Source: Opitutales bacterium (lineage in GTDB: Bacteria; Verrucomicrobiota; Verrucomicrobiia; Opitutales; PNEW01). Taken from it: a DNA stretch of 64,000 nt. The stretch's first letter is position 1. Each line of letters begins with the position of its first letter. This document shows positions 1 through 64,000 of this stretch, in pieces. The position numbers and the translations under genes were made by a program. The notes below the pieces were generated by a model. The model was not told the DNA's origin, did no database searches, and was given only the letters and a program-made list of their open reading frames with translations. Where the stretch lies: NCBI GenBank assembly GCA_965197745.1, contig CBDANS010000007.1, positions 160,001 to 224,000 of the forward strand. Reading direction: 5' to 3'.

Positions 1-113
1 TTCAGTTACATCCTCGTATAGCCTTACTCTTTCTGAAAATTCTGGCAGTGGAGTGACCCCCAAAAATGGTATCATTAACAGAGAGAGGTTATGGGGATAA
101 CCCGATAACCTCA

Positions 114-380
114 ATGAAAAGAAAAGGATATACAACAGAACAGATCATAGCAATACTGCGGCAGCCCGATACGGGCAAAACCGTGCAGGAAGTCTGCCGC
201 GGCAACAACCTAAGTGAACAGACCTTCTATCGCTGGGGCAAAAAGTATGGCAACTTGGAGCTGGCTGATGCGAAGCGATTTAAAGAGCTGGAAAAGGAGA
301 ATACGGAGCTGAAGAAGATGCTCGCTGATCAAATGCTCAAGCTTCGGGTGTTGGAGGAAACGCTCTCAAAAAAATGGTGA
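114..380 (+). CDS. IS3 transposase OrfA (HTH_Tnp_1)
   Basis: MKRKGYTTEQIIAILRQ...EVCR...SEQTFYRW.KKYG...KELEKENTELKKMLAD. A7 slippery run at 368-374 and GTGA overlap with orfB. Confidence 0.9.
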   Translation: MKRKGYTTEQIIAILRQPDTGKTVQEVCRGNNLSEQTFYRWGKKYGNLELADAKRFKELEKENTELKKMLADQMLKLRVLEETLSKKW

Positions 381-809
381 GCCCAAAGCAGAAGAAGCGA
401 GCAGTAAAAGATGCGGCTGAGAAGGGGCTGTGCTCGTTTTAGAGGGCTTGTGCTTATCTCAGCCTCAGTTGGTCAACGTACAGCTACCGACCCAAGCAGG
501 CCAGTAAGAAGGCTCAGCGGTTGGCCGAGCGGATTGTAACCCTGTCCTGGGAACATCCCCGCTACGGTTATCGGCGCATCCGTGCCTTGCTGGTGAAGGA
601 AGGTTGGGCGGCGAGCAGGAAATTTGTACAGGCAGTGCGACGTTCTTCGGGCTTACAGGTAAAGCCACCAAAAAAGCGTAGACACCGTCAAGGAGTCTCT
701 ACAGGGTCGCCTACTAAAGCAACCGGTCGCAATCACCTTTGGTCCTGGGACTTTGTCCATGATCGCACAGACCATGGCGGTCCATTAAAGATGATGACTC
801 TGATCGATG

Positions 810-852
810 TACCGAGGAGCTGAAAGCGACGACACTCAAGCGAAGCGAAGAC
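810..852 (+). repeat. Structured micro-insert 1 (43 nt) in orfB codon ID[E]YTREC
   Basis: GAT G|TACCGAGGAGCTGAAAGCGACGACACTCAAGCGAAGCGAAGAC|A TAT ACG CGT GAA TGT; carries in-frame TGA. Confidence 0.85.
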
Positions 853-980
853 ATATACGCGTGAATGTCTGGATATCCGGGTCGCTCGTGAACTCACCTC
901 ATCGGATGTCCTCTCTGTGCTTAGCGAGGCCATTGAAAAGGAGGGAGCTCCCAGCTATATCCGCAGTGATAATGGCAGTG

Positions 981-1012
981 TTCCGAGGAGCAAAGCGACG
1001 ACATGCGAAGCC
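981..1012 (+). repeat. Structured micro-insert 2 (32 nt) in orfB codon SDNGS[E]F
   Basis: AGT G|TTCCGAGGAGCAAAGCGACGACATGCGAAGCC|A TTT ATC; shifts frame. Confidence 0.85.
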
Positions 1013-1092
1013 ATTTATCGCTCATCAAGTACAGCGGTGGTTGCGTGAAAAAAACATCAAGGCGATATATATCGATCCGGGTAGTCCCTGGC

Positions 1093-1135
1093 TACCGAGC
1101 GAAGCGACACCTCAACGAGCCAAAGCGAGAATAAC
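1093..1135 (+). repeat. Structured micro-insert 3 (43 nt) in orfB codon PGSPW[Q]NG
   Basis: TGG C|TACCGAGCGAAGCGACACCTCAACGAGCCAAAGCGAGAATAAC|A AAC GGT; in frame, visible as LPSEATPQRAKARIT in ORF 807..1202. Confidence 0.85.
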
Positions 1136-1176
1136 AAACGGTTTCATCGAGTCGTTTCACAACCGCTTACGCGATG

Positions 1177-1212
1177 TACCGAGGAACGTAGTGACGACAT
1201 AGCGAAGCGCTC
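1177..1212 (+). repeat. Structured micro-insert 4 (36 nt) in orfB codon RLRD[E]CLN
   Basis: GAT G|TACCGAGGAACGTAGTGACGACATAGCGAAGCGCTC|A TGT TTG AAC; carries in-frame TAG and shifts frame. Confidence 0.85.
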
Positions 1213-1454
1213 ATGTTTGAACCCTGAAGTGTTGCTCAGCGTGGCTGAAGCGCAAGTTCTAATCGAACAATGGCGTCAGACCTATAACAATGAACATCCC
1301 CACCGTCGATCAGGCTTTCAAAGCCCACAAGAGTTTGTCACATTCCTTTCAGATCCTGGCCGCGCCAAGATCTCTCATATACATCAATCCTAAAACCATT
1401 TACACCCGGTAACTCTCTCACTTAATAATTGGTACGAAAAACGGGGTCCGATCA

Positions 1455-1646
1455 CCAGTGCCAGGCCGCTCCCGCAAAATAATTACGGTCATCTTGAACG
1501 AACCTGAATTTATTATATCTTCCCTTTTCCCCCCGGAAACTTTTAAGCTCCTCTGTCTTCTCTTGAAACGCTTCATTTCGTCGAAGTAATTCCCATACCT
1601 TCGCCGGTATGCCGTCCTCACAGGGATTGTAGACTGGTAAGTTCAT
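1455..1646 (-). pseudogene. N-terminus of a gene interrupted by the IS3 element; WELLRRN motif resembles DUF6499-type island regulators
   Basis: ORF runs exactly into the IS right end (the IS supplies the stop). An open frame (LPEFSERVRLYEDVTE) continues at 48..1. Confidence 0.5.
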
Positions 1647-1933
1647 GCGTACTATTGCTTCTCTATCGGTATTAAATTTAACAACCGTTTGGACTCATCC
1701 TCCACTCCTTGAAGTGGACACTGCCCAGCGCAATATCCGTCGGCTTTTGACTTTGGTGGGCATCGTCTACTGCTAGTTCAATTAATTCCTGTGCGAACCA
1801 TTAGTTCTACCAAACATCGCTTGCCTCGTGGTGTCAATATGTCCTGTTAATTGGCAGTGTCTCAATTTGAAAATTTTGGATCCCATTGACAAATTTTATT
1901 AATCATGCGGTATTACTTCACCCATATTTACAA

Positions 1934-2905
1934 ATGATGAAACGTAGTTTCTTCCCCTTTCTGTTTTCGTTAGTCTCAATGTGCGTTGTGTCGCCAACGG
2001 TTGTCACTGCTGAAGTTGTGTCTTGCGCGGATCACTCTATCGCGGCCAGCGCGATACGCACAACGGGGGACGTAAAAGCGTTCGTGCAATGCGCCTACGA
2101 GTATGTCCAGGAAGAGGGCTTTGATGAGGCCCGCAGAGCCTTTAACGAGGATGAGCGCTGGAGAAGCGGTCCGATCTATGTCTTCGTCTCCGAATCGACC
2201 CCGACGAGCGATCAGGCGCGACGCTTCGTCTTCCCGCCCGACCGGCTCAACGAAGGAACATCGCTAGGGTTGCTGATTGATGCCTACGGCAACGACTACT
2301 ACAAGGAACAGCATCGCATCACGAGCAGCGTAGGAGATGGCTGGATCTACTACTCCTTTACAAACTTTGAGACGGGCAGGGATGAACCGAAGGTTACCTA
2401 CATCAAGAGCATCGACTGGGACGGGACCCCCGCTGCGATCGGCGCGGGGATCTACCGCCGCGACATCCCGGGTGCATGCAACAGTGAAGAGGTCAACGCC
2501 ATGTTGCTTGATAGCGATCCTTCCAACGAGAGACTCATGGAGTTTGTCCGTTGCGCCGCAATGGAGCTAGAAATGAAAGGCTATTTTGCCATCAACACTT
2601 TGACAACGGAACCGCGATGGAAACACGGATCAATCTACTTGTTTGCCATCGATACTTATGGCTATACGCTGTTCAGTGGCGATTCATACAGCCAGCCGGA
2701 TATAATGTCCGAGTTGGCGGGAACGGTCACAGACCATGACCTTGTGAGCGTTGCGGACGCTTTCGGTGAAACCTTTCTCTATTATTCGAGTCGCAATCCG
2801 TCCACCGAAATGATGCAGCAAAAGGTGACTTTCGTTAAGAGAATAGTGTCCTTTGGTCTGCCGATTCTAATTGGCGCCGGCTATTATCTGGAGGAGGGAC
2901 AGTAG
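1934..2905 (+). CDS. Secreted tandem single-Cache (sCache_2-like) domain protein
   Basis: Signal-peptide-like N-terminus. Two repeats of 'FV.CA...G...A...F/L...RW..G.IY.F...G...Y...N..T....K.T..K.I...G.P..IGAG.Y'. Confidence 0.75.
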   Translation: MMKRSFFPFLFSLVSMCVVSPTVVTAEVVSCADHSIAASAIRTTGDVKAFVQCAYEYVQEEGFDEARRAFNEDERWRSGPIYVFVSESTPTSDQARRFVFPPDRLNEGTSLGLLIDAYGNDYYKEQHRITSSVGDGWIYYSFTNFETGRDEPKVTYIKSIDWDGTPAAIGAGIYRRDIPGACNSEEVNAMLLDSDPSNERLMEFVRCAAMELEMKGYFAINTLTTEPRWKHGSIYLFAIDTYGYTLFSGDSYSQPDIMSELAGTVTDHDLVSVADAFGETFLYYSSRNPSTEMMQQKVTFVKRIVSFGLPILIGAGYYLEEGQ

Positions 2906-3169
2906 GTCGGGAATAGCTCACTTCTAAGAAGAAGTAAATGCGGCTACTCTGTTTAAAGGGGATGCCCCAAAGGGGGAGACTTATAAACTCTACATGGAAA
3001 TATTTGAGTGCCCTTTTTAACCCTGGTTTCACAGGCAGGTTCCCTGAGAATCGTATCCGAGTTGGTACAGATTAAAGGCGTGAATAGATTATAAATAAAT
3101 ATCACCACCCAGGCATTTTTGATGTTATTCAGTCTGTGATGGCTTCTGAACATCTCAAAAGTCTTCCAC

Positions 3170-4048
3170 TCAGAAAAGCCTTTTCACTACAAACATCCAA
3201 GAGAAACGATTCATTGGACTAATCGTTTCAGTGGCTTTAAAATCAGGATCTGAGGCATTCATGGGATGGATCGAGTATTTACCATCAGATTTGAGTTCAG
3301 CAGTACGTGAATAAGCCGTTGTTACGCCCAGAACTATTTTCTCATTGAGGTTGTAATCAATGCCGAGGAACAGTTGCCAGAATAAGACTCTGTCAGACAG
3401 ATCTTTATCTGAGTGAGAGTTGTAAAATGACAATGGGGGATCATAGTTTCCCTGGGGTACAGCAGTATCTTCATATTGGGAATCGTAATACACCCCCGAA
3501 ACCTTGGCCGAGGCGAGTCCGAGACCGCCCCCCACATAGGGGGCCCAACGGGACTCATTGGGAAAATCATAAGAGGCATTAAAGGAGAGGGTACGGAGGG
3601 TGAGGTCATCAATTCGAGACTCTGAACGGCTTTGGACGGTATTGTTGGAAGGCTTCAGAGGGGCTCCCTCGAAATCGGTGATTTTCTTGAAAGTTTGCTC
3701 AACATCGTTTTTTTGTTGAGCAAAGGACACCTCAAAGCGTAGCCGCTGGTGTATCCGGCCAATGGAAATCACCCCACGGGTGCCATATTTTTCCTCGATA
3801 TCGTAATGCCAGTGGTATCCCGATGGTGGTGGTGAGTCTCCAGTAAAACAGTCATCGGTTGGGTAACAGGTGGTGTCGCGATTCCAGCCCTCGTGGGTGC
3901 CGGAGGCCGAGTTGCCCCCGATTCCAACACTGGCATACCACTTGGAGCGCTTTGATTCTTGCTTCTGAGGTTCGATTTCTGCACCAAAGGCAGAGGTCCA
4001 GGTACAACCCGCTAACATTAACGCCCCAGCGGCCAAAATATTATTCAT
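3170..4048 (-). CDS. Outer-membrane beta-barrel protein (Opa/OmpA-like porin family)
   Basis: Signal peptide, WYASVGIG, LRFEVS, NASYDF...PYVGGGLG, WQLFLGIDY, terminal F. Confidence 0.75.
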   Translation of the reverse strand: MNNILAAGALMLAGCTWTSAFGAEIEPQKQESKRSKWYASVGIGGNSASGTHEGWNRDTTCYPTDDCFTGDSPPPSGYHWHYDIEEKYGTRGVISIGRIHQRLRFEVSFAQQKNDVEQTFKKITDFEGAPLKPSNNTVQSRSESRIDDLTLRTLSFNASYDFPNESRWAPYVGGGLGLASAKVSGVYYDSQYEDTAVPQGNYDPPLSFYNSHSDKDLSDRVLFWQLFLGIDYNLNEKIVLGVTTAYSRTAELKSDGKYSIHPMNASDPDFKATETISPMNRFSWMFVVKRLF

Positions 4049-4144
4049 TGTCACTGCTTTGATAAATTACCTCCGGCATGTGCCCCCGTCAAATCCTCTT
4101 GAGTGTGACTATCCCTATCTGGGTAAAGTCACTGTCCCTTAACT

Positions 4145-4399
4145 GTCTATCGTGCCTTGCTTGTCATGTACGCTATCTCGCTCCGTCTTTCCGACGTAAG
4201 TTTCCTTGTCCGCGAAGATCCGCCCAATTAAACCGCGAACTGCGATGAAAAATTTTCTTGCCCACGAGACTCCGTCCTTCTGCCCGAACTTATGCACTGG
4301 CTCAACCTTATGGCTGATTTCCCGTTCGCCCGTATCCAACACTACGACGCACGGGACAGGTTGTTTGCCATCGCGGGTACGTTCTGCTCTCTCTTTCAC
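4145..4399 (-). pseudogene. Degenerate remnant of a small basic mobile-element-associated protein (RD.NQ..ATGE...GG.AR..L..ERRSEIA..A..AR type)
   Basis: RDGKQ..VVVLDTGE in one frame and LGGSSRTRKLTSERRSEIAYMTSKAR* in another; family recognised from memory only. Confidence 0.3.
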
Positions 4400-4664
4400 G
4401 ACGAAAGATTATGACACACTAACGGTGCAGTGCAAACTCAATATTTTCAAACTGACCTACTATCAGCAACCGCAAGTCTGGCCAATCTCCCTCGCTGATG
4501 AGGCTGAAGATGTCACCCAAAGTAATCATGGAAAACTTAAAAACTCCTCTCAAATCGATAGGGGAAAATAGTATTCAACAGTAATGCAAAAAGCAGACGT
4601 TCTTTATCGTTACAGCTAATTATGATGCTTGTGGGTAAGCATGAATCCGGATGGCAATACCCTA

Positions 4665-5915
4665 TCAATCTAATGGTTTAAATGCGACAACTGTTTGCTT
4701 TTCATCTGCCGGAAGAATTGAGAAATATTTTTCTCCCTCTGATCTGCGCGCAAGACTCCGGTAATGATCAAAGAGAACCTGGTCGCTCGATCTATGCCCA
4801 AGCATCGCTGCTGTTTTACTCGCATCACTGGTCAGGGCATAATAGTAGCTGCCGAAACTGTGGCGCATCGCATTGCTGTATTCTTCTTTCCACTTGGGAA
4901 AGCCCGCTTCTCTGGTAAGTTCTGCAAAGCTTTTGAATAAATTAGTTGGTGCAATACGCCCTGTCTTTTTAAAGCATAACTGTAACCAAGCTACACAATT
5001 GTCCATTAGATCAATGACCCTTAACTGGCGCTTTTTAGCTATCTGCGGGCCAACCGTCAGTAACTTGCGCTCCAGGTCGATGGCCGACCAGTCAAGCCTG
5101 GATATTTCAGTGCTCCTTAACCCTGCAAACAGTCCTAATGCCACCAATGGGAGCAGCCCCATATCTTCATCTGTCTTTGCTGCATGGAAGACCAAATCTT
5201 CTGCTTGACTGACCTTGAGAATGACAGGGGGCTTCCAGTCTATTTTTGGTATTGGAATTTTCTTCACGGGATTATCGACCCGAAATCCATTGTTCACCGC
5301 ATAGTTAAAAAAAGTGCTTAAGCATAAGCGGTAGTTTATAATGCTTCTCACAGAGAGAGTGGTAAAGTTATTGAGCCACTCTTCTATTTCTGGCTGGGAA
5401 ATCTCCTTGACCAGTCGGCTCCCAAAGTTTCTTGAGAATATTCCCAGCCGTGAGCGGATATCATTAATCGAGCGAGCGCGCAGATTCTGTTTTTCTTTTT
5501 CCTCAATCATTGTTGCCGTTAACTCCAACACTGAGATATCACCCGCCGGGGGATTCAAATGCAGCTTGGCAAACTCTGCTGCCTCCGAGAGGGTAATGTC
5601 GAAACCTTCCAGTATTTCGAGCGCATTGAATGCATCCTTAGATTGGTAACCAGTCAGGTTATAATGATGCTGCCCATGTTGAAGCAGTTGTTCGTGTTGC
5701 TCTTTCGCCCAGGCAAAAGCGACCTCTTTATCCTTGAACTGTCTTCTCATTCGCTTGCCCGCGAACTTAGAGGGAATCAAAACCTGGTAGGAAAATCCGT
5801 AATCATCGCCAGCGGTTCGATTGATAACTTCCCTGACTGTGATAGAACTTTTATTCGGGTGCTCCCAGCTATTAAGGGGACTCGACTTTTTACGTTTTCC
5901 TTTAGTTGCCTCCAT
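4665..5915 (-). CDS. Tyrosine recombinase / phage-type integrase
   Basis: GLFAGLRSTEISRLDW (Arg), AKKR (Lys), NAMRHSF, MLGH, HYR (Tyr); SAM-like core-binding region upstream. Confidence 0.92.
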   Translation of the reverse strand: MEATKGKRKKSSPLNSWEHPNKSSITVREVINRTAGDDYGFSYQVLIPSKFAGKRMRRQFKDKEVAFAWAKEQHEQLLQHGQHHYNLTGYQSKDAFNALEILEGFDITLSEAAEFAKLHLNPPAGDISVLELTATMIEEKEKQNLRARSINDIRSRLGIFSRNFGSRLVKEISQPEIEEWLNNFTTLSVRSIINYRLCLSTFFNYAVNNGFRVDNPVKKIPIPKIDWKPPVILKVSQAEDLVFHAAKTDEDMGLLPLVALGLFAGLRSTEISRLDWSAIDLERKLLTVGPQIAKKRQLRVIDLMDNCVAWLQLCFKKTGRIAPTNLFKSFAELTREAGFPKWKEEYSNAMRHSFGSYYYALTSDASKTAAMLGHRSSDQVLFDHYRSLARRSEGEKYFSILPADEKQTVVAFKPLD

Positions 5916-6010
5916 CAAGTAAGACAATGCCTCAATCAGGTTTACTTGCAAGCTTTATTGACAATAATTAATCAGGAATATTTTAAGTTATTGATATATT
6001 CTTTAAAAGA

Positions 6011-6059
6011 CGGGGAGGCAGACCCGTCTTCGTCAGTAGTCTACGACGTGGCAAGCGAA
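6011..6059 (-). other. Putative att remnant: tRNA 3'-end-like sequence with a 34-nt palindromic insert
   Basis: Minus strand reads TTCG[CTTGCCACGTCGTAGACTACTGACGAAGACGGGT]CTGCCTCCCCG, ~95 nt upstream of the integrase ATG. Confidence 0.4.
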
Positions 6060-6081
6060 GGCTAAGATTATAGTATGATTT

Positions 6082-6107
6082 GGAGGGCCACGCTCCGTCG
6101 TGGCCGC
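6082..6107 (+). repeat. REP-like palindrome downstream of htpG
   Basis: GGAG-GGCCACG-CTCCGT-CGTGGCC stem-loop with GGAG 5' tail. Confidence 0.45.
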
Positions 6108-6167
6108 TTTGGAGTTCGATTTCAATGGACTATACGCGGACGCGATCACCCTGAATCAGCTTATCTC

Positions 6168-8045
6168 TTATTTTCTTTTACTGGAGGGAGGGGATTTATT
6201 TTCCTTGGTAACGCGTTCGAGAATATCGTAAACGCGGTTGACCATACTACGCGGGTCTTCGATAAAACCGGCGGCAACCATAGCATTATCAAAAATTTGT
6301 GCTACCACCATTTTAGCCAGACCCACATCGGTTCCCTTTAGCGATGCAAGATTTTTTATGAGGGAGTGACGTGGATTTATTTCCAGATTAACGAGGGGGG
6401 TGGATTCAACATCCTGCTGCATCGCTTTCATCATGCGACGCATACTGGGTGTCATCATTTTGTCGGCGTTGAGAACGACAGCCGGGCTATCGACAAGGCG
6501 GCTGCTGCCAACCACATCTTTTACTTTTTCACCCAGGGTCTCACTGATGAACTGACAGAGATCCTTAAGTTTTGCTTCGGCTAAAGGTTTTCCCTTGGTA
6601 GGAGTATCTTCCAGCTGTAGGTCTGCCTGGTCAGCGGAGACTAATTTTTTACCATCGAATTCATTCAAATGTCCCAAAGCGAATTCATCAATGGGGTCGA
6701 ATACGTAGAGCACTTCAAGATTGCGCGCTTTAAATGCTTCAATATACGGCCCCAATTCTATGGTTTTACGGCTTGGGGCATGAAGATAATAAATCTCTTT
6801 TTGCTCTTCTTTCATTCTCGAAACGACGTCTGCTAAACTGGTCAGCTTTTCTGGTTCGGTCAGTGACGACTCGTATCGCAAGAGTCTCCCCAGTTGCTCG
6901 CGGTGATTATGATCTATAGATATGCCTTCTTTTAGATAGAGATTAAACTTGGTATAGAATTTTTCGTAGTTTTCAGGATTCTTTTTCGCTTCATCTTCAA
7001 GATATTTAAGAAAACGCCGGGTAAGGACACGATTAAGCTTTTGGACAAGGGCACTGTCCTGCATTGTTTCCCGCGAGATATTCAAGGGAAGATCTTCACT
7101 GTCTACTACCCCCTTGAGGAAACGCAGCCATTCCGGCAAGAGACCATCGGGTTTGCTATCGATTAGAATTTTTTTACAATACAGACCCACCCCCGGATCA
7201 ATGCGTCCAAAGCCCCAGCGTTCAGTGTTTTCCTGGGGAACGAAAAGCAGGGCATTTATGGCTAAGGGCGCATCGGCACTAAAATGGAGATGAAACATCG
7301 GATCATCAAAAGCATTGGCCTGAAATTTATAAAACTCGGTATATTCGTCGTCCTTGATTTCGTTCTTGTTTCGCATCCATAAAGCTTGAACGGTGTTAAC
7401 CTTATCACCGTTAAGATTGATAGGGAACTGAACAAAACTTGAGTAACGTTCGAGGATAGTCTTGACGCGATCTTTCTTCGAGAATTCTTTATCTTCATCC
7501 TTGAACTTTATGATAATTTTACACCCACGGCGCTGCCCCTCCACAGGTTCGATAGAATAATCGCCGGCCCCCGAGCTTTCCCATAATAGATGCTCAGCAT
7601 CAGGTTGCCACGAATGAGTGTAAACTTGAACGGATTCTGCCACCATAAAAGAGCTGTAAAATCCGACGCCAAACTGACCAATAAGATTTGCGCCTGTATC
7701 AGCGTTCTCCTTTACCGCCTGGAGAAACGCCTTGGAGCCAGAGTGTGCGATGGTTCCCAGGTTTTCCACCAAATCATCCCGGGTCATTCCGATACCGAAA
7801 TCCTGGATCGTGAGGGTGCCCGCGGTCTCATCGGTGGTGATATTAATTTCCAGTTCCAGGCGGTCATCGAAAATTTCTTTTTCGACAAGCTGCGTGTACC
7901 GCAATTTCTCGAGAGAGTCAGAGGCATTCGAAACCAGTTCGCGGACGAAGATTTCCTTATCGGTGTAAAGAGAGTTGATGACTATATCGAGCAGTTGTTT
8001 AACTTCTGCTTGAAACTCGTGTTTTTCCGGTGTTGTCGTAGCCAT
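6168..8045 (-). CDS. htpG: Molecular chaperone HtpG (Hsp90)
   Basis: FQAEVKQLL..INSLY..KEIFVRELVSNASD, IGQFGVGFYS, DLPLNISRE, LEINPRH. Confidence 0.98.
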   Translation of the reverse strand: MATTTPEKHEFQAEVKQLLDIVINSLYTDKEIFVRELVSNASDSLEKLRYTQLVEKEIFDDRLELEINITTDETAGTLTIQDFGIGMTRDDLVENLGTIAHSGSKAFLQAVKENADTGANLIGQFGVGFYSSFMVAESVQVYTHSWQPDAEHLLWESSGAGDYSIEPVEGQRRGCKIIIKFKDEDKEFSKKDRVKTILERYSSFVQFPINLNGDKVNTVQALWMRNKNEIKDDEYTEFYKFQANAFDDPMFHLHFSADAPLAINALLFVPQENTERWGFGRIDPGVGLYCKKILIDSKPDGLLPEWLRFLKGVVDSEDLPLNISRETMQDSALVQKLNRVLTRRFLKYLEDEAKKNPENYEKFYTKFNLYLKEGISIDHNHREQLGRLLRYESSLTEPEKLTSLADVVSRMKEEQKEIYYLHAPSRKTIELGPYIEAFKARNLEVLYVFDPIDEFALGHLNEFDGKKLVSADQADLQLEDTPTKGKPLAEAKLKDLCQFISETLGEKVKDVVGSSRLVDSPAVVLNADKMMTPSMRRMMKAMQQDVESTPLVNLEINPRHSLIKNLASLKGTDVGLAKMVVAQIFDNAMVAAGFIEDPRSMVNRVYDILERVTKENKSPPSSKRK

Positions 8046-8193
8046 ATCCAATATTGAATATTTGATAGTTAGGTATAAAAGTTAAAAGGGTTTGGAGATT
8101 ATAGAAACCGTCAAAAGTAACAATAAAGAATAAAAAATCAAGTTCATCGGTGAGGAGGAGAATGGGCGCTTAACTTGAGGAGTATCACGGAAA

Positions 8194-8550
8194 ATTAATA
8201 TTAGTATTATAATAAAACGCATCTATGAGAAACCAGAGAAAAAAGATGGTTTCAGGATTCTTGTTGATCGCCTGTGGCCACGCGGTTTAAAAAAGGAGAA
8301 AATACAAATTGATCTCTGGCTTAAAGAGATTGCGCCATCAAATGAGCTTAGACAATGGTTTCGTCATGAAACGGATAAGTGGGATTCGTTTAAAATCCGT
8401 TATTTTGAAGAGTTAAAAAGCAATCCTAAAGCGGTCGAAATTCTGTTAAAAAAAGTTGAGCAAGGGCCCGTTACCTTTCTCTTTTCATCAAAGGATGATA
8501 AATATAACAATGCAGCTGCATTGAAAGTGTATATTGAGAGACAACTGTAA
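8194..8550 (+). CDS. DUF488 (YeaO-like) protein, absent from ORF track; probable ATT start
   Basis: [29 protein letters not shown]...[17 protein letters not shown]...W..FK.RYFEEL...NNAAALK; TAA 8548-8550. Confidence 0.85.
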
Positions 8551-8593
8551 GCGAAGATGTCTGAATGCGAGTAGTCATAAACAACCCATCCCG

Positions 8594-8718
8594 GCCCTGA
8601 AGGGGTGACACAACATATCTTCCGACGGTAATTGTGTCGCCCCGCTGGGGCTAGGTTTTATTTCTATACCCACACAGCTGGCGCTGTGGGCTATGTTTGT
8701 CACACCCCTGCGGGGTGT
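8594..8718. repeat. Composite palindromic intergenic element (REP/MITE-like)
   Basis: GCCCTGAAGGGGTGACACA / TGTGTCGCCCCGCTGGGGC inverted pair, then hairpins CCCACACAGCTGGCGCTGTGGG and ACACCCCTGCGGGGTGT. Confidence 0.6.
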
Positions 8719-8857
8719 TAGGCTTGGGCCATTAAATCTTATTTATCGGCATCAGTCCTGCAGCAGCGCTTTCCACATTGTAAATTTAGCATATAGATGG
8801 AGTCTATAAAACAAAACAGCATTCGAGGTCGAAAAACGAGAAGAGTCTATTTAACAC

Positions 8858-9553
8858 CTATTCGATATAAGAGGGGGTGTAGGGATCACCGAGAAAGATG
8901 AGGCGTTCTTTCATTTCGTTTAAGGCTGAACGGACTGAAGAGAAGGAGTTGGAGAGGGCTGCGTAAATGCGGTCAAGGTGATAAGTCTGGGCAAGATTAT
9001 GACTACTCGCAGCCTGAAATTGAGCGCTGCCAATAGACTCATAGTAATTCAGATTAGGGGCCGCTTTCATTTTAGCCCGATATTCAATGTGGTCGGGAAA
9101 GACCCCCGTGAGGATGAGCGCGGTATTCCCCAAGCTGGTGACAAGATAAAAGCGTGTATGAAAATCCGCACATTCGATTTCGCCCAGGACGTCGACAGCG
9201 TAAAAGAATGCTTCGCGGGCATTATGATTTGCGCCTGGGAGTTGGCGTGTAAATTGGGTCAAGACACTAGCGACGTAGTCGGCAAGCTCACCGTCTTCCA
9301 GACCAACCTCCTTGAAAACATGGCGCACCAGGATATAAAAATATAATTGGAGGGAAATTCGCAGGTGGTCCGGTGATTCAATAATAGCATTAAAGAGTGC
9401 GCGATCATCAAGGATCAGGTCTCTTGTATTTTCATCGGCTAGTAGTGAAATTAATGCCTGCTCATCTCGAAAATCCACTCTTAACACCGCCGCTATAAAA
9501 TCCATGTCAGCACGCGTCAGTTTTGATCGGCAATACGGCTGTATTACTTTCAT
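8858..9553 (-). CDS. Hypothetical protein
   Basis: 231-aa ORF with protein-like composition; no function recognised. Confidence 0.75.
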   Translation of the reverse strand: MKVIQPYCRSKLTRADMDFIAAVLRVDFRDEQALISLLADENTRDLILDDRALFNAIIESPDHLRISLQLYFYILVRHVFKEVGLEDGELADYVASVLTQFTRQLPGANHNAREAFFYAVDVLGEIECADFHTRFYLVTSLGNTALILTGVFPDHIEYRAKMKAAPNLNYYESIGSAQFQAASSHNLAQTYHLDRIYAALSNSFSSVRSALNEMKERLIFLGDPYTPSYIE

Positions 9554-9761
9554 AATAGATAAAGTATAAAGATTTACACTATTAGTGGCAAGGAGTATTT
9601 GTCGTCTTAATAGACGTTATGTAGATTAGCATATAATTAACACCGCTATAATTTTCTAAAAATTAATTGTATTTTTAACGGTTAGAGAATAACTCACAGG
9701 TGAGGAGAAAAAATCAGATAAACAAGCTGAAACATTTATCCTGAAAAAATACAAAGACGTT

Positions 9762-11213
9762 ATGAACACTCAAAAAACAACGCCACGAACACTTAAATTT
9801 ATGGGATTGGTTTTCGCGATCGCAGGGATCGCCAGCTTAATTAAAGCACTCTTGGAATTCCAGCACGGTCAGCGGGAAGAGATTATACTGATGTTCTGTA
9901 TCGGGATCCTCTTCACCTCACTGGGGACAGGTTTTATGGTGGGAGGAAAGATTGCGAAAAATAAATTCGAGGAACGAGCACGACTGGAGGCAGAACACCC
10001 CAACGCACCCTGGAATTGGAAGAAGGAGTGGTTCAATGGACGCATCTACGGTGACAGTAAACAAAAAATGCTGATCATCTGGGCATTCGCGCTTGGTTGG
10101 AATGGATTTACCGTTCCCCTGGCCTTTATTATGGTCCCCCGCTATCTCGCCCAGGGCAACAAGCTGATCTTATTGATTTTAATTTTTCCCTTGATTGGAA
10201 TCTTTATTCTCTGGAGCGCAATCACGGCTTTACTGCGCTGGAAGCGATATGGACGATCATATTTTGAGATGGCTGCGGTTCCCGGGGTAGTCGGAGGTGA
10301 TCTTGGAGGAATGGTCAATACCAGTGTAAACATTCGGCCTGATGATGGATTTCAGCTTCAACTAAAATGCGTTCATCGCTATATCACGGGAAGTTCTAAC
10401 AACCGGCGAACAGAAGAAAAAACACTGTGGGAGCAATCTCAAGTGATGTCACATGAAGTCCTTGAAGATGATAGCAGCCGATCGGCAATACCCGTGCTTT
10501 TTTCTATTCCCTATGATTGTAAACCGACGGATGAAAGTGATACGAATGATAAAATAATCTGGCGGTTGAAGATTGAAGCGAAATTACCTGGTGTCGATTA
10601 CATGACTCAGTTTGAAGTTCCGGTGTTTCGCACTGAAGCAAGCCGTAAAGATGATGATAGGGCAGGAGAAATACCGGACCCCCTATCTGATTTTAGAGAG
10701 AAAGAGGATCCGCAAAAACGGCTGGAAGAAGTCGGGGTAAAGGTATTGAAGAATTTTAGCGGCGGAACGGTATTTAATTTTCGTTCAGGACGAAATATCG
10801 GGGCATCGGCTGGAATAACGTTTATTTTTTTTATTTGTGTGACAGCGTTATGGGCTACAATTGTTTATAACGCGCATTGGTTTGCTATTCTAATCGCGGG
10901 ATTTTTTACATTGATTCTTGGGTTGGCTTTTCTCTCATCATGGTTTACTACGGGCAAAGTCACTGTTTACGCGGATCATGTGGAGTTAATTTCTAAATTT
11001 TGCGGCCTGGGCTCCACGGTGAACATACTCACTGCTGAATTGGATTCAATCGAATTGACCGCAGGAATGACCTCGGGGGAAAAAGTTTTCTACGATCTTA
11101 TATTTCATCGTAAAGATGGGTATAAGAAAGTGGTCAGTGCACATATTGATGGACTGGTTGCAGCTGAAGCGCTGAGAAAAGCGATTGAAGGGGAGCTGAC
11201 AAAGAGCAGTTAA
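9762..11213 (+). CDS. Multi-pass membrane protein of unknown function
   Basis: Three hydrophobic helix pairs separated by soluble domains. Confidence 0.75.
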   Translation: MNTQKTTPRTLKFMGLVFAIAGIASLIKALLEFQHGQREEIILMFCIGILFTSLGTGFMVGGKIAKNKFEERARLEAEHPNAPWNWKKEWFNGRIYGDSKQKMLIIWAFALGWNGFTVPLAFIMVPRYLAQGNKLILLILIFPLIGIFILWSAITALLRWKRYGRSYFEMAAVPGVVGGDLGGMVNTSVNIRPDDGFQLQLKCVHRYITGSSNNRRTEEKTLWEQSQVMSHEVLEDDSSRSAIPVLFSIPYDCKPTDESDTNDKIIWRLKIEAKLPGVDYMTQFEVPVFRTEASRKDDDRAGEIPDPLSDFREKEDPQKRLEEVGVKVLKNFSGGTVFNFRSGRNIGASAGITFIFFICVTALWATIVYNAHWFAILIAGFFTLILGLAFLSSWFTTGKVTVYADHVELISKFCGLGSTVNILTAELDSIELTAGMTSGEKVFYDLIFHRKDGYKKVVSAHIDGLVAAEALRKAIEGELTKSS

Positions 11214-11271
11214 TTTCGGTCAGCGCATAGGAAAAGCGCACGCTGTTTATGGATATAAAGAAGAGTGAAAA

Positions 11272-11715
11272 TTAAAGATTCAACACCACCCATTCTTCCT
11301 CCACAGAAACCTTAAAAGATTCTACCGATGGGTCTTCCTCCTCAGCGGGGTTATCTTGAGAATCACCATTTATTTTCGTGCTTAAGGATTCCTGGGTCAC
11401 TTCGTAGGTTTTAACTTTCAGGCGGTGGGGATTAAAAAATGATTTGCCCGTAGTAATGTTAAATTCCCATCCATGCCAGGGACAGCGGAGGATACAACCA
11501 TCGTGACCGTAAAGAAATTGACCCGGACTTGAAGATAGGGTGGTCCCTCCAACCGTTCCTTGACAAAGGGGAGCTCCTTTATGGGGACAGCGGTTGAGCA
11601 GGGCATAAAACGAATTCTCAACATTAAACACACCAATTGAACGGCCGTTAATTTCCACTATTCGACGCGAACCGGTTGGCAGTTCATTCACTTTACACAC
11701 CCAAAATTTAGGCAT
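11272..11715 (-). CDS. Rieske [2Fe-2S] protein
   Basis: CPHKG...CPWHGWEF; ATG at 11715 just after the amidohydrolase stop. Confidence 0.9.
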   Translation of the reverse strand: MPKFWVCKVNELPTGSRRIVEINGRSIGVFNVENSFYALLNRCPHKGAPLCQGTVGGTTLSSSPGQFLYGHDGCILRCPWHGWEFNITTGKSFFNPHRLKVKTYEVTQESLSTKINGDSQDNPAEEEDPSVESFKVSVEEEWVVLNL

Positions 11716-11722
11716 ATTATTT

Positions 11723-12838
11723 TTATTGGTGTGTTGATGAAGATGCGTCCAGTCCATAGAGTTCCTGGGCATTCTGATAATAGATGCGTTTGGCCAGCTT
11801 TTCGGGTAGTGGGGGCAATGCTTTAGTGGGTGAATCAAAATCCCAATGGGGGTAATCGCTGGAAAACATGACCGTTTTCTCAGCCTGAATCATTTCCAGG
11901 ATTTGCAGTAGATGCTCCGGATTATCCGGTTCATCAACCGGCTGGGTAGTGAAACGGAGGTGTTCAACAAGATATTCGCTGGGGAGTCTTTTAAGCCAGG
12001 GGGTTTGTGAACGCAGCGATTTCCAGTTCTTATCGAGCCGCCACATAAGGTGCGGCACCCACGACAGTCCTCCTTCAACGCAGACAAAGCGAAGCGTAGG
12101 ATATTGCTCAAAAACACCTTCACAAATAAGGCTGGTTACTTGACCCATATAATTTTGCGGTATGCCAGTATGCCACTCCATATAAGTGGACGGACTGCCG
12201 GCCGAGTAACTATTAGCGATACCTTTGCCCTCTGCGCCGGGATGGATAGCTACCGGGAGATTCATTTCGCATGCAGCCTCATAAATAGGCCAATATTGCG
12301 GTCTTCCGAGAGGGGTAAGCGTTGCTGAGGCCATCAGCACTTGAACTAACTTTTGATGTGATCCCAGTCGTTTTATTTCATCAGCCGCGGATTGAGCGTC
12401 TTGGGGGGCAATCACTATGGCTCCCAGAAAGCGAGGATCTTCGGGTAACCACGCTTCAACTAACCAATCGTTATATGCGCTGGCTAAAGAAGTAGCATAG
12501 TAGGTGTCAGGAGAGACGCAGACAGATAGTATATTTCCACCGAGCAAAATGGCATAATCTATGGCGTAAGCATCGAGTAGCTGTTCGCGCATGGTGAGAG
12601 GACAGGAACCGGGGAGTCCCCCCGAAGCGGGAGCGGCATCACGACGAAGGACACCGTGCGGATTGACCAACCCTAAATTATCGGGAAGGGTAATCCCGCG
12701 TTCATGAAGCGCCCTGGGGAGATACTTAATAATATCCTGGGGTGAATTCCAGTATTGGTGCACATCACAATCGATTAAGCTCAATGAGGAACCGGACTTT
12801 GAGCGGGGTGATGAACTTTCAGAGGGCGCAGTTTTCAC
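11723..12838 (-). CDS. Amidohydrolase family protein (Amidohydro_2)
   Basis: IDCDVH, AYNDWL, AIHP, VEGG..W, FSSDYPHWDFD. Confidence 0.9.
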   Translation of the reverse strand: MKTAPSESSSPRSKSGSSLSLIDCDVHQYWNSPQDIIKYLPRALHERGITLPDNLGLVNPHGVLRRDAAPASGGLPGSCPLTMREQLLDAYAIDYAILLGGNILSVCVSPDTYYATSLASAYNDWLVEAWLPEDPRFLGAIVIAPQDAQSAADEIKRLGSHQKLVQVLMASATLTPLGRPQYWPIYEAACEMNLPVAIHPGAEGKGIANSYSAGSPSTYMEWHTGIPQNYMGQVTSLICEGVFEQYPTLRFVCVEGGLSWVPHLMWRLDKNWKSLRSQTPWLKRLPSEYLVEHLRFTTQPVDEPDNPEHLLQILEMIQAEKTVMFSSDYPHWDFDSPTKALPPLPEKLAKRIYYQNAQELYGLDASSSTHQ

Positions 12839-13007
12839 GGCAATTAAATAGAGCAGCTAAAATAGGACCGTAGAAATAAATGACACCTTAGATTTAATCA
12901 AACTTTTAGATAATAGTGTTAACAGGGATTTAGATAGGCTTTACAATTAAAGATAACCTGACAGTCTGTGATTTTCGAATTTTACAAATCACAATCCGGA
13001 GTAATAT

Positions 13008-13946
13008 ATGTCTAATCGTGTAGTTTATTTAAATGGTAATTACGTTCCTGAAGTTGATGCGCGGATATCTATTTTTGACTGCGCCCTGATGTATGGAGAT
13101 ATGTTGTTTGAAATGACCCGCGCCTTCAATCAGAAACCCTTTCGGTTGCGCGAGCATCTTGAGCGTCTCTATGGTTCTCTTCGTTATGCTGAGATCGATT
13201 GTGGTCTGACCATTGATGAAATGGAAGAGGCGACGCTGCAGACTATAGAAAAAAATCTGCCCGCGTTAGAGGGATTAGATTTTCAGATTATGCATGACGT
13301 TACCCGGGGTGGGATGTCCTTTTATGAAGCTATAGTCAAAGAGGGAACATCGCCTATTGTGAGTATTAATGTCTTTCCACTTATTCGACATCAGGGGCAG
13401 ATGGCGGCAAAATATGAAAAAGGGGCCCATGCAATTGTCCCTGCGCAACAATCCGTGCCTTCACGGTATATTGATCCGAAATGTAAAAATCGCAGCCGAA
13501 TTTTTTATAAATTAGCAGATATTCAAGTTGGTAAGATGGATATAGATGCGATGGCACTGTTGACGGATGAACATGGGTTTATTACCGAAGGGACCGGAAA
13601 CAACTTTTTTATGGCCAAGGATGGGGAGATCTATACTCCCAAACCGCATAATATATTACGGGGCGTATCACGTCATGCCTGCATGGATTATGCCACCGCG
13701 CTCGGGATCCCCGTCCATGAGGCAGATATTGAACCGTATGATCTGCGCGCCGCGGATGAAGCCTGGTATTCCAGTACTACCGTTTGTATTGGCCCTATAA
13801 CAAAATTTGATTTCCACCCCGTTGGCGTGGGTAAACCGGGCCCCATTTTCAAGAAACTGATTCAGGCGTGGTCCGATGATGTAGGCGTGGATATTATTGG
13901 CCAAGCCTGTGAATACGCAAAATTGATGGACAGCTGGAAAGCCTGA
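13008..13946 (+). CDS. PLP fold-IV aminotransferase (IlvE/D-amino-acid transaminase-like)
   Basis: ISIFD..LMYGD..FE, FRLREHLERL, catalytic Lys in DPKCKN, ITEGTGNN, ILRGVSR. Confidence 0.9.
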   Translation: MSNRVVYLNGNYVPEVDARISIFDCALMYGDMLFEMTRAFNQKPFRLREHLERLYGSLRYAEIDCGLTIDEMEEATLQTIEKNLPALEGLDFQIMHDVTRGGMSFYEAIVKEGTSPIVSINVFPLIRHQGQMAAKYEKGAHAIVPAQQSVPSRYIDPKCKNRSRIFYKLADIQVGKMDIDAMALLTDEHGFITEGTGNNFFMAKDGEIYTPKPHNILRGVSRHACMDYATALGIPVHEADIEPYDLRAADEAWYSSTTVCIGPITKFDFHPVGVGKPGPIFKKLIQAWSDDVGVDIIGQACEYAKLMDSWKA

Positions 13947-14176
13947 TGGCGAGGACGGGTTTATAAGAATAAACGGCATCATTGAATAGAGATGCCAGAA
14001 ACCTCATTGATATATTTCGCACTATTGCGTTCTTAATCAGTGGAATAAGAGTAGCGAGGGTTTTCAATTGCCAAAACAAAAATCAATGGGTATTCTATAG
14101 ATACAACCATAAACGTATAAATATACTGCTTCAAGAACTGGCCCAGGCAGTAAGATGCGTTGATGAATACCGATAT

Positions 14177-16186
14177 ATGGATCCCTTAAATAGAATATCT
14201 GCTATTAAACAATTTGTTTCAGGCCTGTTCTCTAAGCTGTCCTCTCGACCGGAGGGGATTGTTATTCTTGTCCTGACAATGCTCACTGCCTGCACTACTA
14301 ATGTAGTAGAATATTCACCGGATATTCCTCACTACGAAACCGCGGAAGAATATTATCATGAGGGGACAAAGTTGGCACAATCCTCCGATTGGGAAGGCGC
14401 ACTCACCCACTATTCAGAAGCACTTCGATTAAAACCAGAATGGGCTGAAATCTATCTTTTACGCGGGGTAACACTCTATAAAAAAATGGACGCAGAAGGG
14501 GCGATCGCGGACTTCACTCAGGCCATTCATTATCTCGAAGAGGAATCTCTACCTGGCAATCAAATATCGACGGACCAGGGTGATGCGTCTAATGAAGAAA
14601 ATGAACTGGTGGATTACGATGGTGCTCCGCCGGGCTCCAGATTGGCCACGGCTTATCATTACCGCGCGCTGGCTAAATCGCTCTTAAACGATTGGGATGG
14701 ATCGATTGAAGATTTCACCGAGGCAATACGTCTTAATCCAGATTTAATAAATGCTTACACAAGTCGTGGCGTATCCAAAGTCCAGAATGGCGATCTTGAG
14801 GGTGCGATTGATGATTTTACAACAACTCTTCATCTAAACCCCCTCGATGTATATACATATATGCGTCGCGGTATGGCCAAAGCCCAAATCGACGATGTGA
14901 CCGGTGCCCTGATAGACTTCACCCGAGTTATTCATTTAAATCCAGAAAATGTCACTGCTTATATTAAACGTGGTAACATTAAATCTGAGTTAGGGAATCT
15001 TGATGGAGCGGTTGCCGATTATACTGCGGCACTCATACGCGATCCCAGCAGAACTAACGCCTTGTTGAAACGCGGCTTTGTCTTAGTAAGAATGGATAAA
15101 TTTGAAGCGGCCTCTGACGATTATGATCTGGTCATTGGGCTTACACCTGAAAACGCTATCGCCTATGTGGGGCGCGGATTCACCCGGGTGAATACGGGTG
15201 ATCTGGAAGGCGCGTTGAAAGATTTTTCAAAAGCCATTGAATATGATCCCGATATTCTGCTGGCCTATTTCTACCGTGGCGGGGTTTACCGGCAATTGAA
15301 TCAATTGGATAGAGCTATAGCTGACTATACTGAAGTCATTAAACTGGATCCCGGGCACGCGGGAGCCTGGCAGGCTCGAGGACTGACCCTTTCTTTGAAA
15401 GGGAATTTCTCGGATGCCATTGTCGATTTCGACCGAAGTTTAAAACTCGATCCTGACAGTCCAGACTCCTGGTTTTTGCGTGCCCAGACCAAGTCCAAGC
15501 AAGGTGAACTTGAGAGCGCCCTCATTGATTACAATGAAGCAGCTAAACGTGATCCCACGAGTGTAAACATATACATAAACCGGGGTTCGATAAAAGCCGA
15601 ATTGGGTGATGCGCCAGGCGCCATTGCCGATTTTTCATTCGCTATTAAGCAAGAGCCCGAATTATCGCTTGCTCACTTGGATCGTGGTTTCTATTTTTAT
15701 GTGGTCGGTGACGACAGCGGAGCGATTGAAGATTTGCGAAGGGCGCTTGAACTGGTTTCCCGCCATGAATCGAGAGATTACCAGGATTCAATGGATTATC
15801 TCACTTTGTGGGAGTGGTTGGCGCGGCAACGTCAAGGGCAGCATGAAATTGCCAATGAACGGGTGAAATCACACCTCAACTCCCGATCTCAGGAGTTCTC
15901 CGGAGATTGGTATGAAAGTCTCGCAAGATTTCTCCTCGATGAAATAAGTGAAGGAAAATTAATCAATACCGCGGAAGCACACAAAGATCCGAAAAAGAGA
16001 ATTGGTCAACGCTGTGAGGCTTACTTTTATGCGGCAAACAAGTGTCTCTTGAGTGGCGATGTGGAAAAAGCAATTATCCTCCTGAAAAAATGTATAGCTA
16101 CCGGTTATCGAGAGTATTATGAATTTAAGGGAGCCAAAATCCAGCTTCAAGCGCTCAATGTTGAAGATACGTCGCAAACCCTGTAG
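14177..16186 (+). CDS. TPR-repeat (lipo)protein with NlpI-like C-terminus
   Basis: Lipobox-like LTAC, many 'AY..RG......GD...AI.DF..AI.L.P' repeats, C-terminal CEAYFY...YYEF. Confidence 0.85.
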   Translation: MDPLNRISAIKQFVSGLFSKLSSRPEGIVILVLTMLTACTTNVVEYSPDIPHYETAEEYYHEGTKLAQSSDWEGALTHYSEALRLKPEWAEIYLLRGVTLYKKMDAEGAIADFTQAIHYLEEESLPGNQISTDQGDASNEENELVDYDGAPPGSRLATAYHYRALAKSLLNDWDGSIEDFTEAIRLNPDLINAYTSRGVSKVQNGDLEGAIDDFTTTLHLNPLDVYTYMRRGMAKAQIDDVTGALIDFTRVIHLNPENVTAYIKRGNIKSELGNLDGAVADYTAALIRDPSRTNALLKRGFVLVRMDKFEAASDDYDLVIGLTPENAIAYVGRGFTRVNTGDLEGALKDFSKAIEYDPDILLAYFYRGGVYRQLNQLDRAIADYTEVIKLDPGHAGAWQARGLTLSLKGNFSDAIVDFDRSLKLDPDSPDSWFLRAQTKSKQGELESALIDYNEAAKRDPTSVNIYINRGSIKAELGDAPGAIADFSFAIKQEPELSLAHLDRGFYFYVVGDDSGAIEDLRRALELVSRHESRDYQDSMDYLTLWEWLARQRQGQHEIANERVKSHLNSRSQEFSGDWYESLARFLLDEISEGKLINTAEAHKDPKKRIGQRCEAYFYAANKCLLSGDVEKAIILLKKCIATGYREYYEFKGAKIQLQALNVEDTSQTL

Positions 16187-16334
16187 GGGGTAAAATAAGA
16201 GAGGATTCCTGAGTGGAAGATACTCGCGAGATTTCTGATTGATGATTCGATTCAATTGCGGTATGGCACTGAGAGATTAATATAAAACCCTGTTAATCAG
16301 CTACTGAAGTCGTGGCACTGTTACAGGAATCATT

Positions 16335-17522
16335 ATGAAGCAAAGTGCAGATGTTATTATTATTGGCGGTGGTGTTACGGGATTAAGCACGGCAATTCAT
16401 CTTAAGGAACTCGGTATTAAAGAAGTTGTCGTTCTGGAAAGACACTTTATCGGATCGGGTCAATCAGGGCGCGCCGCAGGTGTCATACGGGGGACGGTTC
16501 GCCATCCCACGGTTTCCGACACACAACTCGAAGGGCAAGCATTCTTTAACTCCTTTGAAGAGCGCTTTGGAATTCCCATTGAAGTTAATCAAACCGGGTA
16601 TATTCTGATAGGTAAAGCCAGCGATCGGGAATTTATTAAAGGCACGATCGCGGTTGCGAGTGCCGCGGGATGTGATTTGAAACAGATAGATGCTAAGGAA
16701 GCAGAAGCGCTTCAACCCGGATTGGGCACGACCAACGATGACATTTTTGTCTTTGAGCCTGGCGGATTACATGTGGATCCGATGCCGGCAACACATGCTT
16801 TGTCCCGTGCCGCCATAAAATTGGGTGTGAGGATTGTTGAAGGATGTGCGGTTGGGGATTTACGAGTAAAAAAAGATAAAGTAACAGGGGTTAAAAGTGC
16901 ATCTGGAGATTTTGATGCCCCTAAAATTCTTATTGCCACTTCGGTATGGGGGCAACCGCAACTTGCCAGGCTGGGGATAGATGTCCCCGTGCGCCCCCAT
17001 ATCGCGGAAATGGGTTTTTTCCAGGTTGGACATGGTTCTAAAGACCGGCTCCGCCTCATAATCTTCGATTCGAGAGCAAATATATACATGCGTCCGGAAG
17101 GTGAGCGCCAAATATTTGTCGGTCGGAGAGAGGACGCTTATGAGCAGGAAAACGGAAATCCGATCGACCCTGACAATTATAAACAAACGGCCAATTTTCA
17201 TTCTCTTGACGAAATGCACAAGAATCTTCAGATCACGCTTCCTTTCATGAATGACGGGTTTGCGCACCGAACCTATGCCTGTACTTATGATATTACATCC
17301 GATCATATGCCAATACTTGATAAGGCTGAGGATATTATCGGCCTCTATTTTGCGGTCGGTTTTAGTGGAGGCGGATTTTCCACTTCTCCCTGGGTGGGAA
17401 AACGTATGGCTGCGCTCATTGCCAATGACGCCCTCCCTTCTGATTTAGAAGTGTTTAAATCCGGACGCTTTGCGGAGGGAAAAATTATTGAGTGGGCCAA
17501 TACTCCGAAAGTTGAAAAATAA
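16335..17522 (+). CDS. FAD-dependent amine/amino-acid oxidoreductase (DAO, sarcosine oxidase beta-like)
   Basis: DVIIIGGGVTG, GQSGRAAG, YDITSDHMPIL, GFSGGGF. Confidence 0.9.
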   Translation: MKQSADVIIIGGGVTGLSTAIHLKELGIKEVVVLERHFIGSGQSGRAAGVIRGTVRHPTVSDTQLEGQAFFNSFEERFGIPIEVNQTGYILIGKASDREFIKGTIAVASAAGCDLKQIDAKEAEALQPGLGTTNDDIFVFEPGGLHVDPMPATHALSRAAIKLGVRIVEGCAVGDLRVKKDKVTGVKSASGDFDAPKILIATSVWGQPQLARLGIDVPVRPHIAEMGFFQVGHGSKDRLRLIIFDSRANIYMRPEGERQIFVGRREDAYEQENGNPIDPDNYKQTANFHSLDEMHKNLQITLPFMNDGFAHRTYACTYDITSDHMPILDKAEDIIGLYFAVGFSGGGFSTSPWVGKRMAALIANDALPSDLEVFKSGRFAEGKIIEWANTPKVEK

Positions 17523-17530
17523 GTCAGGCG

Positions 17531-18403
17531 GTGAATAGACAGGAAAAAGTAATTACCCCTTCAGAAATAGACATCGCTACCTATTGGGATCGCGGCTATT
17601 GGATTAGCCCTAAGCTTATCAGCGACGAACATATTATCACCCTGCGAAAAGCAGTTATCCGCATTATTGAAGGTGATTTTGATGGTGATGGCTTTTACTA
17701 TTTAGGTGCTTGGGAAAAACCGGATGATGAGACGGCGATCCGCAAAATTCAAAATGGCTGGTGGGTTAATGATGAAGTGATGAAGATCGTATCTTCTCCT
17801 GTTATCGGCCGCATAGCAGCGAAATTGATGAAAAGTGATGAAGCGCGGCTCTGGCATGATCAGGTAATATTAAAACCGGGATCAGGCAGTGATGCCACCG
17901 ATGCGGGCAATGTTGGCTGGCATCAGGACTATGCTTACTGGCAGTGCACAAACACCGATAATCTTATCAGCGTATGGATCGCCCTACAAGATACGGATTT
18001 AAATAATGGGGCAATGCGCACGCTGGCCTGCTCTCACAAACAGGGAGTAATCGAAAATAGTAACACTTTTACGGAAAAAAATCTCGATTCATTGCGTGAT
18101 CGTTTCGAAGAGAAATTTAACATGCCATGGATTGATGAGCCATGTATTCTCAAGGCGGGCCAGGCAAGCTTTCATCACGCATTGTGTTTTCATGGTTCGG
18201 GTAAAAATTTAACCGATCTACCCCGCCTTTCCGTTGTTGGTCATTATATGCCGCATGGGTGTGCTTACAAGCCACATGGGCAATGGCACAGCAACATCCA
18301 ATTTCTCGGATCTCGGCCTTACGCAGGACAACTATTTGACAACGAATATTTCCCGCTCGCTTATTCCGAAGCCCTAGAAATTTCTAACAGCAACAGCAAT
18401 TAA
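17531..18403 (+). CDS. Fe(II)/2-oxoglutarate dioxygenase, PhyH family
   Basis: WHQDYAYW, VWIAL, HGSGKN...R. Confidence 0.92.
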   Translation: MNRQEKVITPSEIDIATYWDRGYWISPKLISDEHIITLRKAVIRIIEGDFDGDGFYYLGAWEKPDDETAIRKIQNGWWVNDEVMKIVSSPVIGRIAAKLMKSDEARLWHDQVILKPGSGSDATDAGNVGWHQDYAYWQCTNTDNLISVWIALQDTDLNNGAMRTLACSHKQGVIENSNTFTEKNLDSLRDRFEEKFNMPWIDEPCILKAGQASFHHALCFHGSGKNLTDLPRLSVVGHYMPHGCAYKPHGQWHSNIQFLGSRPYAGQLFDNEYFPLAYSEALEISNSNSN

Positions 18404-18609
18404 AATATAAATTTCTCTATCGAGAGAATTAGAGTAATTATATTATCCTTTATCTATAGTATACTCTGATATCATATAAGCGAAGAAATCGAATGCCCCG
18501 GATCTTTACCACTGATTACTTTAAATGTTTTTATTTTTCAATGAGCTTACTCGTATTGAAAATGGGTAACCTGCTCATCCCCATAAGAAATAACAAGAAA
18601 TAAAATCCC

Positions 18610-19842
18610 ATGGAGAAGACGCACTGCCGATTCGACGACCTCTTACTGTCAAACGATTATTCAGAACGGTTATACGAGAATTACGATATACTGCGGTCGG
18701 AAGAACCGATCTACTGGAGTGACGCCTGGACCTCCTGGGTCTTGACCCGTTACGATGATGGGGTTGATTGTCTCAAAAATATCAAAGATTTTTCCTCGGT
18801 TGGACGGACCCTTCGGTTTATGGACCAGATCCCCGAGGAAGAGCGCCATCGCTTCAAAGCACTCAGAGAGCATTACGAGGATGGGGGACTGATAAATAAA
18901 GATCCCCCAGACCATACCCGCCTGAGAAAACTGGTGCTGAAAGCATTTTCCCCTCGGCTCGTTGAACAAATGCGCGGCATGGTAATTGATCTGGTGAATG
19001 ATTTGATTGATAACATTCAGGGCAAAAAGCAGATGGAGATGTTTCGCGATTTTGCTTTTCCTTTACCCGCGATATTAATCGCCGGCATATTGGGTGTGCC
19101 CCCGGAAGACCGTGAGTTGTTCAAGGACTGGTCGAGAAAGATATTGCTTTTTACAGGATCGGGTCGAATCAATCTTGATTTCGCGGAAAAGGCACAGGAG
19201 AGCCGGGTAGCCATGAGTAATTACTTCAGGCAACTCATGGGGGAGCGCCTAAAGGAACCGCAGGATGATCTCATCAGCGCCCTGGCTTCAGCGAGAGAAG
19301 ATAATGATCTGCTTACGGAAACTGAATTGGTCACGACCTGTGGGGTTCTGCTGGTTGCCGGTCACGAGACTACAGCCAACCTTATAACCAATGGCTTTTT
19401 CGCTTTATTTCAAAACCCTGATCAATTAGGGGAACTGAAGGACAATGCTTCACTCATTCCCAATGCGCTCGAAGAATTTCTGCGCTATGACAGTCCATTA
19501 CAGAGTATTCCCAGGTTAGTTACAAGGGACATCACGTTTCGTGGAAAGGAATTTAAAAAGGGTGATCTTGTGACTGTAATAATTGGCGCGGCGAACAGGG
19601 ACCCCGCTCATTTTTCAGATCCCCACCGATTGGACATTCATCGCAAAGACAACGATCATATCGCTTTCGGGCATAGCGTTCATTTTTGCCTTGGTGCGGC
19701 TCTTGCCCGAATGGAAGTTCCCATAGCTTATGAGACCCTGTTTCGCAGACTGCTCAATCTGCGGTTGAAAGGGGATTCGCCCAAGTGGAAACTCAGTATG
19801 TCTCTTCGTAGCCTGGAATCGTTAGATGTTGCTTTTGACTGA
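18610..19842 (+). CDS. Cytochrome P450
   Basis: DPPDHTRLR, AGHETT, EEFLR (ExxR), FGHSVHFCLG. Confidence 0.97.
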   Translation: MEKTHCRFDDLLLSNDYSERLYENYDILRSEEPIYWSDAWTSWVLTRYDDGVDCLKNIKDFSSVGRTLRFMDQIPEEERHRFKALREHYEDGGLINKDPPDHTRLRKLVLKAFSPRLVEQMRGMVIDLVNDLIDNIQGKKQMEMFRDFAFPLPAILIAGILGVPPEDRELFKDWSRKILLFTGSGRINLDFAEKAQESRVAMSNYFRQLMGERLKEPQDDLISALASAREDNDLLTETELVTTCGVLLVAGHETTANLITNGFFALFQNPDQLGELKDNASLIPNALEEFLRYDSPLQSIPRLVTRDITFRGKEFKKGDLVTVIIGAANRDPAHFSDPHRLDIHRKDNDHIAFGHSVHFCLGAALARMEVPIAYETLFRRLLNLRLKGDSPKWKLSMSLRSLESLDVAFD

Positions 19843-19910
19843 TCGATAGGCAAAAGATTAAAAAATATCACTTTAGGATTCGGAATAATAAAATTCAGAG
19901 CGACAAAACA

Positions 19911-20672
19911 ATGAAAAACAGGTTCAGCGTAAAAGGTAAGGTGGTATTGGTAACAGGGGCTGCGCGGGGTAATGGAAAAGCCATCGCAGAAGGATTTATC
20001 GATGGTCAAGCGATAGTATATTTTTTGGATATCCTCAACGAAGTAGAACAAACGGTTGACGCTCTGAATAATAAAAATGCCCATGCCGTAGTCTGCGATT
20101 TAGGAAACGCTTCGGAGGTGGAAAGTCATGTCGCGGAAATTATTAATAAACATCAAAGAATAGATATTCTGGTCAATAATGCCGCGATTGTCCAATATTG
20201 GGATGAAGCAGGACCCTATGCAAAAGACAGTTGGGATAAAAACCTGAGGGTTAATTTATATGGGACACTGGATTTAACACGAATGGTTTTAGGATTTATG
20301 GAAAAGACCAACGCGGGCGTAATCATAAATATAACCAGCCCAACCGCAGAGCGCGCTTTCTCAAAATGTCCGGCTTATTCGGTATCCAAAGCCAGTGTGC
20401 GTCAGCTGACAAAAGTGATAGCCAGGGATTACGCTCATTGTAATATCCGTGCGAATAATATCTGTCCCGGTTACATGAAGACAGCAGCGACGAAAAAAAG
20501 TTACGGCGATCCGAAGCTGAGGAAGGAACGATCAGACCGAATCATGATGGATCGCTGGGGAGAGCCAGAAGACCTTGCGGGGCCCTGCATTTTTTTAGCC
20601 TCTCCTGCAGCCGCTTATATTACCGGGTGCGATTTATATGTTGATGGTGGTTTTATTGCCAATGGGGTCTAA
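19911..20672 (+). CDS. Short-chain dehydrogenase/reductase
   Basis: TGAARGNG, LVNNA, YSVSK, NNICPG. Confidence 0.93.
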   Translation: MKNRFSVKGKVVLVTGAARGNGKAIAEGFIDGQAIVYFLDILNEVEQTVDALNNKNAHAVVCDLGNASEVESHVAEIINKHQRIDILVNNAAIVQYWDEAGPYAKDSWDKNLRVNLYGTLDLTRMVLGFMEKTNAGVIINITSPTAERAFSKCPAYSVSKASVRQLTKVIARDYAHCNIRANNICPGYMKTAATKKSYGDPKLRKERSDRIMMDRWGEPEDLAGPCIFLASPAAAYITGCDLYVDGGFIANGV

Positions 20673-20849
20673 ATAATAGAGCTATGACCATTAATGCCTG
20701 TTATCGATTCTTGACCGTTGATAAATAAGTAACACCATGAAATTAATGATCTCAGGGACACTCCAAATATTAAGGGCAAGAGAATGGGTTCTGGATTTTT
20801 ATAGAACAGTTAAAGCGATGTCATTTTCGACACGTAATAAGTAATTACA

Positions 20850-22076
20850 ATGTCTCAGGATACGATTGATACTTTCGACTCGCTCTTACTGACGCCTCAA
20901 TATTTAGCCGATCCATACACTGTTTTCCGTGATCTGCGCGCCAATGATCCGGTACACTGGAGCGAAAAGATGAACGGTTGGGTGGTAACGCGCTATGAAG
21001 ATGTAAAGAATGCCTTACAGGACACCCGGTTAATTTCCGGACAAAGACTGCTTTCTTATATGGGGCAGTTTCCGGAGGAGGTACAAAAGAGAATGGAACC
21101 GCTTTATAATAATTATACTAAGTGGTTGGTGATGATGGATCCGCCAAATCATACACGACTTCGCGCACTTGTGAACAAGGCCTTTACTCCACGCATGGTT
21201 GATGGACTGCGTCCCCTGATACAAAAAATAAACGATGAGCTGCTCGATGCTTTTGAAACCGCGGGGCGAATGGATGCCATCAAGGGCCTCGCCTATCCCA
21301 TGCCCGCGTCTGTAATTTCGGAAATGTTGGGTATTCCGCCAAAGGACCGCCAGCAATTTAATCGTTGGGCTGACGAAATGACCGCGTTTCTTGGAAGTGG
21401 CCGACCGAAAGTGGATTTAGCAGAAGAAGCGCTGAAAAGTGTGGGTGAACTAACGCGGTATTTTTTACCTATTGTGGTCGAGCGTCGGGAAAATCCCAAA
21501 GAGGACCTGATTAGCATCCTCGTTGCCGTAGAAGAAGAGGGACAAAAAATTACGGAAGAAGAAATACTGGCGATGTGCATTTTTCTACTGGTGGCAGGTC
21601 ATGAAACAACGATGGCCTTGATCTCGAACGGGCTCATGGCTCTTTTTCGTTTTCCTGACCAGCATGAAAAATTTAAAAAGGATCCCTCATTGATTAATTC
21701 CGCGGTGGAAGAATTTTTGCGTTATGACAGTCCCTTACAGCATCAAATCAGGATAGCCGATGAAGACTTGGAATTATGTGGCAAAAAAATTAAACAAGGA
21801 CAACGGGTTGTCCTGATGCTGGGCGCGGCAAATCATGATCCGGAGGTGTTCTCAAATCCGGACGAACTGGATATCTGTCGAAACCCAAACAAACACCTGG
21901 CTTTTGGTCTGGGTAAACACTTTTGTATCGGTGCGCCTTTAGCGAGGTTAGAGGGGCAAATGGTCTTTAGCGATATGCTTCGTCGTTTTCCAAATTTGAA
22001 ACTTGAAAGTGATGAAATTTCGTGGCGCGTGGATACATCGATGCGTAATCCCAAGGAAATGTGGATTACTTTTTAG
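20850..22076 (+). CDS. Cytochrome P450
   Basis: DPPNHTRLR, AGHETT, EEFLR, FGLGKHFCIG. Confidence 0.97.
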   Translation: MSQDTIDTFDSLLLTPQYLADPYTVFRDLRANDPVHWSEKMNGWVVTRYEDVKNALQDTRLISGQRLLSYMGQFPEEVQKRMEPLYNNYTKWLVMMDPPNHTRLRALVNKAFTPRMVDGLRPLIQKINDELLDAFETAGRMDAIKGLAYPMPASVISEMLGIPPKDRQQFNRWADEMTAFLGSGRPKVDLAEEALKSVGELTRYFLPIVVERRENPKEDLISILVAVEEEGQKITEEEILAMCIFLLVAGHETTMALISNGLMALFRFPDQHEKFKKDPSLINSAVEEFLRYDSPLQHQIRIADEDLELCGKKIKQGQRVVLMLGAANHDPEVFSNPDELDICRNPNKHLAFGLGKHFCIGAPLARLEGQMVFSDMLRRFPNLKLESDEISWRVDTSMRNPKEMWITF

Positions 22077-22120
22077 ACTAATCATTAATAATAGAAAGCA
22101 GGAAAAAGAGGAGATAAACA

Positions 22121-22429
22121 ATGGGGAAACTGATAACGCTGGCTAAAGCTGAAGATCTGTCACCCGGTCAGGCACGGGCCTTCGAGGTAGAAGGAGAAAG
22201 AATTGCGATCTTTAATATTGATGGCACTTTTTATGCGATCGAAGATACCTGCACGCATGATAACGGGCCCCTTTCGGAAGGAGAGATTGATGGGACATCC
22301 GTCTTATGCCCCTGGCATATGGCGGAATTCGATCTGAAAACCGGGGAAGCTTTAACCGCGCCGGCAACCCAAGATGTGAAAAGCTTTAAAGTTTCCATCA
22401 ACGATGGAGACATTCAAATTGAGGTATGA
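22121..22429 (+). CDS. Rieske-type ferredoxin
   Basis: CTH...CPWH, 102 aa; RBS GAGGAG. Confidence 0.93.
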   Translation: MGKLITLAKAEDLSPGQARAFEVEGERIAIFNIDGTFYAIEDTCTHDNGPLSEGEIDGTSVLCPWHMAEFDLKTGEALTAPATQDVKSFKVSINDGDIQIEV

Positions 22430-22483
22430 TAGTCAGGAGATTGATGAAATTTATAAGAAACAGTAATTTTAAAAGGATATAAT

Positions 22484-22921
22484 ATGACAGTAAAAGCAAT
22501 TAGACATACCGGTATCGTGGTCAGTGATATGGAAAAAGCTTTACCTTTTTATCGGGATCTTCTCGATCTGGAAATCTGGTGGGACGAAATTGAAGAGGGT
22601 CCATTATGTGAAACGGTAGTTGGGGTAAAGGGAGCAAAGATGCATACCGTAAAATTGAAAGCACCCGACGGGGTATCAATTGAACTGCTTCAATATTTAA
22701 ATACTCCCAGTCCAGTACCTCCCCTGTCCAATGCAAATGATGTGGGCTGCAACCATGTAGCCATTCAAGTTGAAGACCTTGATGGCCTATATGAACGCGC
22801 CCAAGCACAAGGCATTCGATTCAACACCAAGCCGATTGTCGCTTCTGGGGGTAAGGTCAAGGTGACCTACTGCCGAGACTTTGAAGGGGTATACCTGGAA
22901 CTGGTCGAAGTGCTATCCTGA
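22484..22921 (+). CDS. VOC (glyoxalase/epimerase) family protein
   Basis: HTGIVVSD...FYRDLL, IELLQY, HVAIQVEDL, LELVE. Confidence 0.9.
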   Translation: MTVKAIRHTGIVVSDMEKALPFYRDLLDLEIWWDEIEEGPLCETVVGVKGAKMHTVKLKAPDGVSIELLQYLNTPSPVPPLSNANDVGCNHVAIQVEDLDGLYERAQAQGIRFNTKPIVASGGKVKVTYCRDFEGVYLELVEVLS

Positions 22922-22967
22922 AATATTTTATATTACCATTACTGAAAATTAATCCTGTTATTTAATT

Positions 22968-24305
22968 ATGGCATATGATACCAGCGCCTTGAACCCGGTT
23001 GATACGAAAAAGGTAGAAACCCGCTACCGGCGTATCGTTACCCCTATTCCGGTCCCGGAATCAATCGACCTCATTCAAAGATTAAGGGCGGTGGAACCGA
23101 AGGGTGCACTAGGCATGCCCCCCATTCTCTGGCATCAAGCTGTGGGTTTTCTTGTTCGCGATCCCTATGGAAATCAATGGATAGATATGAGCAGCGGTAT
23201 TGTCGTAGCCAATGTGGGTCATGCCCATCCCAAAATAATCGAAGCGATAAAGCAGCAAATTGATAACCAGCTCATTTTCACCTACACCTTCTCTTCTGAT
23301 GTGAGAACACGTCTGCTTGAACGATTGGCAAAGCTGGCCCCCGAAGAACTCGATAAAGCTGCTGTCTTCTGTTCAGGCAGCGAAGCTAATGAATGTGCGA
23401 TCAGTCTGATGCGACATCATGGGCTCGCGATATCGCCAGAGAAGATTGGTATCCTCTCGATGGAGGAGTCATTTCATGGACGCACGCTAGCCGCAGCGTT
23501 TACCGCCGGTGGACCCGGATTGGTGGATGGTCTAAACCGTAAAATTGCTGGTCATACCCAATTGCCGAGGCCCGACTCTGATCGATCAAAGGGATTTTTA
23601 GAAGACCTCGAATCACTTAAGATCAATCCCGATAAGATTGCCGGAATAATATTGGAATCGATTACCGGCTGGGCGACTAAACCTTATCCCCAGGATTACA
23701 TCGAGTCATTAATGGCCTGGGCGAAAGAGCATCAGATCCTCGTAACTATGGATGAAGTACAGGCGGGTATGGGAAGGTCGGGGCGTTTGTTCGCCTTCGA
23801 GCACTACGGAATAGTACCCGATCTCATCACTTGTGGAAAGGGCCTTAGCTCAAGTCTGCCGGTATCTGCAGTAAAAGGGAGAAAAGAAATAATGGATCTC
23901 CCGGGAGCGCATATGTCCAGCACCTTTGGGGGCAATCCCGTCTGTGCGGCAGCGGCATTGGCATGCATTAATGTCCTTGAAGACGAGAAATTGGTCGAAA
24001 GATCCGCGACCCTGGGTGAAAAACTTGGCAAGGAACTCGAAGCCATCGCCGACAGGCATCGACCTTATATCAACTGGGTTGATGGCCGTGGGTTCTTCAG
24101 ATCCATACACCTCAAAGACCCGGTAACGGGTGAACAAGTACCCGATTTGGTAAATGAAATGACCATGGAGTGTATCCGGCGTGGGGTGATGTTATTTCAT
24201 ACCGGGCGTTTTTTTAAAATTGTTCCCCCATTTATTATCGAAGAGGATGCACTTTTTGAAGCGATTGGGGTAATTAGCGATGTATTCGATGATTATCTAA
24301 AATAA
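22968..24305 (+). CDS. Class III PLP aminotransferase
   Basis: SGSEANE, FHGRT, DEVQAGMGRSG, PDLITCGKGL, STFGGNP. Confidence 0.95.
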   Translation: MAYDTSALNPVDTKKVETRYRRIVTPIPVPESIDLIQRLRAVEPKGALGMPPILWHQAVGFLVRDPYGNQWIDMSSGIVVANVGHAHPKIIEAIKQQIDNQLIFTYTFSSDVRTRLLERLAKLAPEELDKAAVFCSGSEANECAISLMRHHGLAISPEKIGILSMEESFHGRTLAAAFTAGGPGLVDGLNRKIAGHTQLPRPDSDRSKGFLEDLESLKINPDKIAGIILESITGWATKPYPQDYIESLMAWAKEHQILVTMDEVQAGMGRSGRLFAFEHYGIVPDLITCGKGLSSSLPVSAVKGRKEIMDLPGAHMSSTFGGNPVCAAAALACINVLEDEKLVERSATLGEKLGKELEAIADRHRPYINWVDGRGFFRSIHLKDPVTGEQVPDLVNEMTMECIRRGVMLFHTGRFFKIVPPFIIEEDALFEAIGVISDVFDDYLK

Positions 24306-24360
24306 TTTTTCTTACGATCTTACGATTATATTAATGACGTGCTAAATAAGGATAAGATAA

Positions 24361-25134
24361 ATGTCAGAACCGATGTTAGTGGATTTGAATGGCAGGCATG
24401 CCCTCGTAACCGGAGGGGGGACAGGTATCGGCAACGCTATATCGATTGGTCTGGCACGCTGCGGTGCGACGGTTGTCGTCAATTATTCACGCAGTGAACA
24501 AGAAGCGAATGAAACAGTTGCCGCAATTAAAGATCTGGGAGGACAGGCGCTAGCCGTAAAAGCGGATGTGACGGAAGAAAGTCAGGTTGGGCAGTTAGTC
24601 GATACATCAGTGAAAGAGTTTGGCGGATTGGATATCCTCGCGGCCAATGCGGGAGGACCGACGGAAGTTATCCCCACCGCAGAATTATCCGGTGAAGATT
24701 GGGATCGGGGGCTGGGATTGAATTGCAAGGCAGTATTTTATTGCGTTAAACATGCTATCCCTCATTTACCCGATAAGAGGGGAAGAATCATCATTACTTC
24801 TTCGATCAGCGCGCGTAGCGGAGGTGGTCCGGGAATGGTAACTTATGCCGCGGCGAAGGGAGCGATCAACAATGTGGTAAGAGGTTGGGCTAAAGAATAT
24901 GGGCCGCGTGAAATTACGGTGAATGCCATTGCGCCAGGTATTATCTGGACACGTATTCATCGCGATGGCACCGATCCTGATGATTATAAAAATTTACTCA
25001 CGCGCATCCCAGTAGGACGCGATGGTAAACCGGAAGATTGTGTCGGAACAGTGCTTTTGTTAGCCAGTGATGATGGCGGCTATATCACGGGACAGATCAT
25101 CGAGATCAATGGCGGTATGCAGATGCCGTCTTAA
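24361..25134 (+). CDS. Short-chain dehydrogenase/reductase
   Basis: TGGGTGIG, ANAG, YAAAK, VNAIAPG. Confidence 0.94.
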   Translation: MSEPMLVDLNGRHALVTGGGTGIGNAISIGLARCGATVVVNYSRSEQEANETVAAIKDLGGQALAVKADVTEESQVGQLVDTSVKEFGGLDILAANAGGPTEVIPTAELSGEDWDRGLGLNCKAVFYCVKHAIPHLPDKRGRIIITSSISARSGGGPGMVTYAAAKGAINNVVRGWAKEYGPREITVNAIAPGIIWTRIHRDGTDPDDYKNLLTRIPVGRDGKPEDCVGTVLLLASDDGGYITGQIIEINGGMQMPS

Positions 25135-25138
25135 GCTA

Positions 25139-25173
25139 TATGCAAGATACAGGATGCAGGGTGCATGATGCAA
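25139..25173 (+). repeat. Heptamer tandem repeat, 5 units
   Basis: TATGCAA GATACAG GATGCAG GGTGCAT GATGCAA. Confidence 0.75.
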
Positions 25174-25355
25174 GACTCCCTCGGTAAGATTGCGGATTGT
25201 TTCTAACGGCTATCGCATACTTTAATTTATTATGCATTCTGCAACCTAAGGTGGAGCGGGCTGCCTGACGGCCATAGTCTCGCCACTGTGGGACGACGGC
25301 TGTTCCCAGCACGCTTCTTTTTTCTATTTATTTAATCGCGATGGCAGAGCTTCGA

Positions 25356-26684
25356 TCAATCAATCGAGGGCCAGGGGTGGTTTGTGGGATCGAGAATACG
25401 TGTGGGAGCAAAGTATGCTCGGGGGTAATCGTCCGGACCATCAAGTTTAAGTATCTGTTGCACGACATGGCGCGCTCCATTAAATGAAACTGCAGTTCCA
25501 GATCCACACATGCCGCCGACAATATACTGGCGTTTTCCATCGAGTAATCCGATGACAGGATATTCATCGTCGGTGAATCCGGCGGTGCCGCTCCATTCAT
25601 GGGTCATGTGAATTCTGCTTTGTCCAAATAAACGGTGTATCTCGCTGATAACATATTTAGTAATAAATCGTGAAGGGTTGTTGCAACCAGCATTGCGATA
25701 GGTGATATGTGTCTCATCTGAACCAAGCGTAATTCCTTCACCCACACGCGCGAAAAACCCGCGATTATTGCTGAGGCCGACATGAGGTTGCATTCCATGT
25801 GGGCCGCCTTCCCCGTATGCGTTTTGCGTCTGTACGGCATGAACCAAATTGCAATACTGTCGATGAAGAATTGCGGTGTAAGATTCAGTAGCGTTGATCA
25901 CGTACTTCGCTTTTATTCTTCCACGGTTGGTACTAACGAAATAAAAGTCGCCGGCATCTTCAACTCGTGTCACTCGTGTTCGTGTGTAAAGGTTCACATG
26001 GGAACTGCGCAGCGCAATCTCAAGAAGAGACCAAACCCATTTTGCCGGATGAAAGGTTGCGGTACCTCGTGAAAATCCGGCTGGGCATTCAACAATCATT
26101 CCTCCACGGCGTAGGGCCTCTTCGGGAGAAATAGTAGTCCAGTCGTCAAACCCTGCATCCTGGCCCAGGCGCACCGATTCCATCAGGGCCGATTGATCCT
26201 CGAATTCGCAAGCTTGGACCCACCCATTTCTCTCGTAATCACATTCTATTCCCTCATCCTTGATCGTTTTTTCAATCAATTCTGCATTTTTGTAAGCACT
26301 TTTAGTGTATGCAGATGCAAATTTTGAACCGAGTTGGTCCCGCTCTTTATGGCTTAAATCAGGACGGAACTTTTCGAGATAGGGGCTCACCGTTTTTTTT
26401 ACCATCGCAAAATAGCGTCCCATGACAATTTCACCGCCATTACGCCCGCTCGCTCCGGACGCCGGGTCGTCCATTTCCAGGACGGCCATCGACTTCGCCT
26501 TGTGTTTCGACCAGAAATAAGCACAGCCGGCCCCTGTAAATCCGGCCCCTATAACTATCACTTCACACTCATTGGGGAGACTTGCTTCTGTTTGCGATGA
26601 CCAGGGATAATTTGCCAGTGGGTTCTCAGTGATGAGCCAGAACGGGGTGCGTGATATTTTATGTTCAAAATTCACGGTGGTCAT
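25356..26684 (-). CDS. FAD-dependent oxidoreductase (DAO/PuuB-like)
   Basis: VIVIGAGFTG, GASGRNGG, WSGTAGFTDD..P, GMCGSG; start set to MTTVNF since the upstream extension is not protein-like. Confidence 0.88.
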   Translation of the reverse strand: MTTVNFEHKISRTPFWLITENPLANYPWSSQTEASLPNECEVIVIGAGFTGAGCAYFWSKHKAKSMAVLEMDDPASGASGRNGGEIVMGRYFAMVKKTVSPYLEKFRPDLSHKERDQLGSKFASAYTKSAYKNAELIEKTIKDEGIECDYERNGWVQACEFEDQSALMESVRLGQDAGFDDWTTISPEEALRRGGMIVECPAGFSRGTATFHPAKWVWSLLEIALRSSHVNLYTRTRVTRVEDAGDFYFVSTNRGRIKAKYVINATESYTAILHRQYCNLVHAVQTQNAYGEGGPHGMQPHVGLSNNRGFFARVGEGITLGSDETHITYRNAGCNNPSRFITKYVISEIHRLFGQSRIHMTHEWSGTAGFTDDEYPVIGLLDGKRQYIVGGMCGSGTAVSFNGARHVVQQILKLDGPDDYPRAYFAPTRILDPTNHPWPSID

Positions 26685-27004
26685 CGCTTCGGGAATAACA
26701 ATAAAGACCTGTCGCAACGACCAGAGAAAAAATCGGAAAAACCTGACAGGGAAAATGTCATTGGAAAACGTTTTACGCATAAAGGTAGCGGCGGCGTGAA
26801 AATCGTGAAGACGCAGACCAAAAATTAAACCCGAAGCAATACGCAGACGAAAAAAGAAGCTGCACGATTTACTGATGGGATGACTGCTATTCATCATTCT
26901 ATCAATGATAAATAATGCCAATAGATTGGCGATGAAAGGTGTAAGTTTGAATGATATTGCTATTCCGTTTTCTCGACGTACCGCGGTCAATTAAAGCTGA
27001 TCAC

Positions 27005-28036
27005 CTAAAATTTATAACCCATACCCATAATGATTCGGGTTTGCGTTTTGTCTACACCGACAGCCAAATTTTCATCAAAGTCTATTTCATATCGTAAATT
27101 AGCAGCCATGCGATTGGAAATCAGCGCTTTCAATCTTGCCAGAAACTGTAAAGCAATAGAGTCAGCGGCATCGGGATTAATGGAAATATCTGATTCCTGG
27201 TAAAACGTTATGTGGTCGGTAATCTGGTATCGAATATCCTGAAATAAAGAACCTAACGTTTGCCATTCTCTGGTAACGGTTGGAATATCCTGGTATCGAG
27301 CGCTAAACGCCGGGGTAACCGATAACTCAAAAGCATTCTTGTCAATAATTCGCCATCTTACTCCGAGACTTTGCTTGAAGTCGTCGTCGATTTCTTTGAC
27401 CTTATCTTTTACATAAGCACTATCAAGCTGTGTAAATATACGAGAGGACAAATCACGTCGCATACGAAAGCTGGTATTGTATCGCTCACGATTAACATCC
27501 TTTTCACCATTGATCTTTTGAAAACTGTAATCATAACTTCCATCAAAAAAATATTGGTTTTTTTCCGTATCATGACGTATGTGAAAAGCGAGATTAAGGT
27601 CCTGTTGATTGCGTTCTCCATTCCCTAAGCGATAACCCGCGGTGAAACTTGAGTCCAATTTTTTTTCCGGAGGCGCGTCAGAGAGCATGGTATTTAATTT
27701 TGGCAATTTTAAAATTTTTGTAGATTGGGAACCCATTTCAGCTTCAGTTTTCTCGGTTTCAGTTACTGATTCAAGGATTGGAGCAGCGTCGGTTGTTTTT
27801 TCCTCTTCGCTGCCTTTTATTGAAGGAATAATTTTTCCTTGAGAGGTGTTAACCCTTATTGGTCCCAGTATATCACTGACGAAAAAAATGGTGTCATTTT
27901 CTTCTTTGATAAACTTACCGGTGAGCCGATCGCCATTGGTGAGTTCAAGAGTCCCGGCCAAGAGACAGGTTCCCTTGATTATGACGAGGGACAATATCCA
28001 TTTAGCTTTATGATTTATAATTCTCATGGCAGTCAT
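27005..28036 (-). CDS. DUF481 (YdiY-like) outer-membrane beta-barrel
   Basis: LTNGDRLTG N-terminal motif, amphipathic strands, terminal GYKF. Confidence 0.75.
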   Translation of the reverse strand: MTAMRIINHKAKWILSLVIIKGTCLLAGTLELTNGDRLTGKFIKEENDTIFFVSDILGPIRVNTSQGKIIPSIKGSEEEKTTDAAPILESVTETEKTEAEMGSQSTKILKLPKLNTMLSDAPPEKKLDSSFTAGYRLGNGERNQQDLNLAFHIRHDTEKNQYFFDGSYDYSFQKINGEKDVNRERYNTSFRMRRDLSSRIFTQLDSAYVKDKVKEIDDDFKQSLGVRWRIIDKNAFELSVTPAFSARYQDIPTVTREWQTLGSLFQDIRYQITDHITFYQESDISINPDAADSIALQFLARLKALISNRMAANLRYEIDFDENLAVGVDKTQTRIIMGMGYKF

Positions 28037-28148
28037 AATTAAGTTTAAGATAAATATACATACGAGGGCGCTTAGAAAACTTTGATTTTATAGAGGGCTA
28101 TAGTATACCCGATTCCAAGAAAATTCATGCGATCAGGATGCATTATTT

Positions 28149-28787
28149 TCATTTATTAAGTAAATAATTAAGGGTTATTAGGAGATCACTAAAGGTTCGA
28201 CGGATGGGGTTTCGCCCAAACCTGCGGCCCGATGATAATAATGGAAGTTTCAAAGTGACGACTTTGCCGTGGCGTTTCAGGCGTCGGGAAAACTCCAAAT
28301 CTTCCATATTACTGCGCTCGTGAAATCCCCCCGATTTATCAAAAACACTCTTTTTCACAAAGATACCCTGATCCCCGAAATGCCATCCCAACAGGGTGCT
28401 GCGAATATCGGACATTCGGCAGGTAGCTTTAAGAAACACTGAGGGGTGATCGAACCTTCGGGTAAAAGCTCCTCCCGCTATATTTGGCCGCATCAGGGCT
28501 TTTTCAACGCACTCCAGCGCGGTCACGGGAATGTGTGTATCTGCGTGTAGAAAAAGAAGGAAGTCGCAACTCGCTTCATGGGCGCCGCAATTCATTTGGG
28601 CAGCGCGTTGACTCAATGACGAATGGATTACACGCGCGCCTGTGTTTTCAGCGAGGATAGTGGTCCTATCATCGCTCCCCCCATCGACAATGATGATCTC
28701 GCTGGATCTATTATTGGCAGCAATACATTTCAGGGTGCCGGTAAGCATTTCCTCTTCATTCAATGTGGGAATGATTATCGATATCAT
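28149..28787 (-). CDS. GT2 glycosyltransferase, TIGR04283-like
   Basis: ISIIIPTLNEE, VDGGSDD, RAAQMN.GA, LFLHADT, GDQGIF, MEDL, SGRR. Confidence 0.85.
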   Translation of the reverse strand: MISIIIPTLNEEEMLTGTLKCIAANNRSSEIIIVDGGSDDRTTILAENTGARVIHSSLSQRAAQMNCGAHEASCDFLLFLHADTHIPVTALECVEKALMRPNIAGGAFTRRFDHPSVFLKATCRMSDIRSTLLGWHFGDQGIFVKKSVFDKSGGFHERSNMEDLEFSRRLKRHGKVVTLKLPLLSSGRRFGRNPIRRTFSDLLITLNYLLNK

Positions 28788-28815
28788 AACGCTGGTATTT
28801 ATAATGGAACATTGT

Positions 28816-29541
28816 CTATGGCGGCTTCCTCAATTTGAAATATTTCGAGGATAAATAATAATAAAAAACGGTCCACAGAATTTTAGATCCCGCTTTTATG
28901 GTTCCACTGATGGTTCCGGATATTTTTGATTGTCCCCCCTGTCTTGGTAAATAATTCATGGGGATTTCCTTTATGCGCAATCCGTGTTCAATAGCACGAA
29001 TCTGCATTTCAACCGTCCATCCATAATTCCGGTCGCGCATCTTCAGTGACTCGAGAGCTTGACGGCGGATGAAGCGCAGGGGTCCTAAATCGTGAAAACG
29101 AAATCCCCAACCCAGGTAGATAAGATATGTGGCAAAAGCATTACCAAAATTCTGGACTAAAGTCATGGCCCCGCGGCCTGACTTTGATTCGCGTCGGTTT
29201 GCCAGGATAAAATCAAAAGATTCTGCCACCTGGAAGAATTCAGGTAGCCTCTCGAGTTCGTCACTACCGTCGGCATCGCAGAAGAGGACCCATTCGCAGT
29301 TTGAGGGGAGTATTTGATACCCTGTCCAACAGGCACTACCATAACCTTTAGTCGGTTCGGAAATTACTTCGGCACCGGCTCTTTCTGCGACTGCCGCTGT
29401 ATTGTCAATACTGGCATTATCGACAACACGAATATTTTTAAGCCCAAGAGTTCGTAAACGCTCAACAACATTACCTACAGTTATCTCTTCATTGTAGGCA
29501 GGAATAATAACTTGTGTTATTTCCAGATTTATTCCGTTCAC
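28816..29541 (-). CDS. GT2 glycosyltransferase (polyprenol-phosphate glycosyltransferase-like)
   Basis: IPAYNEE, VDNAS.D, GYGSAC, DADGSD, DLGPLR, YGWTVEMQ, SKISGT. Confidence 0.9.
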   Translation of the reverse strand: MNGINLEITQVIIPAYNEEITVGNVVERLRTLGLKNIRVVDNASIDNTAAVAERAGAEVISEPTKGYGSACWTGYQILPSNCEWVLFCDADGSDELERLPEFFQVAESFDFILANRRESKSGRGAMTLVQNFGNAFATYLIYLGWGFRFHDLGPLRFIRRQALESLKMRDRNYGWTVEMQIRAIEHGLRIKEIPMNYLPRQGGQSKISGTISGTIKAGSKILWTVFYYYLSSKYFKLRKPP

Positions 29542-30863
29542 CTGTTTGTTTTAATCTTACGGTTTGCGACCAGCATAATGTCGAATATGATGGCCACAGC
29601 TATAGCCCCGAACTCAAGGGGTCTCAGCCAGACGGGGTGGTTGAAATCACCGAGTGAAGAGTCCCCAAGGTTCAACCCTGTGACATAACTTAAGCTTACG
29701 ACTATCAGCGCGGTTACTGACCAAATGCGCGGTCTAATCGCGATAAATGGGAGAAGCCAGGTCAAATACCAGGGATTGATAACCGGAGAAATCAGGAAAA
29801 AAAATCCGATGAGCACATCAAAGTGCAGCTCTCCTGAATCATTTTTTTTCCACTTCAAAAAAAGCCAGTAAAAAATCAGAGTAAATAGAAAGAGCCCAAT
29901 CATTTTTGCGGTGCCGGGTGAAAAAAATGTTTTAAATACAGCGTAGAGGGCAGCATTGAACTCCCAATATTGAAGAAAAACACGCAGGCCGCTCCACTCT
30001 GCGGTGCTATTTTGAGCAAGAAAAGGAACATAAAGGATAAAGAGGGTAAGGATGAAAGCAGCTAAACCGCGCAGACCAGCACGCCAGGCAAAAAAGGGTG
30101 CCGCCAATAAAGCAAAGGGTTTGGAGGCGACAGCAAGGCCACAGGTAACGAGGGATAGAATCCCCCGGCTGCGAACAAAGGCGATATATCCAGCAAAGAG
30201 GAATAAAGCGCCGACTACGTCCGGATGAGCATTAAAAGCGATTTCAAAAATAACCAGAGGACACCATGCGTAAAAGAGAAGTTGCCGCCGGTTGAAATAA
30301 ATTGCGAATAAAGCAATGAGTGCGATATCAGCAGCAATGAAGCAGAATTTAAGGGCGAGCAAATTTCCGGGAACAGCAATATAACTCAAGAGAAAGAGGC
30401 ACTCTAAAATGGGTCCGTATATTGTAGGAACTTGTGGATAATTTACATGGTCCAGCGTTTCTTGAATGAAGGAGGGTGTGTCAGGATTCGAGAAAAATTC
30501 CTGTGGTGCGAGATCATAGGGATTCCCGGTATTAGCAAAGACCCAGCCATCAAGGAGGAAACGATGAAAATCATTTTCATAAATGGGATCGGCAGCGATT
30601 CCAATAAGTCGGAATATGACAGCCCATAATATGATGATCCAAAGCTTTACGCGACTTTCACCGCTTCGGGACAAAAAGAAAAGGAGCAGGAAGATCGCCC
30701 ACGCTGTTCCCAGAATCCCTAAAAAACAGCTAAGAGGTAACGTGTTTTCCTGCTGCGAGAGATATGTGAGTCCGAAATAAAGAGCAGCGGTGGAGAATCC
30801 TCCAAGGTGTATTAACGCGACAGTCCAATTTCCATACGATCTCCGGCTTGGAACCACAGTCAT
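29538..30863 (-). CDS. Multi-pass GT-C fold glycosyltransferase (GT87/MptB-like)
   Basis: ENDFHRFL.DG....G.PY, TIYGP, WCPL...E...NAH.D, PWYL.W. Confidence 0.75.
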   Translation of the reverse strand: MTVVPSRRSYGNWTVALIHLGGFSTAALYFGLTYLSQQENTLPLSCFLGILGTAWAIFLLLFFLSRSGESRVKLWIIILWAVIFRLIGIAADPIYENDFHRFLLDGWVFANTGNPYDLAPQEFFSNPDTPSFIQETLDHVNYPQVPTIYGPILECLFLLSYIAVPGNLLALKFCFIAADIALIALFAIYFNRRQLLFYAWCPLVIFEIAFNAHPDVVGALFLFAGYIAFVRSRGILSLVTCGLAVASKPFALLAAPFFAWRAGLRGLAAFILTLFILYVPFLAQNSTAEWSGLRVFLQYWEFNAALYAVFKTFFSPGTAKMIGLFLFTLIFYWLFLKWKKNDSGELHFDVLIGFFFLISPVINPWYLTWLLPFIAIRPRIWSVTALIVVSLSYVTGLNLGDSSLGDFNHPVWLRPLEFGAIAVAIIFDIMLVANRKIKTNR

Positions 30864-30945
30864 CTATCAAAGTATAGAGAGAGCTACGGATGTCTCAACC
30901 ATAAATGCGCCAGCCACGAGCAGATACACTATTCAGATTTCGTTT

Positions 30946-31530
30946 TTATAAACGTTTTGCTTCCACGTAAATTTCGATTTCCACTTCATTGCCGACCACA
31001 CCCTGACCATAGGTGATTCCGAAATCTGTCCGATCAATCTTCGTCACCGCTTCCCATCCGGAAATGTAACTATCCCTGCTGCCTTTCCCGAAGCCCAGCA
31101 AGGTTACATTCATGACGACTTCCTTGGTAATATCCTTTATCGTGAGATTGCCGGTGACAGCATAAGTTTTCTCACCGGTGGTTTCCCACTTGGTGCTCTT
31201 AAATCTCATGGAGGGATATTCTGTAACTAGAAAAAAATCTTCGTTCTGCAAATGTTTGTCGCGTTTTGCATTATTAGTATCAACACTGGCGATAGTTATG
31301 ACTGCTTCAGTTTCGCTGTTTTCAATATTATCACGATCTACCTTAATGGTCCCCTTAAAATCGGCAAAATTACCGGGGACACGGGTGAAAAAGTGACGTA
31401 CTTTAAAATTTATCCCTGAATGAGCGTTGTCGATCTCGTAGGTTTCAAGAGCGGATTCAGCAGTGCCCGAGCCGAGACTGACGATCGCGATAAGAAGAAG
31501 GGTAAGTGAGGTTATGTAATATATTTTCAT
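30946..31530 (-). CDS. YceI family periplasmic protein
   Basis: YEID.AHS.I.FKVRH, SVDTNN.KRD.HL...DFF, IDRTDFGI. Confidence 0.93.
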   Translation of the reverse strand: MKIYYITSLTLLLIAIVSLGSGTAESALETYEIDNAHSGINFKVRHFFTRVPGNFADFKGTIKVDRDNIENSETEAVITIASVDTNNAKRDKHLQNEDFFLVTEYPSMRFKSTKWETTGEKTYAVTGNLTIKDITKEVVMNVTLLGFGKGSRDSYISGWEAVTKIDRTDFGITYGQGVVGNEVEIEIYVEAKRL

Positions 31531-31566
31531 TTGCCTGGTGTTTTAATTAAATAACGATGGTAACAA

Positions 31567-32346
31567 TTATAACAATTTTGCTAAGTCTTTGACATCCCCT
31601 TCAGTAGTCAGGAGGTAGAGTTGATCATTGCTTGTCCAGGTTGCGGTAGCATGATCATCATTTTTATGATACTTTGGGCTGGGCAGGTTTTCTGCGTATG
31701 GAAACTCGTCTCGCTTTGTCACGTATAAATGATAAACCTTATCCCCCTGGAAGCAAATCAGGCTTATTTGATGACCGCGCCAGGACATGGAGAGACAACC
31801 AATGCTATCCATAGGCTCAATTTTCGCAGGCAGAGTCATGGGGTACGGGGCATTCTTATTGGCAAGAAATTCCCGAAGGGCATTGACGTCATTATTCACA
31901 TAGTCGAGAGAAGTTAAAGATCGGGCGTGATCATTAACGGCCTGGACCAGATCTGACATTTGCGATTGTGCGCCTGGGGAAGGGGTTGGTTTTTTAAAGA
32001 GAACGATACTGAGAGCAAAGAGCGCAATAAAGCATGCCGCTACAGACCAGGTAAGCGACTTTCGCCACCAGATTATTTTAGAGTCATCGACAGGTTTCCC
32101 GAATCCAGTGTCAGCTTCTGATAAGGGCATATTGTCGATGATCTTATCCTTGAGATCAAGGGGTGGGTCAATAGCCTGTAACTTTTGGGCGAAGCTCTGA
32201 TCAAAGGACATTTCCTCTTCCAACCAGGCTTTTAGTTCCGAATCACTCTCTACCAGTTGAAAAGCTTCCTTGAATAGAGGATCACTGGTATCGTCGAGGT
32301 GTGGGCGATAGGTTTGAAGAACAGATTTTGCTTCTTCCTTATTCAT
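31567..32346 (-). CDS. Probable transmembrane anti-sigma factor
   Basis: Directly downstream of the ECF sigma; N-terminal helical domain, one TM helix, extracytoplasmic domain. Confidence 0.65.
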   Translation of the reverse strand: MNKEEAKSVLQTYRPHLDDTSDPLFKEAFQLVESDSELKAWLEEEMSFDQSFAQKLQAIDPPLDLKDKIIDNMPLSEADTGFGKPVDDSKIIWWRKSLTWSVAACFIALFALSIVLFKKPTPSPGAQSQMSDLVQAVNDHARSLTSLDYVNNDVNALREFLANKNAPYPMTLPAKIEPMDSIGCLSMSWRGHQISLICFQGDKVYHLYVTKRDEFPYAENLPSPKYHKNDDHATATWTSNDQLYLLTTEGDVKDLAKLL

Positions 32347-32360
32347 GTTCAAAGATGGGG

Positions 32361-32891
32361 TTAATCTTTATTTAAATTATTTGATTTTTTTAAAAGTGCT
32401 TTTCTAAGCTGAGTTTTACCTCTGGAGAGGCGGGACATCACCGTCCCTATGGGTAAATCCAACGATTCGGCAATTTCCTTGTAAGACAAATCTTCCAGAT
32501 AAAATAAAGTCAAAGGCACCCGATAAATTTCATCTACTTCGGACAGGGTCCTGACAGCGCTGCTCGCATCCAGCGATGTAACAATATCATGTGTGGTGGC
32601 TGGCATCTCGGACTCCAATGCTTCCGGTTCATAATTGGTCATCAGGTTGCTTCTGCGACGGACCCTAAGAAATTCTCGGTAGAGGGTAGTGAAAAGCCAG
32701 GATTTAACCTTAGAGGAATCGCGCAATGAGGACCCTTTCGTGGCCCAAATATAAAATGCCTGTTGCGTCAGATCAGCGGCATCCTCCTGGTTACCTGCTA
32801 GGCTGTAAGCAAAACGGTATAATGGTTTATAGTAAGTGTTCACTAAATGGGTGAAATCCAGGGTGTTCTTATCGTCCTTAGGAGTGCTCAT
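32361..32891 (-). CDS. ECF sigma-70 factor
   Basis: DAADLTQQAF, KSWLF, LSYKEIAESL.LPIGTVMSRLSRG. Confidence 0.95.
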   Translation of the reverse strand: MSTPKDDKNTLDFTHLVNTYYKPLYRFAYSLAGNQEDAADLTQQAFYIWATKGSSLRDSSKVKSWLFTTLYREFLRVRRRSNLMTNYEPEALESEMPATTHDIVTSLDASSAVRTLSEVDEIYRVPLTLFYLEDLSYKEIAESLDLPIGTVMSRLSRGKTQLRKALLKKSNNLNKD

Positions 32892-32941
32892 ATCCTTGAA
32901 TTATTCCCGATGGTGCAATCTTTCTACTGGTAGACTTAATA

Positions 32942-34030
32942 TTATAATATCAGCATGGCATCTCCGTAACTGTAAAAACGGTAATTCTTCTCTATAGCTC
33001 TACGATATATCGCTTTCAACCATTTAATGCCATCAGCATCATCCGGAGAGAGAAAAGCGGCCACCAGGCATAAGAGAGTCGAACGAGGAAGATGAAAATT
33101 TGTCAAAAGGGCATCGGTGCTCATAAAAGTAGAGGGAGGGTAGATAAAAAGGCCTGTTTCTGAATGAAAATCTGCATCGATATTTGCAGGATCCTGTTCA
33201 ATTCCCATCGTTTTATGCCAATAGTCTTCCATCGTTCTAACCGAAGTTGTCCCTACGGCAAGGCGCGTTCCGATGGACTTTGATTTAAGGGCGCGGCATG
33301 TTGCGGCGGGAATTTCATAGTATTCCCGATGAATGATGTGGTCTTCTATGATCGCTGTAGAAATCGGTCGAAAAGTATCCAATCCGACATGCAGGGTAAG
33401 GTTAAAACTTTGAACATTTTTCTTTTCGAGAGCATTTAAAATTGCGGGAGTAAAATGAAGACCGGCGGTGGGAGCAGCAGCAGCGACTTTTTTTTCGGGG
33501 TCGGCATAGACGGTCTGATAGCGTTGAAGATCGAATGCTTTATGAGGGTCACGGTCATTTCGATGAATATAGGGAGGCAAGGGCAATGTCCCAATGCGTT
33601 CGGCAAGACGCACAATTGATTCATTAAGTTCGGGAACTATTTTTACGCGACACTCACCCGATTTTAATTTTTCCATTACGGTTGCGTGAAACTGGCCTTG
33701 CAAACTGAAATCAGAACCGGGATGCAGTTTACGGGCTGGTTTAAGCAGGCACCACCACACTCGGGAATCTTTTGTGGGATGGAGCAAGAGACATTCAACT
33801 TTGCCGCCATGGGGACGTTGTGCATAAAGACGCGCTTTCAGAACGGTCGCATTGTTTCGAAAAATAGAGCAAGACTCAGGTAACAGTTTCGGTAAATCGA
33901 AGAATCTATGATCTTCAATATTCCCGGTCTGGCGATTAACGACGAGAAGTCGAGAATCATCTCTCTTTTCAGTGGGAAATTGCGCAATCAAACCTTCCGG
34001 GAGATCGTATTCAAATAAAGAAGTATCCAA
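32942..34030 (-). CDS. queA: S-adenosylmethionine:tRNA ribosyltransferase-isomerase
   Basis: FEYDLP..LIAQ, PLPPYI, AAPTAGLHF, AVGTTSVR, TNFHLPRSTL, YRFYSYGDAM. Confidence 0.97.
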   Translation of the reverse strand: MDTSLFEYDLPEGLIAQFPTEKRDDSRLLVVNRQTGNIEDHRFFDLPKLLPESCSIFRNNATVLKARLYAQRPHGGKVECLLLHPTKDSRVWWCLLKPARKLHPGSDFSLQGQFHATVMEKLKSGECRVKIVPELNESIVRLAERIGTLPLPPYIHRNDRDPHKAFDLQRYQTVYADPEKKVAAAAPTAGLHFTPAILNALEKKNVQSFNLTLHVGLDTFRPISTAIIEDHIIHREYYEIPAATCRALKSKSIGTRLAVGTTSVRTMEDYWHKTMGIEQDPANIDADFHSETGLFIYPPSTFMSTDALLTNFHLPRSTLLCLVAAFLSPDDADGIKWLKAIYRRAIEKNYRFYSYGDAMLIL

Positions 34031-34144
34031 TGTTATGTTAATGAATCAGGTTTGCTTTATCGTTCCGTTCACGAGGGGAAAAGTTAAAAAACGTAAAATC
34101 CGATTTCGCTTTTCAACTCTAATAAATTGCATTATAGGAATATT

Positions 34145-34588
34145 ATGAATGATCGAGAAGATAAGGTAAGCAATCTTCTAATGCTGTGCCGCAAAAAGGG
34201 GATGAGAATAACCTCGGTTCTGGAAAAAATACTCCCCCTGCTTGCCAGTAAGGAGGGTCCCGTAACCGTTAAGTCGCTTTTTGAGTCAAAAAATATCAAA
34301 GGGAGCTGTGACCCGGCGACGGTTTACAGGTTACTTCAAAAGCTGGAGGAGAAGGGTATTATTCGCAAGTTAGGGCTTCACGACCGCTCAACACATTTTA
34401 TCTTAAATAACGAGGAACAGCACCATGACTATGTTGTTTGTATCGACTGTGGTGAGGTTGAAACGCTGGGAATGGCCTGCCCCGTAGAGGATCTGGAAAA
34501 TAAAGTCAGCAAAAGCACCGGCTTTCAAAATGTTTACCATGAACTGCAATTCTATGGGGTATGCCCAGAGTGTGCTGATAATAAATAG
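34145..34588 (+). CDS. Fur-family metal-responsive regulator
   Basis: ATVYRLL, HHDYVVC..CG, C-terminal CPEC. Confidence 0.9.
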   Translation: MNDREDKVSNLLMLCRKKGMRITSVLEKILPLLASKEGPVTVKSLFESKNIKGSCDPATVYRLLQKLEEKGIIRKLGLHDRSTHFILNNEEQHHDYVVCIDCGEVETLGMACPVEDLENKVSKSTGFQNVYHELQFYGVCPECADNK

Positions 34589-34637
34589 CAGAATACGGCA
34601 TTTTCCCATCGGTTCGCATTCGATGGCAGCATCGCTA

Positions 34638-35495
34638 TTATGTTGAAATATCGAAAGCTCCTTTTTCCCGCAGCCAGTCGATCCACCTTTGTCTAATGGG
34701 GCTTCTCTCAGGATTGGCAATCCAGGTGGGGGGATACTGAGGATCGTCAGGTGAATTTCTTTTTCTAATCCGTCTATTAGCTTCCAGCATTTTCTGCGTC
34801 GCCTTCTCTTCTTCCGTTGTTTCGGGGTTTTTATGAAAGCTGCAACCGACGGCTCGGCGGTCTTTTGAACCGCCCCACGTGGCATGCCAGAGTTTCCCTT
34901 GAAAAATAACGACATCGCCCGGTTCTGATTTACACGCGTAAGCGGGTATCTCATTTAAACCCAACCCCGATCTGCTCAAATAAGAATCATCCGATTCCGG
35001 ACCTTCATTAGATCCCATCAGCCCGATTCTGTGGAGTTCCTCATTAAAAGGGCTTAAGTGAGAGCCAGGGATAACACGTAGCGCGCCACTGTTTGTATCA
35101 AGGGGTTGTAAATATAAATGAAATTTTGCTGAATACCAATGAGGGACATCAGTATCGGGATGCCAGGGTGTACGATCGCCCGAGAAGTGATTGGCCGTTG
35201 AAAATAATGCGACGGCACCCTTACCCAGGAGTTGTTCAGCTGCACCGCATATCCGCGGGTCTTCCGGTAGCTTTTCTAAATAGGGAGTTTCTGGACTGAA
35301 ATTTGACCAGTTCATTTGTCCTCGTGCGCCCCGCGGCTTCGTATTTTTCCCCCTGGTGACCTTAAGGCCATAATCATATTCTTCGTTTATTTGTTTTAGA
35401 TCATCCGCGTCAAAGACTGAACGTAGAAGGATGAACCCAAAAGTATTAAAATGTTCGACCTGTTGTTCGGTCAAAATTTTATTTTCCTTTATCAT
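34638..35495 (-). CDS. PhyH-family Fe(II)/2OG dioxygenase
   Basis: WHPD, GALRVIPGSH, PGDVVIF...WHA.....R. Confidence 0.88.
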   Translation of the reverse strand: MIKENKILTEQQVEHFNTFGFILLRSVFDADDLKQINEEYDYGLKVTRGKNTKPRGARGQMNWSNFSPETPYLEKLPEDPRICGAAEQLLGKGAVALFSTANHFSGDRTPWHPDTDVPHWYSAKFHLYLQPLDTNSGALRVIPGSHLSPFNEELHRIGLMGSNEGPESDDSYLSRSGLGLNEIPAYACKSEPGDVVIFQGKLWHATWGGSKDRRAVGCSFHKNPETTEEEKATQKMLEANRRIRKRNSPDDPQYPPTWIANPERSPIRQRWIDWLREKGAFDIST

Positions 35496-35647
35496 ATTAT
35501 AAAAATAAATTCGAAGACCAGCAGGAGTCAAGCAGGATGGAGGAACAGGGTGATCTTAAAAATCAGCTTGCATAAGATATTTGATAAAACGTAAATGCAG
35601 CGACGATACACAGTGTAATACCTAATTCACTTAAAAGAAAAGAGATT

Positions 35648-38248
35648 ATGTTACTCCGAGTTTTAACCATTACTATTAAAACGATCATTAGAATATCGAA
35701 TAAAATAACTCTAAGCTTATACTTTTGTCTGAGTATAACCTTTACCCCTCTTGCTGCTGATGTTGGAGAAATAAAAAATGAAAATCATTTTAAAGGAAGT
35801 GAATTACCTCCTTTTCCGGTTACGGAAGCTATCCATGAACACACTGGTCTAAGCGGGGCATTTGCCGGTGTTCATAACGGCGTTTACATAATTGCTGGAG
35901 GTATTCGCGATGATAATAGTTTAACCGATGAGGGAGCAAAATTCTGGAGTGATAATATATATGTCCTGGAAAAAACGGGAACGGGCAGCTATCAATGGAA
36001 TGTCCAGGGATCTTTTAAGTTACCACGACCCCTTGCTCACGGCGTAGCGATAACGACAACGAAGGGCGTTTTATGCATAGGCGGCAGTGATGAAAAAGAA
36101 TGCTATTCAGATGTATTTCTTCTAAGATGGAACAGCGCCGGACAGCGAATTGAGATCGAGACATTACCGTCGTTACCGCGACCACTGGCTTTTATGAGCG
36201 GTGCTAAACTCGGTTCGTCAGTATTTCTCGCAGGGGGTCAGGAATCAATTGAAGAGGCGCGCGCGACAGATAATTTCTGGGTCCTCGATCTGGAAAAGAC
36301 AAACGAAGATTTATTCCAATGGCGTGAGCTTGATTCCTGGCCGGGACCTGTGCGAGTCGATGCGGTAGCGGTTGAGCAAAGCGATGGTGCAACTGACGCA
36401 TTTTATCTTTTCGGAGGGCGATCCCTGGACCCTGGAATGGAAGACAGTGAGCTAATGGATAACTACCACTATAATCCCAATACGGGAGTGTGGAAACGCA
36501 TTGCTGATCTAAAATCAGATTATTCTCTGAGTGGCGCTTCCGGATTACCTTACGGCGCTAATCATATTTTATTTTTCCGAGGAGCGGGACAACAAATCCT
36601 GGCCTATCATACGATTATCGATGCCTGGGTCGGTGTTTCAGATCCTCCGTCTCAGGGCCGGTTATCTTCAAATGTTGTTCGGTGGGACAATGCTTATGTC
36701 TTCCCCGTGGCGACACTTGAGGAAGGGAGGAAAACCACGAAATTCTGGAAGATCGAACACCAGATTATTCGCAAGTTTGGCTGGTTGAACTACACGGTCC
36801 TCATCCTCTTTTTTATCGTGCTCATAATTATGGGATGGTTCTTTTCCAAACGCGAAAAAAGCACGGATAATTTTTTTAAAGCGGGGAAACGTGTTCCGTG
36901 GTGGGCAGCGGGAATAAGTATTATCGGGACCGGACTAAGCGCCCTCACTTTTATGGCGGTCCCCGCCAAAGCCTTCGCTACGGACTGGCTTTATTATTTC
37001 GGTTATCTTTTTGGACCTCTCCTTGCCCCCGTCATTATCTATGCCTTTCTTCCTTTTTTTCGCCGACTCAATGTTACCACTGCCTATGAATACCTTGAAT
37101 TGCGGTTCAACCTGTCAGTCCGACTGATCAGCAGCATTACTTTTATTTTATTCCAGATCGGTCGCGTCAGCGTCATATTACTGCTACCCTCGATCGCACT
37201 TTCGGTTGCGACGGGTATCAATATCTTTCTCTCGATCACGGTATTAGGAATAATCTCAACGGTCTATACAGTAATGGGCGGGATTGAAGCCGTGATCTGG
37301 ACAGATGTGATTCAGGTTATTATTCTTTTTTTGGGAGCAATTATCAGCCTGATTATAGTTGTCTTCTACATGGACGGTGATTTTTCAGGAATGTATATAA
37401 CCGCGATGGAGAATAATAAACTTCACATCGTAGATTTTGCTTTTGATCTGACTATAGTGACATTCTGGGCGATCATTTTCAGTATACCTGCCGGGCTTTC
37501 AGCGGTTGCGGACCAGGCTACAATCCAACGCTATCTGACCACCAAGAATGAGAAAGATGCAGCTAAAAGTATCTGGATGACGCAATTGATAGGTCCTTTC
37601 TCGGGATTACTTTTTTTTGTCATCGGGACTGCGCTCTACTTGTTTTATAAAGCACATCCCGCAAAACTCACTCCGGGTCTTGAACAGACTGATGCTACTT
37701 TCCCTCTCTTTATTGTGACCGAGATGCCGGCGGGAATATCGGGATTGATCATTGCCGCAATTTTCGCCGCCGCGATGTCCAGCCTCGACAGCAGTATCCA
37801 CAGCTCATCAACGGCGATCGTCACTGATTTCTACCGACGGCTGAAAAACGAAGTATCTGATGAGCAATGTCTACGATTAGCGCGATGGTTGACTGCGTTA
37901 TTTGGGGTCTTCGGCACCAGCCTCGCTCTTTACATGGGCCAATTCGACATCAAGTCGCTATGGGACATATTTATCCAAATTGGAAATCTATTGACCGGCG
38001 GATTAACCGGGATTTTTGTCCTCGCGGTATTTACGAAGCGAACTCATGCGACCGGTGTTCTCGTAGGATTTTTTGCCAGCGCGATAATTCTGTACCTCTT
38101 TAAAAGTCATACAAATGTGCATTTTTGGTGGTATACTATAACGGGCATGAGCAGTTGCCTTGTTGTCGGTTATCTTACCAGTTTGATAATTCCCTCCAGG
38201 ATAAAATCCCTGGAAGGGCTCACTATTTATAGCATGCCAAAAGAGTAG
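35648..38248 (+). CDS. Kelch (NanM/mutarotase-like) domain fused to a sodium:solute symporter
   Basis: N-terminal AGG/GG Kelch repeats; C-terminal SSS motifs FFKAG..VPWW, TAYEYLE.RF, GGIEAVIWTDVIQ, DQ..IQRYL, AAAMSSLDS. Confidence 0.9.
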   Translation: MLLRVLTITIKTIIRISNKITLSLYFCLSITFTPLAADVGEIKNENHFKGSELPPFPVTEAIHEHTGLSGAFAGVHNGVYIIAGGIRDDNSLTDEGAKFWSDNIYVLEKTGTGSYQWNVQGSFKLPRPLAHGVAITTTKGVLCIGGSDEKECYSDVFLLRWNSAGQRIEIETLPSLPRPLAFMSGAKLGSSVFLAGGQESIEEARATDNFWVLDLEKTNEDLFQWRELDSWPGPVRVDAVAVEQSDGATDAFYLFGGRSLDPGMEDSELMDNYHYNPNTGVWKRIADLKSDYSLSGASGLPYGANHILFFRGAGQQILAYHTIIDAWVGVSDPPSQGRLSSNVVRWDNAYVFPVATLEEGRKTTKFWKIEHQIIRKFGWLNYTVLILFFIVLIIMGWFFSKREKSTDNFFKAGKRVPWWAAGISIIGTGLSALTFMAVPAKAFATDWLYYFGYLFGPLLAPVIIYAFLPFFRRLNVTTAYEYLELRFNLSVRLISSITFILFQIGRVSVILLLPSIALSVATGINIFLSITVLGIISTVYTVMGGIEAVIWTDVIQVIILFLGAIISLIIVVFYMDGDFSGMYITAMENNKLHIVDFAFDLTIVTFWAIIFSIPAGLSAVADQATIQRYLTTKNEKDAAKSIWMTQLIGPFSGLLFFVIGTALYLFYKAHPAKLTPGLEQTDATFPLFIVTEMPAGISGLIIAAIFAAAMSSLDSSIHSSSTAIVTDFYRRLKNEVSDEQCLRLARWLTALFGVFGTSLALYMGQFDIKSLWDIFIQIGNLLTGGLTGIFVLAVFTKRTHATGVLVGFFASAIILYLFKSHTNVHFWWYTITGMSSCLVVGYLTSLIIPSRIKSLEGLTIYSMPKE

Positions 38249-38373
38249 ACTAATCGCTTACTCATTGCTCATTTGTGGATTAATATCCTCAACGAATAGA
38301 GCTAAATGGCACTTGAAAGTAATATGCGTCTATTATAAGTTCTTTAACCCAGAAGTATTAATCAGCGATCAAT

Positions 38374-38946
38374 ATGAAGCGGTCAGAAATCAATCAGTCT
38401 TTTCTCTCAGCAAAAAAATGCTTCGCGAAAAATGGCTGGGCCTTACCACCCAATGCAAAATGGGACGTAACCGATTTCGGTTTGGGTGAATTTTCACGCT
38501 TTGGGCTGACCCTGGTCAATCTTGCGGAAGAGGGTGAGTATTGTGAAAAGATCATGTACGTGAAAAAAAATCAGATTACGCCTTCTCATTGTCATAAAAA
38601 AAAGAAGGAAGATATCATTAGTCGACATGGGGAACTGGCAATTGTTGTTTGGCCTCGGCATCCCGAAAAATCAAAAGAGGGTGAACATTTTAAAGTCAAT
38701 GTGAACGGATCACCGCGTGAGGTGACATCGGGAGAAAAAATAAGTCTGAAATCAGGTGAGCGGGTTACTTTGATTCCAGGTGTCTACCACGAATTTTATG
38801 CTGAAAGTGAAGAATGCATGATCGGTGAAGTATCAACGGCTAATGATGATCTACACGACAATTTTTTTATTAATCCGGAAATTGGTCGTTTCCCAGGTGT
38901 TGAAGAAGATGATGAACCCTTAGTCAGTTTAGTCAGTGATAAATAA
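38374..38946 (+). CDS. D-lyxose/D-mannose family sugar isomerase (cupin)
   Basis: MKRSEIN, WDVTDFGLG.F, YCEK, P.H.H..K.EDI, GEVSTANDD..DN.F. Confidence 0.9.
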   Translation: MKRSEINQSFLSAKKCFAKNGWALPPNAKWDVTDFGLGEFSRFGLTLVNLAEEGEYCEKIMYVKKNQITPSHCHKKKKEDIISRHGELAIVVWPRHPEKSKEGEHFKVNVNGSPREVTSGEKISLKSGERVTLIPGVYHEFYAESEECMIGEVSTANDDLHDNFFINPEIGRFPGVEEDDEPLVSLVSDK

Positions 38947-39010
38947 AATCAATGGCATCGAGGCACCGATGACCTGATCCTGTGGGGTAAACCATAAATG
39001 GAGCAGAGTT

Positions 39011-40039
39011 ATAAGCGCTGACATCAAGAGGACAGGCATAACAGCCGGCGGTAATTGGGTCATTGATCATGTTAAGGTGATTGACATCTATCCTCCCCAG
39101 GATGCCTTAGCGGTAGTTGAAGATGAATCGCTGGGCAATGGAGGAGGGCCTTATAATATCCTGAAGGATTTATCAAAAATGGGGGTGGAAATACCCCTCG
39201 CCGGTATTGGTCTGGTAGGTGACGATAGTGATGGTCACTATATACTCGAAGATTGCAAAAAATCCGGCATCGACTGTCATTCAATAAAAGTAACGACCGA
39301 AGCGCCAACCTCCTACACCGATGTAATGTCGGTAAAATCTACGGGGCGGCGAACTTTTTTTCACCAGCGTGGCGCCAATGCGCTTCTCGACGAAACCCAT
39401 TTCGATATAAATGAAAGCAATGCCTGGTTATTGCATCTCGCCTATCTCAATCTCCTCGATTCATTAGATATCATTGATGATAGTGGTAATACCGGAGCGA
39501 CCCGCGTATTGAAAAAGGCGAGGGAGTTAGGTATGAAAACCTCTATCGATCTGGTCTCAGTAGAGAGTGACCTGTTTTATCGAGTATTAAAACCGTCACT
39601 GCCTTTTGTGGATTTTTTTCTCCTTAATGAGATTGAAGCCGAACGCATTGCTGGTATTCGACTCGTGAATGGGGAATCAGTAGATCTGGAATTAGTGGAA
39701 AAAGCCGCTGAGAAGCTCATCGGAATGGGTATTGGTAACCTTGTCGTAATACATTTTCCTTCTGGCGCGTTAGCAATGGATACAGACGGTAAGAAGTATG
39801 TTCAAGGTTCCGTGCGTGTGCCCGCAGAAATGATAAAAGGTACGGTTGGAGCGGGAGACTCTTTTGCGGCGGGTTTACTTTATGGTTTACACGAAGACTG
39901 GCCTATTGAGAAATGCCTCGATCTCGCGGTCTGTGTGTCAGCAAGCTGTTTATACGATGCAACTTCTTCGGGGGGAATATTACCTTTAAAGGAAAGTCTC
40001 GCGCTGGGTAAAAAGTACGGTTACCGCGATAGCGTATAA
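39011..40039 (+). CDS. PfkB-family carbohydrate kinase (probable ATA start at 39011)
   Basis: GITAGGNWVIDH upstream of the first GTG (39077); GGGPYN, RTFFH..GAN, LNEIEA, GTVGAGDSF. Confidence 0.9.
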   Translation: MSADIKRTGITAGGNWVIDHVKVIDIYPPQDALAVVEDESLGNGGGPYNILKDLSKMGVEIPLAGIGLVGDDSDGHYILEDCKKSGIDCHSIKVTTEAPTSYTDVMSVKSTGRRTFFHQRGANALLDETHFDINESNAWLLHLAYLNLLDSLDIIDDSGNTGATRVLKKARELGMKTSIDLVSVESDLFYRVLKPSLPFVDFFLLNEIEAERIAGIRLVNGESVDLELVEKAAEKLIGMGIGNLVVIHFPSGALAMDTDGKKYVQGSVRVPAEMIKGTVGAGDSFAAGLLYGLHEDWPIEKCLDLAVCVSASCLYDATSSGGILPLKESLALGKKYGYRDSV

Positions 40040-40081
40040 TCTGAAGCAAACAATAGAGAATAACAGGATTAAATCAGCATT

Positions 40082-42055
40082 ATGGTAATGCATTATTCCA
40101 TGAGCAGACTGGCGGAGACCATTGGATTACTTGTTTTTTCCTTTAATCTGCTAGCGGGTGATCCAATGCCGGGGTCAAGCAAAGATGATTTTAAAGAAGC
40201 GGCAATCGCCCTGGATGAGGTATTAGTCCTGGTAAAACCTATCCAGGAAGAGTTGCTTATTCGAAAAATGGGGGACAAAATCAGCGTAATTACAGATAAG
40301 CAGATTGATGCTTTAAATGCCCATGATGTGGCAACTGCTTTGCGTAGGATTCCGGGTGTGACGATATCGCGTTATAATATAGTGGGTGCCTATGGGGGTG
40401 CGAATGGTGGCAGTGTATTTATCCGAGGTCATGGTTCAGGGCGACCCGGAGGAGAAATTTCAACGATGGTTGACAGTATCCCGCGATTTTCAGGAGTATG
40501 GACACACCCGCTTCTGGATCTTATTGCCGTTAATAGTGCTGAACGGATCCATGTCTATAAAAGTCCCCAGGCAGTATTATTGGGTAATATGTCGTTTGGA
40601 GGACTTAACGTGGTCCCGAAAAAGAGAACGAAACAAGGGGTTGAAGGGAGACTGCAATCTACCTATGGATCTCATGGAACCTGGACATTACGAGGTGAAA
40701 TTGCAGGTAAGACCGAACAATTAAATTACACCCTGGGCAGCAGTTATCAAGAAAGCGACGGGCATCGATTAAATGCTGATGGAAGGGTTGATTCCATTCA
40801 TGCGCGTTTTGGTTATCAAATCAATGAAGATTTGGAATTGTCTTTATTATTTCTTCACACCGTTAGTTATGCCAATGACCCGCGACCGATCTCCTCACCC
40901 CCTCTCCCTGTGGTTGAAAGCTATAAAACGGATGGCCAGTTTTATGTTCTTTCCTTGTCGCACGAGAGCGAGGATTTTGAAGGTTATATTAAACTGTATC
41001 TCGATGACGGCATAACAAGCTGGTATCAATGGCATCAACCGCCTCCACCGCCAACACCTCCCCAGTCTTTTAATAATGTAACACGCTTTGAAAATTACGG
41101 ATTGCGGGCACGCGATATTTTCTCTTTTAAAAATGATACTGAATTTATAATCGGCCTCGATATTGATTTTTACGGCGGCGAGGTGGAAGACACTTTTTCG
41201 GATGGCACGATGCGCTATCAAGAGAACATGACTTTCAGGAATATCGCACCTTACTTTATCCTGAGTAGAGTATTTGGAAATTCGACTCGGATCATTCCCT
41301 CTGCAGGAATACGGTATAATAATAGTCGCTATTTTGGAGACGACTGGGGCGCTCAAGCGGGGATAGTGACTGAATTTAAGAGGACTAAATTTTATGCCAA
41401 CTGGGCGAGAGCGTATAACCTGGCAGGTGTTTATGCTTCAGTGTTAGCTCCAAGCTGGGGTCTTGGTGAGCGGTGGAAGGAACTGGACGCAGAAATCGTG
41501 AATCATTTTGAATTTGGTATATCCAGGCAGTTGAATGATACATTGTGGATCGATTTGAGCTTATTCAGTGATGAGATAATGAATTCCATTCGTTTCGATC
41601 CACCACCTCCCCCTATTTCTATGACTAACGAGGGGAACTATACCTTAAAAGGAATTGAGACAAATATAGTTTTTTCTCCGACAAAAAATTTAAACCTGTT
41701 TATCGGAGGCACTTATAACGAAAGCGAACCACGCGACGTGCCCAATCTTCCTGAATGGACATTCTCTGCTGGCCTCACCTATAAACCCCATGATCGCTGG
41801 ATATTAAATATTGATGCGCAGTATGTAGACAGACAATATATTCTCAATCCACGTTTCAGTCCCGATCAAGTTTCAATCGAAGAGTATTTGCTTTTACATG
41901 GGCGTTTAGCATACCAATATACTGCGCCTGAAAGTAAATGGAAAGGGACATTATATTTAGCCGTGGAAAACATCGCGGATGAAGCCTATGAGTACCAACC
42001 CGGGTATCCCATGCCGGGGAGAGGAGTTACCATAGGGATGGATATTAAATTTTAA
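40082..42055 (+). CDS. TonB-dependent receptor
   Basis: ALRRIPGV, IRG, ERIHVYK.P, barrel strands, V.NI.DE.Y...GYPMPGR, terminal F. Confidence 0.9.
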   Translation: MVMHYSMSRLAETIGLLVFSFNLLAGDPMPGSSKDDFKEAAIALDEVLVLVKPIQEELLIRKMGDKISVITDKQIDALNAHDVATALRRIPGVTISRYNIVGAYGGANGGSVFIRGHGSGRPGGEISTMVDSIPRFSGVWTHPLLDLIAVNSAERIHVYKSPQAVLLGNMSFGGLNVVPKKRTKQGVEGRLQSTYGSHGTWTLRGEIAGKTEQLNYTLGSSYQESDGHRLNADGRVDSIHARFGYQINEDLELSLLFLHTVSYANDPRPISSPPLPVVESYKTDGQFYVLSLSHESEDFEGYIKLYLDDGITSWYQWHQPPPPPTPPQSFNNVTRFENYGLRARDIFSFKNDTEFIIGLDIDFYGGEVEDTFSDGTMRYQENMTFRNIAPYFILSRVFGNSTRIIPSAGIRYNNSRYFGDDWGAQAGIVTEFKRTKFYANWARAYNLAGVYASVLAPSWGLGERWKELDAEIVNHFEFGISRQLNDTLWIDLSLFSDEIMNSIRFDPPPPPISMTNEGNYTLKGIETNIVFSPTKNLNLFIGGTYNESEPRDVPNLPEWTFSAGLTYKPHDRWILNIDAQYVDRQYILNPRFSPDQVSIEEYLLLHGRLAYQYTAPESKWKGTLYLAVENIADEAYEYQPGYPMPGRGVTIGMDIKF

Positions 42056-42067
42056 AGAATCACCATC

Positions 42068-42619
42068 ATGAAAACATATGCCACGATAAATAATTCGAGA
42101 TTATTGAGCAAAGTTCAGGTGATAGAAACTGCCATTCTCCTGGAGATATCCCTGATACTGCCGGTCTTAATTCATTTAATTCCCATTTTTGGGGTCAGTT
42201 CCTGGGGGGCACGACTACTTCCGATTTATTATGCTCCTCTCATTGCCGCATTGTTCTACCGTGCGCATGTTGGTCTGATCGTTACCCTATGTCCGCCCTG
42301 GATAAATCATCTATTCACGGGCATGCCAAATATCCCTGTTACCTCTCTCTTAACCTGTGAGCTATTAATTTTCGTTCTATTAATAATATTTTTTGTCAAT
42401 CTCGCGGGACGTAAGTGGTTTTATGGACCGCTTGCTTACCTCGTAGCCAAAACGCTTTTTTTTATGGTCCTTTTATTCTGGCCCCCGGATTTTCTTTTAA
42501 ATCCCCCCCTCGATTATTTTAAAAATACCCTCTTTGTAGCAATTCCCGGCATACTCTTGCTCGGCCTTGTTAATTGGGGGGCGATAAGACTATCGCCCAA
42601 AAAAATATCCGATGGTTGA
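42068..42619 (+). CDS. Membrane protein, ECF S-component-like
   Basis: ~6 TM helices, LP.LIH....GARLLP.YY, H..TGMP, ..PGI motif. Confidence 0.55.
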   Translation: MKTYATINNSRLLSKVQVIETAILLEISLILPVLIHLIPIFGVSSWGARLLPIYYAPLIAALFYRAHVGLIVTLCPPWINHLFTGMPNIPVTSLLTCELLIFVLLIIFFVNLAGRKWFYGPLAYLVAKTLFFMVLLFWPPDFLLNPPLDYFKNTLFVAIPGILLLGLVNWGAIRLSPKKISDG

Positions 42620-43019
42620 TCTATCATTTGAGGAGATAGCCAACTGTATTCGGTCAACTCCATTCCCCGCTGTCGATTGTGTGCTTGGGATTCTCAATGG
42701 TGGTCTCGTTCCCGCTTCGCTTATCGCATACGAGCTAAAGAAACCCTTACATTTTATTTCTATTAATTACCGAGATGAAAATAATAAACCACTCTATGAA
42801 ACCCCGCAACTGTTCACGAATCATCTTCCCCAAATTACAGGCGAGCATGTTTTGGTGGTGGATGATGTTTCGGTGTCAGGTGAAACTTTACGATTGGCTA
42901 AAGCACAGTTGAAAGATTACCAGTTGATGTCTGCTGTTCTTATTGGTGAGGCCGATATTGTTCTCTTTCCCAATATTAAGGAGTGTGTAAACTGGCCGTG
43001 GCGTAAGCAGGATGCATGA
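42612..43019 (+). CDS. Type I phosphoribosyltransferase (small)
   Basis: GILNGGLVPA, PRPP loop VLVVDDVSVSGETL, C-terminal WPW. Confidence 0.88.
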   Translation: MVDLSFEEIANCIRSTPFPAVDCVLGILNGGLVPASLIAYELKKPLHFISINYRDENNKPLYETPQLFTNHLPQITGEHVLVVDDVSVSGETLRLAKAQLKDYQLMSAVLIGEADIVLFPNIKECVNWPWRKQDA

Positions 43020-43092
43020 TGCAGGATACAGGATGCAGGATACAGGATGCATGATGCAGGATACAGGTTAGTGAACAGTAAACAGTGATCAG
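43011..43092 (+). repeat. Heptamer tandem repeats: 8x GATRCAK, then 3x TRAWCAG
   Basis: GATGCAT GATGCAG GATACAG GATGCAG GATACAG GATGCAT GATGCAG GATACAG (43011-43066); TGAACAG TAAACAG TGATCAG (43072-43092). Confidence 0.85.
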
Positions 43093-43123
43093 TCGAATGC
43101 TCAGGGTTGAATGCAGTTGCCAG

Positions 43124-44404
43124 CTAGGCAGGCGAGGATGACGGTTGCAGATAAGGGATTGTTTGGGGACCTTCGGGGAGGATCGCAACGGGGGCATCCC
43201 GACCATTAATTTTGAGTTCCTGTTCAAGGGCATCTTTCAAACTGGGAACAGGAATTAAGTGACTGCGCTCTACATCGCGAGGGTCTAACTCACTGAAAAG
43301 AGCAACGCGCACCCTTTCTAAAATAATGGCTAAAAGTTGCACTTGCCACTGATCACAAAGAAGGAACCCCGGTTGATTTATTGCCGATAAAAAAGCTGAT
43401 GGACTGTCATATTCAAAAAGAAGCTTTTTAAAATTTCCATGATCAGGAAACCCATCATTGCATTTCGCCGCGGTAAGGATGAGTCCATCATCTTCAACAA
43501 TTTGAGCCGCGGCTGACATACCCTTGACCGCTTGATAAAGGTTCTGGTCTAAGGGGTAGCCACTATTAGTGGTGATGACGATAGGGAAAGGTTCCGGGCA
43601 GGCAATCATCGCAGTTTCTTTGACAAAGGCGCAACCCTCATGGAAAGCAGCCATCGTATCCCCACAGAAGAATTTAGTAATTTCCCGGTTCCGATTTTGT
43701 GCGAGGTTTACACAAAAATCTATGGGTAAAAGTGACCCGTTTGCACAAATCTGTTCCTGGGTAGGATTATTATCCAAATTTCCCCAGGTACTGCGGGGAT
43801 CACCGATGACACTGGCGTTATGGTATTGCATAATCGCATCTCTATTTGCGATCCCGGGAAAGACAGCCTTATATCCTCCTGAGAACCCTGCCATGAAATG
43901 CGGTTCAATAAATCCCATGATGATACGCCTGTCCGCTTCCACGTAATACTGGTTAAAATAAACGGAATAGCCAAATTTTGACTCTCCCGCAAGGGCGTTG
44001 CTTGTCGGGTCATCACCCTTATGATCGACAACGCGATAATTCTCAACGATCTCTTTTCCAAGCATAAGCGCTAGCTCTTCGGGTGTATGCCCGCGATGCG
44101 TGCCGGTGCCGGTAATAATCGTGAAGTTTTTTTTGGGAAGATGTTTAAGTTCGTGAAACAACCAGGGAAGTAAGCGATCATTAGGCAATGGCCTGGTAAT
44201 ATCGGGAATTACCACCGCGACACGGTCGCCTGTTTGTATAATTTCGCGGAGAGGGGGTGATTGGATAGGATTACGAACAGCGTCTTCAAACGCTTTCTGT
44301 TCATCGGGGAGGCCATTTAAATAATGCGGTGTGAGGATAGTCGCATTGATCCCGTCCAGTTCGATTTCAAGACCTTCATTCCCATAATCCAAAAGTGTTA
44401 CCAT
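43124..44404 (-). CDS. larA: Nickel-pincer-dependent lactate racemase family protein
   Basis: PDITRP, TGTHR, EPHFMAGFSGGYK, MQYH, DQNLYQAVKG, DQWQ. Confidence 0.88.
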   Translation of the reverse strand: MVTLLDYGNEGLEIELDGINATILTPHYLNGLPDEQKAFEDAVRNPIQSPPLREIIQTGDRVAVVIPDITRPLPNDRLLPWLFHELKHLPKKNFTIITGTGTHRGHTPEELALMLGKEIVENYRVVDHKGDDPTSNALAGESKFGYSVYFNQYYVEADRRIIMGFIEPHFMAGFSGGYKAVFPGIANRDAIMQYHNASVIGDPRSTWGNLDNNPTQEQICANGSLLPIDFCVNLAQNRNREITKFFCGDTMAAFHEGCAFVKETAMIACPEPFPIVITTNSGYPLDQNLYQAVKGMSAAAQIVEDDGLILTAAKCNDGFPDHGNFKKLLFEYDSPSAFLSAINQPGFLLCDQWQVQLLAIILERVRVALFSELDPRDVERSHLIPVPSLKDALEQELKINGRDAPVAILPEGPQTIPYLQPSSSPA

Positions 44405-44439
44405 GACAAAATTTGGGTTTCGAAAAAATCAACCGCTAT

Positions 44440-45189
44440 TTATGCAGAGTCTAATTGCCCCTTAATTATGTCGTTCTGTTTTTCGGTAATTTCCTCAATA
44501 CCGTTGCGGGCAAGGGATATCAGTCGGTCCAATTGTTCCTGTGAAAAGCTTGCCTCTTCCCCACTGCCCTGCAATTCGACAAATTCACCTTTCCCGGTCA
44601 TGACAACATTGAAATCAACGCTGGCATCTTTGTCTTCAAGGTAATTAAGATCGAGAATTTCATGATCATTGTATACCCCAACGCTTACAGCAGCTACCGA
44701 ATCTCTCAGGGGGTTTTCTTCTAATTGCCCGTTTTGCAATAGTTTTTCTACTGCTATACGAGCAGCGATGTATGCGCCGGTGATGGACGCGGTGCGAGTT
44801 CCTCCATCAGCCTGGAGCACATCGCAGTCGATCCATAAACAATGCCCCGGCATTTTTTTTAAATCGGCAACGGCGCGTATTGATCGACCAATGAGACGTT
44901 GAATTTCCACGGTTCGTCCATCTGCTTTCCCTCTAGAAATATCACGTCTTTTACGTTCCAGGGTGCTATAGGGGAGCATCGAATATTCTGCGGTAATCCA
45001 GCCACCTTCTACACCCTGTTGCTGCATCCACCTGGGAAGATTCTTATCAATAGTGGCGGCACAGATTACTTTTGTCTCACCAAAACTGAAGAGGACAGAG
45101 CCCGAAGCATGAGGGGCAATTCCCGAACTAATAGTTATGGGGCGCAATTCATCCGGTTGTCGGTTGTCGGGACGATTAAAAGTTGGCAT
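44440..45189 (-). CDS. rph: Ribonuclease PH
   Basis: GWITAEYSMLP, GRTVEIQRLIGR, CDVLQADGGTRTASITGA. Confidence 0.97.
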   Translation of the reverse strand: MPTFNRPDNRQPDELRPITISSGIAPHASGSVLFSFGETKVICAATIDKNLPRWMQQQGVEGGWITAEYSMLPYSTLERKRRDISRGKADGRTVEIQRLIGRSIRAVADLKKMPGHCLWIDCDVLQADGGTRTASITGAYIAARIAVEKLLQNGQLEENPLRDSVAAVSVGVYNDHEILDLNYLEDKDASVDFNVVMTGKGEFVELQGSGEEASFSQEQLDRLISLARNGIEEITEKQNDIIKGQLDSA

Positions 45190-45282
45190 GATAAAACTAA
45201 TTAAATTGAGAAAAACAAACGGCGCTCACCCTATTGGAGTAAAACATGGGTCAACCGGCAATTATTACGATGAGGACAGACT

Positions 45283-47337
45283 TTAAGCAATGGCCGTTTC
45301 TTTTTTGGAAATTTCCGGGTCCGTCCATTTGCCATGTTCTTTAATCAATTCGATCAGTTTATCAACGGCATGTTCTTCGGGAATATGGTATTGAACACAT
45401 TTTTTTGCCACGTAAAGATTCACCTTACCGGGAGAACCCCCGACATAACCGAAATCCGCATCGGCCATTTCTCCTGGGCCATTGACAATACATCCCATAA
45501 TGGCGATGGTCACTCCCTTAAGATGATTGGTTTTGGATCGAATCCGCTGTGTTGTGGATTGAAGGTCAAAGAGTGTCCTTCCACAACTCGGGCAGGCGAC
45601 AAATTCTGTTTTAGAAATGCGGGCGCGCGCTCCTTGTAGGATATTGTAGGCAAGCACTGTAGCCCGCGCGATGTCGGGTTCAGTCTCGATACTGATCAAA
45701 TCTCCGAGACCATCACACAAAAGGCTGCCAGAGAGGATAGCAGCTTCCATGAGGCGGTCACTGTGATAATTTTTTAGATCGACTGTATTGCTTTCCGTGT
45801 TGCGTATCCAAAGCGGCGTTTTAAAACCCCATCCATTTAAAATAGCTGCCAGTTTGCGGTAAGCCCCTAAGGGATGCATGTTTTCGGGTGGATGTGAGAG
45901 GGTAAAGACCAGATTGAGATCGCCTGATACCTGCAGGGGTTTTTCCATTGCCGGCAATGCCTGAGGAGAAATATCCAGGGCGAGGGTAAGCCCTTTTTCC
46001 CGCGCAAATGCGATATAGTGTTCGAGGAGTTCACTTTCATCTGGAGCAAATTTTTTCAGGATCATCCAGTGGCTGTTACCCGGCCATGTAAATTCTTCCA
46101 GATTTTTGAGTATAATAGAATCATCTATATTTATGACAAAAAATGGGACGGAAGATTGGAGAGCGTTTTGAATCTCTATTAAATGTTGAAAATGATCACC
46201 GGTATCCAGTTTCAGGAGCAGCCCTTCTATCCTCGTATCTTTGAATTGAACTTGCGTTTGTGTAACTTCATTAATGATGTCCGTTGTTTTATGAAGGGAG
46301 TGATGAACGGGGACGATAACCCTTGGCGCCTGATCAGGGGCGATTACGCAACCTCCTTTTAGATCGATGGTCGTGATCTCGCGACGGTTGAAATCGTAGG
46401 GGTTTATACTGTCATATTTGTTTTGTTGAACGGTATTGTCCTTATGTGCTTGCCATAAAAGCATGGTTTTATCTGCCAAAGAACGGGCAACCGGAATTTC
46501 GTAAACGGGATCTTCTGTTAAAGAAACACGGATAGTGTCACCGAGGCCATCGAAGAGAAGACTACCGATACCAATAGAACTCTTAATACGCGCATCTTCC
46601 CCATCACCCGCTTCGGTTACACCGAGATGCAGGGGGTAATTCATATTTTCGGCATGCATCTTTTCCACGACAAGACGATATGCCTGGATCATGATTTTGG
46701 GGTTACTCGCTTTCATCGAAAGGATTATATCGTGATAACCATGTGATTCAGCAATACGCATGAATTCCAATGCGGATTCCACCATTCCCTTGGGGGTGTC
46801 ACCGTAGCGGTTCATAATGCGGTCAGAAAGAGAACCATGGTTGGTTCCTATCCTCATAGCCCTTCCCAGGCGCTTACACTTTTTAACCAAAGGAGAAAAC
46901 CCATCATATAGCTTTTGTATTTCTTCATCATATTGGGCATCGGTATATTCACGAATAGCAAATTTTTTTCTGTCCGCAAAATTACCGGGATTAATACGCA
47001 CTTTTTCCACGTGTTCAGCTGCTTCCATTGCCGCGCGTGGAAGAAAATGAATGTCGGCAGCAAGGGGAACATCAATTTTGGACTGCCGTAATTGTTTACT
47101 TATATCCCTGAGCGCTTGAGCGGCAGTCATGTTTTGCGCGGTGATGCGAACAATTTCACAGCCCGCTTCGACAAGGGCTATGGATTGTTTAACGGTGGCT
47201 TCAACATCCTGTGTTGGAGTGGTCGTCATTGACTGTACGCGAATTGCATTATCGCCGCCCACGCCGATATCACCGACCATCACCTCGTGGGTAGACTGTC
47301 GAATTGTCGCGTAGCGGGATTTACAGTAACCGGCCAT
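45283..47337 (-). CDS. ispG: HMBPP synthase, long three-domain form
   Basis: IRVQSMT, ADIHF, RINPGN, LHLGVTEAG, CPSCGR, MGCIVNGPGE. Confidence 0.97.
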   Translation of the reverse strand: MAGYCKSRYATIRQSTHEVMVGDIGVGGDNAIRVQSMTTTPTQDVEATVKQSIALVEAGCEIVRITAQNMTAAQALRDISKQLRQSKIDVPLAADIHFLPRAAMEAAEHVEKVRINPGNFADRKKFAIREYTDAQYDEEIQKLYDGFSPLVKKCKRLGRAMRIGTNHGSLSDRIMNRYGDTPKGMVESALEFMRIAESHGYHDIILSMKASNPKIMIQAYRLVVEKMHAENMNYPLHLGVTEAGDGEDARIKSSIGIGSLLFDGLGDTIRVSLTEDPVYEIPVARSLADKTMLLWQAHKDNTVQQNKYDSINPYDFNRREITTIDLKGGCVIAPDQAPRVIVPVHHSLHKTTDIINEVTQTQVQFKDTRIEGLLLKLDTGDHFQHLIEIQNALQSSVPFFVINIDDSIILKNLEEFTWPGNSHWMILKKFAPDESELLEHYIAFAREKGLTLALDISPQALPAMEKPLQVSGDLNLVFTLSHPPENMHPLGAYRKLAAILNGWGFKTPLWIRNTESNTVDLKNYHSDRLMEAAILSGSLLCDGLGDLISIETEPDIARATVLAYNILQGARARISKTEFVACPSCGRTLFDLQSTTQRIRSKTNHLKGVTIAIMGCIVNGPGEMADADFGYVGGSPGKVNLYVAKKCVQYHIPEEHAVDKLIELIKEHGKWTDPEISKKETAIA

Positions 47338-47415
47338 ATGAATCAGGAGTAAGGTAATATAACATTTAAATTGTTGAAGAGGTTATTTTACCGATTGAAT
47401 TGAAGCTATGAGAAA

Positions 47416-48912
47416 TTAATCATCAATGCTATTTTTCTCAGACTCGATATCAGTTTCATCTTTATTTTCGAAAATGGGATCGACGATATTGTCGAGGCGT
47501 TCTTGGTATTCGCGTTCATCATTTATATCTCTCCCTACGCGCTGGAAATCAAAAAACATAACATAGAAAAAGAGCCCCATTAACATAATTATAAAAGCGC
47601 CCTGGGTCCGTGCAATCATCATGGGTGGCAGTGCTCTCCCCCGGATTTTTGCCATCGTCGCAAATACCATATGGCCCCCATCCAAAACGGGAATGGGGAG
47701 CAGGTTGAGAATAGCGAGATTCACGTTGATTAACGCCGTCAGCACGAGGACCAGTCTTAAGTCGAATGAAACTCGATAGATGGCATAGACGATACCGGGA
47801 GGACCCGTAAGTTGATTGAGGCGAATATCTGACTGTGGATGAATCAGCCCCCAGAGTACCTGTAAGGTCATGGTTACATGCTGATAAATTTGCGTAAGGG
47901 GGTTGATATGTATAAGATATTGTTTTCGCTCCAATTGAAAACCAAGACTGGGGGCGGTATCACCATCCTTCGTGACGACAACAATATCGGGTTTTATTGA
48001 ATAGGTCAGGGTTCTGCCCGCACGGATTATAGTCAGCGCCATTATATTCTCATGATCGGATTGAAGATACTGGTTGAGGGCGTAGAAAGTCATTATCGGC
48101 TGACTATCTATGGAAAGAATTTGATCACCCGGCATCAATCCGGCGCGCGCGGCCGGTGAATTTTCCAGGACATTACCCAGGGTAAGCGTTTCTGCGGGTT
48201 GGACGCCAATCATCCGCATGCGCTCATCGGTGGCGAGGATAGGGAATAATTCAATATCAAGAATTTCACTGTCCCGTCTTACGGTAAAAACGCTGCGCGG
48301 CGCACCACCCTTGCTTCGCCCCGTGCCGGTTATCAGGGTATGTTTGAATTCAGACCAATCTTCGACAATAGTACCGTCTATTTTAGTAACGACGTCACCC
48401 GCTTTAAGACCGGCTTTAAACGCGGGGGATTCGACTTCTTCGCCCTCCGCGTTTTTCAGTGTTGGAAAGACGTAACCGATACGTGTGGTTTGCAAAATTT
48501 CCGTAGTCGGTTGTCCGACCATCCACAAGATGGTGGCGAGGACGAGAGCAAAAAGGACGTTAAAAACAGCACCCATTACGGCGACAATCATTTTATCAGC
48601 GTAGCTGATGGGCGGTAATTCTTCTTCCGTTGACTCAGACTCGCCTTCAATACCGCGCAGGTCAGCGAGTTGAGGAAGCGCTACATAGCCACCGAGGGGG
48701 AGCGCGGAAATGCGATATTCAACACCGTCTTTATTCCAGGAGAATAGTTTAGGACCAAAACCAATAGAGAATCGGTCGATCTTTAAACCGCGTCGGCGTG
48801 CTGCCAGGAAATGGCCCAATTCATGGACAAAGATAGATCCTCCAAAGAATAGAATAATCAAAAGGATAGACCAGAAACTGGAAAAGAGTGTTTTAAAAAT
48901 ATCAGGATTCAT
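47416..48912 (-). CDS. rseP: RIP metalloprotease RseP
   Basis: HELGH, FSIGFGP, PDZ domains, NLLPIPVLDGG. Confidence 0.95.
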   Translation of the reverse strand: MNPDIFKTLFSSFWSILLIILFFGGSIFVHELGHFLAARRRGLKIDRFSIGFGPKLFSWNKDGVEYRISALPLGGYVALPQLADLRGIEGESESTEEELPPISYADKMIVAVMGAVFNVLFALVLATILWMVGQPTTEILQTTRIGYVFPTLKNAEGEEVESPAFKAGLKAGDVVTKIDGTIVEDWSEFKHTLITGTGRSKGGAPRSVFTVRRDSEILDIELFPILATDERMRMIGVQPAETLTLGNVLENSPAARAGLMPGDQILSIDSQPIMTFYALNQYLQSDHENIMALTIIRAGRTLTYSIKPDIVVVTKDGDTAPSLGFQLERKQYLIHINPLTQIYQHVTMTLQVLWGLIHPQSDIRLNQLTGPPGIVYAIYRVSFDLRLVLVLTALINVNLAILNLLPIPVLDGGHMVFATMAKIRGRALPPMMIARTQGAFIIMLMGLFFYVMFFDFQRVGRDINDEREYQERLDNIVDPIFENKDETDIESEKNSIDD

Positions 48913-50071
48913 ATTCAGTGACTTTTTTTTGCGCAACTTCGCGCACTGACGCATCGAATTCTAAAACCTGCTCAAGGTTTTGAGGTTCGAAACTGGATAC
49001 GGTTTGAAATGTTTGTTCTATAATGCTTGGAATCGAAAGGTATTCAATCCGATTTTCAAGAAAAGCGCTGACGGCCAATTCGTTTGAAGCGTTAAACGCA
49101 GCAGGAGCAGTGCCACCCGTTTCAAGAGCTTCTCTGGCCAGATGCAGGCAGCGGAATCGTTCGAGATCAGGAGGGAAAAAGTCAAATTGCATGACTTGAT
49201 TGAAGTCAAGCGTCTCGTTCACCCCTTCACCCCGTTCGGGGTATAAGAGAGTGTGCTGAAGGGCAAAGGTCATAGAAGGAGGGGAAAGTTGCGCTAAGAT
49301 TGAACCATCGATGAATTCGACGAGTGAATGCACGATACTTTGAGGATGAACGACAACCTGGATATTTTCAGGTTCCTTGTTGAACAGCCAGTGAGCTTCA
49401 ATAATCTCAAGCCCCTTATTAGCCATGGTCGAAGAATCAACCGTAATTTTAGGCCCCATAGACCAGTTAGGATGTTTTAGCGCGTCCTCAGGAGTGATCG
49501 CTTTCATTTGCTCTAAGCTGTAGTCGCGAAAGGGACCGCCTGAAGCGGTGAGAATAACTTTTGCGAGATCTTTTCCATTGGAGTTCTGTAGGCATTGAAA
49601 AATGGCATTGTGTTCACTATCAGCCGGTAAAATTTGCCTTCCATGTTTTTTAGCCGCTTCCATTACGAATTTTCCTGCGAGGACCAGCACTTCTTTACTC
49701 GCGAGCGCAACGTCATTACCCGCTTCAAGAGCTGCCAGGGTGGGACGAAGACATATAGTTCCAGGAACCGCGATCACCGTAATATCAGCTTCCGGCAATG
49801 AAGCTAATTCAATGAGTCCTTCCATCCCACACGAGAAATGAACATCAGGGGAAAACAGACCGGATGAACACGCCTGCTTGTAAGCATTCTCATTGTATAG
49901 AGCAACGTGTTTGAGATCAAATTCACGCGCGATGCTTGCCAAGGACTCGTAGTTTGAAAAAGCAGCGATACCGGCAAGCCTGAGGCGTTCGTGATTACCG
50001 CGGAGGACACGGAGAGTATTTTCACCGATTGACCCGGTGGCACCCAAGAGAACGATACTTTTACGGTCCAT
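48902..50071 (-). CDS. dxr: 1-deoxy-D-xylulose 5-phosphate reductoisomerase
   Basis: LGATGSIG, PADSEHNAIFQ, HPNWSMGPKITVDS, NKGLE. Confidence 0.98.
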   Translation of the reverse strand: MDRKSIVLLGATGSIGENTLRVLRGNHERLRLAGIAAFSNYESLASIAREFDLKHVALYNENAYKQACSSGLFSPDVHFSCGMEGLIELASLPEADITVIAVPGTICLRPTLAALEAGNDVALASKEVLVLAGKFVMEAAKKHGRQILPADSEHNAIFQCLQNSNGKDLAKVILTASGGPFRDYSLEQMKAITPEDALKHPNWSMGPKITVDSSTMANKGLEIIEAHWLFNKEPENIQVVVHPQSIVHSLVEFIDGSILAQLSPPSMTFALQHTLLYPERGEGVNETLDFNQVMQFDFFPPDLERFRCLHLAREALETGGTAPAAFNASNELAVSAFLENRIEYLSIPSIIEQTFQTVSSFEPQNLEQVLEFDASVREVAQKKVTEYES

Positions 50072-50073
50072 TT

Positions 50074-50913
50074 TTATACTAAAAAATAATATAATATAAA
50101 ATAACCTACAGGGGCACTCAGAATGATGCTGTCCAGAAGGTCAAGTGCACCACCGATGCCTGGAACCATAGTGCCTGAATTTTTTTCACCCGCATGACGT
50201 TTGAGAATCGATTCAACAAGATCAGAGAGAATGGCGACAAGCGCAACAGGGATGGCCAAGATAGCTGCTTTCCATGGGTAAAATGAAAGAGGAAAATATT
50301 TTGAAAAAATTAAAACAAAAACAAAAGCGGTGAGAACAGCGAAAATGATAGCGCCCAATGCGCCCTCCCAGGTTTTATGAGGACTGATTTCAGGGGCGAG
50401 AAAAGTCTTTCCTAACTTACGGCCAACGAGAAACCCGCCAACGTCGCTAAACTTTGCAATTACAACAATCCAGAGGGCTAAAAACAGACCGGTCTCCGGA
50501 CTCGTGAATTGGTGAATAAGTAATACCAGGTACTTCAGCATATAGGGAATATAGATAATTCCGAACAGGGTAGAGATTAACGATGAGGTCTTGTTACTTA
50601 ATTTATTAAGACGAAGGGTAGCAACCGCGCAAACAATTGCTGAGAACGTTAGCAAGTCTGCGTTCGCGAGCAAATTGCCGGATGCTGTATACAAAGGCAG
50701 ATAATAGGAACCGAGAATAATTAAAACCCCCAGGAATAGGCCCAGTCTTTGCATCGGGGCATGTCCTGCTTTATCCAGGAGGCGGTACAATTCATATTGC
50801 GAAAGCGCACTGAGAAGAGCGAGAATCCAGACACCTGCTGTTGATCCAGCGACATACAGGACTACAAGGAGGGCTACCCATAAACCCACCGTACTGAATA
50901 TACGTTGCGTCAC
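50074..50913 (-). CDS. cdsA: Phosphatidate cytidylyltransferase
   Basis: ISPHKTWEG, DLVES.LKR....K.SG...PG.GG.LD..DS; uppS-cdsA-dxr-rseP order. Confidence 0.93.
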   Translation of the reverse strand: MTQRIFSTVGLWVALLVVLYVAGSTAGVWILALLSALSQYELYRLLDKAGHAPMQRLGLFLGVLIILGSYYLPLYTASGNLLANADLLTFSAIVCAVATLRLNKLSNKTSSLISTLFGIIYIPYMLKYLVLLIHQFTSPETGLFLALWIVVIAKFSDVGGFLVGRKLGKTFLAPEISPHKTWEGALGAIIFAVLTAFVFVLIFSKYFPLSFYPWKAAILAIPVALVAILSDLVESILKRHAGEKNSGTMVPGIGGALDLLDSIILSAPVGYFILYYFLV

Positions 50914-51680
50914 CTGTTTAAGATCGGCTCAGTTGGGCTTTGGCGAATTTGTTCTCCCGTTTTTCCGAAGCGTCGTTCCCGTTTCTTAAAACTTTCAATA
51001 GCTTCTATTAAATCTTTCTTGTCAAACTCAGGCCATAATTTGCGGGAGAAATAGAATTCAGAATAAGCGCCTTGTAAGAGCAGAAAGTTGCTTAATCGTG
51101 TTTCGCCAGAAGTGCGGATGATAAGATCAGGGTCGGGAATGCCATCTGTATAAAGGTATCCAGCGAAGTCATCCCATTGCAGGAAATCTGGGTTTTCGGT
51201 CCCTGCGAGGACGGCTCGGGAATAAGATTTAACAGCATCAACAACTTCGGTGCGGGCACCATAATTAAGCGCAAAAATAAGTGTTCGCTCATTATATTGA
51301 GAGGTATCCTCGGCCGCTTGATTGAGGAGAAGACACAGTCGGTGGGGCAAATCTTCTGCACGACCAATGACTTTAAGAGCGATCTGGTTTTTATGTAATT
51401 CCTTCACCTGAGTTTTAAGAAAGTGTTCCAGCATCTTCATCAGCGCTTCTACTTCTTCTGGGGGGCGATCCCAATTTTCAGCGGAGAAGGCATAAAAGGT
51501 AAGATACCTGATTCCGAGTTCCCGCGCGCACCCGACAATTTTCCTCACATTTTCAACACCCTGCCGATGCCCTTCGATACGCGGCAAACCATGCTGTTTA
51601 GCCCAACGGCCGTTCCCATCAGGAATTATTGCAACATGGATGGGTGATATTATATTATCGGCGTGGATTTTTTTTTTCAC
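50910..51680 (-). CDS. uppS: Undecaprenyl diphosphate synthase
   Basis: HVAIIPDGNGRWA, FSAENW.RP..EV, PDLIIRTSGE.RLSNFLL. Confidence 0.97.
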   Translation of the reverse strand: MKKKIHADNIISPIHVAIIPDGNGRWAKQHGLPRIEGHRQGVENVRKIVGCARELGIRYLTFYAFSAENWDRPPEEVEALMKMLEHFLKTQVKELHKNQIALKVIGRAEDLPHRLCLLLNQAAEDTSQYNERTLIFALNYGARTEVVDAVKSYSRAVLAGTENPDFLQWDDFAGYLYTDGIPDPDLIIRTSGETRLSNFLLLQGAYSEFYFSRKLWPEFDKKDLIEAIESFKKRERRFGKTGEQIRQSPTEPILNR

Positions 51681-51841
51681 GAAACTAGTTGAAAATAATA
51701 AAGCAATGAGTAGCCATTGCCTTTTTTGTTTAAGAGCTTACTTAGCCTATAAATTGAATAATTTCAATTTTTAGAGGAAAAGGCAAATGTAAAGGCCCAA
51801 TGGATTAAAAAGGCTGGCAATTAATGGATCAGTGGGCGGGC

Positions 51842-54049
51842 TCAATCAATAGGATGAAGGGCAAAAATTTTCCTCTGCAGATCAGTCTGCCGGGCAGTGC
51901 TCTTCTTATTACGGACCGCTATGGAATAAGCGACAGGATCTCCGACAATAAAAACTTTTTTCTGCCCGCGGGTAACAGCGGTATAGAGGAGATTCCTTTG
52001 CAACAACATAAAGTGCTGTTTAAGGAGGGGAATGATGACAATCGGAAACTCACTGCCTTGAGCTTTATGTACACTAATAGCGTAAGCAAGTTGGAGCTCG
52101 TCCCGTTCTGATCGATCGAAGTCGATTATTTGATTATCAAAGACCGCCGTAATAGATCCCGTTTCATGATTAAGATGTGTAATTTTACCCAGATCACCAT
52201 TAAATATGTTTTTATCATAATTATTACGTATTTGCAGAATTTTATCGTTAGGACAGAAAGTTCTTTGTCCCACGCGCAGACCGGAATGCTGCTTATTGAT
52301 GGCTTTCTGCATTTCGAAGTTAAAATTACTGATTCCAGCTACACCTCGATGCATGGGCGCGATTACCTGTACGTCAAGAAGCGGATCTACTGAATAGTAC
52401 TCCGGAATAAAATCGCGATAAAGACTTATTACAGTATTGAGACATGCCTGTGGATTGGTCTGGCGAATGAAATGCAAGTCGTTTTGAGGATTCAGCTCTC
52501 TTAAATTATCAACTAAAAATGGGGGTGTTGCATCACTGTTAAGAATTTTATAGGCGGTTGTGACAATCGGGCTTTGATCCTTTTGTCGAAATATCTTTCG
52601 CAAGCGGGTAACTTCGAATTTTCGACACTGTATAAGGTCGCGAAGAACATTGCCGGCTCCGATGGAGGGAAGTTGATCAACATCGCCGACCAAAACAACG
52701 TGAGCCATTGCGGGTACCGCGCTTAATAAAGCTGAGGCAAGCCTTACGTCAAGCATGCTTGCCTCGTCCACAATAATGAAATGAGTATTGAGAGGATTAC
52801 TTTCATCAATTTTAAAACGTCTCTTTGCCGGATCGAAATTTAGCAGTCGATGTATAGTCTGGGCATAAGCACCGGTAGTTTCGTGCATACGTTGCGCCGC
52901 GCGTCCGGTTGGCGATGCGAGTAACAGGCGCACTTTTTTGGCATTCAGGATATCAACAATGGCGCGAAGGATGGTGGTTTTACCGGTGCCGGGTCCCCCC
53001 GTAATGATAGAAAGTTTTCGGGTTAAACCGGAGCGGATGGCGCTGGCTTGTTCAGGCGCTAATTCGAAGCCCATACGTTCCTGCACCCAGTCGAGAGCAT
53101 TGTCCAATTTAATAGGGGGTAATGAGGATGGATGAGAGAGAAGTCTATGTACGCTCTGCGCAATTTTATCTTCGGCCATGGCGGTAAAAGCTAATTGGAG
53201 CAACCCATTTTCCGCAGATAAACGCAGGTTATTATTTTCTACGAGGACCTTAATTCGCTCATTAATATTACTCGGTTCAGTTTCAAGTAATTGCGCTGCA
53301 TAGGTGGATAATTCATCGCTGGAGATACAAGTATGCCCTTCGTCTTCAAGTTGCTGAATAGCGTAGATTATTCCAGCGTCGAGTCGGGGAGGACTATGAT
53401 TGGAAAATCCTAAATTAATGGCGATGCGATCAGCTGTTTTAAATCCGATCCCCACAATTTCTCGAGCGATAGTGTAGGGTTCATTTTGTATGACATTTTT
53501 GGCACTATTCCCGTATTGTTTAACCAGCTGCAGGCATTGCGCAGTTGATACCCCATAAGTATGCAGGAACATCATCACATCACGCATGGCTTGTTGTTCA
53601 TCCCACGCTTTTTTAATGGATCGCACCCGTTTATTACCGATACCCTCGACTTCGCGCAAACGCCCTGATTCCTCTGATATCACTTTCAGGGTCTCTACGC
53701 CAAATTGATCAACTATTTTATTGGCATAGACTTTACCGATGCCCTCGACGAGGCCACTGCCCAAATACGTTCGAATCCCATGCACGGAGGAGGGTAGAAC
53801 GGATTGAAAGGTGCTTATTTTAAATTGATTGCCGTGCTGAGGGTGATTTGTCCAATAACCCGAGAGATGAAGTGTTTCTCCACATTGCACACCCGGCAAG
53901 TTGCCGGTGATTGTGACCAGGGCACTTTTACCTTCCGGCCTTAATTCACCAACACAGAAATGCGTGTCTTCACTGGAAAATATAATGCGTTCGAGTACAC
54001 CGTTAAGTGACTCCTCACTCATTTTCGGAGTGATTTTATTTTCAGGCAT
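51842..54049 (-). CDS. recD2: RecD2-like ATP-dependent helicase
   Basis: N-terminal OB/HhH region, TGGPGTGKTT, VDEASM, GDVDQLPSIG, YAISVHKAQGSE. Confidence 0.93.
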   Translation of the reverse strand: MPENKITPKMSEESLNGVLERIIFSSEDTHFCVGELRPEGKSALVTITGNLPGVQCGETLHLSGYWTNHPQHGNQFKISTFQSVLPSSVHGIRTYLGSGLVEGIGKVYANKIVDQFGVETLKVISEESGRLREVEGIGNKRVRSIKKAWDEQQAMRDVMMFLHTYGVSTAQCLQLVKQYGNSAKNVIQNEPYTIAREIVGIGFKTADRIAINLGFSNHSPPRLDAGIIYAIQQLEDEGHTCISSDELSTYAAQLLETEPSNINERIKVLVENNNLRLSAENGLLQLAFTAMAEDKIAQSVHRLLSHPSSLPPIKLDNALDWVQERMGFELAPEQASAIRSGLTRKLSIITGGPGTGKTTILRAIVDILNAKKVRLLLASPTGRAAQRMHETTGAYAQTIHRLLNFDPAKRRFKIDESNPLNTHFIIVDEASMLDVRLASALLSAVPAMAHVVLVGDVDQLPSIGAGNVLRDLIQCRKFEVTRLRKIFRQKDQSPIVTTAYKILNSDATPPFLVDNLRELNPQNDLHFIRQTNPQACLNTVISLYRDFIPEYYSVDPLLDVQVIAPMHRGVAGISNFNFEMQKAINKQHSGLRVGQRTFCPNDKILQIRNNYDKNIFNGDLGKITHLNHETGSITAVFDNQIIDFDRSERDELQLAYAISVHKAQGSEFPIVIIPLLKQHFMLLQRNLLYTAVTRGQKKVFIVGDPVAYSIAVRNKKSTARQTDLQRKIFALHPID

Positions 54050-54084
54050 GCTCAATAAGAGGGTGTCGGAACAGTAATGCTATA

Positions 54085-54759
54085 TCAATCGATTGGCACT
54101 TCCATTGCATCCTTTGGAGCAGTAAATCCAAAAACTGCTTCGCCAAGCGCAAATAAATCAGGGTATACTCCTTCAGCTCCGGCATCAATCAGCGGTTCAC
54201 GCGTATGGGTGCCAGTAGTCACCGCATAACCGATCATATCAACTGCTGTTGCGGCGGCAATGTCAAAGGGCGAATCCCCAATGAGGCAGCAGTCATCCGG
54301 TGTAGTATTTAATTGAGTGAGAATATATTGAGTAAATTCGCGATCGGGTTTGCGATAGGGCGTATCTCCATGACCAACGATGGCGTCAAGATAACAATCA
54401 ATCTTCATGTGAGCGCAAAGTTGTCGGGAGCTATCGCCCCCTTTGTTGGTAAAGACTGCGGTTTTATAACCGCGTTCCTTAAGTGAATGGAGGATCCAAC
54501 AAACACCGGGGTAGATGACGATATCTTCAAGAAATATTTCATCAAAATGTTCCTGGAAATGGATAAGCGCCTCGGATAATTTTTCTTTTCCGATTAAGCG
54601 CTCAAGCGTTACCGGGACCGAACCGCCGATGGTGCGTTTGACGGTATCGAAATCAACGGGGTTGAGACCAATTTTTTTCTGAGCATAAACATAACAACGA
54701 TAAATTACGTTAAAATGATCGATTAGTGTTCCATCAAGATCTAATAATACGGCATTCAT
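54085..54759 (-). CDS. HAD-superfamily hydrolase (Gph-like)
   Basis: DLDGTL, FTNK, KPD, IGDSPFD. Confidence 0.9.
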   Translation of the reverse strand: MNAVLLDLDGTLIDHFNVIYRCYVYAQKKIGLNPVDFDTVKRTIGGSVPVTLERLIGKEKLSEALIHFQEHFDEIFLEDIVIYPGVCWILHSLKERGYKTAVFTNKGGDSSRQLCAHMKIDCYLDAIVGHGDTPYRKPDREFTQYILTQLNTTPDDCCLIGDSPFDIAAATAVDMIGYAVTTGTHTREPLIDAGAEGVYPDLFALGEAVFGFTAPKDAMEVPID

Positions 54760-54876
54760 GGTGATAATTTAGTCATCAGGCAGCATTTGCCCGTGATAAC
54801 GGGTTGAATAAAATATAAATATTGTGTGACAAATATGGGATCACCTCTAAAGCTTAAGCCATAAGAGTCAATCAGT

Positions 54877-56016
54877 ATGGATTCTCAAGAACAAATAAAA
54901 CTGATAGAGAGCGTTCGAGAAGGCAATGATCTCACTCTTCGTCTTTCAGGGGATTGGTCGTTAATGGGAACCATACCGGAATTTAATACCATAATTGACA
55001 CATTTCCACTGGATACAGATATACAGGGTATTAAATTCGATGTCGCCCAATTGGTCACTTGGGAGTCAGGTCTGCTCACATTCCTGCTGAAAGTTATGGA
55101 ATATGGGAAAGAGCGTGACTTAGAAGTATATGTGGATTCATTGCCCGATAACATCCAGCGATTACTTCGTCTTTCACAGGAGGTTCCGGAAAAAGAGGAT
55201 GTGGGTAGAAGAGATGCCGAGCACGCTTTTTTACCACGGGTTGGTGCGTGGGGAGTCTCTCTTTTCGATGGAGGCTTAATTTTTACACGATTTGTCGGTG
55301 AGGTTTTTTTAAGTGTTCTTAAACTCATCAGTGGCCGTTATCATATGCGTTGGGGTGATTTTTTTGTCATCGTTCAGGAAACAGGGGCCAAAGCACTCCC
55401 CATTGTTTCACTCATCGCTATACTAATCGGGCTTATTGTTGCCTTTCTTGGATCTGTTACGCTTGCCCGTTTTGGCGCCGAGATTTATGTCTCCTATCTG
55501 GTAGCTTACGGGATACTCAGGGAAATGGGCGCGATAATGACGGGTGTCATCGTTGCCGGTCGCACGGGCGCGGCCTTTGCCGCACAAATCGGGACGATGA
55601 AGGTAACCGAGGAAATCGATGCGCTGAAAACCATGGGAATATCACCTGTAGATTTCATCGTTCTCCCACGTATGCTGGCACTTATTATTATGATGCCGCT
55701 TCTTGTTCTCTACGCGGATATCCTTGGTATTATCGGTGGGCTGTTGGTAACTACCCTCCTCCTGGATTTTTCAGTTTACCAGTTTCTTGAAGGGATGAAT
55801 GAGGCGGTTGCTTTACCCGATTTTTACTTGGGCATAATTAAAGGAACTGTATTTGGTGTTTTAGTTGCTATTTCCGGTTGTCTAAGGGGAATGCAATGCG
55901 GGAATAGCGCTGATGCCGTTGGTTTGGCAGCCACTTCTGCTGTCGTTACGGGTATAACCTTGATCATTTTTGCTAACGCTGTCATTGACTGGATTGCAGC
56001 CATCCATGGATTCTGA
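54877..56016 (+). CDS. mlaE: MlaE-family ABC permease with N-terminal STAS-like domain
   Basis: LREMG, AGRTGAAFAAQIGTMKVTEEIDAL, AVG.A.T.AVV. Confidence 0.9.
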   Translation: MDSQEQIKLIESVREGNDLTLRLSGDWSLMGTIPEFNTIIDTFPLDTDIQGIKFDVAQLVTWESGLLTFLLKVMEYGKERDLEVYVDSLPDNIQRLLRLSQEVPEKEDVGRRDAEHAFLPRVGAWGVSLFDGGLIFTRFVGEVFLSVLKLISGRYHMRWGDFFVIVQETGAKALPIVSLIAILIGLIVAFLGSVTLARFGAEIYVSYLVAYGILREMGAIMTGVIVAGRTGAAFAAQIGTMKVTEEIDALKTMGISPVDFIVLPRMLALIIMMPLLVLYADILGIIGGLLVTTLLLDFSVYQFLEGMNEAVALPDFYLGIIKGTVFGVLVAISGCLRGMQCGNSADAVGLAATSAVVTGITLIIFANAVIDWIAAIHGF

Positions 56017-56021
56017 TATAA

Positions 56022-56789
56022 GTGATGAACGTTATTTCTCAACCGAAAATTGAAGTGCAGGATCTGGACTTGGCCTATGGCTCCTTTGTTGTCATGCGTG
56101 ATCTAAAATTTTCCGTCAAGCAAGGTGAGATCATGATCATTATGGGGGGCAGTGGTTGTGGGAAAAGCACACTGTTAAAACACCTTATCGGTCTTATCGA
56201 TCCTGTCCGCGGCGATATTCTCTATGACGGAGTAAGTTTCGTGAATGCCGATCTGGACAAAAAACAAAATACCTTGCGAACCTTTGGTGTGCTCTACCAG
56301 GCGGGAGCGCTTTGGAGCTCAATGACACTGGAAGAAAACGTTTCCTTACCGCTTGAGGAATATACCAATCTCTCGAGCGGAGAAATTCGTGATATTGTCA
56401 CCTATAAGTTGTCTCTTGTCGGGTTAAAAGGCTTTGAGGCGTTCTATCCTTCCGAAATCAGCGGTGGCATGCGCAAACGCGCCGGGCTGGCCCGCGCGAT
56501 GGCTTTAGACCCTGAGATTCTCTTTTTTGATGAACCGTCGGCGGGGCTCGATCCGGTCAGTTCACGCCGGCTGGATGATCTTATTCTGCAACTTCGCGAC
56601 AGTCTTGGCTCAACCGTTGTGGTGGTGACACATGAATTAGCGAGCATTTTCGCGATCGGTGACAATTCTATCTTCCTCGATGCTGAAAGCAGGACAATGT
56701 CGGCGATGGGAAATCCGGGTGAGCTTTTCAAGAATCCACCCAATGAAAACGTGCGATACTTTCTTTCTCGCGGTGAAAAAGCGAATTAA
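56022..56789 (+). CDS. mlaF: MlaF-family ABC ATPase
   Basis: GGSGCGKST, ISGGMRKRAGLARAMALDP, DEPSAGLDP. Confidence 0.9.
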   Translation: MMNVISQPKIEVQDLDLAYGSFVVMRDLKFSVKQGEIMIIMGGSGCGKSTLLKHLIGLIDPVRGDILYDGVSFVNADLDKKQNTLRTFGVLYQAGALWSSMTLEENVSLPLEEYTNLSSGEIRDIVTYKLSLVGLKGFEAFYPSEISGGMRKRAGLARAMALDPEILFFDEPSAGLDPVSSRRLDDLILQLRDSLGSTVVVVTHELASIFAIGDNSIFLDAESRTMSAMGNPGELFKNPPNENVRYFLSRGEKAN

Positions 56790-56849
56790 TTTAATTTTAA
56801 AGTCCCTTAGTCTGGAAATAAAAATTTTGATCATGAATAAGCAGATAAA

Positions 56850-57863
56850 ATGAGTTTAAAAGCCAGTCCTACGGTAATCGGTGTTTTCGTTTTAGGGGCG
56901 TTAGCTATCGCAGTTGCAGGGATCATCATTGTCGGGTCGGTCAAAATTTTTACCGAAAATGAGGAATTTATCATTTATTTTGATGAATCAGTGAGCGGAT
57001 TGGATATTGGCTCTCAGGTTAAATTTCGTGGTGTTCCCATCGGTCAAGTCACCGAGATAATGATTCGTTATAATCAAATCGAATTATCAGGCCATATCCC
57101 TGTGGTGATTGAAATTGGGACAAGCCGGCTCGCGAATCAGTTGGGGGTTCCCGTGGACTTAAAAGATGATATTGTTTTCCTGGACCAGATAAATACAGGA
57201 CTGCGAGCCCAATTGGTTATGGAAAGTTTTATCACGGGACTTTATTATATCGATTTATCCTACCTCGAGGATGCCCCTCCCCCTATTTTTATCCAGGACA
57301 AGGTCATATATAAAGAAATACCTTCCATAAAATCACCCTTTGCCGAGATCGGTCAGAGCGCAAATGAATTCATTGCTAACTTGAGTAAACTGGATATAGA
57401 GAAACTTAATAAAAAATTGTTTACTCTTCTGCAGAGTGCCAATGACGCGATTGATGATGTAAACTTCAAAAAAATCAGCGACAATTTTATCGAGGTGACC
57501 GCATCGATTACGGAGTTGGTTAATTCAGAAAATGTGCTGGAGGTATTGGAAAATTTAAAGACGACCTTAGTGGAATTACGTAATCTGGCGGCGAAGATAG
57601 AAAAAAATATTGATCCTGTTCTGGCGGGAGCTAAGGCAACGAATGAGAAAATTCAGCTTACATTAGTCAGCTTGAGAAATACTGCTGATCGAATTGAAAA
57701 TGTTCTCACCCCTGAATCGTCAATGCGCTATGAAGTCGAACGCGCTTTAAGTGAACTGTCAGCCGCCGCTCAGGCAATCCGCCAACTCAGTGACCATCTT
57801 GAACGCAATCCAAAATCACTTTTAACCGGTAAAAACCCACCTGATAAGGTAATAGAAAAATGA
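56850..57863 (+). CDS. mlaD: MCE/MlaD family protein
   Basis: TM anchor, SVSGL..GS.V.FRGV.IG.V, helical C-terminus ending ERNPKSLL. Confidence 0.88.
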   Translation: MSLKASPTVIGVFVLGALAIAVAGIIIVGSVKIFTENEEFIIYFDESVSGLDIGSQVKFRGVPIGQVTEIMIRYNQIELSGHIPVVIEIGTSRLANQLGVPVDLKDDIVFLDQINTGLRAQLVMESFITGLYYIDLSYLEDAPPPIFIQDKVIYKEIPSIKSPFAEIGQSANEFIANLSKLDIEKLNKKLFTLLQSANDAIDDVNFKKISDNFIEVTASITELVNSENVLEVLENLKTTLVELRNLAAKIEKNIDPVLAGAKATNEKIQLTLVSLRNTADRIENVLTPESSMRYEVERALSELSAAAQAIRQLSDHLERNPKSLLTGKNPPDKVIEK

Positions 57864-58510
57864 AGATTCCGACATCGCTGATGTATGTTCTCCTCTCCAT
57901 AAGCCTGCTCATTTGGCTGAGTGGGTGTATCAATCTTGATCCCAAGGCTGATCCGACAAGGTTTTACCTGATCACTGTGAAAAATGAGGGGAAAAAAGCA
58001 CAAATTATCGACGACGATAGTGGGATTAGCATTGGACTGCAACGTGTGGATATTCCCGCTTATCTCAATAACAGAAAAATCGTTGTGCGTTACGACACTC
58101 AGGAAATTCGCTACGCAGAATACCATCGGTGGGGTGAGGATTTAGAAATTGCGATAAGCCGGGCCGTGGCCGTCGATCTCCTTAAGAATGATTGGGTGAA
58201 ACGAGTATCAATCGTTCCCTGGCAAGATGTTGCTGTCCATGACCTCGAAGTAAAGATTCGTATTATGCGATTTGATGGTGATGTCAGAGGGAAAATTACC
58301 CTTCGCGCACTATGGGAAATCAAGGATCCCGATAGTGGTAAAAACCTCTTGAGTGGTGATACCACGGTTAACCGCAGTGGCTGGAATAGTAAGGATTATG
58401 AACGACTGGCCGCGTTAATGAGCGAGACTTTGGCCACATTATCTGCTGATCTTACGGCAGCGATAAGTAAATTACCACCGCCATCAGATGATGAAGCAGG
58501 TGAGCTATAA
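57860..58510 (+). CDS. PqiC-like ABC auxiliary lipoprotein
   Basis: Lipobox LSGC, TRFYL, V.IPAYL, HRWGE.L. Confidence 0.85.
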   Translation: MKIPTSLMYVLLSISLLIWLSGCINLDPKADPTRFYLITVKNEGKKAQIIDDDSGISIGLQRVDIPAYLNNRKIVVRYDTQEIRYAEYHRWGEDLEIAISRAVAVDLLKNDWVKRVSIVPWQDVAVHDLEVKIRIMRFDGDVRGKITLRALWEIKDPDSGKNLLSGDTTVNRSGWNSKDYERLAALMSETLATLSADLTAAISKLPPPSDDEAGEL

Positions 58511-58551
58511 AGTTAATAATCGGCCTTTAGGGGACGATTATTAATCAGGTA

Positions 58552-60276
58552 TCACGCTTTTACTTTTTCCTCAGTGGGGGCGACGTAATCCCCCTTAACG
58601 CCTTTCGGATTAGTGCGATTGTAGGCGCTGACTAAAGCTTTCAGGCCGGCCATTTCAATATTAGTATCAATACCCACGCCCCAAAAGCATATTTTATTAT
58701 CGATGTGTTCAATCTCGATATAAGCGGCGGCATCAGCAGCAGATCCACGGGTTATAGCGTGCTGGCGGAAGTCGAGCAATTGGAAGTTTTTCAGTCCCGC
58801 TTGATCCATGGCATTAACAAAGGCGGCAATAGGCCCATTGCCAACTCCCTCAATATGCATCTTTTCATCAGCATATATAATTTCCGCCTGGCAGTTCACA
58901 TGGTGGTGATCGGAGGGATCGGTAATTATGTTGTAGGATTTTAAATCGAGAGGACTTTTGCGATCAATATATTCACGATAGAAAGCATCGTGAATTTCCT
59001 CTGCATTCAATTCCCTGCTTTCGGAGTCCGCGATGATATTAACTAAATTCCCAAATTCAGGATGCATTTTTTTAGGCATTTCCAATCCAAATTCGCGTTC
59101 CATAATATAAGCTACGCCGCCTTTGCCACTTTGGCTGTTGATACGTATAATCGCCTTATAAGTACGACCGATATCTTCAGGGTCGATAGCGAGATAAGGG
59201 ACCTGCCACAAAGCGCCTGGAGTGGGGGACATTTTTTCCATGCCTTTTTTGATAGCATCCTGGTGAGAACCTGAAAACGCGGTAAATACCAAATCCCCAC
59301 TATATGGATGGCGATCGTCTACTGTCATTCGCGTGCAACGTTCGTAAATGTCGCGTACTTCCCTGATTATGGTGAGGTCAAGATAAGGGTCTATTCCCTG
59401 AGAATATAGGTTTAGCGCGACGGTTACGATATCGAGATTTCCGGTGCGTTCACCGTTGCCAAAAAGCGTTCCTTCGACGCGTTCAGCGCCGGCCATCAGA
59501 GCTAACTCCGTGGCAGCCACGCCGGTGCCACGATCATTATGGGTGTGCAAGCTGATCACTGCTTTATTTCGCTCTTTAATATGGCGGCAGAACCATTCGA
59601 TCTGGTCGGCATAGATATTAGGTGTAGCTAATTCTACAGTAGCGGGAAGATTGAGAATAATGCGCTCTTTTTCTGTCGAATCCCAGGCTTCCATTACCGC
59701 TTCGCATACTTCGAGGGAATAATCCAACTCTGTGTCTGAAAAACTTTCCGGTGAATATTCATACCTGACGTGAGTATCCGGAACTGTTGAAACAAGACTT
59801 TTAACCAGTTCGGTCCCTTTAACGGCAATAGCTTTGATCTGCTCTTTACTCATCCCGAAAGTTACTCGCCTCTGCAGAGGGTTGGTTGAGTTATAAAGGT
59901 GGACGATGGCTTTTTTGGCGCCGCGAATGGATTCAAAGGTGCGCCGAATGAGATGTTCGCGCGCCTGGACTAATACCTGTATTTCGACATCATGTGGAAT
60001 TAAATCGTTTTCAATTAAATGCCGCGTGAATTCATATTCGGTATCAGAAGCGGAGGGAAACCCTACTTCAATCTGTTTAAAGCCGAGACGGCACAACAGC
60101 TTGAACATCTCGAGCTTTTCTTCGATGTTCATGGGAATGGCCAGGGCCTGGTTGCCATCGCGTAGATCGACACTACACCAGGTAGGCGCGCTGTCTATGA
60201 CCTTGTTCGGCCATTGACGATCGGGTAAATCGATCTTTTTAAAGGGTCGGTATTTTGAAATAGATTTTTTTTTCAT
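58552..60276 (-). CDS. leuA: 2-isopropylmalate synthase (LeuA type 2)
   Basis: WCSVDLRDGNQAL, EYSPESF, SLHTHNDRG, GNGERTGN, RINSQSGKGG. Confidence 0.97.
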   Translation of the reverse strand: MKKKSISKYRPFKKIDLPDRQWPNKVIDSAPTWCSVDLRDGNQALAIPMNIEEKLEMFKLLCRLGFKQIEVGFPSASDTEYEFTRHLIENDLIPHDVEIQVLVQAREHLIRRTFESIRGAKKAIVHLYNSTNPLQRRVTFGMSKEQIKAIAVKGTELVKSLVSTVPDTHVRYEYSPESFSDTELDYSLEVCEAVMEAWDSTEKERIILNLPATVELATPNIYADQIEWFCRHIKERNKAVISLHTHNDRGTGVAATELALMAGAERVEGTLFGNGERTGNLDIVTVALNLYSQGIDPYLDLTIIREVRDIYERCTRMTVDDRHPYSGDLVFTAFSGSHQDAIKKGMEKMSPTPGALWQVPYLAIDPEDIGRTYKAIIRINSQSGKGGVAYIMEREFGLEMPKKMHPEFGNLVNIIADSESRELNAEEIHDAFYREYIDRKSPLDLKSYNIITDPSDHHHVNCQAEIIYADEKMHIEGVGNGPIAAFVNAMDQAGLKNFQLLDFRQHAITRGSAADAAAYIEIEHIDNKICFWGVGIDTNIEMAGLKALVSAYNRTNPKGVKGDYVAPTEEKVKA

Positions 60277-60355
60277 TTGATTGAAAAATTTAGCATTAAT
60301 AAATTCGATAGTTCCAACGGAAGCCACTGATGATTAGATTACCCTGAATAGTGGC

Positions 60356-60379
60356 TTGTGCGGATATATATCCGCACAA
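60356..60379. promoter_or_regulatory. Perfect 24-bp palindrome in the leuA leader
   Basis: TTGTGCGGATATATATCCGCACAA. Confidence 0.7.
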
Positions 60380-60415
60380 CGGTAACAGAAAATAGTACGA
60401 CAAAACTTCTCCCCC

Positions 60416-60475
60416 TCAGGGGAGGAGGCTGAGAAGAGCGATAAGGTCAATTTGCCGGTTGATGCTCATCTTCAT
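60416..60475 (-). CDS. Leu-rich leader (attenuator) peptide of leuA
   Basis: ATG AAG ATG AGC ATC AAC CGG CAA ATT GAC CTT ATC GCT CTT CTC AGC CTC CTC CCC TGA = MKMSINRQIDLIALLSLLP; Leu codons pair with the following GGGGGAGAAG. Confidence 0.8.
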   Translation of the reverse strand: MKMSINRQIDLIALLSLLP

Positions 60476-60660
60476 TGTAGAGCTTATGATTTCTTAAATG
60501 GTTGTATTTGTCAAGTCTGTGCGGTGAAGTCTTTTCATTGCCATAGGGGTGGCATATACTAAATTAGAGGGGAATGATTTTTAGTGAAGATTAAAGGATT
60601 AGTATAGTATATTTATTTAAAGACCTGTTAATATACCGGATCAATCAATTATTATTTTAG

Positions 60661-61218
60661 ATGAAAGGAGCGATTAAAAATAAGATTATTGTCTTGGGAG
60701 TAACGGGATCCATTGCAGCCTATAAATCAGCGGACATTGTCAGCCAGTTAAATAAAGAGGAAGCTGAGACCTATGTCGTGATGACGCGGGAAGCCGAGGC
60801 CTTTATAACACCGATGACGCTGCAAACGCTCAGCCGTAATCCTGTCTCAACAGATCTATGGGAAGAGGGTAACGGCTGGCAACCCGGCCATATCGAACTG
60901 GCGGACAAGGCCGATCTCTTGTTGGTGGCCCCTGCTACGGCCAATATTATTGCTTGCTTTGCCTATGGCCTGGCCCCCGATTTATTAACTTCTATCTACT
61001 TGGCAACTCCTGCCCCGGTAATGATCGCCCCCGCGATGAATGGTAAGATGCTGTCTCATCCCGCCACGCAGCAAAACCTTAAGGTATTAAGGGATCGGGG
61101 TAATATAATTATAGAACCCGACCAGGGAATGTTGGCATGTGGTTATGAAGGCAAGGGAAAGCTCAGCAGTGTTGAGACAATTTTATCCGCGATCGAGACT
61201 AATTTTTCAAGCCGTTGA
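60661..61218 (+). CDS. coaC: Phosphopantothenoylcysteine decarboxylase (stand-alone HFCD flavoprotein)
   Basis: LGVTGSIAAYKS, HIELA, APATAN, PAMN..M, LACG..GKG. Confidence 0.85.
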   Translation: MKGAIKNKIIVLGVTGSIAAYKSADIVSQLNKEEAETYVVMTREAEAFITPMTLQTLSRNPVSTDLWEEGNGWQPGHIELADKADLLLVAPATANIIACFAYGLAPDLLTSIYLATPAPVMIAPAMNGKMLSHPATQQNLKVLRDRGNIIIEPDQGMLACGYEGKGKLSSVETILSAIETNFSSR

Positions 61219-61330
61219 ACATTTTAGTGAAGGAGAACGAATCGGGCTTTTAATTAACAGTGAGTTCTTAATTGCTGGCTTGCCTGTAAAAAGGATACCC
61301 GTCTAATAGTTATAAGATCATTTTTTCCCT

Positions 61331-63625
61331 ATGGCTTCCGAAGACAATTCTCAAAACGGACTCGACTTATCCGACGAATTCCTGACACCGGGTGAAAAAT
61401 TCGGCGATCACCAGGTAATGCAGTGCTTGAGTTTTGACATGTTGTGCGGTATCTACCGGATGCAGAATATCAGAAACTTTGAAGAAGTATGTATCGCGGT
61501 ATTTTCACAAAAAGTGTGCGCTACAACTGATTTTTCTGATCGGTTTTCTTCTGTAGGTGAGAAACTAAAAAAACTCAATCATCCCAATGTTCTTCAGGTT
61601 ACTGATTACTCGATAATCGACGAACATTACGTTCTTCAGATGGAACCCTTTGCCGGGGCCAACATGGTTGACTACCTGGAGACTTATGTTGAAGAGCGTC
61701 AAAAGAATACAGAAGAAGGTGAGGCAAGCACTCAGGATATCGCTGAAGGATCAGTAAAAGAGATGTTGGGGGAACAGGTATCAGGGTTGCCAGCCCTGGA
61801 AATAAAAAATGTAATCAAGCAAGCAGCTGAAGCGATGGAAAGTGCCTCTCAGGCCGATGTTCATCATTATAATCTTAACCCCACATCTCTTATCCGGTCT
61901 CCTGAAGGCCATGTAAAAGTGTCGGGGATCGGGATAATTGAGATCGCGGGTAATGAGTTGGTCGAAGAATTAGTGGCGACTGAGATGCCAACCGTAAATA
62001 TTGGGGCTGATAATATTCTGATTAATACTTTAAAGGCGCTCAGCCCGGAAGTGGCTCTTGGTCAGGAATCCGATGAGCACAGTGACTTTTTCGGGCTTGG
62101 CTACTGTGCTTACTATCTTCTTACGGGGAAAAGACCTGAGGGTGAATACGATGCTCCCTCCAAAATATCAGCGCGTATTCCTGAAGGGTGGGATACGTTC
62201 ATTAATCGGTGTTTGGAGAAAGAACCATCCAAGCGCCATACCAATGCCAGGATACTGCTTAACGAGGTGGAAAGAATTGATCGCGCGTCGATACCCGGGG
62301 AAGTATCTGACGATGCCTTGTCCCGGCAAATTGAAAGGATACCGCTACCTAAAAATCTGGAAAAGCGCTTGAATCCAAAAAAACTGAAAATTATACGCTT
62401 ATGCATATTAGGTATATTCGCGGTCCTGGTAGTACGTCTGGCGACATTTTCTTACTCAGTCCTTTTCAAGGATGAACAAACGTCTTCGGCTCCAATTGTC
62501 AGCCTGGCTGAAGAAGGGTCGGAGCCAAAGCTACGGCTGGCAGTCAAGCCTTCCATTGCCAAGGTGACATTTAAGGGGCGGGGGAGCAGTATATACTTTG
62601 TTCTTAAGGACGGGAAACTCAACGTAGATATCCCTTCGGGTAATTATACAATGATCATAGAAGCCAAAGATCACAAGTCCAAGATGGTTCAGCTTGATGT
62701 GGGCAGAGATCCCATAAGTGACAAGCACATTCGATTGGAACCCGCCTGGGCGCTGCTTGAACTGAGCGGGAACCCGGGGGCAAGCGTTCAAGCAATTAAT
62801 GAGGACGGTGACCAGTTTGAATTAGGTGTTATTCCGGATAATGGAGTTTTACGCGTGGAAAAAACCCTCGTTACCGGTAACTATAATATTATTGTCTCAC
62901 TTCCGAACTACCTGACCCTGACTACCGAGTCTATACTCCTCCCCCTCGGTGAACTGAAAGAACACGCGGTATCGCTGGCACCGGCACCTTGAAAATTAAA
63001 TATCCTATCTAATCCATCCGGTGTCATGGTTTCATTAAATGGAAAATCTATCGGCGAAACCCCCCTGGAAGTGAGCGATCATCCCGTGGATAGCCTTACC
63101 TGGAATAAAGCAACGGCCTTTTGTCGAAAAATTACGGAACAGGAGCAGAAAGCCGGGCGACTCCCTTTAAATTATACCTACCGTTTACCCACAGAAGCAG
63201 AATGGAATTACGCCTGCCGGGCGGGTAGCGATACTCCTTTTTCCTTCGGGGACCAGGCTGATCCCACACAAGGGAATTTCAGGGGTGGATACCCGCGTGA
63301 ATATGCTGAAACACTTAACCTCAGTAAGATCTATGGATCACAAATGCATGGAAGCTATGAGCCCAATGCCTGGGGTCTTTACGATATGCATGGCAATGTA
63401 AGCGAGTGGTGCTATGATCGTTTTAACTCGCGCTATCCAGGAGGTGTAACAACCGATTATGCCGGACCCCAAAGTGGTGAAGATCGCGTAATTCGTGGAG
63501 GTGGCTGGGAGGATTTTGCCCATAATTGTCGAACCTCAAGCCGTATTCGGCGAAATCCAGTTACGATAAGTCCGTCAACAGGATTTCGTATTGTTCTTGC
63601 TCCAATCACCAAGTGGGACAATTAG
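61331..63625 (+). pseudogene. Pseudokinase-TM-PEGA-FGE-sulfatase (SUMF1) protein, split by in-frame TGA at 62990-62992
   Basis: ORFs 61331..62992 and 63026..63625 share a frame: LAPAP*KLNILSNPSGVMVSLNGKSIGETPL (PEGA); RLPTEAEW, N.WGLYDMHGNV.EW, GFR. Confidence 0.8.
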
Positions 63626-63746
63626 TATAATTTATCACAGGTGAACTTTCGGTATTACTCTTATCAGCTTATTCATCCTATATCGATAGCGCGTATATTA
63701 CTATTTATGGGTTGATATACAGGATAAAATATTAGATTACAATTGT

Positions 63747-63844
63747 TGGCCGGGTCCTATGCAATGTCGTACCGGTGAACTCCGCCAGGCCCGGAAGGGA
63801 GCAACGGTAGCCAGGATTCGCATGTGCCGTAGGGTGCCTGGCCA
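63747..63844 (+). ncRNA. ffs: Signal recognition particle RNA (small type)
   Basis: Domain IV core CCGCCAGGCCCGGAAGGGAGCAACGG; terminal TGGCC/GGCCA pairing. Confidence 0.93.
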
Positions 63845-64000
63845 CTTTTATTTATCTCATTATCTGCCCGGGTAATGTATTTGGTATGGGTATGCATCTT
63901 AAATATTTTATTAACTCCGGGTGAAATCCCTTGTCTTCCCAACCCTTGTCTTTCATATAGTAAATTAACAGACATTGATGGAAGCAGGTTACCAAGTAAT

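Follow-up and report, generated by a model that had tools for sequence, protein, structure and literature searches.

REPs that carry a CGTC or TGTC tag are described as hairpin repeats of 20–40 nt with the conserved tag lying unpaired beside the stem (PMC3733652, PMC8266576, PMC2817692), and the tag itself as a tetranucleotide at the hairpin's foot, either GTAG or CGTC (PMC3733652). The RAYTs of E. coli and S. maltophilia are described as cleaving between C and T adjoining the REP (PMC8266576), and the mode by which REPs spread is stated to be unsolved (PMC8266576, PMC3733652). IS200/IS605 elements, as outlined in PMC2817692, have subterminal hairpins, leave the target unduplicated, and travel in single-stranded form by means of a Y1 HUH enzyme. 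Small dispersed repeats of Nostoc and Anabaena are also cited (in PMC5861425). Within the literature on small dispersed repeats, REP/RAYT systems, IS target deletion, Beggiatoa mobile elements, and Opitutales repeats, we found no published description of the modules or of the junction reported here.

Several further properties of these and other systems are relevant. The insertion point of IS200/IS605 elements lies 3' of a fixed sequence of four or five bases, and bases are neither added nor removed. Elhai et al. (2008) are said to have described the Nostoc/Anabaena repeats SDR4-6 as 21–27 nt long and apparently mobile; these reportedly occur within other repeats, in arrays of tandem heptamers, and inside transposase genes. 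We know of no enzyme for SDR4-6. Bypass elements (T4 gene 60; the mitochondrial ‘byps’ of Magnusiomyces) are in-gene inserts of 27–55 nt that contain stops, and translational bypass needs matching take-off and landing codons. Lastly, integron attC sites carry R''/R' boxes (RYYYAAC ... GTTRRRY), recombine by a crossover between G and TT, and are acted on by the IntI integrase.

The inserts considered here lie in an insertion sequence at the start of a 64-kb stretch of DNA (the window; Table 1). The host is a marine Opitutales bacterium. The insertion sequence belongs to the IS3 family, having overlapping orfA and orfB genes, a slippery run, an HTH and a DDE core, and the conserved region of IS3 transposases. 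Near-full-length copies of this element (family 1) number 35 in the genome, as determined by blastn and alignment of the copy ends. The likely start of orfA is the ATG at 115, within a frame open from 66, and the gene ends just 3' of an A7 slippery run (368-374). When orfB is read with an X at each insert, it yields a frame of 289 codons whose single extra stop falls at codon 22, and displays SDNGSXF and PWXNGFIESF, the conserved DNG..E / PWQNG..ES region of IS3 elements. Pfam matches on the window cover HTH_21 (521-808) and rve_3 (1217-1393). The reverse-oriented module listed in Table 1 is found in 33 other aligned family-1 copies and in the sister-genome copies; it is absent only from the window copy, probably through a secondary deletion between CG repeats. 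Loose contig ends occur at 1362-1364 in the Logan contigs of public runs, and in a second IS family (family 2) the stretch matching 1355-1372 is translated as RATPSLR. An Rfam scan of the whole window detected an SRP RNA (63748-63846) and nothing else.

Table 1. Coordinates of the IS3 element, its genes, and its module sites in the window.
Feature	Position	Strand	Remarks
IS3-family insertion sequence, host of the four inserts	49..1454	+	blastn of window 1-1500 against the genome and aligned copy ends
orfA	115..380	+	ORF list, sequence, and translations
orfB, DDE transposase, -1 frame	374..1393	+	broken by four inserts and an in-frame TAG at 440-442
S1, 43 nt (TACCGAGG...GAAGAC)	810-852	+	then A853; junction GATG-insert-ATAT
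S2, 32 nt (TTCCGAGG...GAAGCC)	981-1012	+	then A1013; junction AGTG-insert-ATTT
S3, 43 nt (TACCGAGCGAAGC...AATAAC)	1093-1135	+	then A1136; junction TGGC-insert-AAAC
S4, 36 nt (TACCGAGGAACG...GCGCTC)	1177-1212	+	then A1213; junction GATG-insert-ATGT
Site of reverse-oriented 22-nt module (CGTTCGGGCTACGCCCTCACTK)	1355..1372, after base 1362	+	paralog and sister-genome alignments

All four orfB inserts begin with TWCCGAG and end in C, and are followed by A. S1 interrupts the codon for E of LIDEYTRE, brings an in-frame TGA, and has a net gain of +42. S2 falls in the codon for E of SDNGSEF (+31) and shifts the frame; S3 falls in the codon for Q of PWQNG (+42) and has no in-frame stop; and S4, in the codon for E of RLRDECLN (+35), brings an in-frame TAG. 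By eye, 10 of 12 bases of S1 are complementary to its downstream flank, a match given no weight here since S2 is unchanged in families whose flanks differ. A preliminary description of this DNA had given the same junction strings at all four sites, and these are correct, except that S1 starts at 810, base 809 being a flanking G. It had also claimed these net gains and the absence of target duplication, both of which are borne out by empty paralogs, Logan joints, and sister-genome copies.

The empty sites, of which GATGAATAT is an example stretch, were read from an alignment of the 35 family-1 copies of the same genome. Site 1 is empty in 7 of these, always as GATG-AA-TAT, and site 2 in only three (one G-AA-TTC, two G-AG-TTC). 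Empty states are more frequent at site 3 (24/35: 23 C-AA-AAC and one with the CAA codon deleted) and at site 4 (26/35: 25 G-AG-TGT and one decayed copy with GGA). Twenty-four copies from two sister genomes show the same pattern of empty and filled sites. Across the genome and its two sisters, empty copies of site 2 read TGAGT in 15 of 16 cases and TGAAT in one, and those of site 4 have GAG in 44 of 46. Uninterrupted relatives encode the residues E, E, Q, and E, as had been predicted, and not the V, A, L, or P that would have made the inserts clean. The expectation that three of the four targets would be TGAAT is not borne out, since this sequence is found at site 1 and in a single copy of site 2, and site 4 reads TGAGT. 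Logan contigs from four public runs, which support junctions and say nothing about expression or splicing, contain joints at sites 1 and 3 in which 43 bases are skipped with ‘A’ between, and at site 4 in which 37 bases are skipped with ‘AG’ between; the joints at sites 3 and 4 were each seen in all four runs.

At 10 of 11 informative sites, some of them outside transposase genes, the filled site falls one base short of the summed length of target and insert. Beyond the four orfB sites, this arithmetic is followed by the orfA start site (+28), an orfA-internal site (+27, from a copy pair three substitutions apart), a frameshift-region site with the module on the other strand (+23), the A-run of another IS3 element (+28), an intergenic site (+34), a tRNA-like T-loop site (TTCG-A-ATCC), and a divergent module (+41). 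There is an exception to the rule: at one site, N2, the gain equals the exact length of T...C. Since target duplication is absent, the inserts are not DDE-MITE-like, and because the junctions are one base short of a clean insertion, they are not IS200/IS605-like; the preliminary description had drawn both distinctions, the second against clean HUH-type insertion in general. Hand-working of the window and paralog junction sequences also led us to reject a TA duplication model, four-base targeting of the IS608 type (insertion after a fixed tetranucleotide), a shared serine-recombinase core dinucleotide (tried for both daughter strands), and an integron crossover between G and TT. To our knowledge, this junction is predicted by no described insertion mechanism.

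The four inserts are members of a lineage-specific family of REP-like hairpin modules of about 25–44 nt. A module has the form 5'-T[A/T]CCGAG, a short hairpin, GAC(G)ACA..., and ...CA-3', or TACCGAG-hairpin-GACATC...CA, and its ends (TWCCGAG... and ...CA) are not inverted repeats. GACG or GACA directly follows the hairpin in inserts and modules, so that on the other strand CGTC or TGTC precedes it. Whatever the context, an A comes directly after the insert, and intergenic modules end in ...CCA regardless of the bases that follow. Modules are also found in non-coding DNA and in antisense orientation, and the core, TACCGAG-hairpin-GACATCTTCCA, is nested in a larger composite repeat (TTGCGAGGAGC...GACGCGGC-module-TTCCAGGCGAAT). 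The genome contains 91 strict modules (TACCGAG-N6-17-GACATC), which fall into three size classes with mean outer stems of 1.9, 3.2, and 5.3 bp, compared with 0.5–0.7 bp when shuffled, in statistics that pool coding and non-coding places. Nearest-neighbour DNA folding of S1 to S4 on the + strand was no better than for shuffles (z +1.5, +0.9, +1.4, and -0.9, respectively), in a model that gives no credit to mini-hairpins of the GCGAAGC type. Relative to local GC skew, the strict modules show no replication-strand bias (33:25 vs 17:16, n=91). Two other IS3 families also carry S2, at the identical codon, its sequence unchanged in IS families with different flanks. It is present in 3 of 201 Opitutales genomes searched, and an exact-pattern scan of the genomes of 185,579 species, with those nearest to the window excluded, returned one Opitutales MAG record only.

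The account that we favour, with moderate confidence, is that REP-like modules landed in IS3 transposase genes, replacing target bases, and then spread by recombination. Modules have landed in IS3-type transposase genes and break them; no target is duplicated, and the most uniform description has the module T...CA taking the place of A and a purine. Once at a site, a module is carried between IS copies by recombination or gene conversion. The broken IS copies would be multiplied in trans by a few intact ones. Primary insertion would most likely occur on single-stranded DNA through a hairpin-recognising HUH tyrosine enzyme, which would have to cut the target on both sides of one or two nucleotides. 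We know of no description of such cutting for IS200/IS605 elements or REP/RAYT systems, and known Y1 chemistry, in which target bases are neither added nor removed, counts against a Y1-based explanation. Purifying selection on orfB, discussed below, also fits the rival idea of tolerated inserts.

A RAYT-like Y1 HUH protein appears to be the best, and is the only, candidate enzyme for module insertion that we found. The genome has a single Y1_Tnp gene (C6:163380-163706), whose product has its best NCBIfam match to ‘REP-associated tyrosine transposase’ at 66 bits, under the cut-off of 80. The protein looks C-terminally shortened, at 199 aa compared with 341 in a sister genome. The nearest 600 nt or so around the gene are free of TWCCGAG modules; one chance-like TTCCGAG heptamer occurs farther downstream. 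Among 201 Opitutales genomes, a Y1 homolog is present in all 11 with at least three strict modules and in 48 of the 190 others, a co-occurrence that represents about six independent taxonomic families and may instead track large, repeat-rich genomes. No match to a reverse transcriptase (PF00078) was found in the genome, an assembly that is 92% complete. The specific chemistry suggested by the preliminary description is plausible; the inserts have spread by recombination or gene conversion, and no enzyme is tied to them.

It is possible, if on the unlikely side, that the inserts are a new kind of ultra-small mobile DNA that replaces exactly one or two target nucleotides (A and a purine), homing to a few conserved positions of IS3 transposase genes and to the T-loop-like sequence TTCGAAT. 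Such replacement would imply cuts to either side of a dinucleotide by a hairpin-guided HUH enzyme, RAYT-like, or by one of a kind yet to be found. If homing modules with base replacement do exist, they would be natural off-switches that disarm insertion sequences, used by the host lineage or by the modules themselves.

A doubtful alternative concerns the junction alone and follows the preliminary description, which held that an insert T...C stands in for a single base, the middle A of a GAA or CAA codon. The target would have to be (T/C)G-A-AT, and the GAG of today's empty copies would be irrelevant. The claim stands at site 1 (GAA) and site 3 (CAA), and the empty state is likewise AA at the orfA site and the T-loop-like site; one empty copy of site 2 reads GAATTC, and the A that always follows the insert could also be explained by such a target requirement. 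It is not borne out at sites 2 and 4, where the empty copies mostly have GAG and the filled state is G-insert-A. Of 34 empty copies of the frameshift-region site, read on the strand of the module, 33 have AG and one has CG. A family-2 pair of empty and filled copies, otherwise identical over about 1287 nt, differs as AG vs A, and the ...CCA ends of intergenic modules are kept whatever follows them. At sites 2 and 4 and in the frameshift region, the empty allele is AG and the filled allele ...CA: either two bases are replaced by an insert that brings its own final A, or hits were confined to alleles with GAA. Given that empty copies have GAA at site 1, CAA at site 3, and for the most part GAG at the other two sites, one rule covers all four most simply: a module T...CA takes over the place of two target bases, A and a purine, usually after G or C.

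The inserts break the transposase: in-frame stops come with S1 (TGA) and S4 (TAG), and S2 causes a frameshift. None of the 35 family-1 copies in this genome is empty at all four sites, and so the intact family-1 master that the favoured account requires is not seen here. In family 2, 4 of 40 copies are insert-free and open, and the nearest filled copy differs from the intact copies only by the insert and three adjacent columns. Between insert-bearing lineages, orfB is under purifying selection (omega 0.15–0.33); the dN/dS of orfA in subfamily B was left out of this comparison, as it looks like a framing artefact.

The lack of insert-free family-1 copies and the selection between lineages that all carry inserts could be read to mean that the inserts are harmless, being removed from the RNA as tiny introns or bypassed by the ribosome in the manner of ‘byps’, so that the copies remain autonomous. 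Two inserts are the sole orfB defects in 8 young copies, the inserts have stayed identical though flank dS is 0.36, and all four start in one codon phase (xTA CCG AGG). Even so, we consider this improbable. Removal of the whole insert never restores frame or codon, because G + A leaves two bases only; as the preliminary description had concluded, no simple removal gives back the consensus codon, which speaks against perfect self-removal. Where the frame resumes, the preceding triplets are ACA, CCA, ACA, and TCA, compared with CCG upstream, giving a CCG/CCA pair at site 2 only. Moreover, intact insert-free and filled copies, near-identical, exist side by side in family 2, modules lie in non-coding DNA and on the antisense strand, and inserts decay in dead copies (2/43 and 7/43 positions changed).

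Recombination or gene conversion passes modules between IS copies, even when these belong to diverged IS3 families. In family 2, the empty and filled states are each found with both flanking haplotypes, and at two sister-genome loci (L005 and L011) the left flank is of family 2 and the right flank of family 1, with the join exactly at insert 2. Within family 1, 93 of 866 orfB positions distinguish subfamilies A and B (dS 0.36), while S1 and S2 show no differences in 75 positions, which despite the flank divergence points to recent spread of the inserts. It follows that many filled sites are copies of few primary events, and independent primary insertions are few.

Such a history might need no dedicated chemistry: abundant small pieces of hairpin DNA could have been captured at breaks or gaps a few times, by end-joining or template switching with slight resection, the rest being homologous recombination. 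The chimeras joined at the insert and the four-gamete pattern of empty and filled states with flanking haplotypes are what this would predict, as are site-specific insert variants that are each common to several IS families and genera, and a co-conversion-like tract at the right flank (E CCG-AGTTT vs F CCG[32]ATTC). Unguided capture, however, would be expected to vary in junction loss or gain, whereas 10 of 11 sites show the same minus-one together with the same 5' T and 3' C-A, and the targets have (G/C)-A-R in common, usually followed by T. We therefore think capture unlikely to be the explanation.

It is very improbable that the modules serve a site-specific recombination or cassette system as its crossover sites and are merely carried by the IS. 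The nesting of the core in a composite repeat and the IS chimeras joined at the insert would suit this, but in serine/tyrosine recombinase or integron-type recombination the core is kept and every base survives, no core common to the two sides can be written for the observed junctions, and no recombinase is linked to the modules. Read by eye, the inserts show no R''/R' boxes.

These Opitutales genomes bear on how REP-like and other very small repeats move. They offer many clean filled/empty pairs in known sequence, some otherwise identical, which are rare for such repeats. The junction is precise and unusual: nothing is duplicated, one or two target bases give way to the module, and any proposed enzyme must reproduce this. 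The element families also illustrate how very small inserts can switch off the majority of copies in several IS families, each family being kept on the move by a few intact members.

Comparison with the known systems sets the modules apart from each of them in some respect. DDE MITEs such as Correia and RUP are also small, non-autonomous inserts able to land in genes, but they have terminal inverted repeats and target duplications, and S1 to S4 have neither. IS200/IS605 elements and their miniature derivatives (PATEs) share hairpins and the absence of target duplication with the modules, and differ in that modules lose a base (10 of 11 sites) and show no replication-strand bias. Bypass elements resemble the inserts in lying, with stops, within otherwise functional-looking coding sequences; only module site 2 has a matching codon pair, however, and modules also occur in non-coding DNA and in antisense. 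The SDR4-6 repeats, as reported, are similarly very small, apparently mobile, nested in repeats, and found in heptamer arrays and transposase genes. They are from another phylum and of another sequence, the modules are 25–44 nt long, and the likeness is drawn from features other than junctions.

The REP/RAYT systems provide the remaining comparison. The modules differ from them in their 5' arm, TWCCGAG, which is long and conserved, in ending 3' with ...CA, and in occupying fixed positions in transposase genes, where filled/empty pairs show the loss of one or two target bases. Cleavage between C and T adjoining the REP does not reproduce the module junctions; on the strand that reads tag first, the lost target dinucleotide would be TT or CT, a parallel with RAYT cleavage that is suggestive only. 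The Y1 gene of this genome is without flanking repeats, and its NCBIfam score is under the cut-off. Measured against the features of REPs, then, the modules have the stem-loop and the tetranucleotide tag and lack a RAYT gene flanked by them. What they share with REP/RAYT systems is the hairpin, GAC(G/A) as the counterpart of the CGTC/TGTC tag, a copy number of tens to about 100, places within genes, and a RAYT-like Y1 gene in the same genome.

The four inserts in orfB, a DDE-type frame of an IS3-family insertion sequence (family 1), are very small REP-like modules, and they disrupt IS3 transposases. The genome of the window (G000) holds 35 near-full-length copies of this element, and the surviving orfB pieces match the Pfam domains HTH_21 and rve_3. 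Each insert (S1 to S4) starts with T[A/T]CCGAG at its 5' end, has a 3'-terminal C that is followed by an A downstream, and holds GCGAAGC-type mini-palindromes and a GAC(G)AC tag.

Features of the host element, its inserts and a neighbouring RNA gene, in window coordinates
Feature	Position	Strand	Length (nt)	Remarks
IS3-family insertion sequence, family 1	49-1454	+		
orfA	ends 380			
A7 slippery run	368-374			
In-frame TAG	440-442			orfB codon 22 (LCSF*RACAY)
orfB				DDE-type, interrupted by four inserts
S1	810-852		43	
S2	981-1012		32	
S3	1093-1135		43	
S4	1177-1212		36	
Bacterial small SRP RNA gene	63748-63846			Rfam RF00169, 70.4 bits

Alignment of the 35 copies revealed true empty sites, that is, sites without the insert, for all four. 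S1 is empty in 7/35 copies and reads GATG-AA-TAT in every one. S2 is empty in three (G-AA-TTC in one, G-AG-TTC in two), S3 in 24 (C-AA-AAC in 23, CAA deleted in one), and S4 in 26 (G-AG-TGT in 25). The corresponding filled forms are G[43]ATAT, G[32]ATT(C/T), C[43]AAAC and G[36]ATGT. No target duplication separates filled from empty paralogs in this alignment. The net gain amounts to +42 at S1, +31 at S2, +42 at S3 and +35 at S4, in each case one nucleotide short of the insert length first described. The same filled and empty forms occur in the sister genomes G032 and G060 (24 copies examined), where the empty codon is GAA at S1 (8 copies), GAG at S2 (13), CAA (15) or CAG (1) at S3, and GAG (19) or CGT (one) at S4. 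Contigs from four public runs (three studies) also have joints that skip 43 bases at sites 1 and 3, with 'A' between, and 37 bases at site 4, with 'AG' between.

These comparisons bear on the preliminary description, which had claimed that the inserts make no target duplication and had given the same four net gains. Real empty paralogs in all three genomes bear out the first point, and the 35-copy alignment the second. Uninterrupted relatives encode E, E, Q and E at the four sites, as had been expected, rather than Val, Ala, Leu or Pro; the intact frame of a second IS3 family (family 2) reads LDEYTRE, SDNGSEF, SPWQNGYIESF and REECLN. The further claim, that the central A of a (G/C)AA codon is lost, holds for S1 (GAA) and S3 (CAA) but not for S2 and S4, where nearly all empty copies have GAG, yet an A follows the insert in filled copies. 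The original observation is therefore real and more general than was first seen, while its codon-level wording is partly wrong.

All sites fit one formula with no added substitution, in which a 5'-T...CA-3' module replaces two target bases, an A and a purine. The pattern of S2 and S4 recurs at a site in the frameshift region of family 2, where the module lies on the other strand, with TAC-AG-TTTT when empty and TAC[TACCGAG...ACCA]TTTT when filled (gain +23). The clearest contrast is also in family 2, where four insert-free copies are identical to the nearest filled copy (C5_216921) over ~1287 nt, apart from the insert and three adjacent columns (CCG-AGTTT-ATT versus CCG[32]ATTC-ATT). Alternatively, only GAA alleles can be hit, which is compatible with the data, since a filled allele can arise as a copy of another filled one. 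Whichever alignment is chosen, there is no duplication and one base fewer than the target plus T...C, and the junction itself is unusual and well defined.

An unbiased search of repeated sequences for indels of 15-150 nt (self-megablast of G000, repeated with the fetched loci added) supplied further inserts with empty sites, as the preliminary description had suggested collecting. At the start of another IS3 orfA, AAAGG-(C/A)A-AACG contrasts with AAAGG[TTCACGAGG...CTGACA]AACG (+28), and at an orfA site in G060, GAA-AA-TACC with GAA[TTCACGAG...GACA]TACC (+27), in a pair of copies only three substitutions apart. An A-run at another IS3 frameshift site has one A fewer (+28), an intergenic site reads CCAC-AA-AAAGC when empty (+34), and a divergent module has the target GTG-A-CAGG (+41). 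Three tRNA-like 3'-half copies carry a module in TTCG[..]ATCC, where the adjoining true tRNA has TTCGAATCC. The minus-one arithmetic holds at 10 of the 11 informative sites, S1 to S4 included. The exception, N2 (GGC-AA-TCC versus GGC[T...TTCC]ATTCC, +23), would fit only with an added substitution. Two more sites carry no information: a 22-nt site after window position 1362, where CG stands at either boundary, and a site in orfA whose native sequence, ACCGAGC, is similar to the 5' end of the module itself. Immediately left of the lost bases stands G or C at nine of the 11 sites and A at two. Most sites have lost AA or AG, and a T follows this dinucleotide at 6/8 of the best-defined ones.

Several individual loci deserve mention. 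One otherwise typical young IS copy (G000 C7:836512-837868) has the CAA codon deleted exactly at site 3 (CCCTGG-AACGG), which may be the footprint of a failed or reversed insertion. All 33 other family-1 copies that align at window 1355-1372 carry a reverse-oriented module of 22 nt (CGTTCGGGCTACGCCCTCACTK); only the window's IS copy is without it. The open family-2 frame encodes RATPSLR over this stretch, and contigs from other samples have two further, different sequences at the site (loose ends at 1363). Downstream of tRNA-Asn(GTT) lie two extra 3'-half copies, and downstream of tRNA-Gln(CTG) one (G000 C6:355392-355700, C5:236387-236610). In each, a long stem forms (GGCAGGAT...ATCCTGCC), and a module of 38-40 nt interrupts precisely the T-loop sequence (TTCG[module]ATCC). 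These pieces may be att-site remnants or decoys for modules.

G000 contains 91 strict copies of the module (TACCGAG-N6-17-GACATC), mostly intergenic and often within tandem heptamer arrays (CAATCGN), within other repeats, or nested beside a second module. The hairpin between the constant arms falls into three unrelated size classes (GCGNAGC, GGGCGAAGCCC-like, and TCCCGC-N4-GCGGGA-like), with mean outer stems of 1.9, 3.2 and 5.3 bp versus 0.5-0.7 bp in shuffled sequences and several pair types at the same stem position. The IS-borne inserts have weaker hairpins, with nearest-neighbour folding indistinguishable from shuffles. On the other strand, a CGTC/TGTC tag precedes the hairpin. CAATCGN arrays are abundant genome-wide in G000, and modules recur in them at the same phase, CAATCG[module]AATC... 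(e.g., C6:1221508, C6:955220, C7:1599728); if the arrays are regular, GC rather than A plus purine would be replaced there. The module core also lies within a larger composite repeat, TTGCGAGGAGCAACGCGACGCGGC followed by TACCGAG-hairpin-GACATCTTCCA and then TTCCAGGCGAAT... (e.g., C6:916447, C7:1497280, C6:280615 in G000), the upstream part of which resembles a second module.

Insert 2 (≤3 mismatches) was detected in 3/201 Opitutales genomes searched, all in one taxonomic family (73 hits in G000, 12 in G032, 14 in G060); an exact-pattern search across the genomes of 185,579 species, those too near the window aside, gave a single match, an 'Opitutales bacterium' MAG. The general module occurs in 28/201 genomes and is abundant only in the family of these three (58, 76 and 98 strict copies). 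Eight other genomes have 3-18 copies each, versus 0-1 for a reversed control pattern.

Within orfB, S1 and S4 introduce an in-frame TGA and TAG, respectively, and S2 shifts the frame. Scored as filled (F) or empty (E) at S1 to S4, 23 copies are FFEE, five FFFF, three EEFF, three EFFE and one EFEF, with no insert-free copy among the 35 in G000. When reading frames are scored with X at each insert, orfB is open over all 289 codons in eight young copies, has one further stop (TAG, codon 22) in 16, the window's included, and has other or several stops or frameshifts in the remaining 11, which are mostly visibly decayed. This TAG is found in 16/24 copies with no extra orfB stop beyond it, and the eight open copies, of subfamily B, have CTT/CGG there; the TAG copies are dead even without the inserts.

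Two family-1 subfamilies that both carry S1 and S2 have an orfB dS of 0.36 and an omega of 0.16, and differ at 0/75 insert bases versus 93/866 in the flanks. In family 2, omega is 0.15-0.33 in eight pairs, and orfB, the insert aside, lacks stops and gaps in 34/40 copies. The dS, omega and insert-identity figures are compatible with transposase genes that tolerate the inserts. The favoured explanation is that the inserts came recently into lineages kept intact until then, since four insert-free open copies of family 2 stand beside at least nine nearly identical filled ones, and the flanking haplotypes (columns 258-259) each occur in both states, implying repeated conversion or recombination. 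Recent arrival is further favoured by two G032 loci, L005 (G032:C1:2763901-2766930) and L011 (3995522-3998551), whose left flank of insert 2 is family 2 and right flank family 1. With only 46% protein identity between the families, these chimeras indicate, by their sequence, recombination exactly at the shared 32-nt insert. Decayed copies likewise have decayed inserts (2/43 and 7/43 positions changed). The weak point of recent arrival is that no intact family-1 master was seen in the 92%-complete G000 assembly or among the 24 sister-genome copies. The insert-free family-2 copies (G000 C7:1900895-1902742 and three sister copies) have two orfA haplotypes. One of these has a 1-nt insertion that joins the two frames: orfA and orfB then form one reading frame of 415 aa, which is independent of ribosomal frameshifting but has a scrambled leucine-zipper region.

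Whichever enzyme is responsible would have to cut the target twice, once on each side of one or two nucleotides, or else make a 3'-staggered cut with the overhang then lost. Worked through by hand on the sequences, TA duplication, a shared recombinase core, integron-type crossover and IS608-type insertion did not reproduce the junctions. No reverse transcriptase match was found in the 92%-complete G000 assembly. The candidate is a Y1 HUH protein, encoded by one gene in G000 (C6:163380-163706). Its full-length sister ortholog has 'REP-associated tyrosine transposase' as best NCBIfam match (66 bits, below the cut-off of 80) and scores 50.7 bits against Pfam Y1_Tnp. Homologs occur in 59/201 Opitutales genomes: in 11/11 with at least three strict modules versus 48/190 others, a hint rather than a test because the 11 come from only about six taxonomic families. 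Against this link, the G000 gene is not flanked by modules, its protein is apparently C-terminally shortened (199 aa versus 341 aa), modules in G000 show no replication-strand bias, and, to our knowledge, known Y1 reactions remove no target bases. Also against it, the RAYTs of E. coli and S. maltophilia are described as cutting between C and T beside the REP (PMC8266576). Read on the tag-first strand, the two lost bases are TT or CT, an observation that is suggestive at most.

Among known systems, the modules work most like REPs or small dispersed repeats. The tag before the hairpin brings them close to the REPs that Di Nocera et al. describe as CGTC-tagged, and which are stated to have no known transposase (PMC3733652). 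The definition of a REPtron does not cover them, since no REPs flank the rayt gene. Loss of a base excludes them from the IS200/IS605 derivatives, and the lack of both inverted repeats and a target duplication excludes them from the MITEs. Literature searches, with older SDR literature outside their coverage, found no published account of the modules or the junction. The present analysis contributes a junction rule tested on true empty sites, its amendment (T...CA for A plus purine), and evidence of spread by recombination.

Follow-up and report, generated by a model that had tools for sequence, protein, structure and literature searches.

Four short inserts break the transposase gene orfB of an IS3-family insertion sequence in an Opitutales bacterium, and inserts 1, 2 and 4 do so by a stop codon or a frameshift. 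These inserts are members of a lineage-specific family of hairpin repeats, about 20-45 nt in size, which occurs in some Opitutales genomes, and I consider it fairly likely that they are mobile micro-repeats of the REP or small-dispersed-repeat kind. A short DNA target preference, and not a system aimed at the protein, probably accounts for their placement in conserved codons.

The interrupted transposase gene and its empty sites

The host element, here called IS-A, lies at the beginning of the window, that is, the whole 64,000-nucleotide stretch of DNA analysed. It belongs to the IS3 family, with an orfA encoding HTH_Tnp_1 and an orfB encoding a DDE integrase core (rve), and Pfam matches to HTH_Tnp_1, HTH_21, rve and rve_3 were found across the element. 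Other IS3-family features are terminal inverted repeats of the type TG...CA, target duplications of 3-4 bp, and a slippery A-rich motif at the orfA/orfB overlap, at which -1 frameshifting is predicted as likely by analogy with the family. In the window copy this motif is a run of seven A residues, which is replaced by A AAA AAG, the classic form, in a sister subgroup. The ends of IS-A, 5′-TGGAGTGACCCC ... GGGGTCCGATCA-3′, were read from 34 copies aligned with their flanks. Target duplications of 4 bp (TTGC, GACT, TTCC, and CAGC) surround four of the copies in which the first two sites are filled and the last two are empty (state 1100). The orfB of the window copy is split into five pieces, as listed below.

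49..1454, + strand: IS-A copy, IS3-family insertion sequence with all four inserts (state 1111); boundaries from 34 copies aligned with flanks
114..380, + strand: orfA, intact, HTH_Tnp_1 (Pfam, E 5.1e-19), stop codon TGA at 378-380
368..374, + strand: A7 run in the sequence, likely -1 frameshift site between orfA and orfB, a function taken from knowledge of the IS3 family
374..808, + strand: orfB fragment 1, HTH_21 plus the first part of the rve core, with an in-frame TAG at 440-442 (ORFs, Pfam)
810..852, + strand: insert 1, 43 nt, in the Glu codon of LID-E-YTREC, starts TACCGAG, ends C (aligned IS-A copies)
854..979, + strand: orfB fragment 2, rve core up to SDNGS (Pfam rve, E 1.2e-5)
981..1012, + strand: insert 2, 32 nt, in the Glu codon of SDNGS-E-F, starts TTCCGAG, ends C (aligned IS-A copies)
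1014..1091, + strand: orfB fragment 3, FIAHQ...GSPW (translation)
1093..1135, + strand: insert 3, 43 nt, in the Gln codon of PW-Q-NG, starts TACCGAG, ends C (aligned IS-A copies)
1137..1175, + strand: orfB fragment 4, NGFIESFHNRLRD, which contains the DDE glutamate (translation)
1177..1212, + strand: insert 4, 36 nt, in the Glu codon of RD-E-CLN, starts TACCGAG, ends C (aligned IS-A copies)
1214..1393, + strand: orfB fragment 5, rve_3 (Pfam, E 7e-8)

Insert 1 is in frame but brings a TGA codon, and the reading frame is shifted by insert 2 and likewise by insert 4. Insert 3 is in frame and free of stop codons, and would merely lengthen the core by extra residues. Fragment 5 of the window copy also lacks 22 nt near position 1362 that are present in other copies. 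An intact sister orfB matches rve with an E-value of 1.8e-22 and rve_3 with an E-value of 4.3e-26.

Empty sites were read from the 34 full-length IS-A copies, all of which lie in the source genome (4.45 Mb in 7 contigs, 92% complete). Clean empty forms exist for all four sites: GAT GAA TAT, AGT GAG TTC, TGG CAA AAC, and GAT GAG TGT. At every site, S-A-R-W has become S-[TWCCGAG...C]-A-W. Each filled site thus has one purine of the codon gone and shows no target duplication, and the net gain in length is +42, +31, +42, and +35. A target duplication of TA or TT was considered and rejected because it fits sites 1 and 2 only. One IS-A copy lacks exactly the CAA codon at site 3.

The original prediction, made from the letters of the window, had given the coordinates and lengths of the inserts with their TWCCGAG start and terminal C, and these match the sequence. 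The empty sister copies also confirm the residues that it named as interrupted (E, E, Q, and E in ID-E-YTREC, SDNGS-E-F, PW-Q-NG, and RD-E-CLN). It had placed the inserts within these codons; the positions are right, but the event was not a simple insertion, as the missing purine indicates. Its statement that the window holds no further insert stands as well: the unit pattern finds just these four. The remaining two matches to TWCCGAGSR in the window are at chance level: the total of 6 compares with an expectation of 3.77, and 20 of 100 shuffles give as many. Nor do intact homologues already contain the segments, a possibility that the prediction had raised, because sister copies in the same genome have empty sites at all four positions.

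The 34 copies differ in their combination of filled (1) and empty (0) sites. State 1100 is found in 23 copies, 1111 in five including the window copy, 0110 in three, 0011 in two, and 0101 in one. None of the 34 copies in this assembly is empty at every site. Site 1 is filled in 28 of the 34 copies, site 2 in 32, site 3 in 10, and site 4 in 8.

A family of hairpin repeats and its target

A loose unit pattern (TWCCGAG, 4-24 nt, GACAY) matches the source genome 263 times, compared with 15 matches for a reversed-pattern control. These 263 matches consist of 127 units of an IS type and 136 'general' units of the form TACCGAG-hairpin-CGACATCTTCCA. The IS sub-type follows TWCCGAGGARC..GYGACGACAY, and 124 of its 127 units lie inside transposase genes. 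By contrast, only 43 of the 136 general units lie within long open frames, which cover 83% of the genome. Inspection of these 43 by eye revealed no host gene that was convincingly interrupted; each is either a chance match, a unit in the untranslated part at the 5′ end of a frame, or a unit inside IS-B, a second IS3 element. The original prediction expected a bias for mobile-element genes, and this expectation holds for the IS sub-type, which is nearly confined to transposase genes, but not for the broad motif, which is mostly intergenic.

The hairpin of the general units covaries: 68 of 81 cells pair, compared with 57.8 +/- 2.1 in shuffles, and none of 1000 shuffles reaches 68. The covarying stems include GGC/GCC, GAC/GTC, AGC/GCT, and TCCCGC/GCGGGA versus TCCTGT/GCAGGA. 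Inserts 2 and 4 provide one compensatory pair (GAGC..GCGAC versus GAAC..GTGAC). RNA folds of the four inserts with their flanks were not better than those of shuffles (z from -0.11 to +1.54). Thus, the hairpin reading comes from covariation in the wider family and the compensatory pair, and not from an energy model. The hairpin is directly followed by ...CGACA or ...GACGACA, so that the opposite strand reads TGTCG or TGTCGTC.

A scan of this genome and its relatives, as the original prediction had proposed, yielded more than 100 further units here and others in related Opitutales genomes. Among 41 relatives, five genomes have 86, 130, 143, 37, and 138 matches to the general unit, and the other 36 have 0-3. 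The IS-type module was found in 32 of 401 Opitutales genomes, and the reversed-pattern control gave no match in the 401. In more distant genomes, the module lies mostly inside other palindromic repeats. One distant genome has it at a fifth site of an IS3 transposase, and another genome has a unit in an IS630-type transposase, in the Glu codon of LNPD-E-Y. A broader genome scan with the pattern lacking the TW prefix gave at least 112 loci, mostly in unrelated high-GC genomes, with several Opitutales records among them. Of the options in the original prediction, a parasitic micro-element family homing to conserved IS sites comes closest to these results in that a family with more than 100 further units exists, although its broad motif is not specific to mobile elements. 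Full-text literature searches found no published description of this TWCCGAG hairpin-repeat family.

Filled and empty forms outside the four sites show the same kind of junction. At the frameshift site of IS-B, a 25-nt unit on the opposite strand has the target C|AG|T, and a palindromic MITE-like repeat has GGC|AA|TCC. Units also occur in the T-loop (GGTTCG|AA|TCC) of pseudo-tRNA 3′ halves. These halves follow real tRNA genes, namely Asn here and Asn, Arg, and Ser in three other genomes. YG|AR|T is common to sites 1, 2, and 4, the IS630-type site, and the T-loop sites; instead, GGC|AA is common to site 3 and the MITE-like site.

YGART was then searched for in an IS-A sequence whose empty sites had been restored computationally; the coding strand has eight occurrences and the opposite strand has one. 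Of the coding-strand occurrences, six fall within orfB. Phase-1 Glu codons (IDEY, TREC, GSEF, FIES, and RDEC) account for five of these six, and the observed sites 1, 2, and 4 make up three of them. Since YGART is rare in orfB and mostly marks core Glu codons, a five-base preference would suffice for the phase-1 Glu placement; the motif was partly derived from the sites that it explains, and independent support comes from the T-loops and the IS630-type transposase. The original prediction had argued that random decay would not hit conserved codons with four members of one family. The shared target YG|AR|T weakens this argument, but a plain preference leaves unaccounted the strict tie between variant and site that is described below. 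Guide-like complementarity between insert tails and flanks was not seen by eye; the only exception is the unit at the frameshift site of IS-B, in which the variable part pairs with the left flank of that unit.

Site fidelity, spread, and competing explanations

Each insert variant keeps to its own site in 124 of 124 cases (insert 2, 71/71; insert 1, 31/31; insert 4, 13/13; insert 3, 9/9). Inserts 1 and 4 are both preceded by GATG, yet they are never exchanged. Insert 2 is identical, or differs by 1 nt, between IS-A and IS-B, and the Ser codon immediately 5′ of it is AGT in IS-A versus TCC or TCG in IS-B. Upstream of the G that both elements share at this insert, the four bases are CAGT in IS-A and TTCC in IS-B. 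An IS-B orfB probe has 45-50% protein identity to IS-A-type copies. In IS-B, site 2 is filled in 35 of 40 copies, and site 1 is empty in 38 of 40.

The inserts are also more conserved than their surroundings within IS-A. Subgroups of IS-A differ with dS of 0.09-0.48 and dN/dS of 0.12-0.35 for orfB, where the subgroups compared both carry inserts 1 and 2. Between subgroups at a dS of 0.37, insert 1 has no difference in 43 positions and insert 2 none in 32, and the nearest differences in the flanks are 4-17 nt away from the inserts. When diverged copies are compared, the inserts fall within the longest stretches of identity. Insert 1 has itself diverged (2-7 differences) in more diverged IS contexts. 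Within groups, the counts of synonymous to non-synonymous differences are 23:9 and 64:57, but recombination and the presence of a frameshifted copy confound them. The insert identity cannot be due to old age with neutral drift. Ordinary gene conversion is a poor fit, since it would bring flanking bases along. What is left is either site-specific copying of the insert only or strong constraint on the insert, and the identity of insert 2 in two distant IS families hints at the former.

The filled copies have multiplied. Those of state 1100 (23 copies) fall into two near-identical groups, one of 13 and one of 10 copies, and orfA is intact in 23 copies. In the group of 10, orfB is fully open when the inserts are masked, and both orfA and the A AAA AAG motif are intact. 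The near identity of these groups, together with their target duplications, indicates that filled copies transposed. Multiplication of filled copies was seen in at least three genomes. The related genome G002 has about 45 IS-A-like copies with one TGA each, in a stretch that exceeds the uninterrupted form by about 14 codons, which is taken to be insert 1 alone, as its length and stop codon would suggest; two or three uninterrupted IS-A-like copies are also present there. The most economical reading is that the broken IS-A copies have been trans-mobilised by transposase made elsewhere. Four of the 40 IS-B copies have a completely open orfB, and a third element, IS-C, is single-copy and intact. 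That the IS-B transposase mobilises IS-A might be guessed from their similar ends.

Filled and intact copies of IS-B are 100% identical before the insert, and 96% or 88% identical after it. One chimera has IS-A sequence on the left of insert 2 and IS-B sequence on the right. These breakpoints point clearly to recombination at the inserts.

On the favoured reading, a mobile hairpin micro-repeat, a unit consists of TWCCGAG, a covarying stem clamped by CGAG...CGAC, GACAY, and a short tail ending in CA. It enters between S (G or C) and the following A, mostly at YG|AR|T, without target duplication and usually at the cost of one purine. Units would persist between genes and in dispensable DNA, such as other repeats and transposase genes; their absence from host genes may, as I read it, reflect purifying selection. 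Because the few YG|AR|T sites in orfB are nearly all core Glu codons, the inserts would seem to be aimed at conserved residues. Filled copies would then spread as non-autonomous elements on transposase from elsewhere in the cell, and recombination between copies would reshuffle the filled and empty sites. As a guess only, the units may move by a single-strand (HUH-like) route or by template switching.

Some observations sit uneasily with this micro-repeat reading. With no all-empty IS-A among the 34 copies, the transposase source for the 23 filled copies is missing. The target preference does not explain the complete fidelity of variant to site, and the inserts are far more alike than their flanks. 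There is also no enzyme linked to the units. An enzyme co-occurring with the inserts, which the original prediction had suggested looking for, did not emerge from a survey of PF01797 (Y1 transposase) across 41 relatives: the domain is present in all five unit-rich genomes and also in 17 of the 36 others (22/41 in total). The only PF01797 gene of the source genome is frameshifted and has no adjoining units. A RAYT/Y1 link was rejected on these grounds, the frameshift, the unit-free surroundings, and the non-specific presence across relatives. No gene in the genome is convincingly framed by two units in a REPtron-like layout. Unit orientation relative to GC skew (47:40 and 19:29) gives no clear replication-strand bias of the IS200/IS605 kind.

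Could the inserts instead be removable sequences that gate transposase expression, through RNA splicing, ribosome bypass, or reversible DNA excision? Several facts would agree with this. The purifying selection on orfB was measured between subgroups that both carry inserts 1 and 2; masking the inserts leaves orfB open, with orfA and its A-rich motif intact, in 10 copies; filled copies multiplied in three or more genomes; and the closest pair of copies (dS 0.086) differs in state at two sites. The copy lacking exactly CAA at site 3 may be added to them. Contigs of four public runs from three studies, of which X17 and X18 are RNA libraries and X1 and X4 have no recorded library type, were compared with the window copy; in all, the stretch or part of it occurs in at least 20 entries for public runs from 10 studies. 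In an RNA-library contig from X18, which shares 97-98% identity with the window copy, sites 2, 3, and 4 are empty, a state absent from the 34 IS-A copies here. This contig indicates that less-interrupted IS-A copies exist in related populations, and it could also be counted for removal. However, RNA-library contigs retain filled site 1 (one contig) and filled sites 2 and 3 (another). Insert-free joints were seen at all four sites, and they carry A or AG between the flanks. These letters are absent from the filled DNA and cannot be yielded by simple excision or splicing, so that the insert-free contigs come from empty DNA copies. The comparison of molecules with and without inserts that the original prediction had called for, done here on contigs, thus found insert-free molecules, but not excision. 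Among the joints listed, the one at site 2 comes from the two RNA-library runs only, and the empty site-2 form also appears as a loose end in X4, one of the two runs of unrecorded type. The net lengths of 42, 31, 42, and 35 do not all keep the frame, and a message from which T..C has been cut out lacks one base. Ribosome bypass would need a landing codon that matches the take-off codon, which none of the four sites has (take-off/landing pairs GAT/ACA, AGT/CCA, TGG/ACA, and GAT/TCA), and it would also drop the Glu or Gln residue. A permissive Rfam scan of positions 1-3000 gave only two chance-level snoRNA matches, none better than E = 1.2, and no fold beats the shuffles. The selection signal in orfB may predate the inserts or have come via recombination. 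Removal, which the original prediction had listed among its options, is therefore very improbable. Errors of assembly or sequencing, and likewise random decay of a dead gene, are practically negligible as explanations: many copies (102 pattern matches here) have the same inserts at identical positions, as do several independent assemblies and the contigs of the four public runs, and the reversed pattern was absent from all 401 genomes.

A more serious competitor, still rather unlikely in my view, is site-specific homing or writing. In this case, an exact cassette would be copied without its flanks into the homologous empty codon of a transposase gene, even between distant families, and the effect would be a drive that inactivates IS3 transposases at conserved motifs. 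The agent might be the element family itself or an anti-transposon function of the host. The fidelity of 124/124 argues for it, as do the near identity of insert 2 in IS-A and IS-B despite their low protein identity and different preceding Ser codons, the identical runs that contain the inserts, the high occupancy of site 2 (32/34 in IS-A and 35/40 in IS-B), and the hit in the Glu codon of the IS630-type transposase of another genome. On the other side, many suitable targets are empty: 23 IS-A copies have no insert at sites 3 and 4, and 38 of 40 IS-B copies have none at site 1. The wider family consists mainly of intergenic repeats and units in pseudo-tRNA halves, not of units in transposases; the divergence of insert 1 in diverged IS contexts fits inheritance with the IS; and no candidate enzyme or guide was found. 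The targeted mechanism against transposons put forward in the original prediction is still a candidate, since a plain target preference explains neither the strict fidelity nor the identical insert 2 in two distant IS families. In its boldest form, which I regard as doubtful, hairpin cassettes of 32-45 nt would home into conserved transposase codons and silence IS3-type transposases, acting either as a drive or as a weapon of the host, and recombination could occasionally rebuild an active gene.

Relation to known small repeats and significance

The micro-repeat reading invites comparison with several known systems. CGTC- or TGTC-tagged REP sequences are stem-loops of 20-40 bp, present in high copy number, mostly extragenic, and often nested or paired, and in the part of the source that treats them no dedicated transposase is reported for the CGTC-tagged ones, which have occasional copies within genes (Di Nocera, De Gregorio & Rocco 2013, PMC3733652). 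As far as that part goes, the units here resemble them in being short stem-loops with TGTC or CGTC abutting the stem on the reverse strand, in their high copy number (263 matches against 15), and in being mostly extragenic. Within the same limits, the units here differ in their filled/empty pairs, with a base-replacing junction and the target S|AR|W, in the 5′ box TWCCGAG with the CGAG/CGAC clamp, and in a sub-type that is nearly restricted to transposase genes, with each variant tied to one site. SDR1-8 of Nostoc and Anabaena are reportedly mobile hairpin repeats of about 20-30 nt, nested in other repeats, whose way of moving is said not to be known. They share with the units here a very small size, a hairpin, and nesting in repeats, but they belong to another phylum and have another sequence. 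What is new relative to REP and SDR is a definable junction rule and target, the TWCCGAG box, the transposase-bound sub-type, and the tie between variant and site.

Rickettsia palindromic elements (RPE) are CGTC-tagged palindromes inside protein-coding genes, according to the same part of PMC3733652. The units here are likewise palindromic repeats within protein-coding genes; unlike RPE, which on that description are longer and lie in frame in working host genes, they are shorter, disrupt the frame or introduce a stop codon in three cases out of four, and are seen in mobile-element genes only. REPIN/RAYT and IS200/IS605 systems move by the mechanism of an HUH Y1 transposase, without target duplication. 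REPINs and elements derived from IS200/IS605 are small, hairpin-based, non-autonomous units, as described in part of PMC3116915. The units here share the small size, the hairpin, and the lack of a target duplication with what is described there. Unlike them, the units here have no fixed left target of 4-5 nt, the left flank being fixed only as S or YG, and no Y1 gene is flanked by units, the sole Y1 gene being the frameshifted one. A MITE was rejected as a candidate because the filled/empty pairs show neither terminal inverted repeats nor target duplication. Homing introns, inteins, and bypass elements (T4 gene 60 and the yeast mitochondrial byps, which are 27-55 nt long) occupy conserved sites of conserved genes. 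The inserts resemble them in their location at conserved sites, and the byps in size; unlike them, they show no sign of removal at the level of RNA, protein, or translation.

The movement of REP-like repeats, and of very small repeats in general, is a question of long standing, and the main obstacle to answering it is the rarity of clean before-and-after sites. With multicopy transposase genes as the targets, this genome offers dozens of filled/empty pairs. From these pairs, the S/A junction rule with the loss of one purine, the target YG|AR|T, and the CGAG/CGAC-clamped hairpin can be read. They also show that broken non-autonomous IS copies can outnumber intact ones. The recombinant copies suggest that small repeats may serve as portable homology by which different IS families recombine. 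If true, the transfer of an insert alone between distant IS families would be a new kind of site-specific DNA copying.

Peculiarities of the IS3-family copies

In the orfB of the window copy of IS-A, the IS3-family element at 49-1454, a TAG lies in frame at 440-442, 21 codons past the frameshift site. It is common to several IS-A subgroups with a dS of 0.25-0.44 between them, and the codon at this position in other IS-A copies is CGA, CGG or TGG. Nearly all other IS-A copies have, toward the 3' end of orfB, a stretch of 22 nt (…cgttcgggctacgccctcactg…) that is missing from the window copy, at about 1362. One copy at C7:836566 of the same genome (G000; locus L016), belonging to a near-identical group in which the hairpin units fill sites 1 and 2 and leave sites 3 and 4 empty (state 1100), is missing exactly the CAA codon of site 3. 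The gap may be the footprint left by an insertion that was later lost; a chance deletion of 3 nt is the other possibility.

The copy at G000 C7:1673334 (locus L003) is a chimera, with IS-A to the left of insert 2 followed by sequence resembling IS-B, the second IS3 element of this genome. Insert 2 is common to both elements and appears to be the recombination joint. In IS-B copies such as those listed below, a 25-nt unit lies exactly at the A8 frameshift site, on the opposite strand and with two bases replaced; the variable part of this unit and the flank to its left are complementary (GCTTAC/GTAAGC).

IS-B copies with the frameshift-site unit in G000 (examples)
C1:9388
C4:58905
C6:553716
C6:1392761
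C7:1466990

Other transposase genes

The sole Y1 gene of G000 (IS200-like/RAYT-like, PF01797; C6:162800-163750) is split by a frameshift into frames of 199 aa and 175 aa. Y1 frames in relatives are uninterrupted and about 330 aa in length, and the number of matches per genome reaches 46. In another genome (G095, locus L175), a unit occupies the Glu codon of LNPD-E-Y in an IS630-type (DDE_3-like) transposase, which seems to have another short extra segment between SPD and LNP.

Units in repeats and beside tRNA genes

A palindromic MITE-like repeat with an inverted right arm, …ATTGCGAGGAGCAACGCGACGCGGC AA TCCAGGSGAATG…, occurs at many loci of G000, both with and without a unit at GGC|AA|TCC, and the IS-type inserts have a 5' half similar to its left module. 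General units, the family members other than the IS type, often lie among AATCG-like heptamers (CAATCGG, CAATCCG, GACAATC) arranged in short tandem arrays.

Example loci in G000
C6:717474, MITE-like repeat
C7:1497281, MITE-like repeat
C6:1103779, MITE-like repeat
C6:562592, general unit within a heptamer run
C7:1180506, general unit within a heptamer run

At several loci, repeats of a tRNA gene's own 3' half come after the gene.

tRNA genes with 3'-half repeats
G000 C6:355392-355700, real Asn tRNA gene, then one or two repeats
G001 L032, G035 L039 and G176 L178, same layout (Asn, Arg and Ser tRNA genes)

The T-loop of every such repeat is interrupted by a unit, with GGTTCG before it and A(A)TCC after it. 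These unit-bearing repeats resemble attachment-site repeats that belong to an integrative element and have been disrupted.
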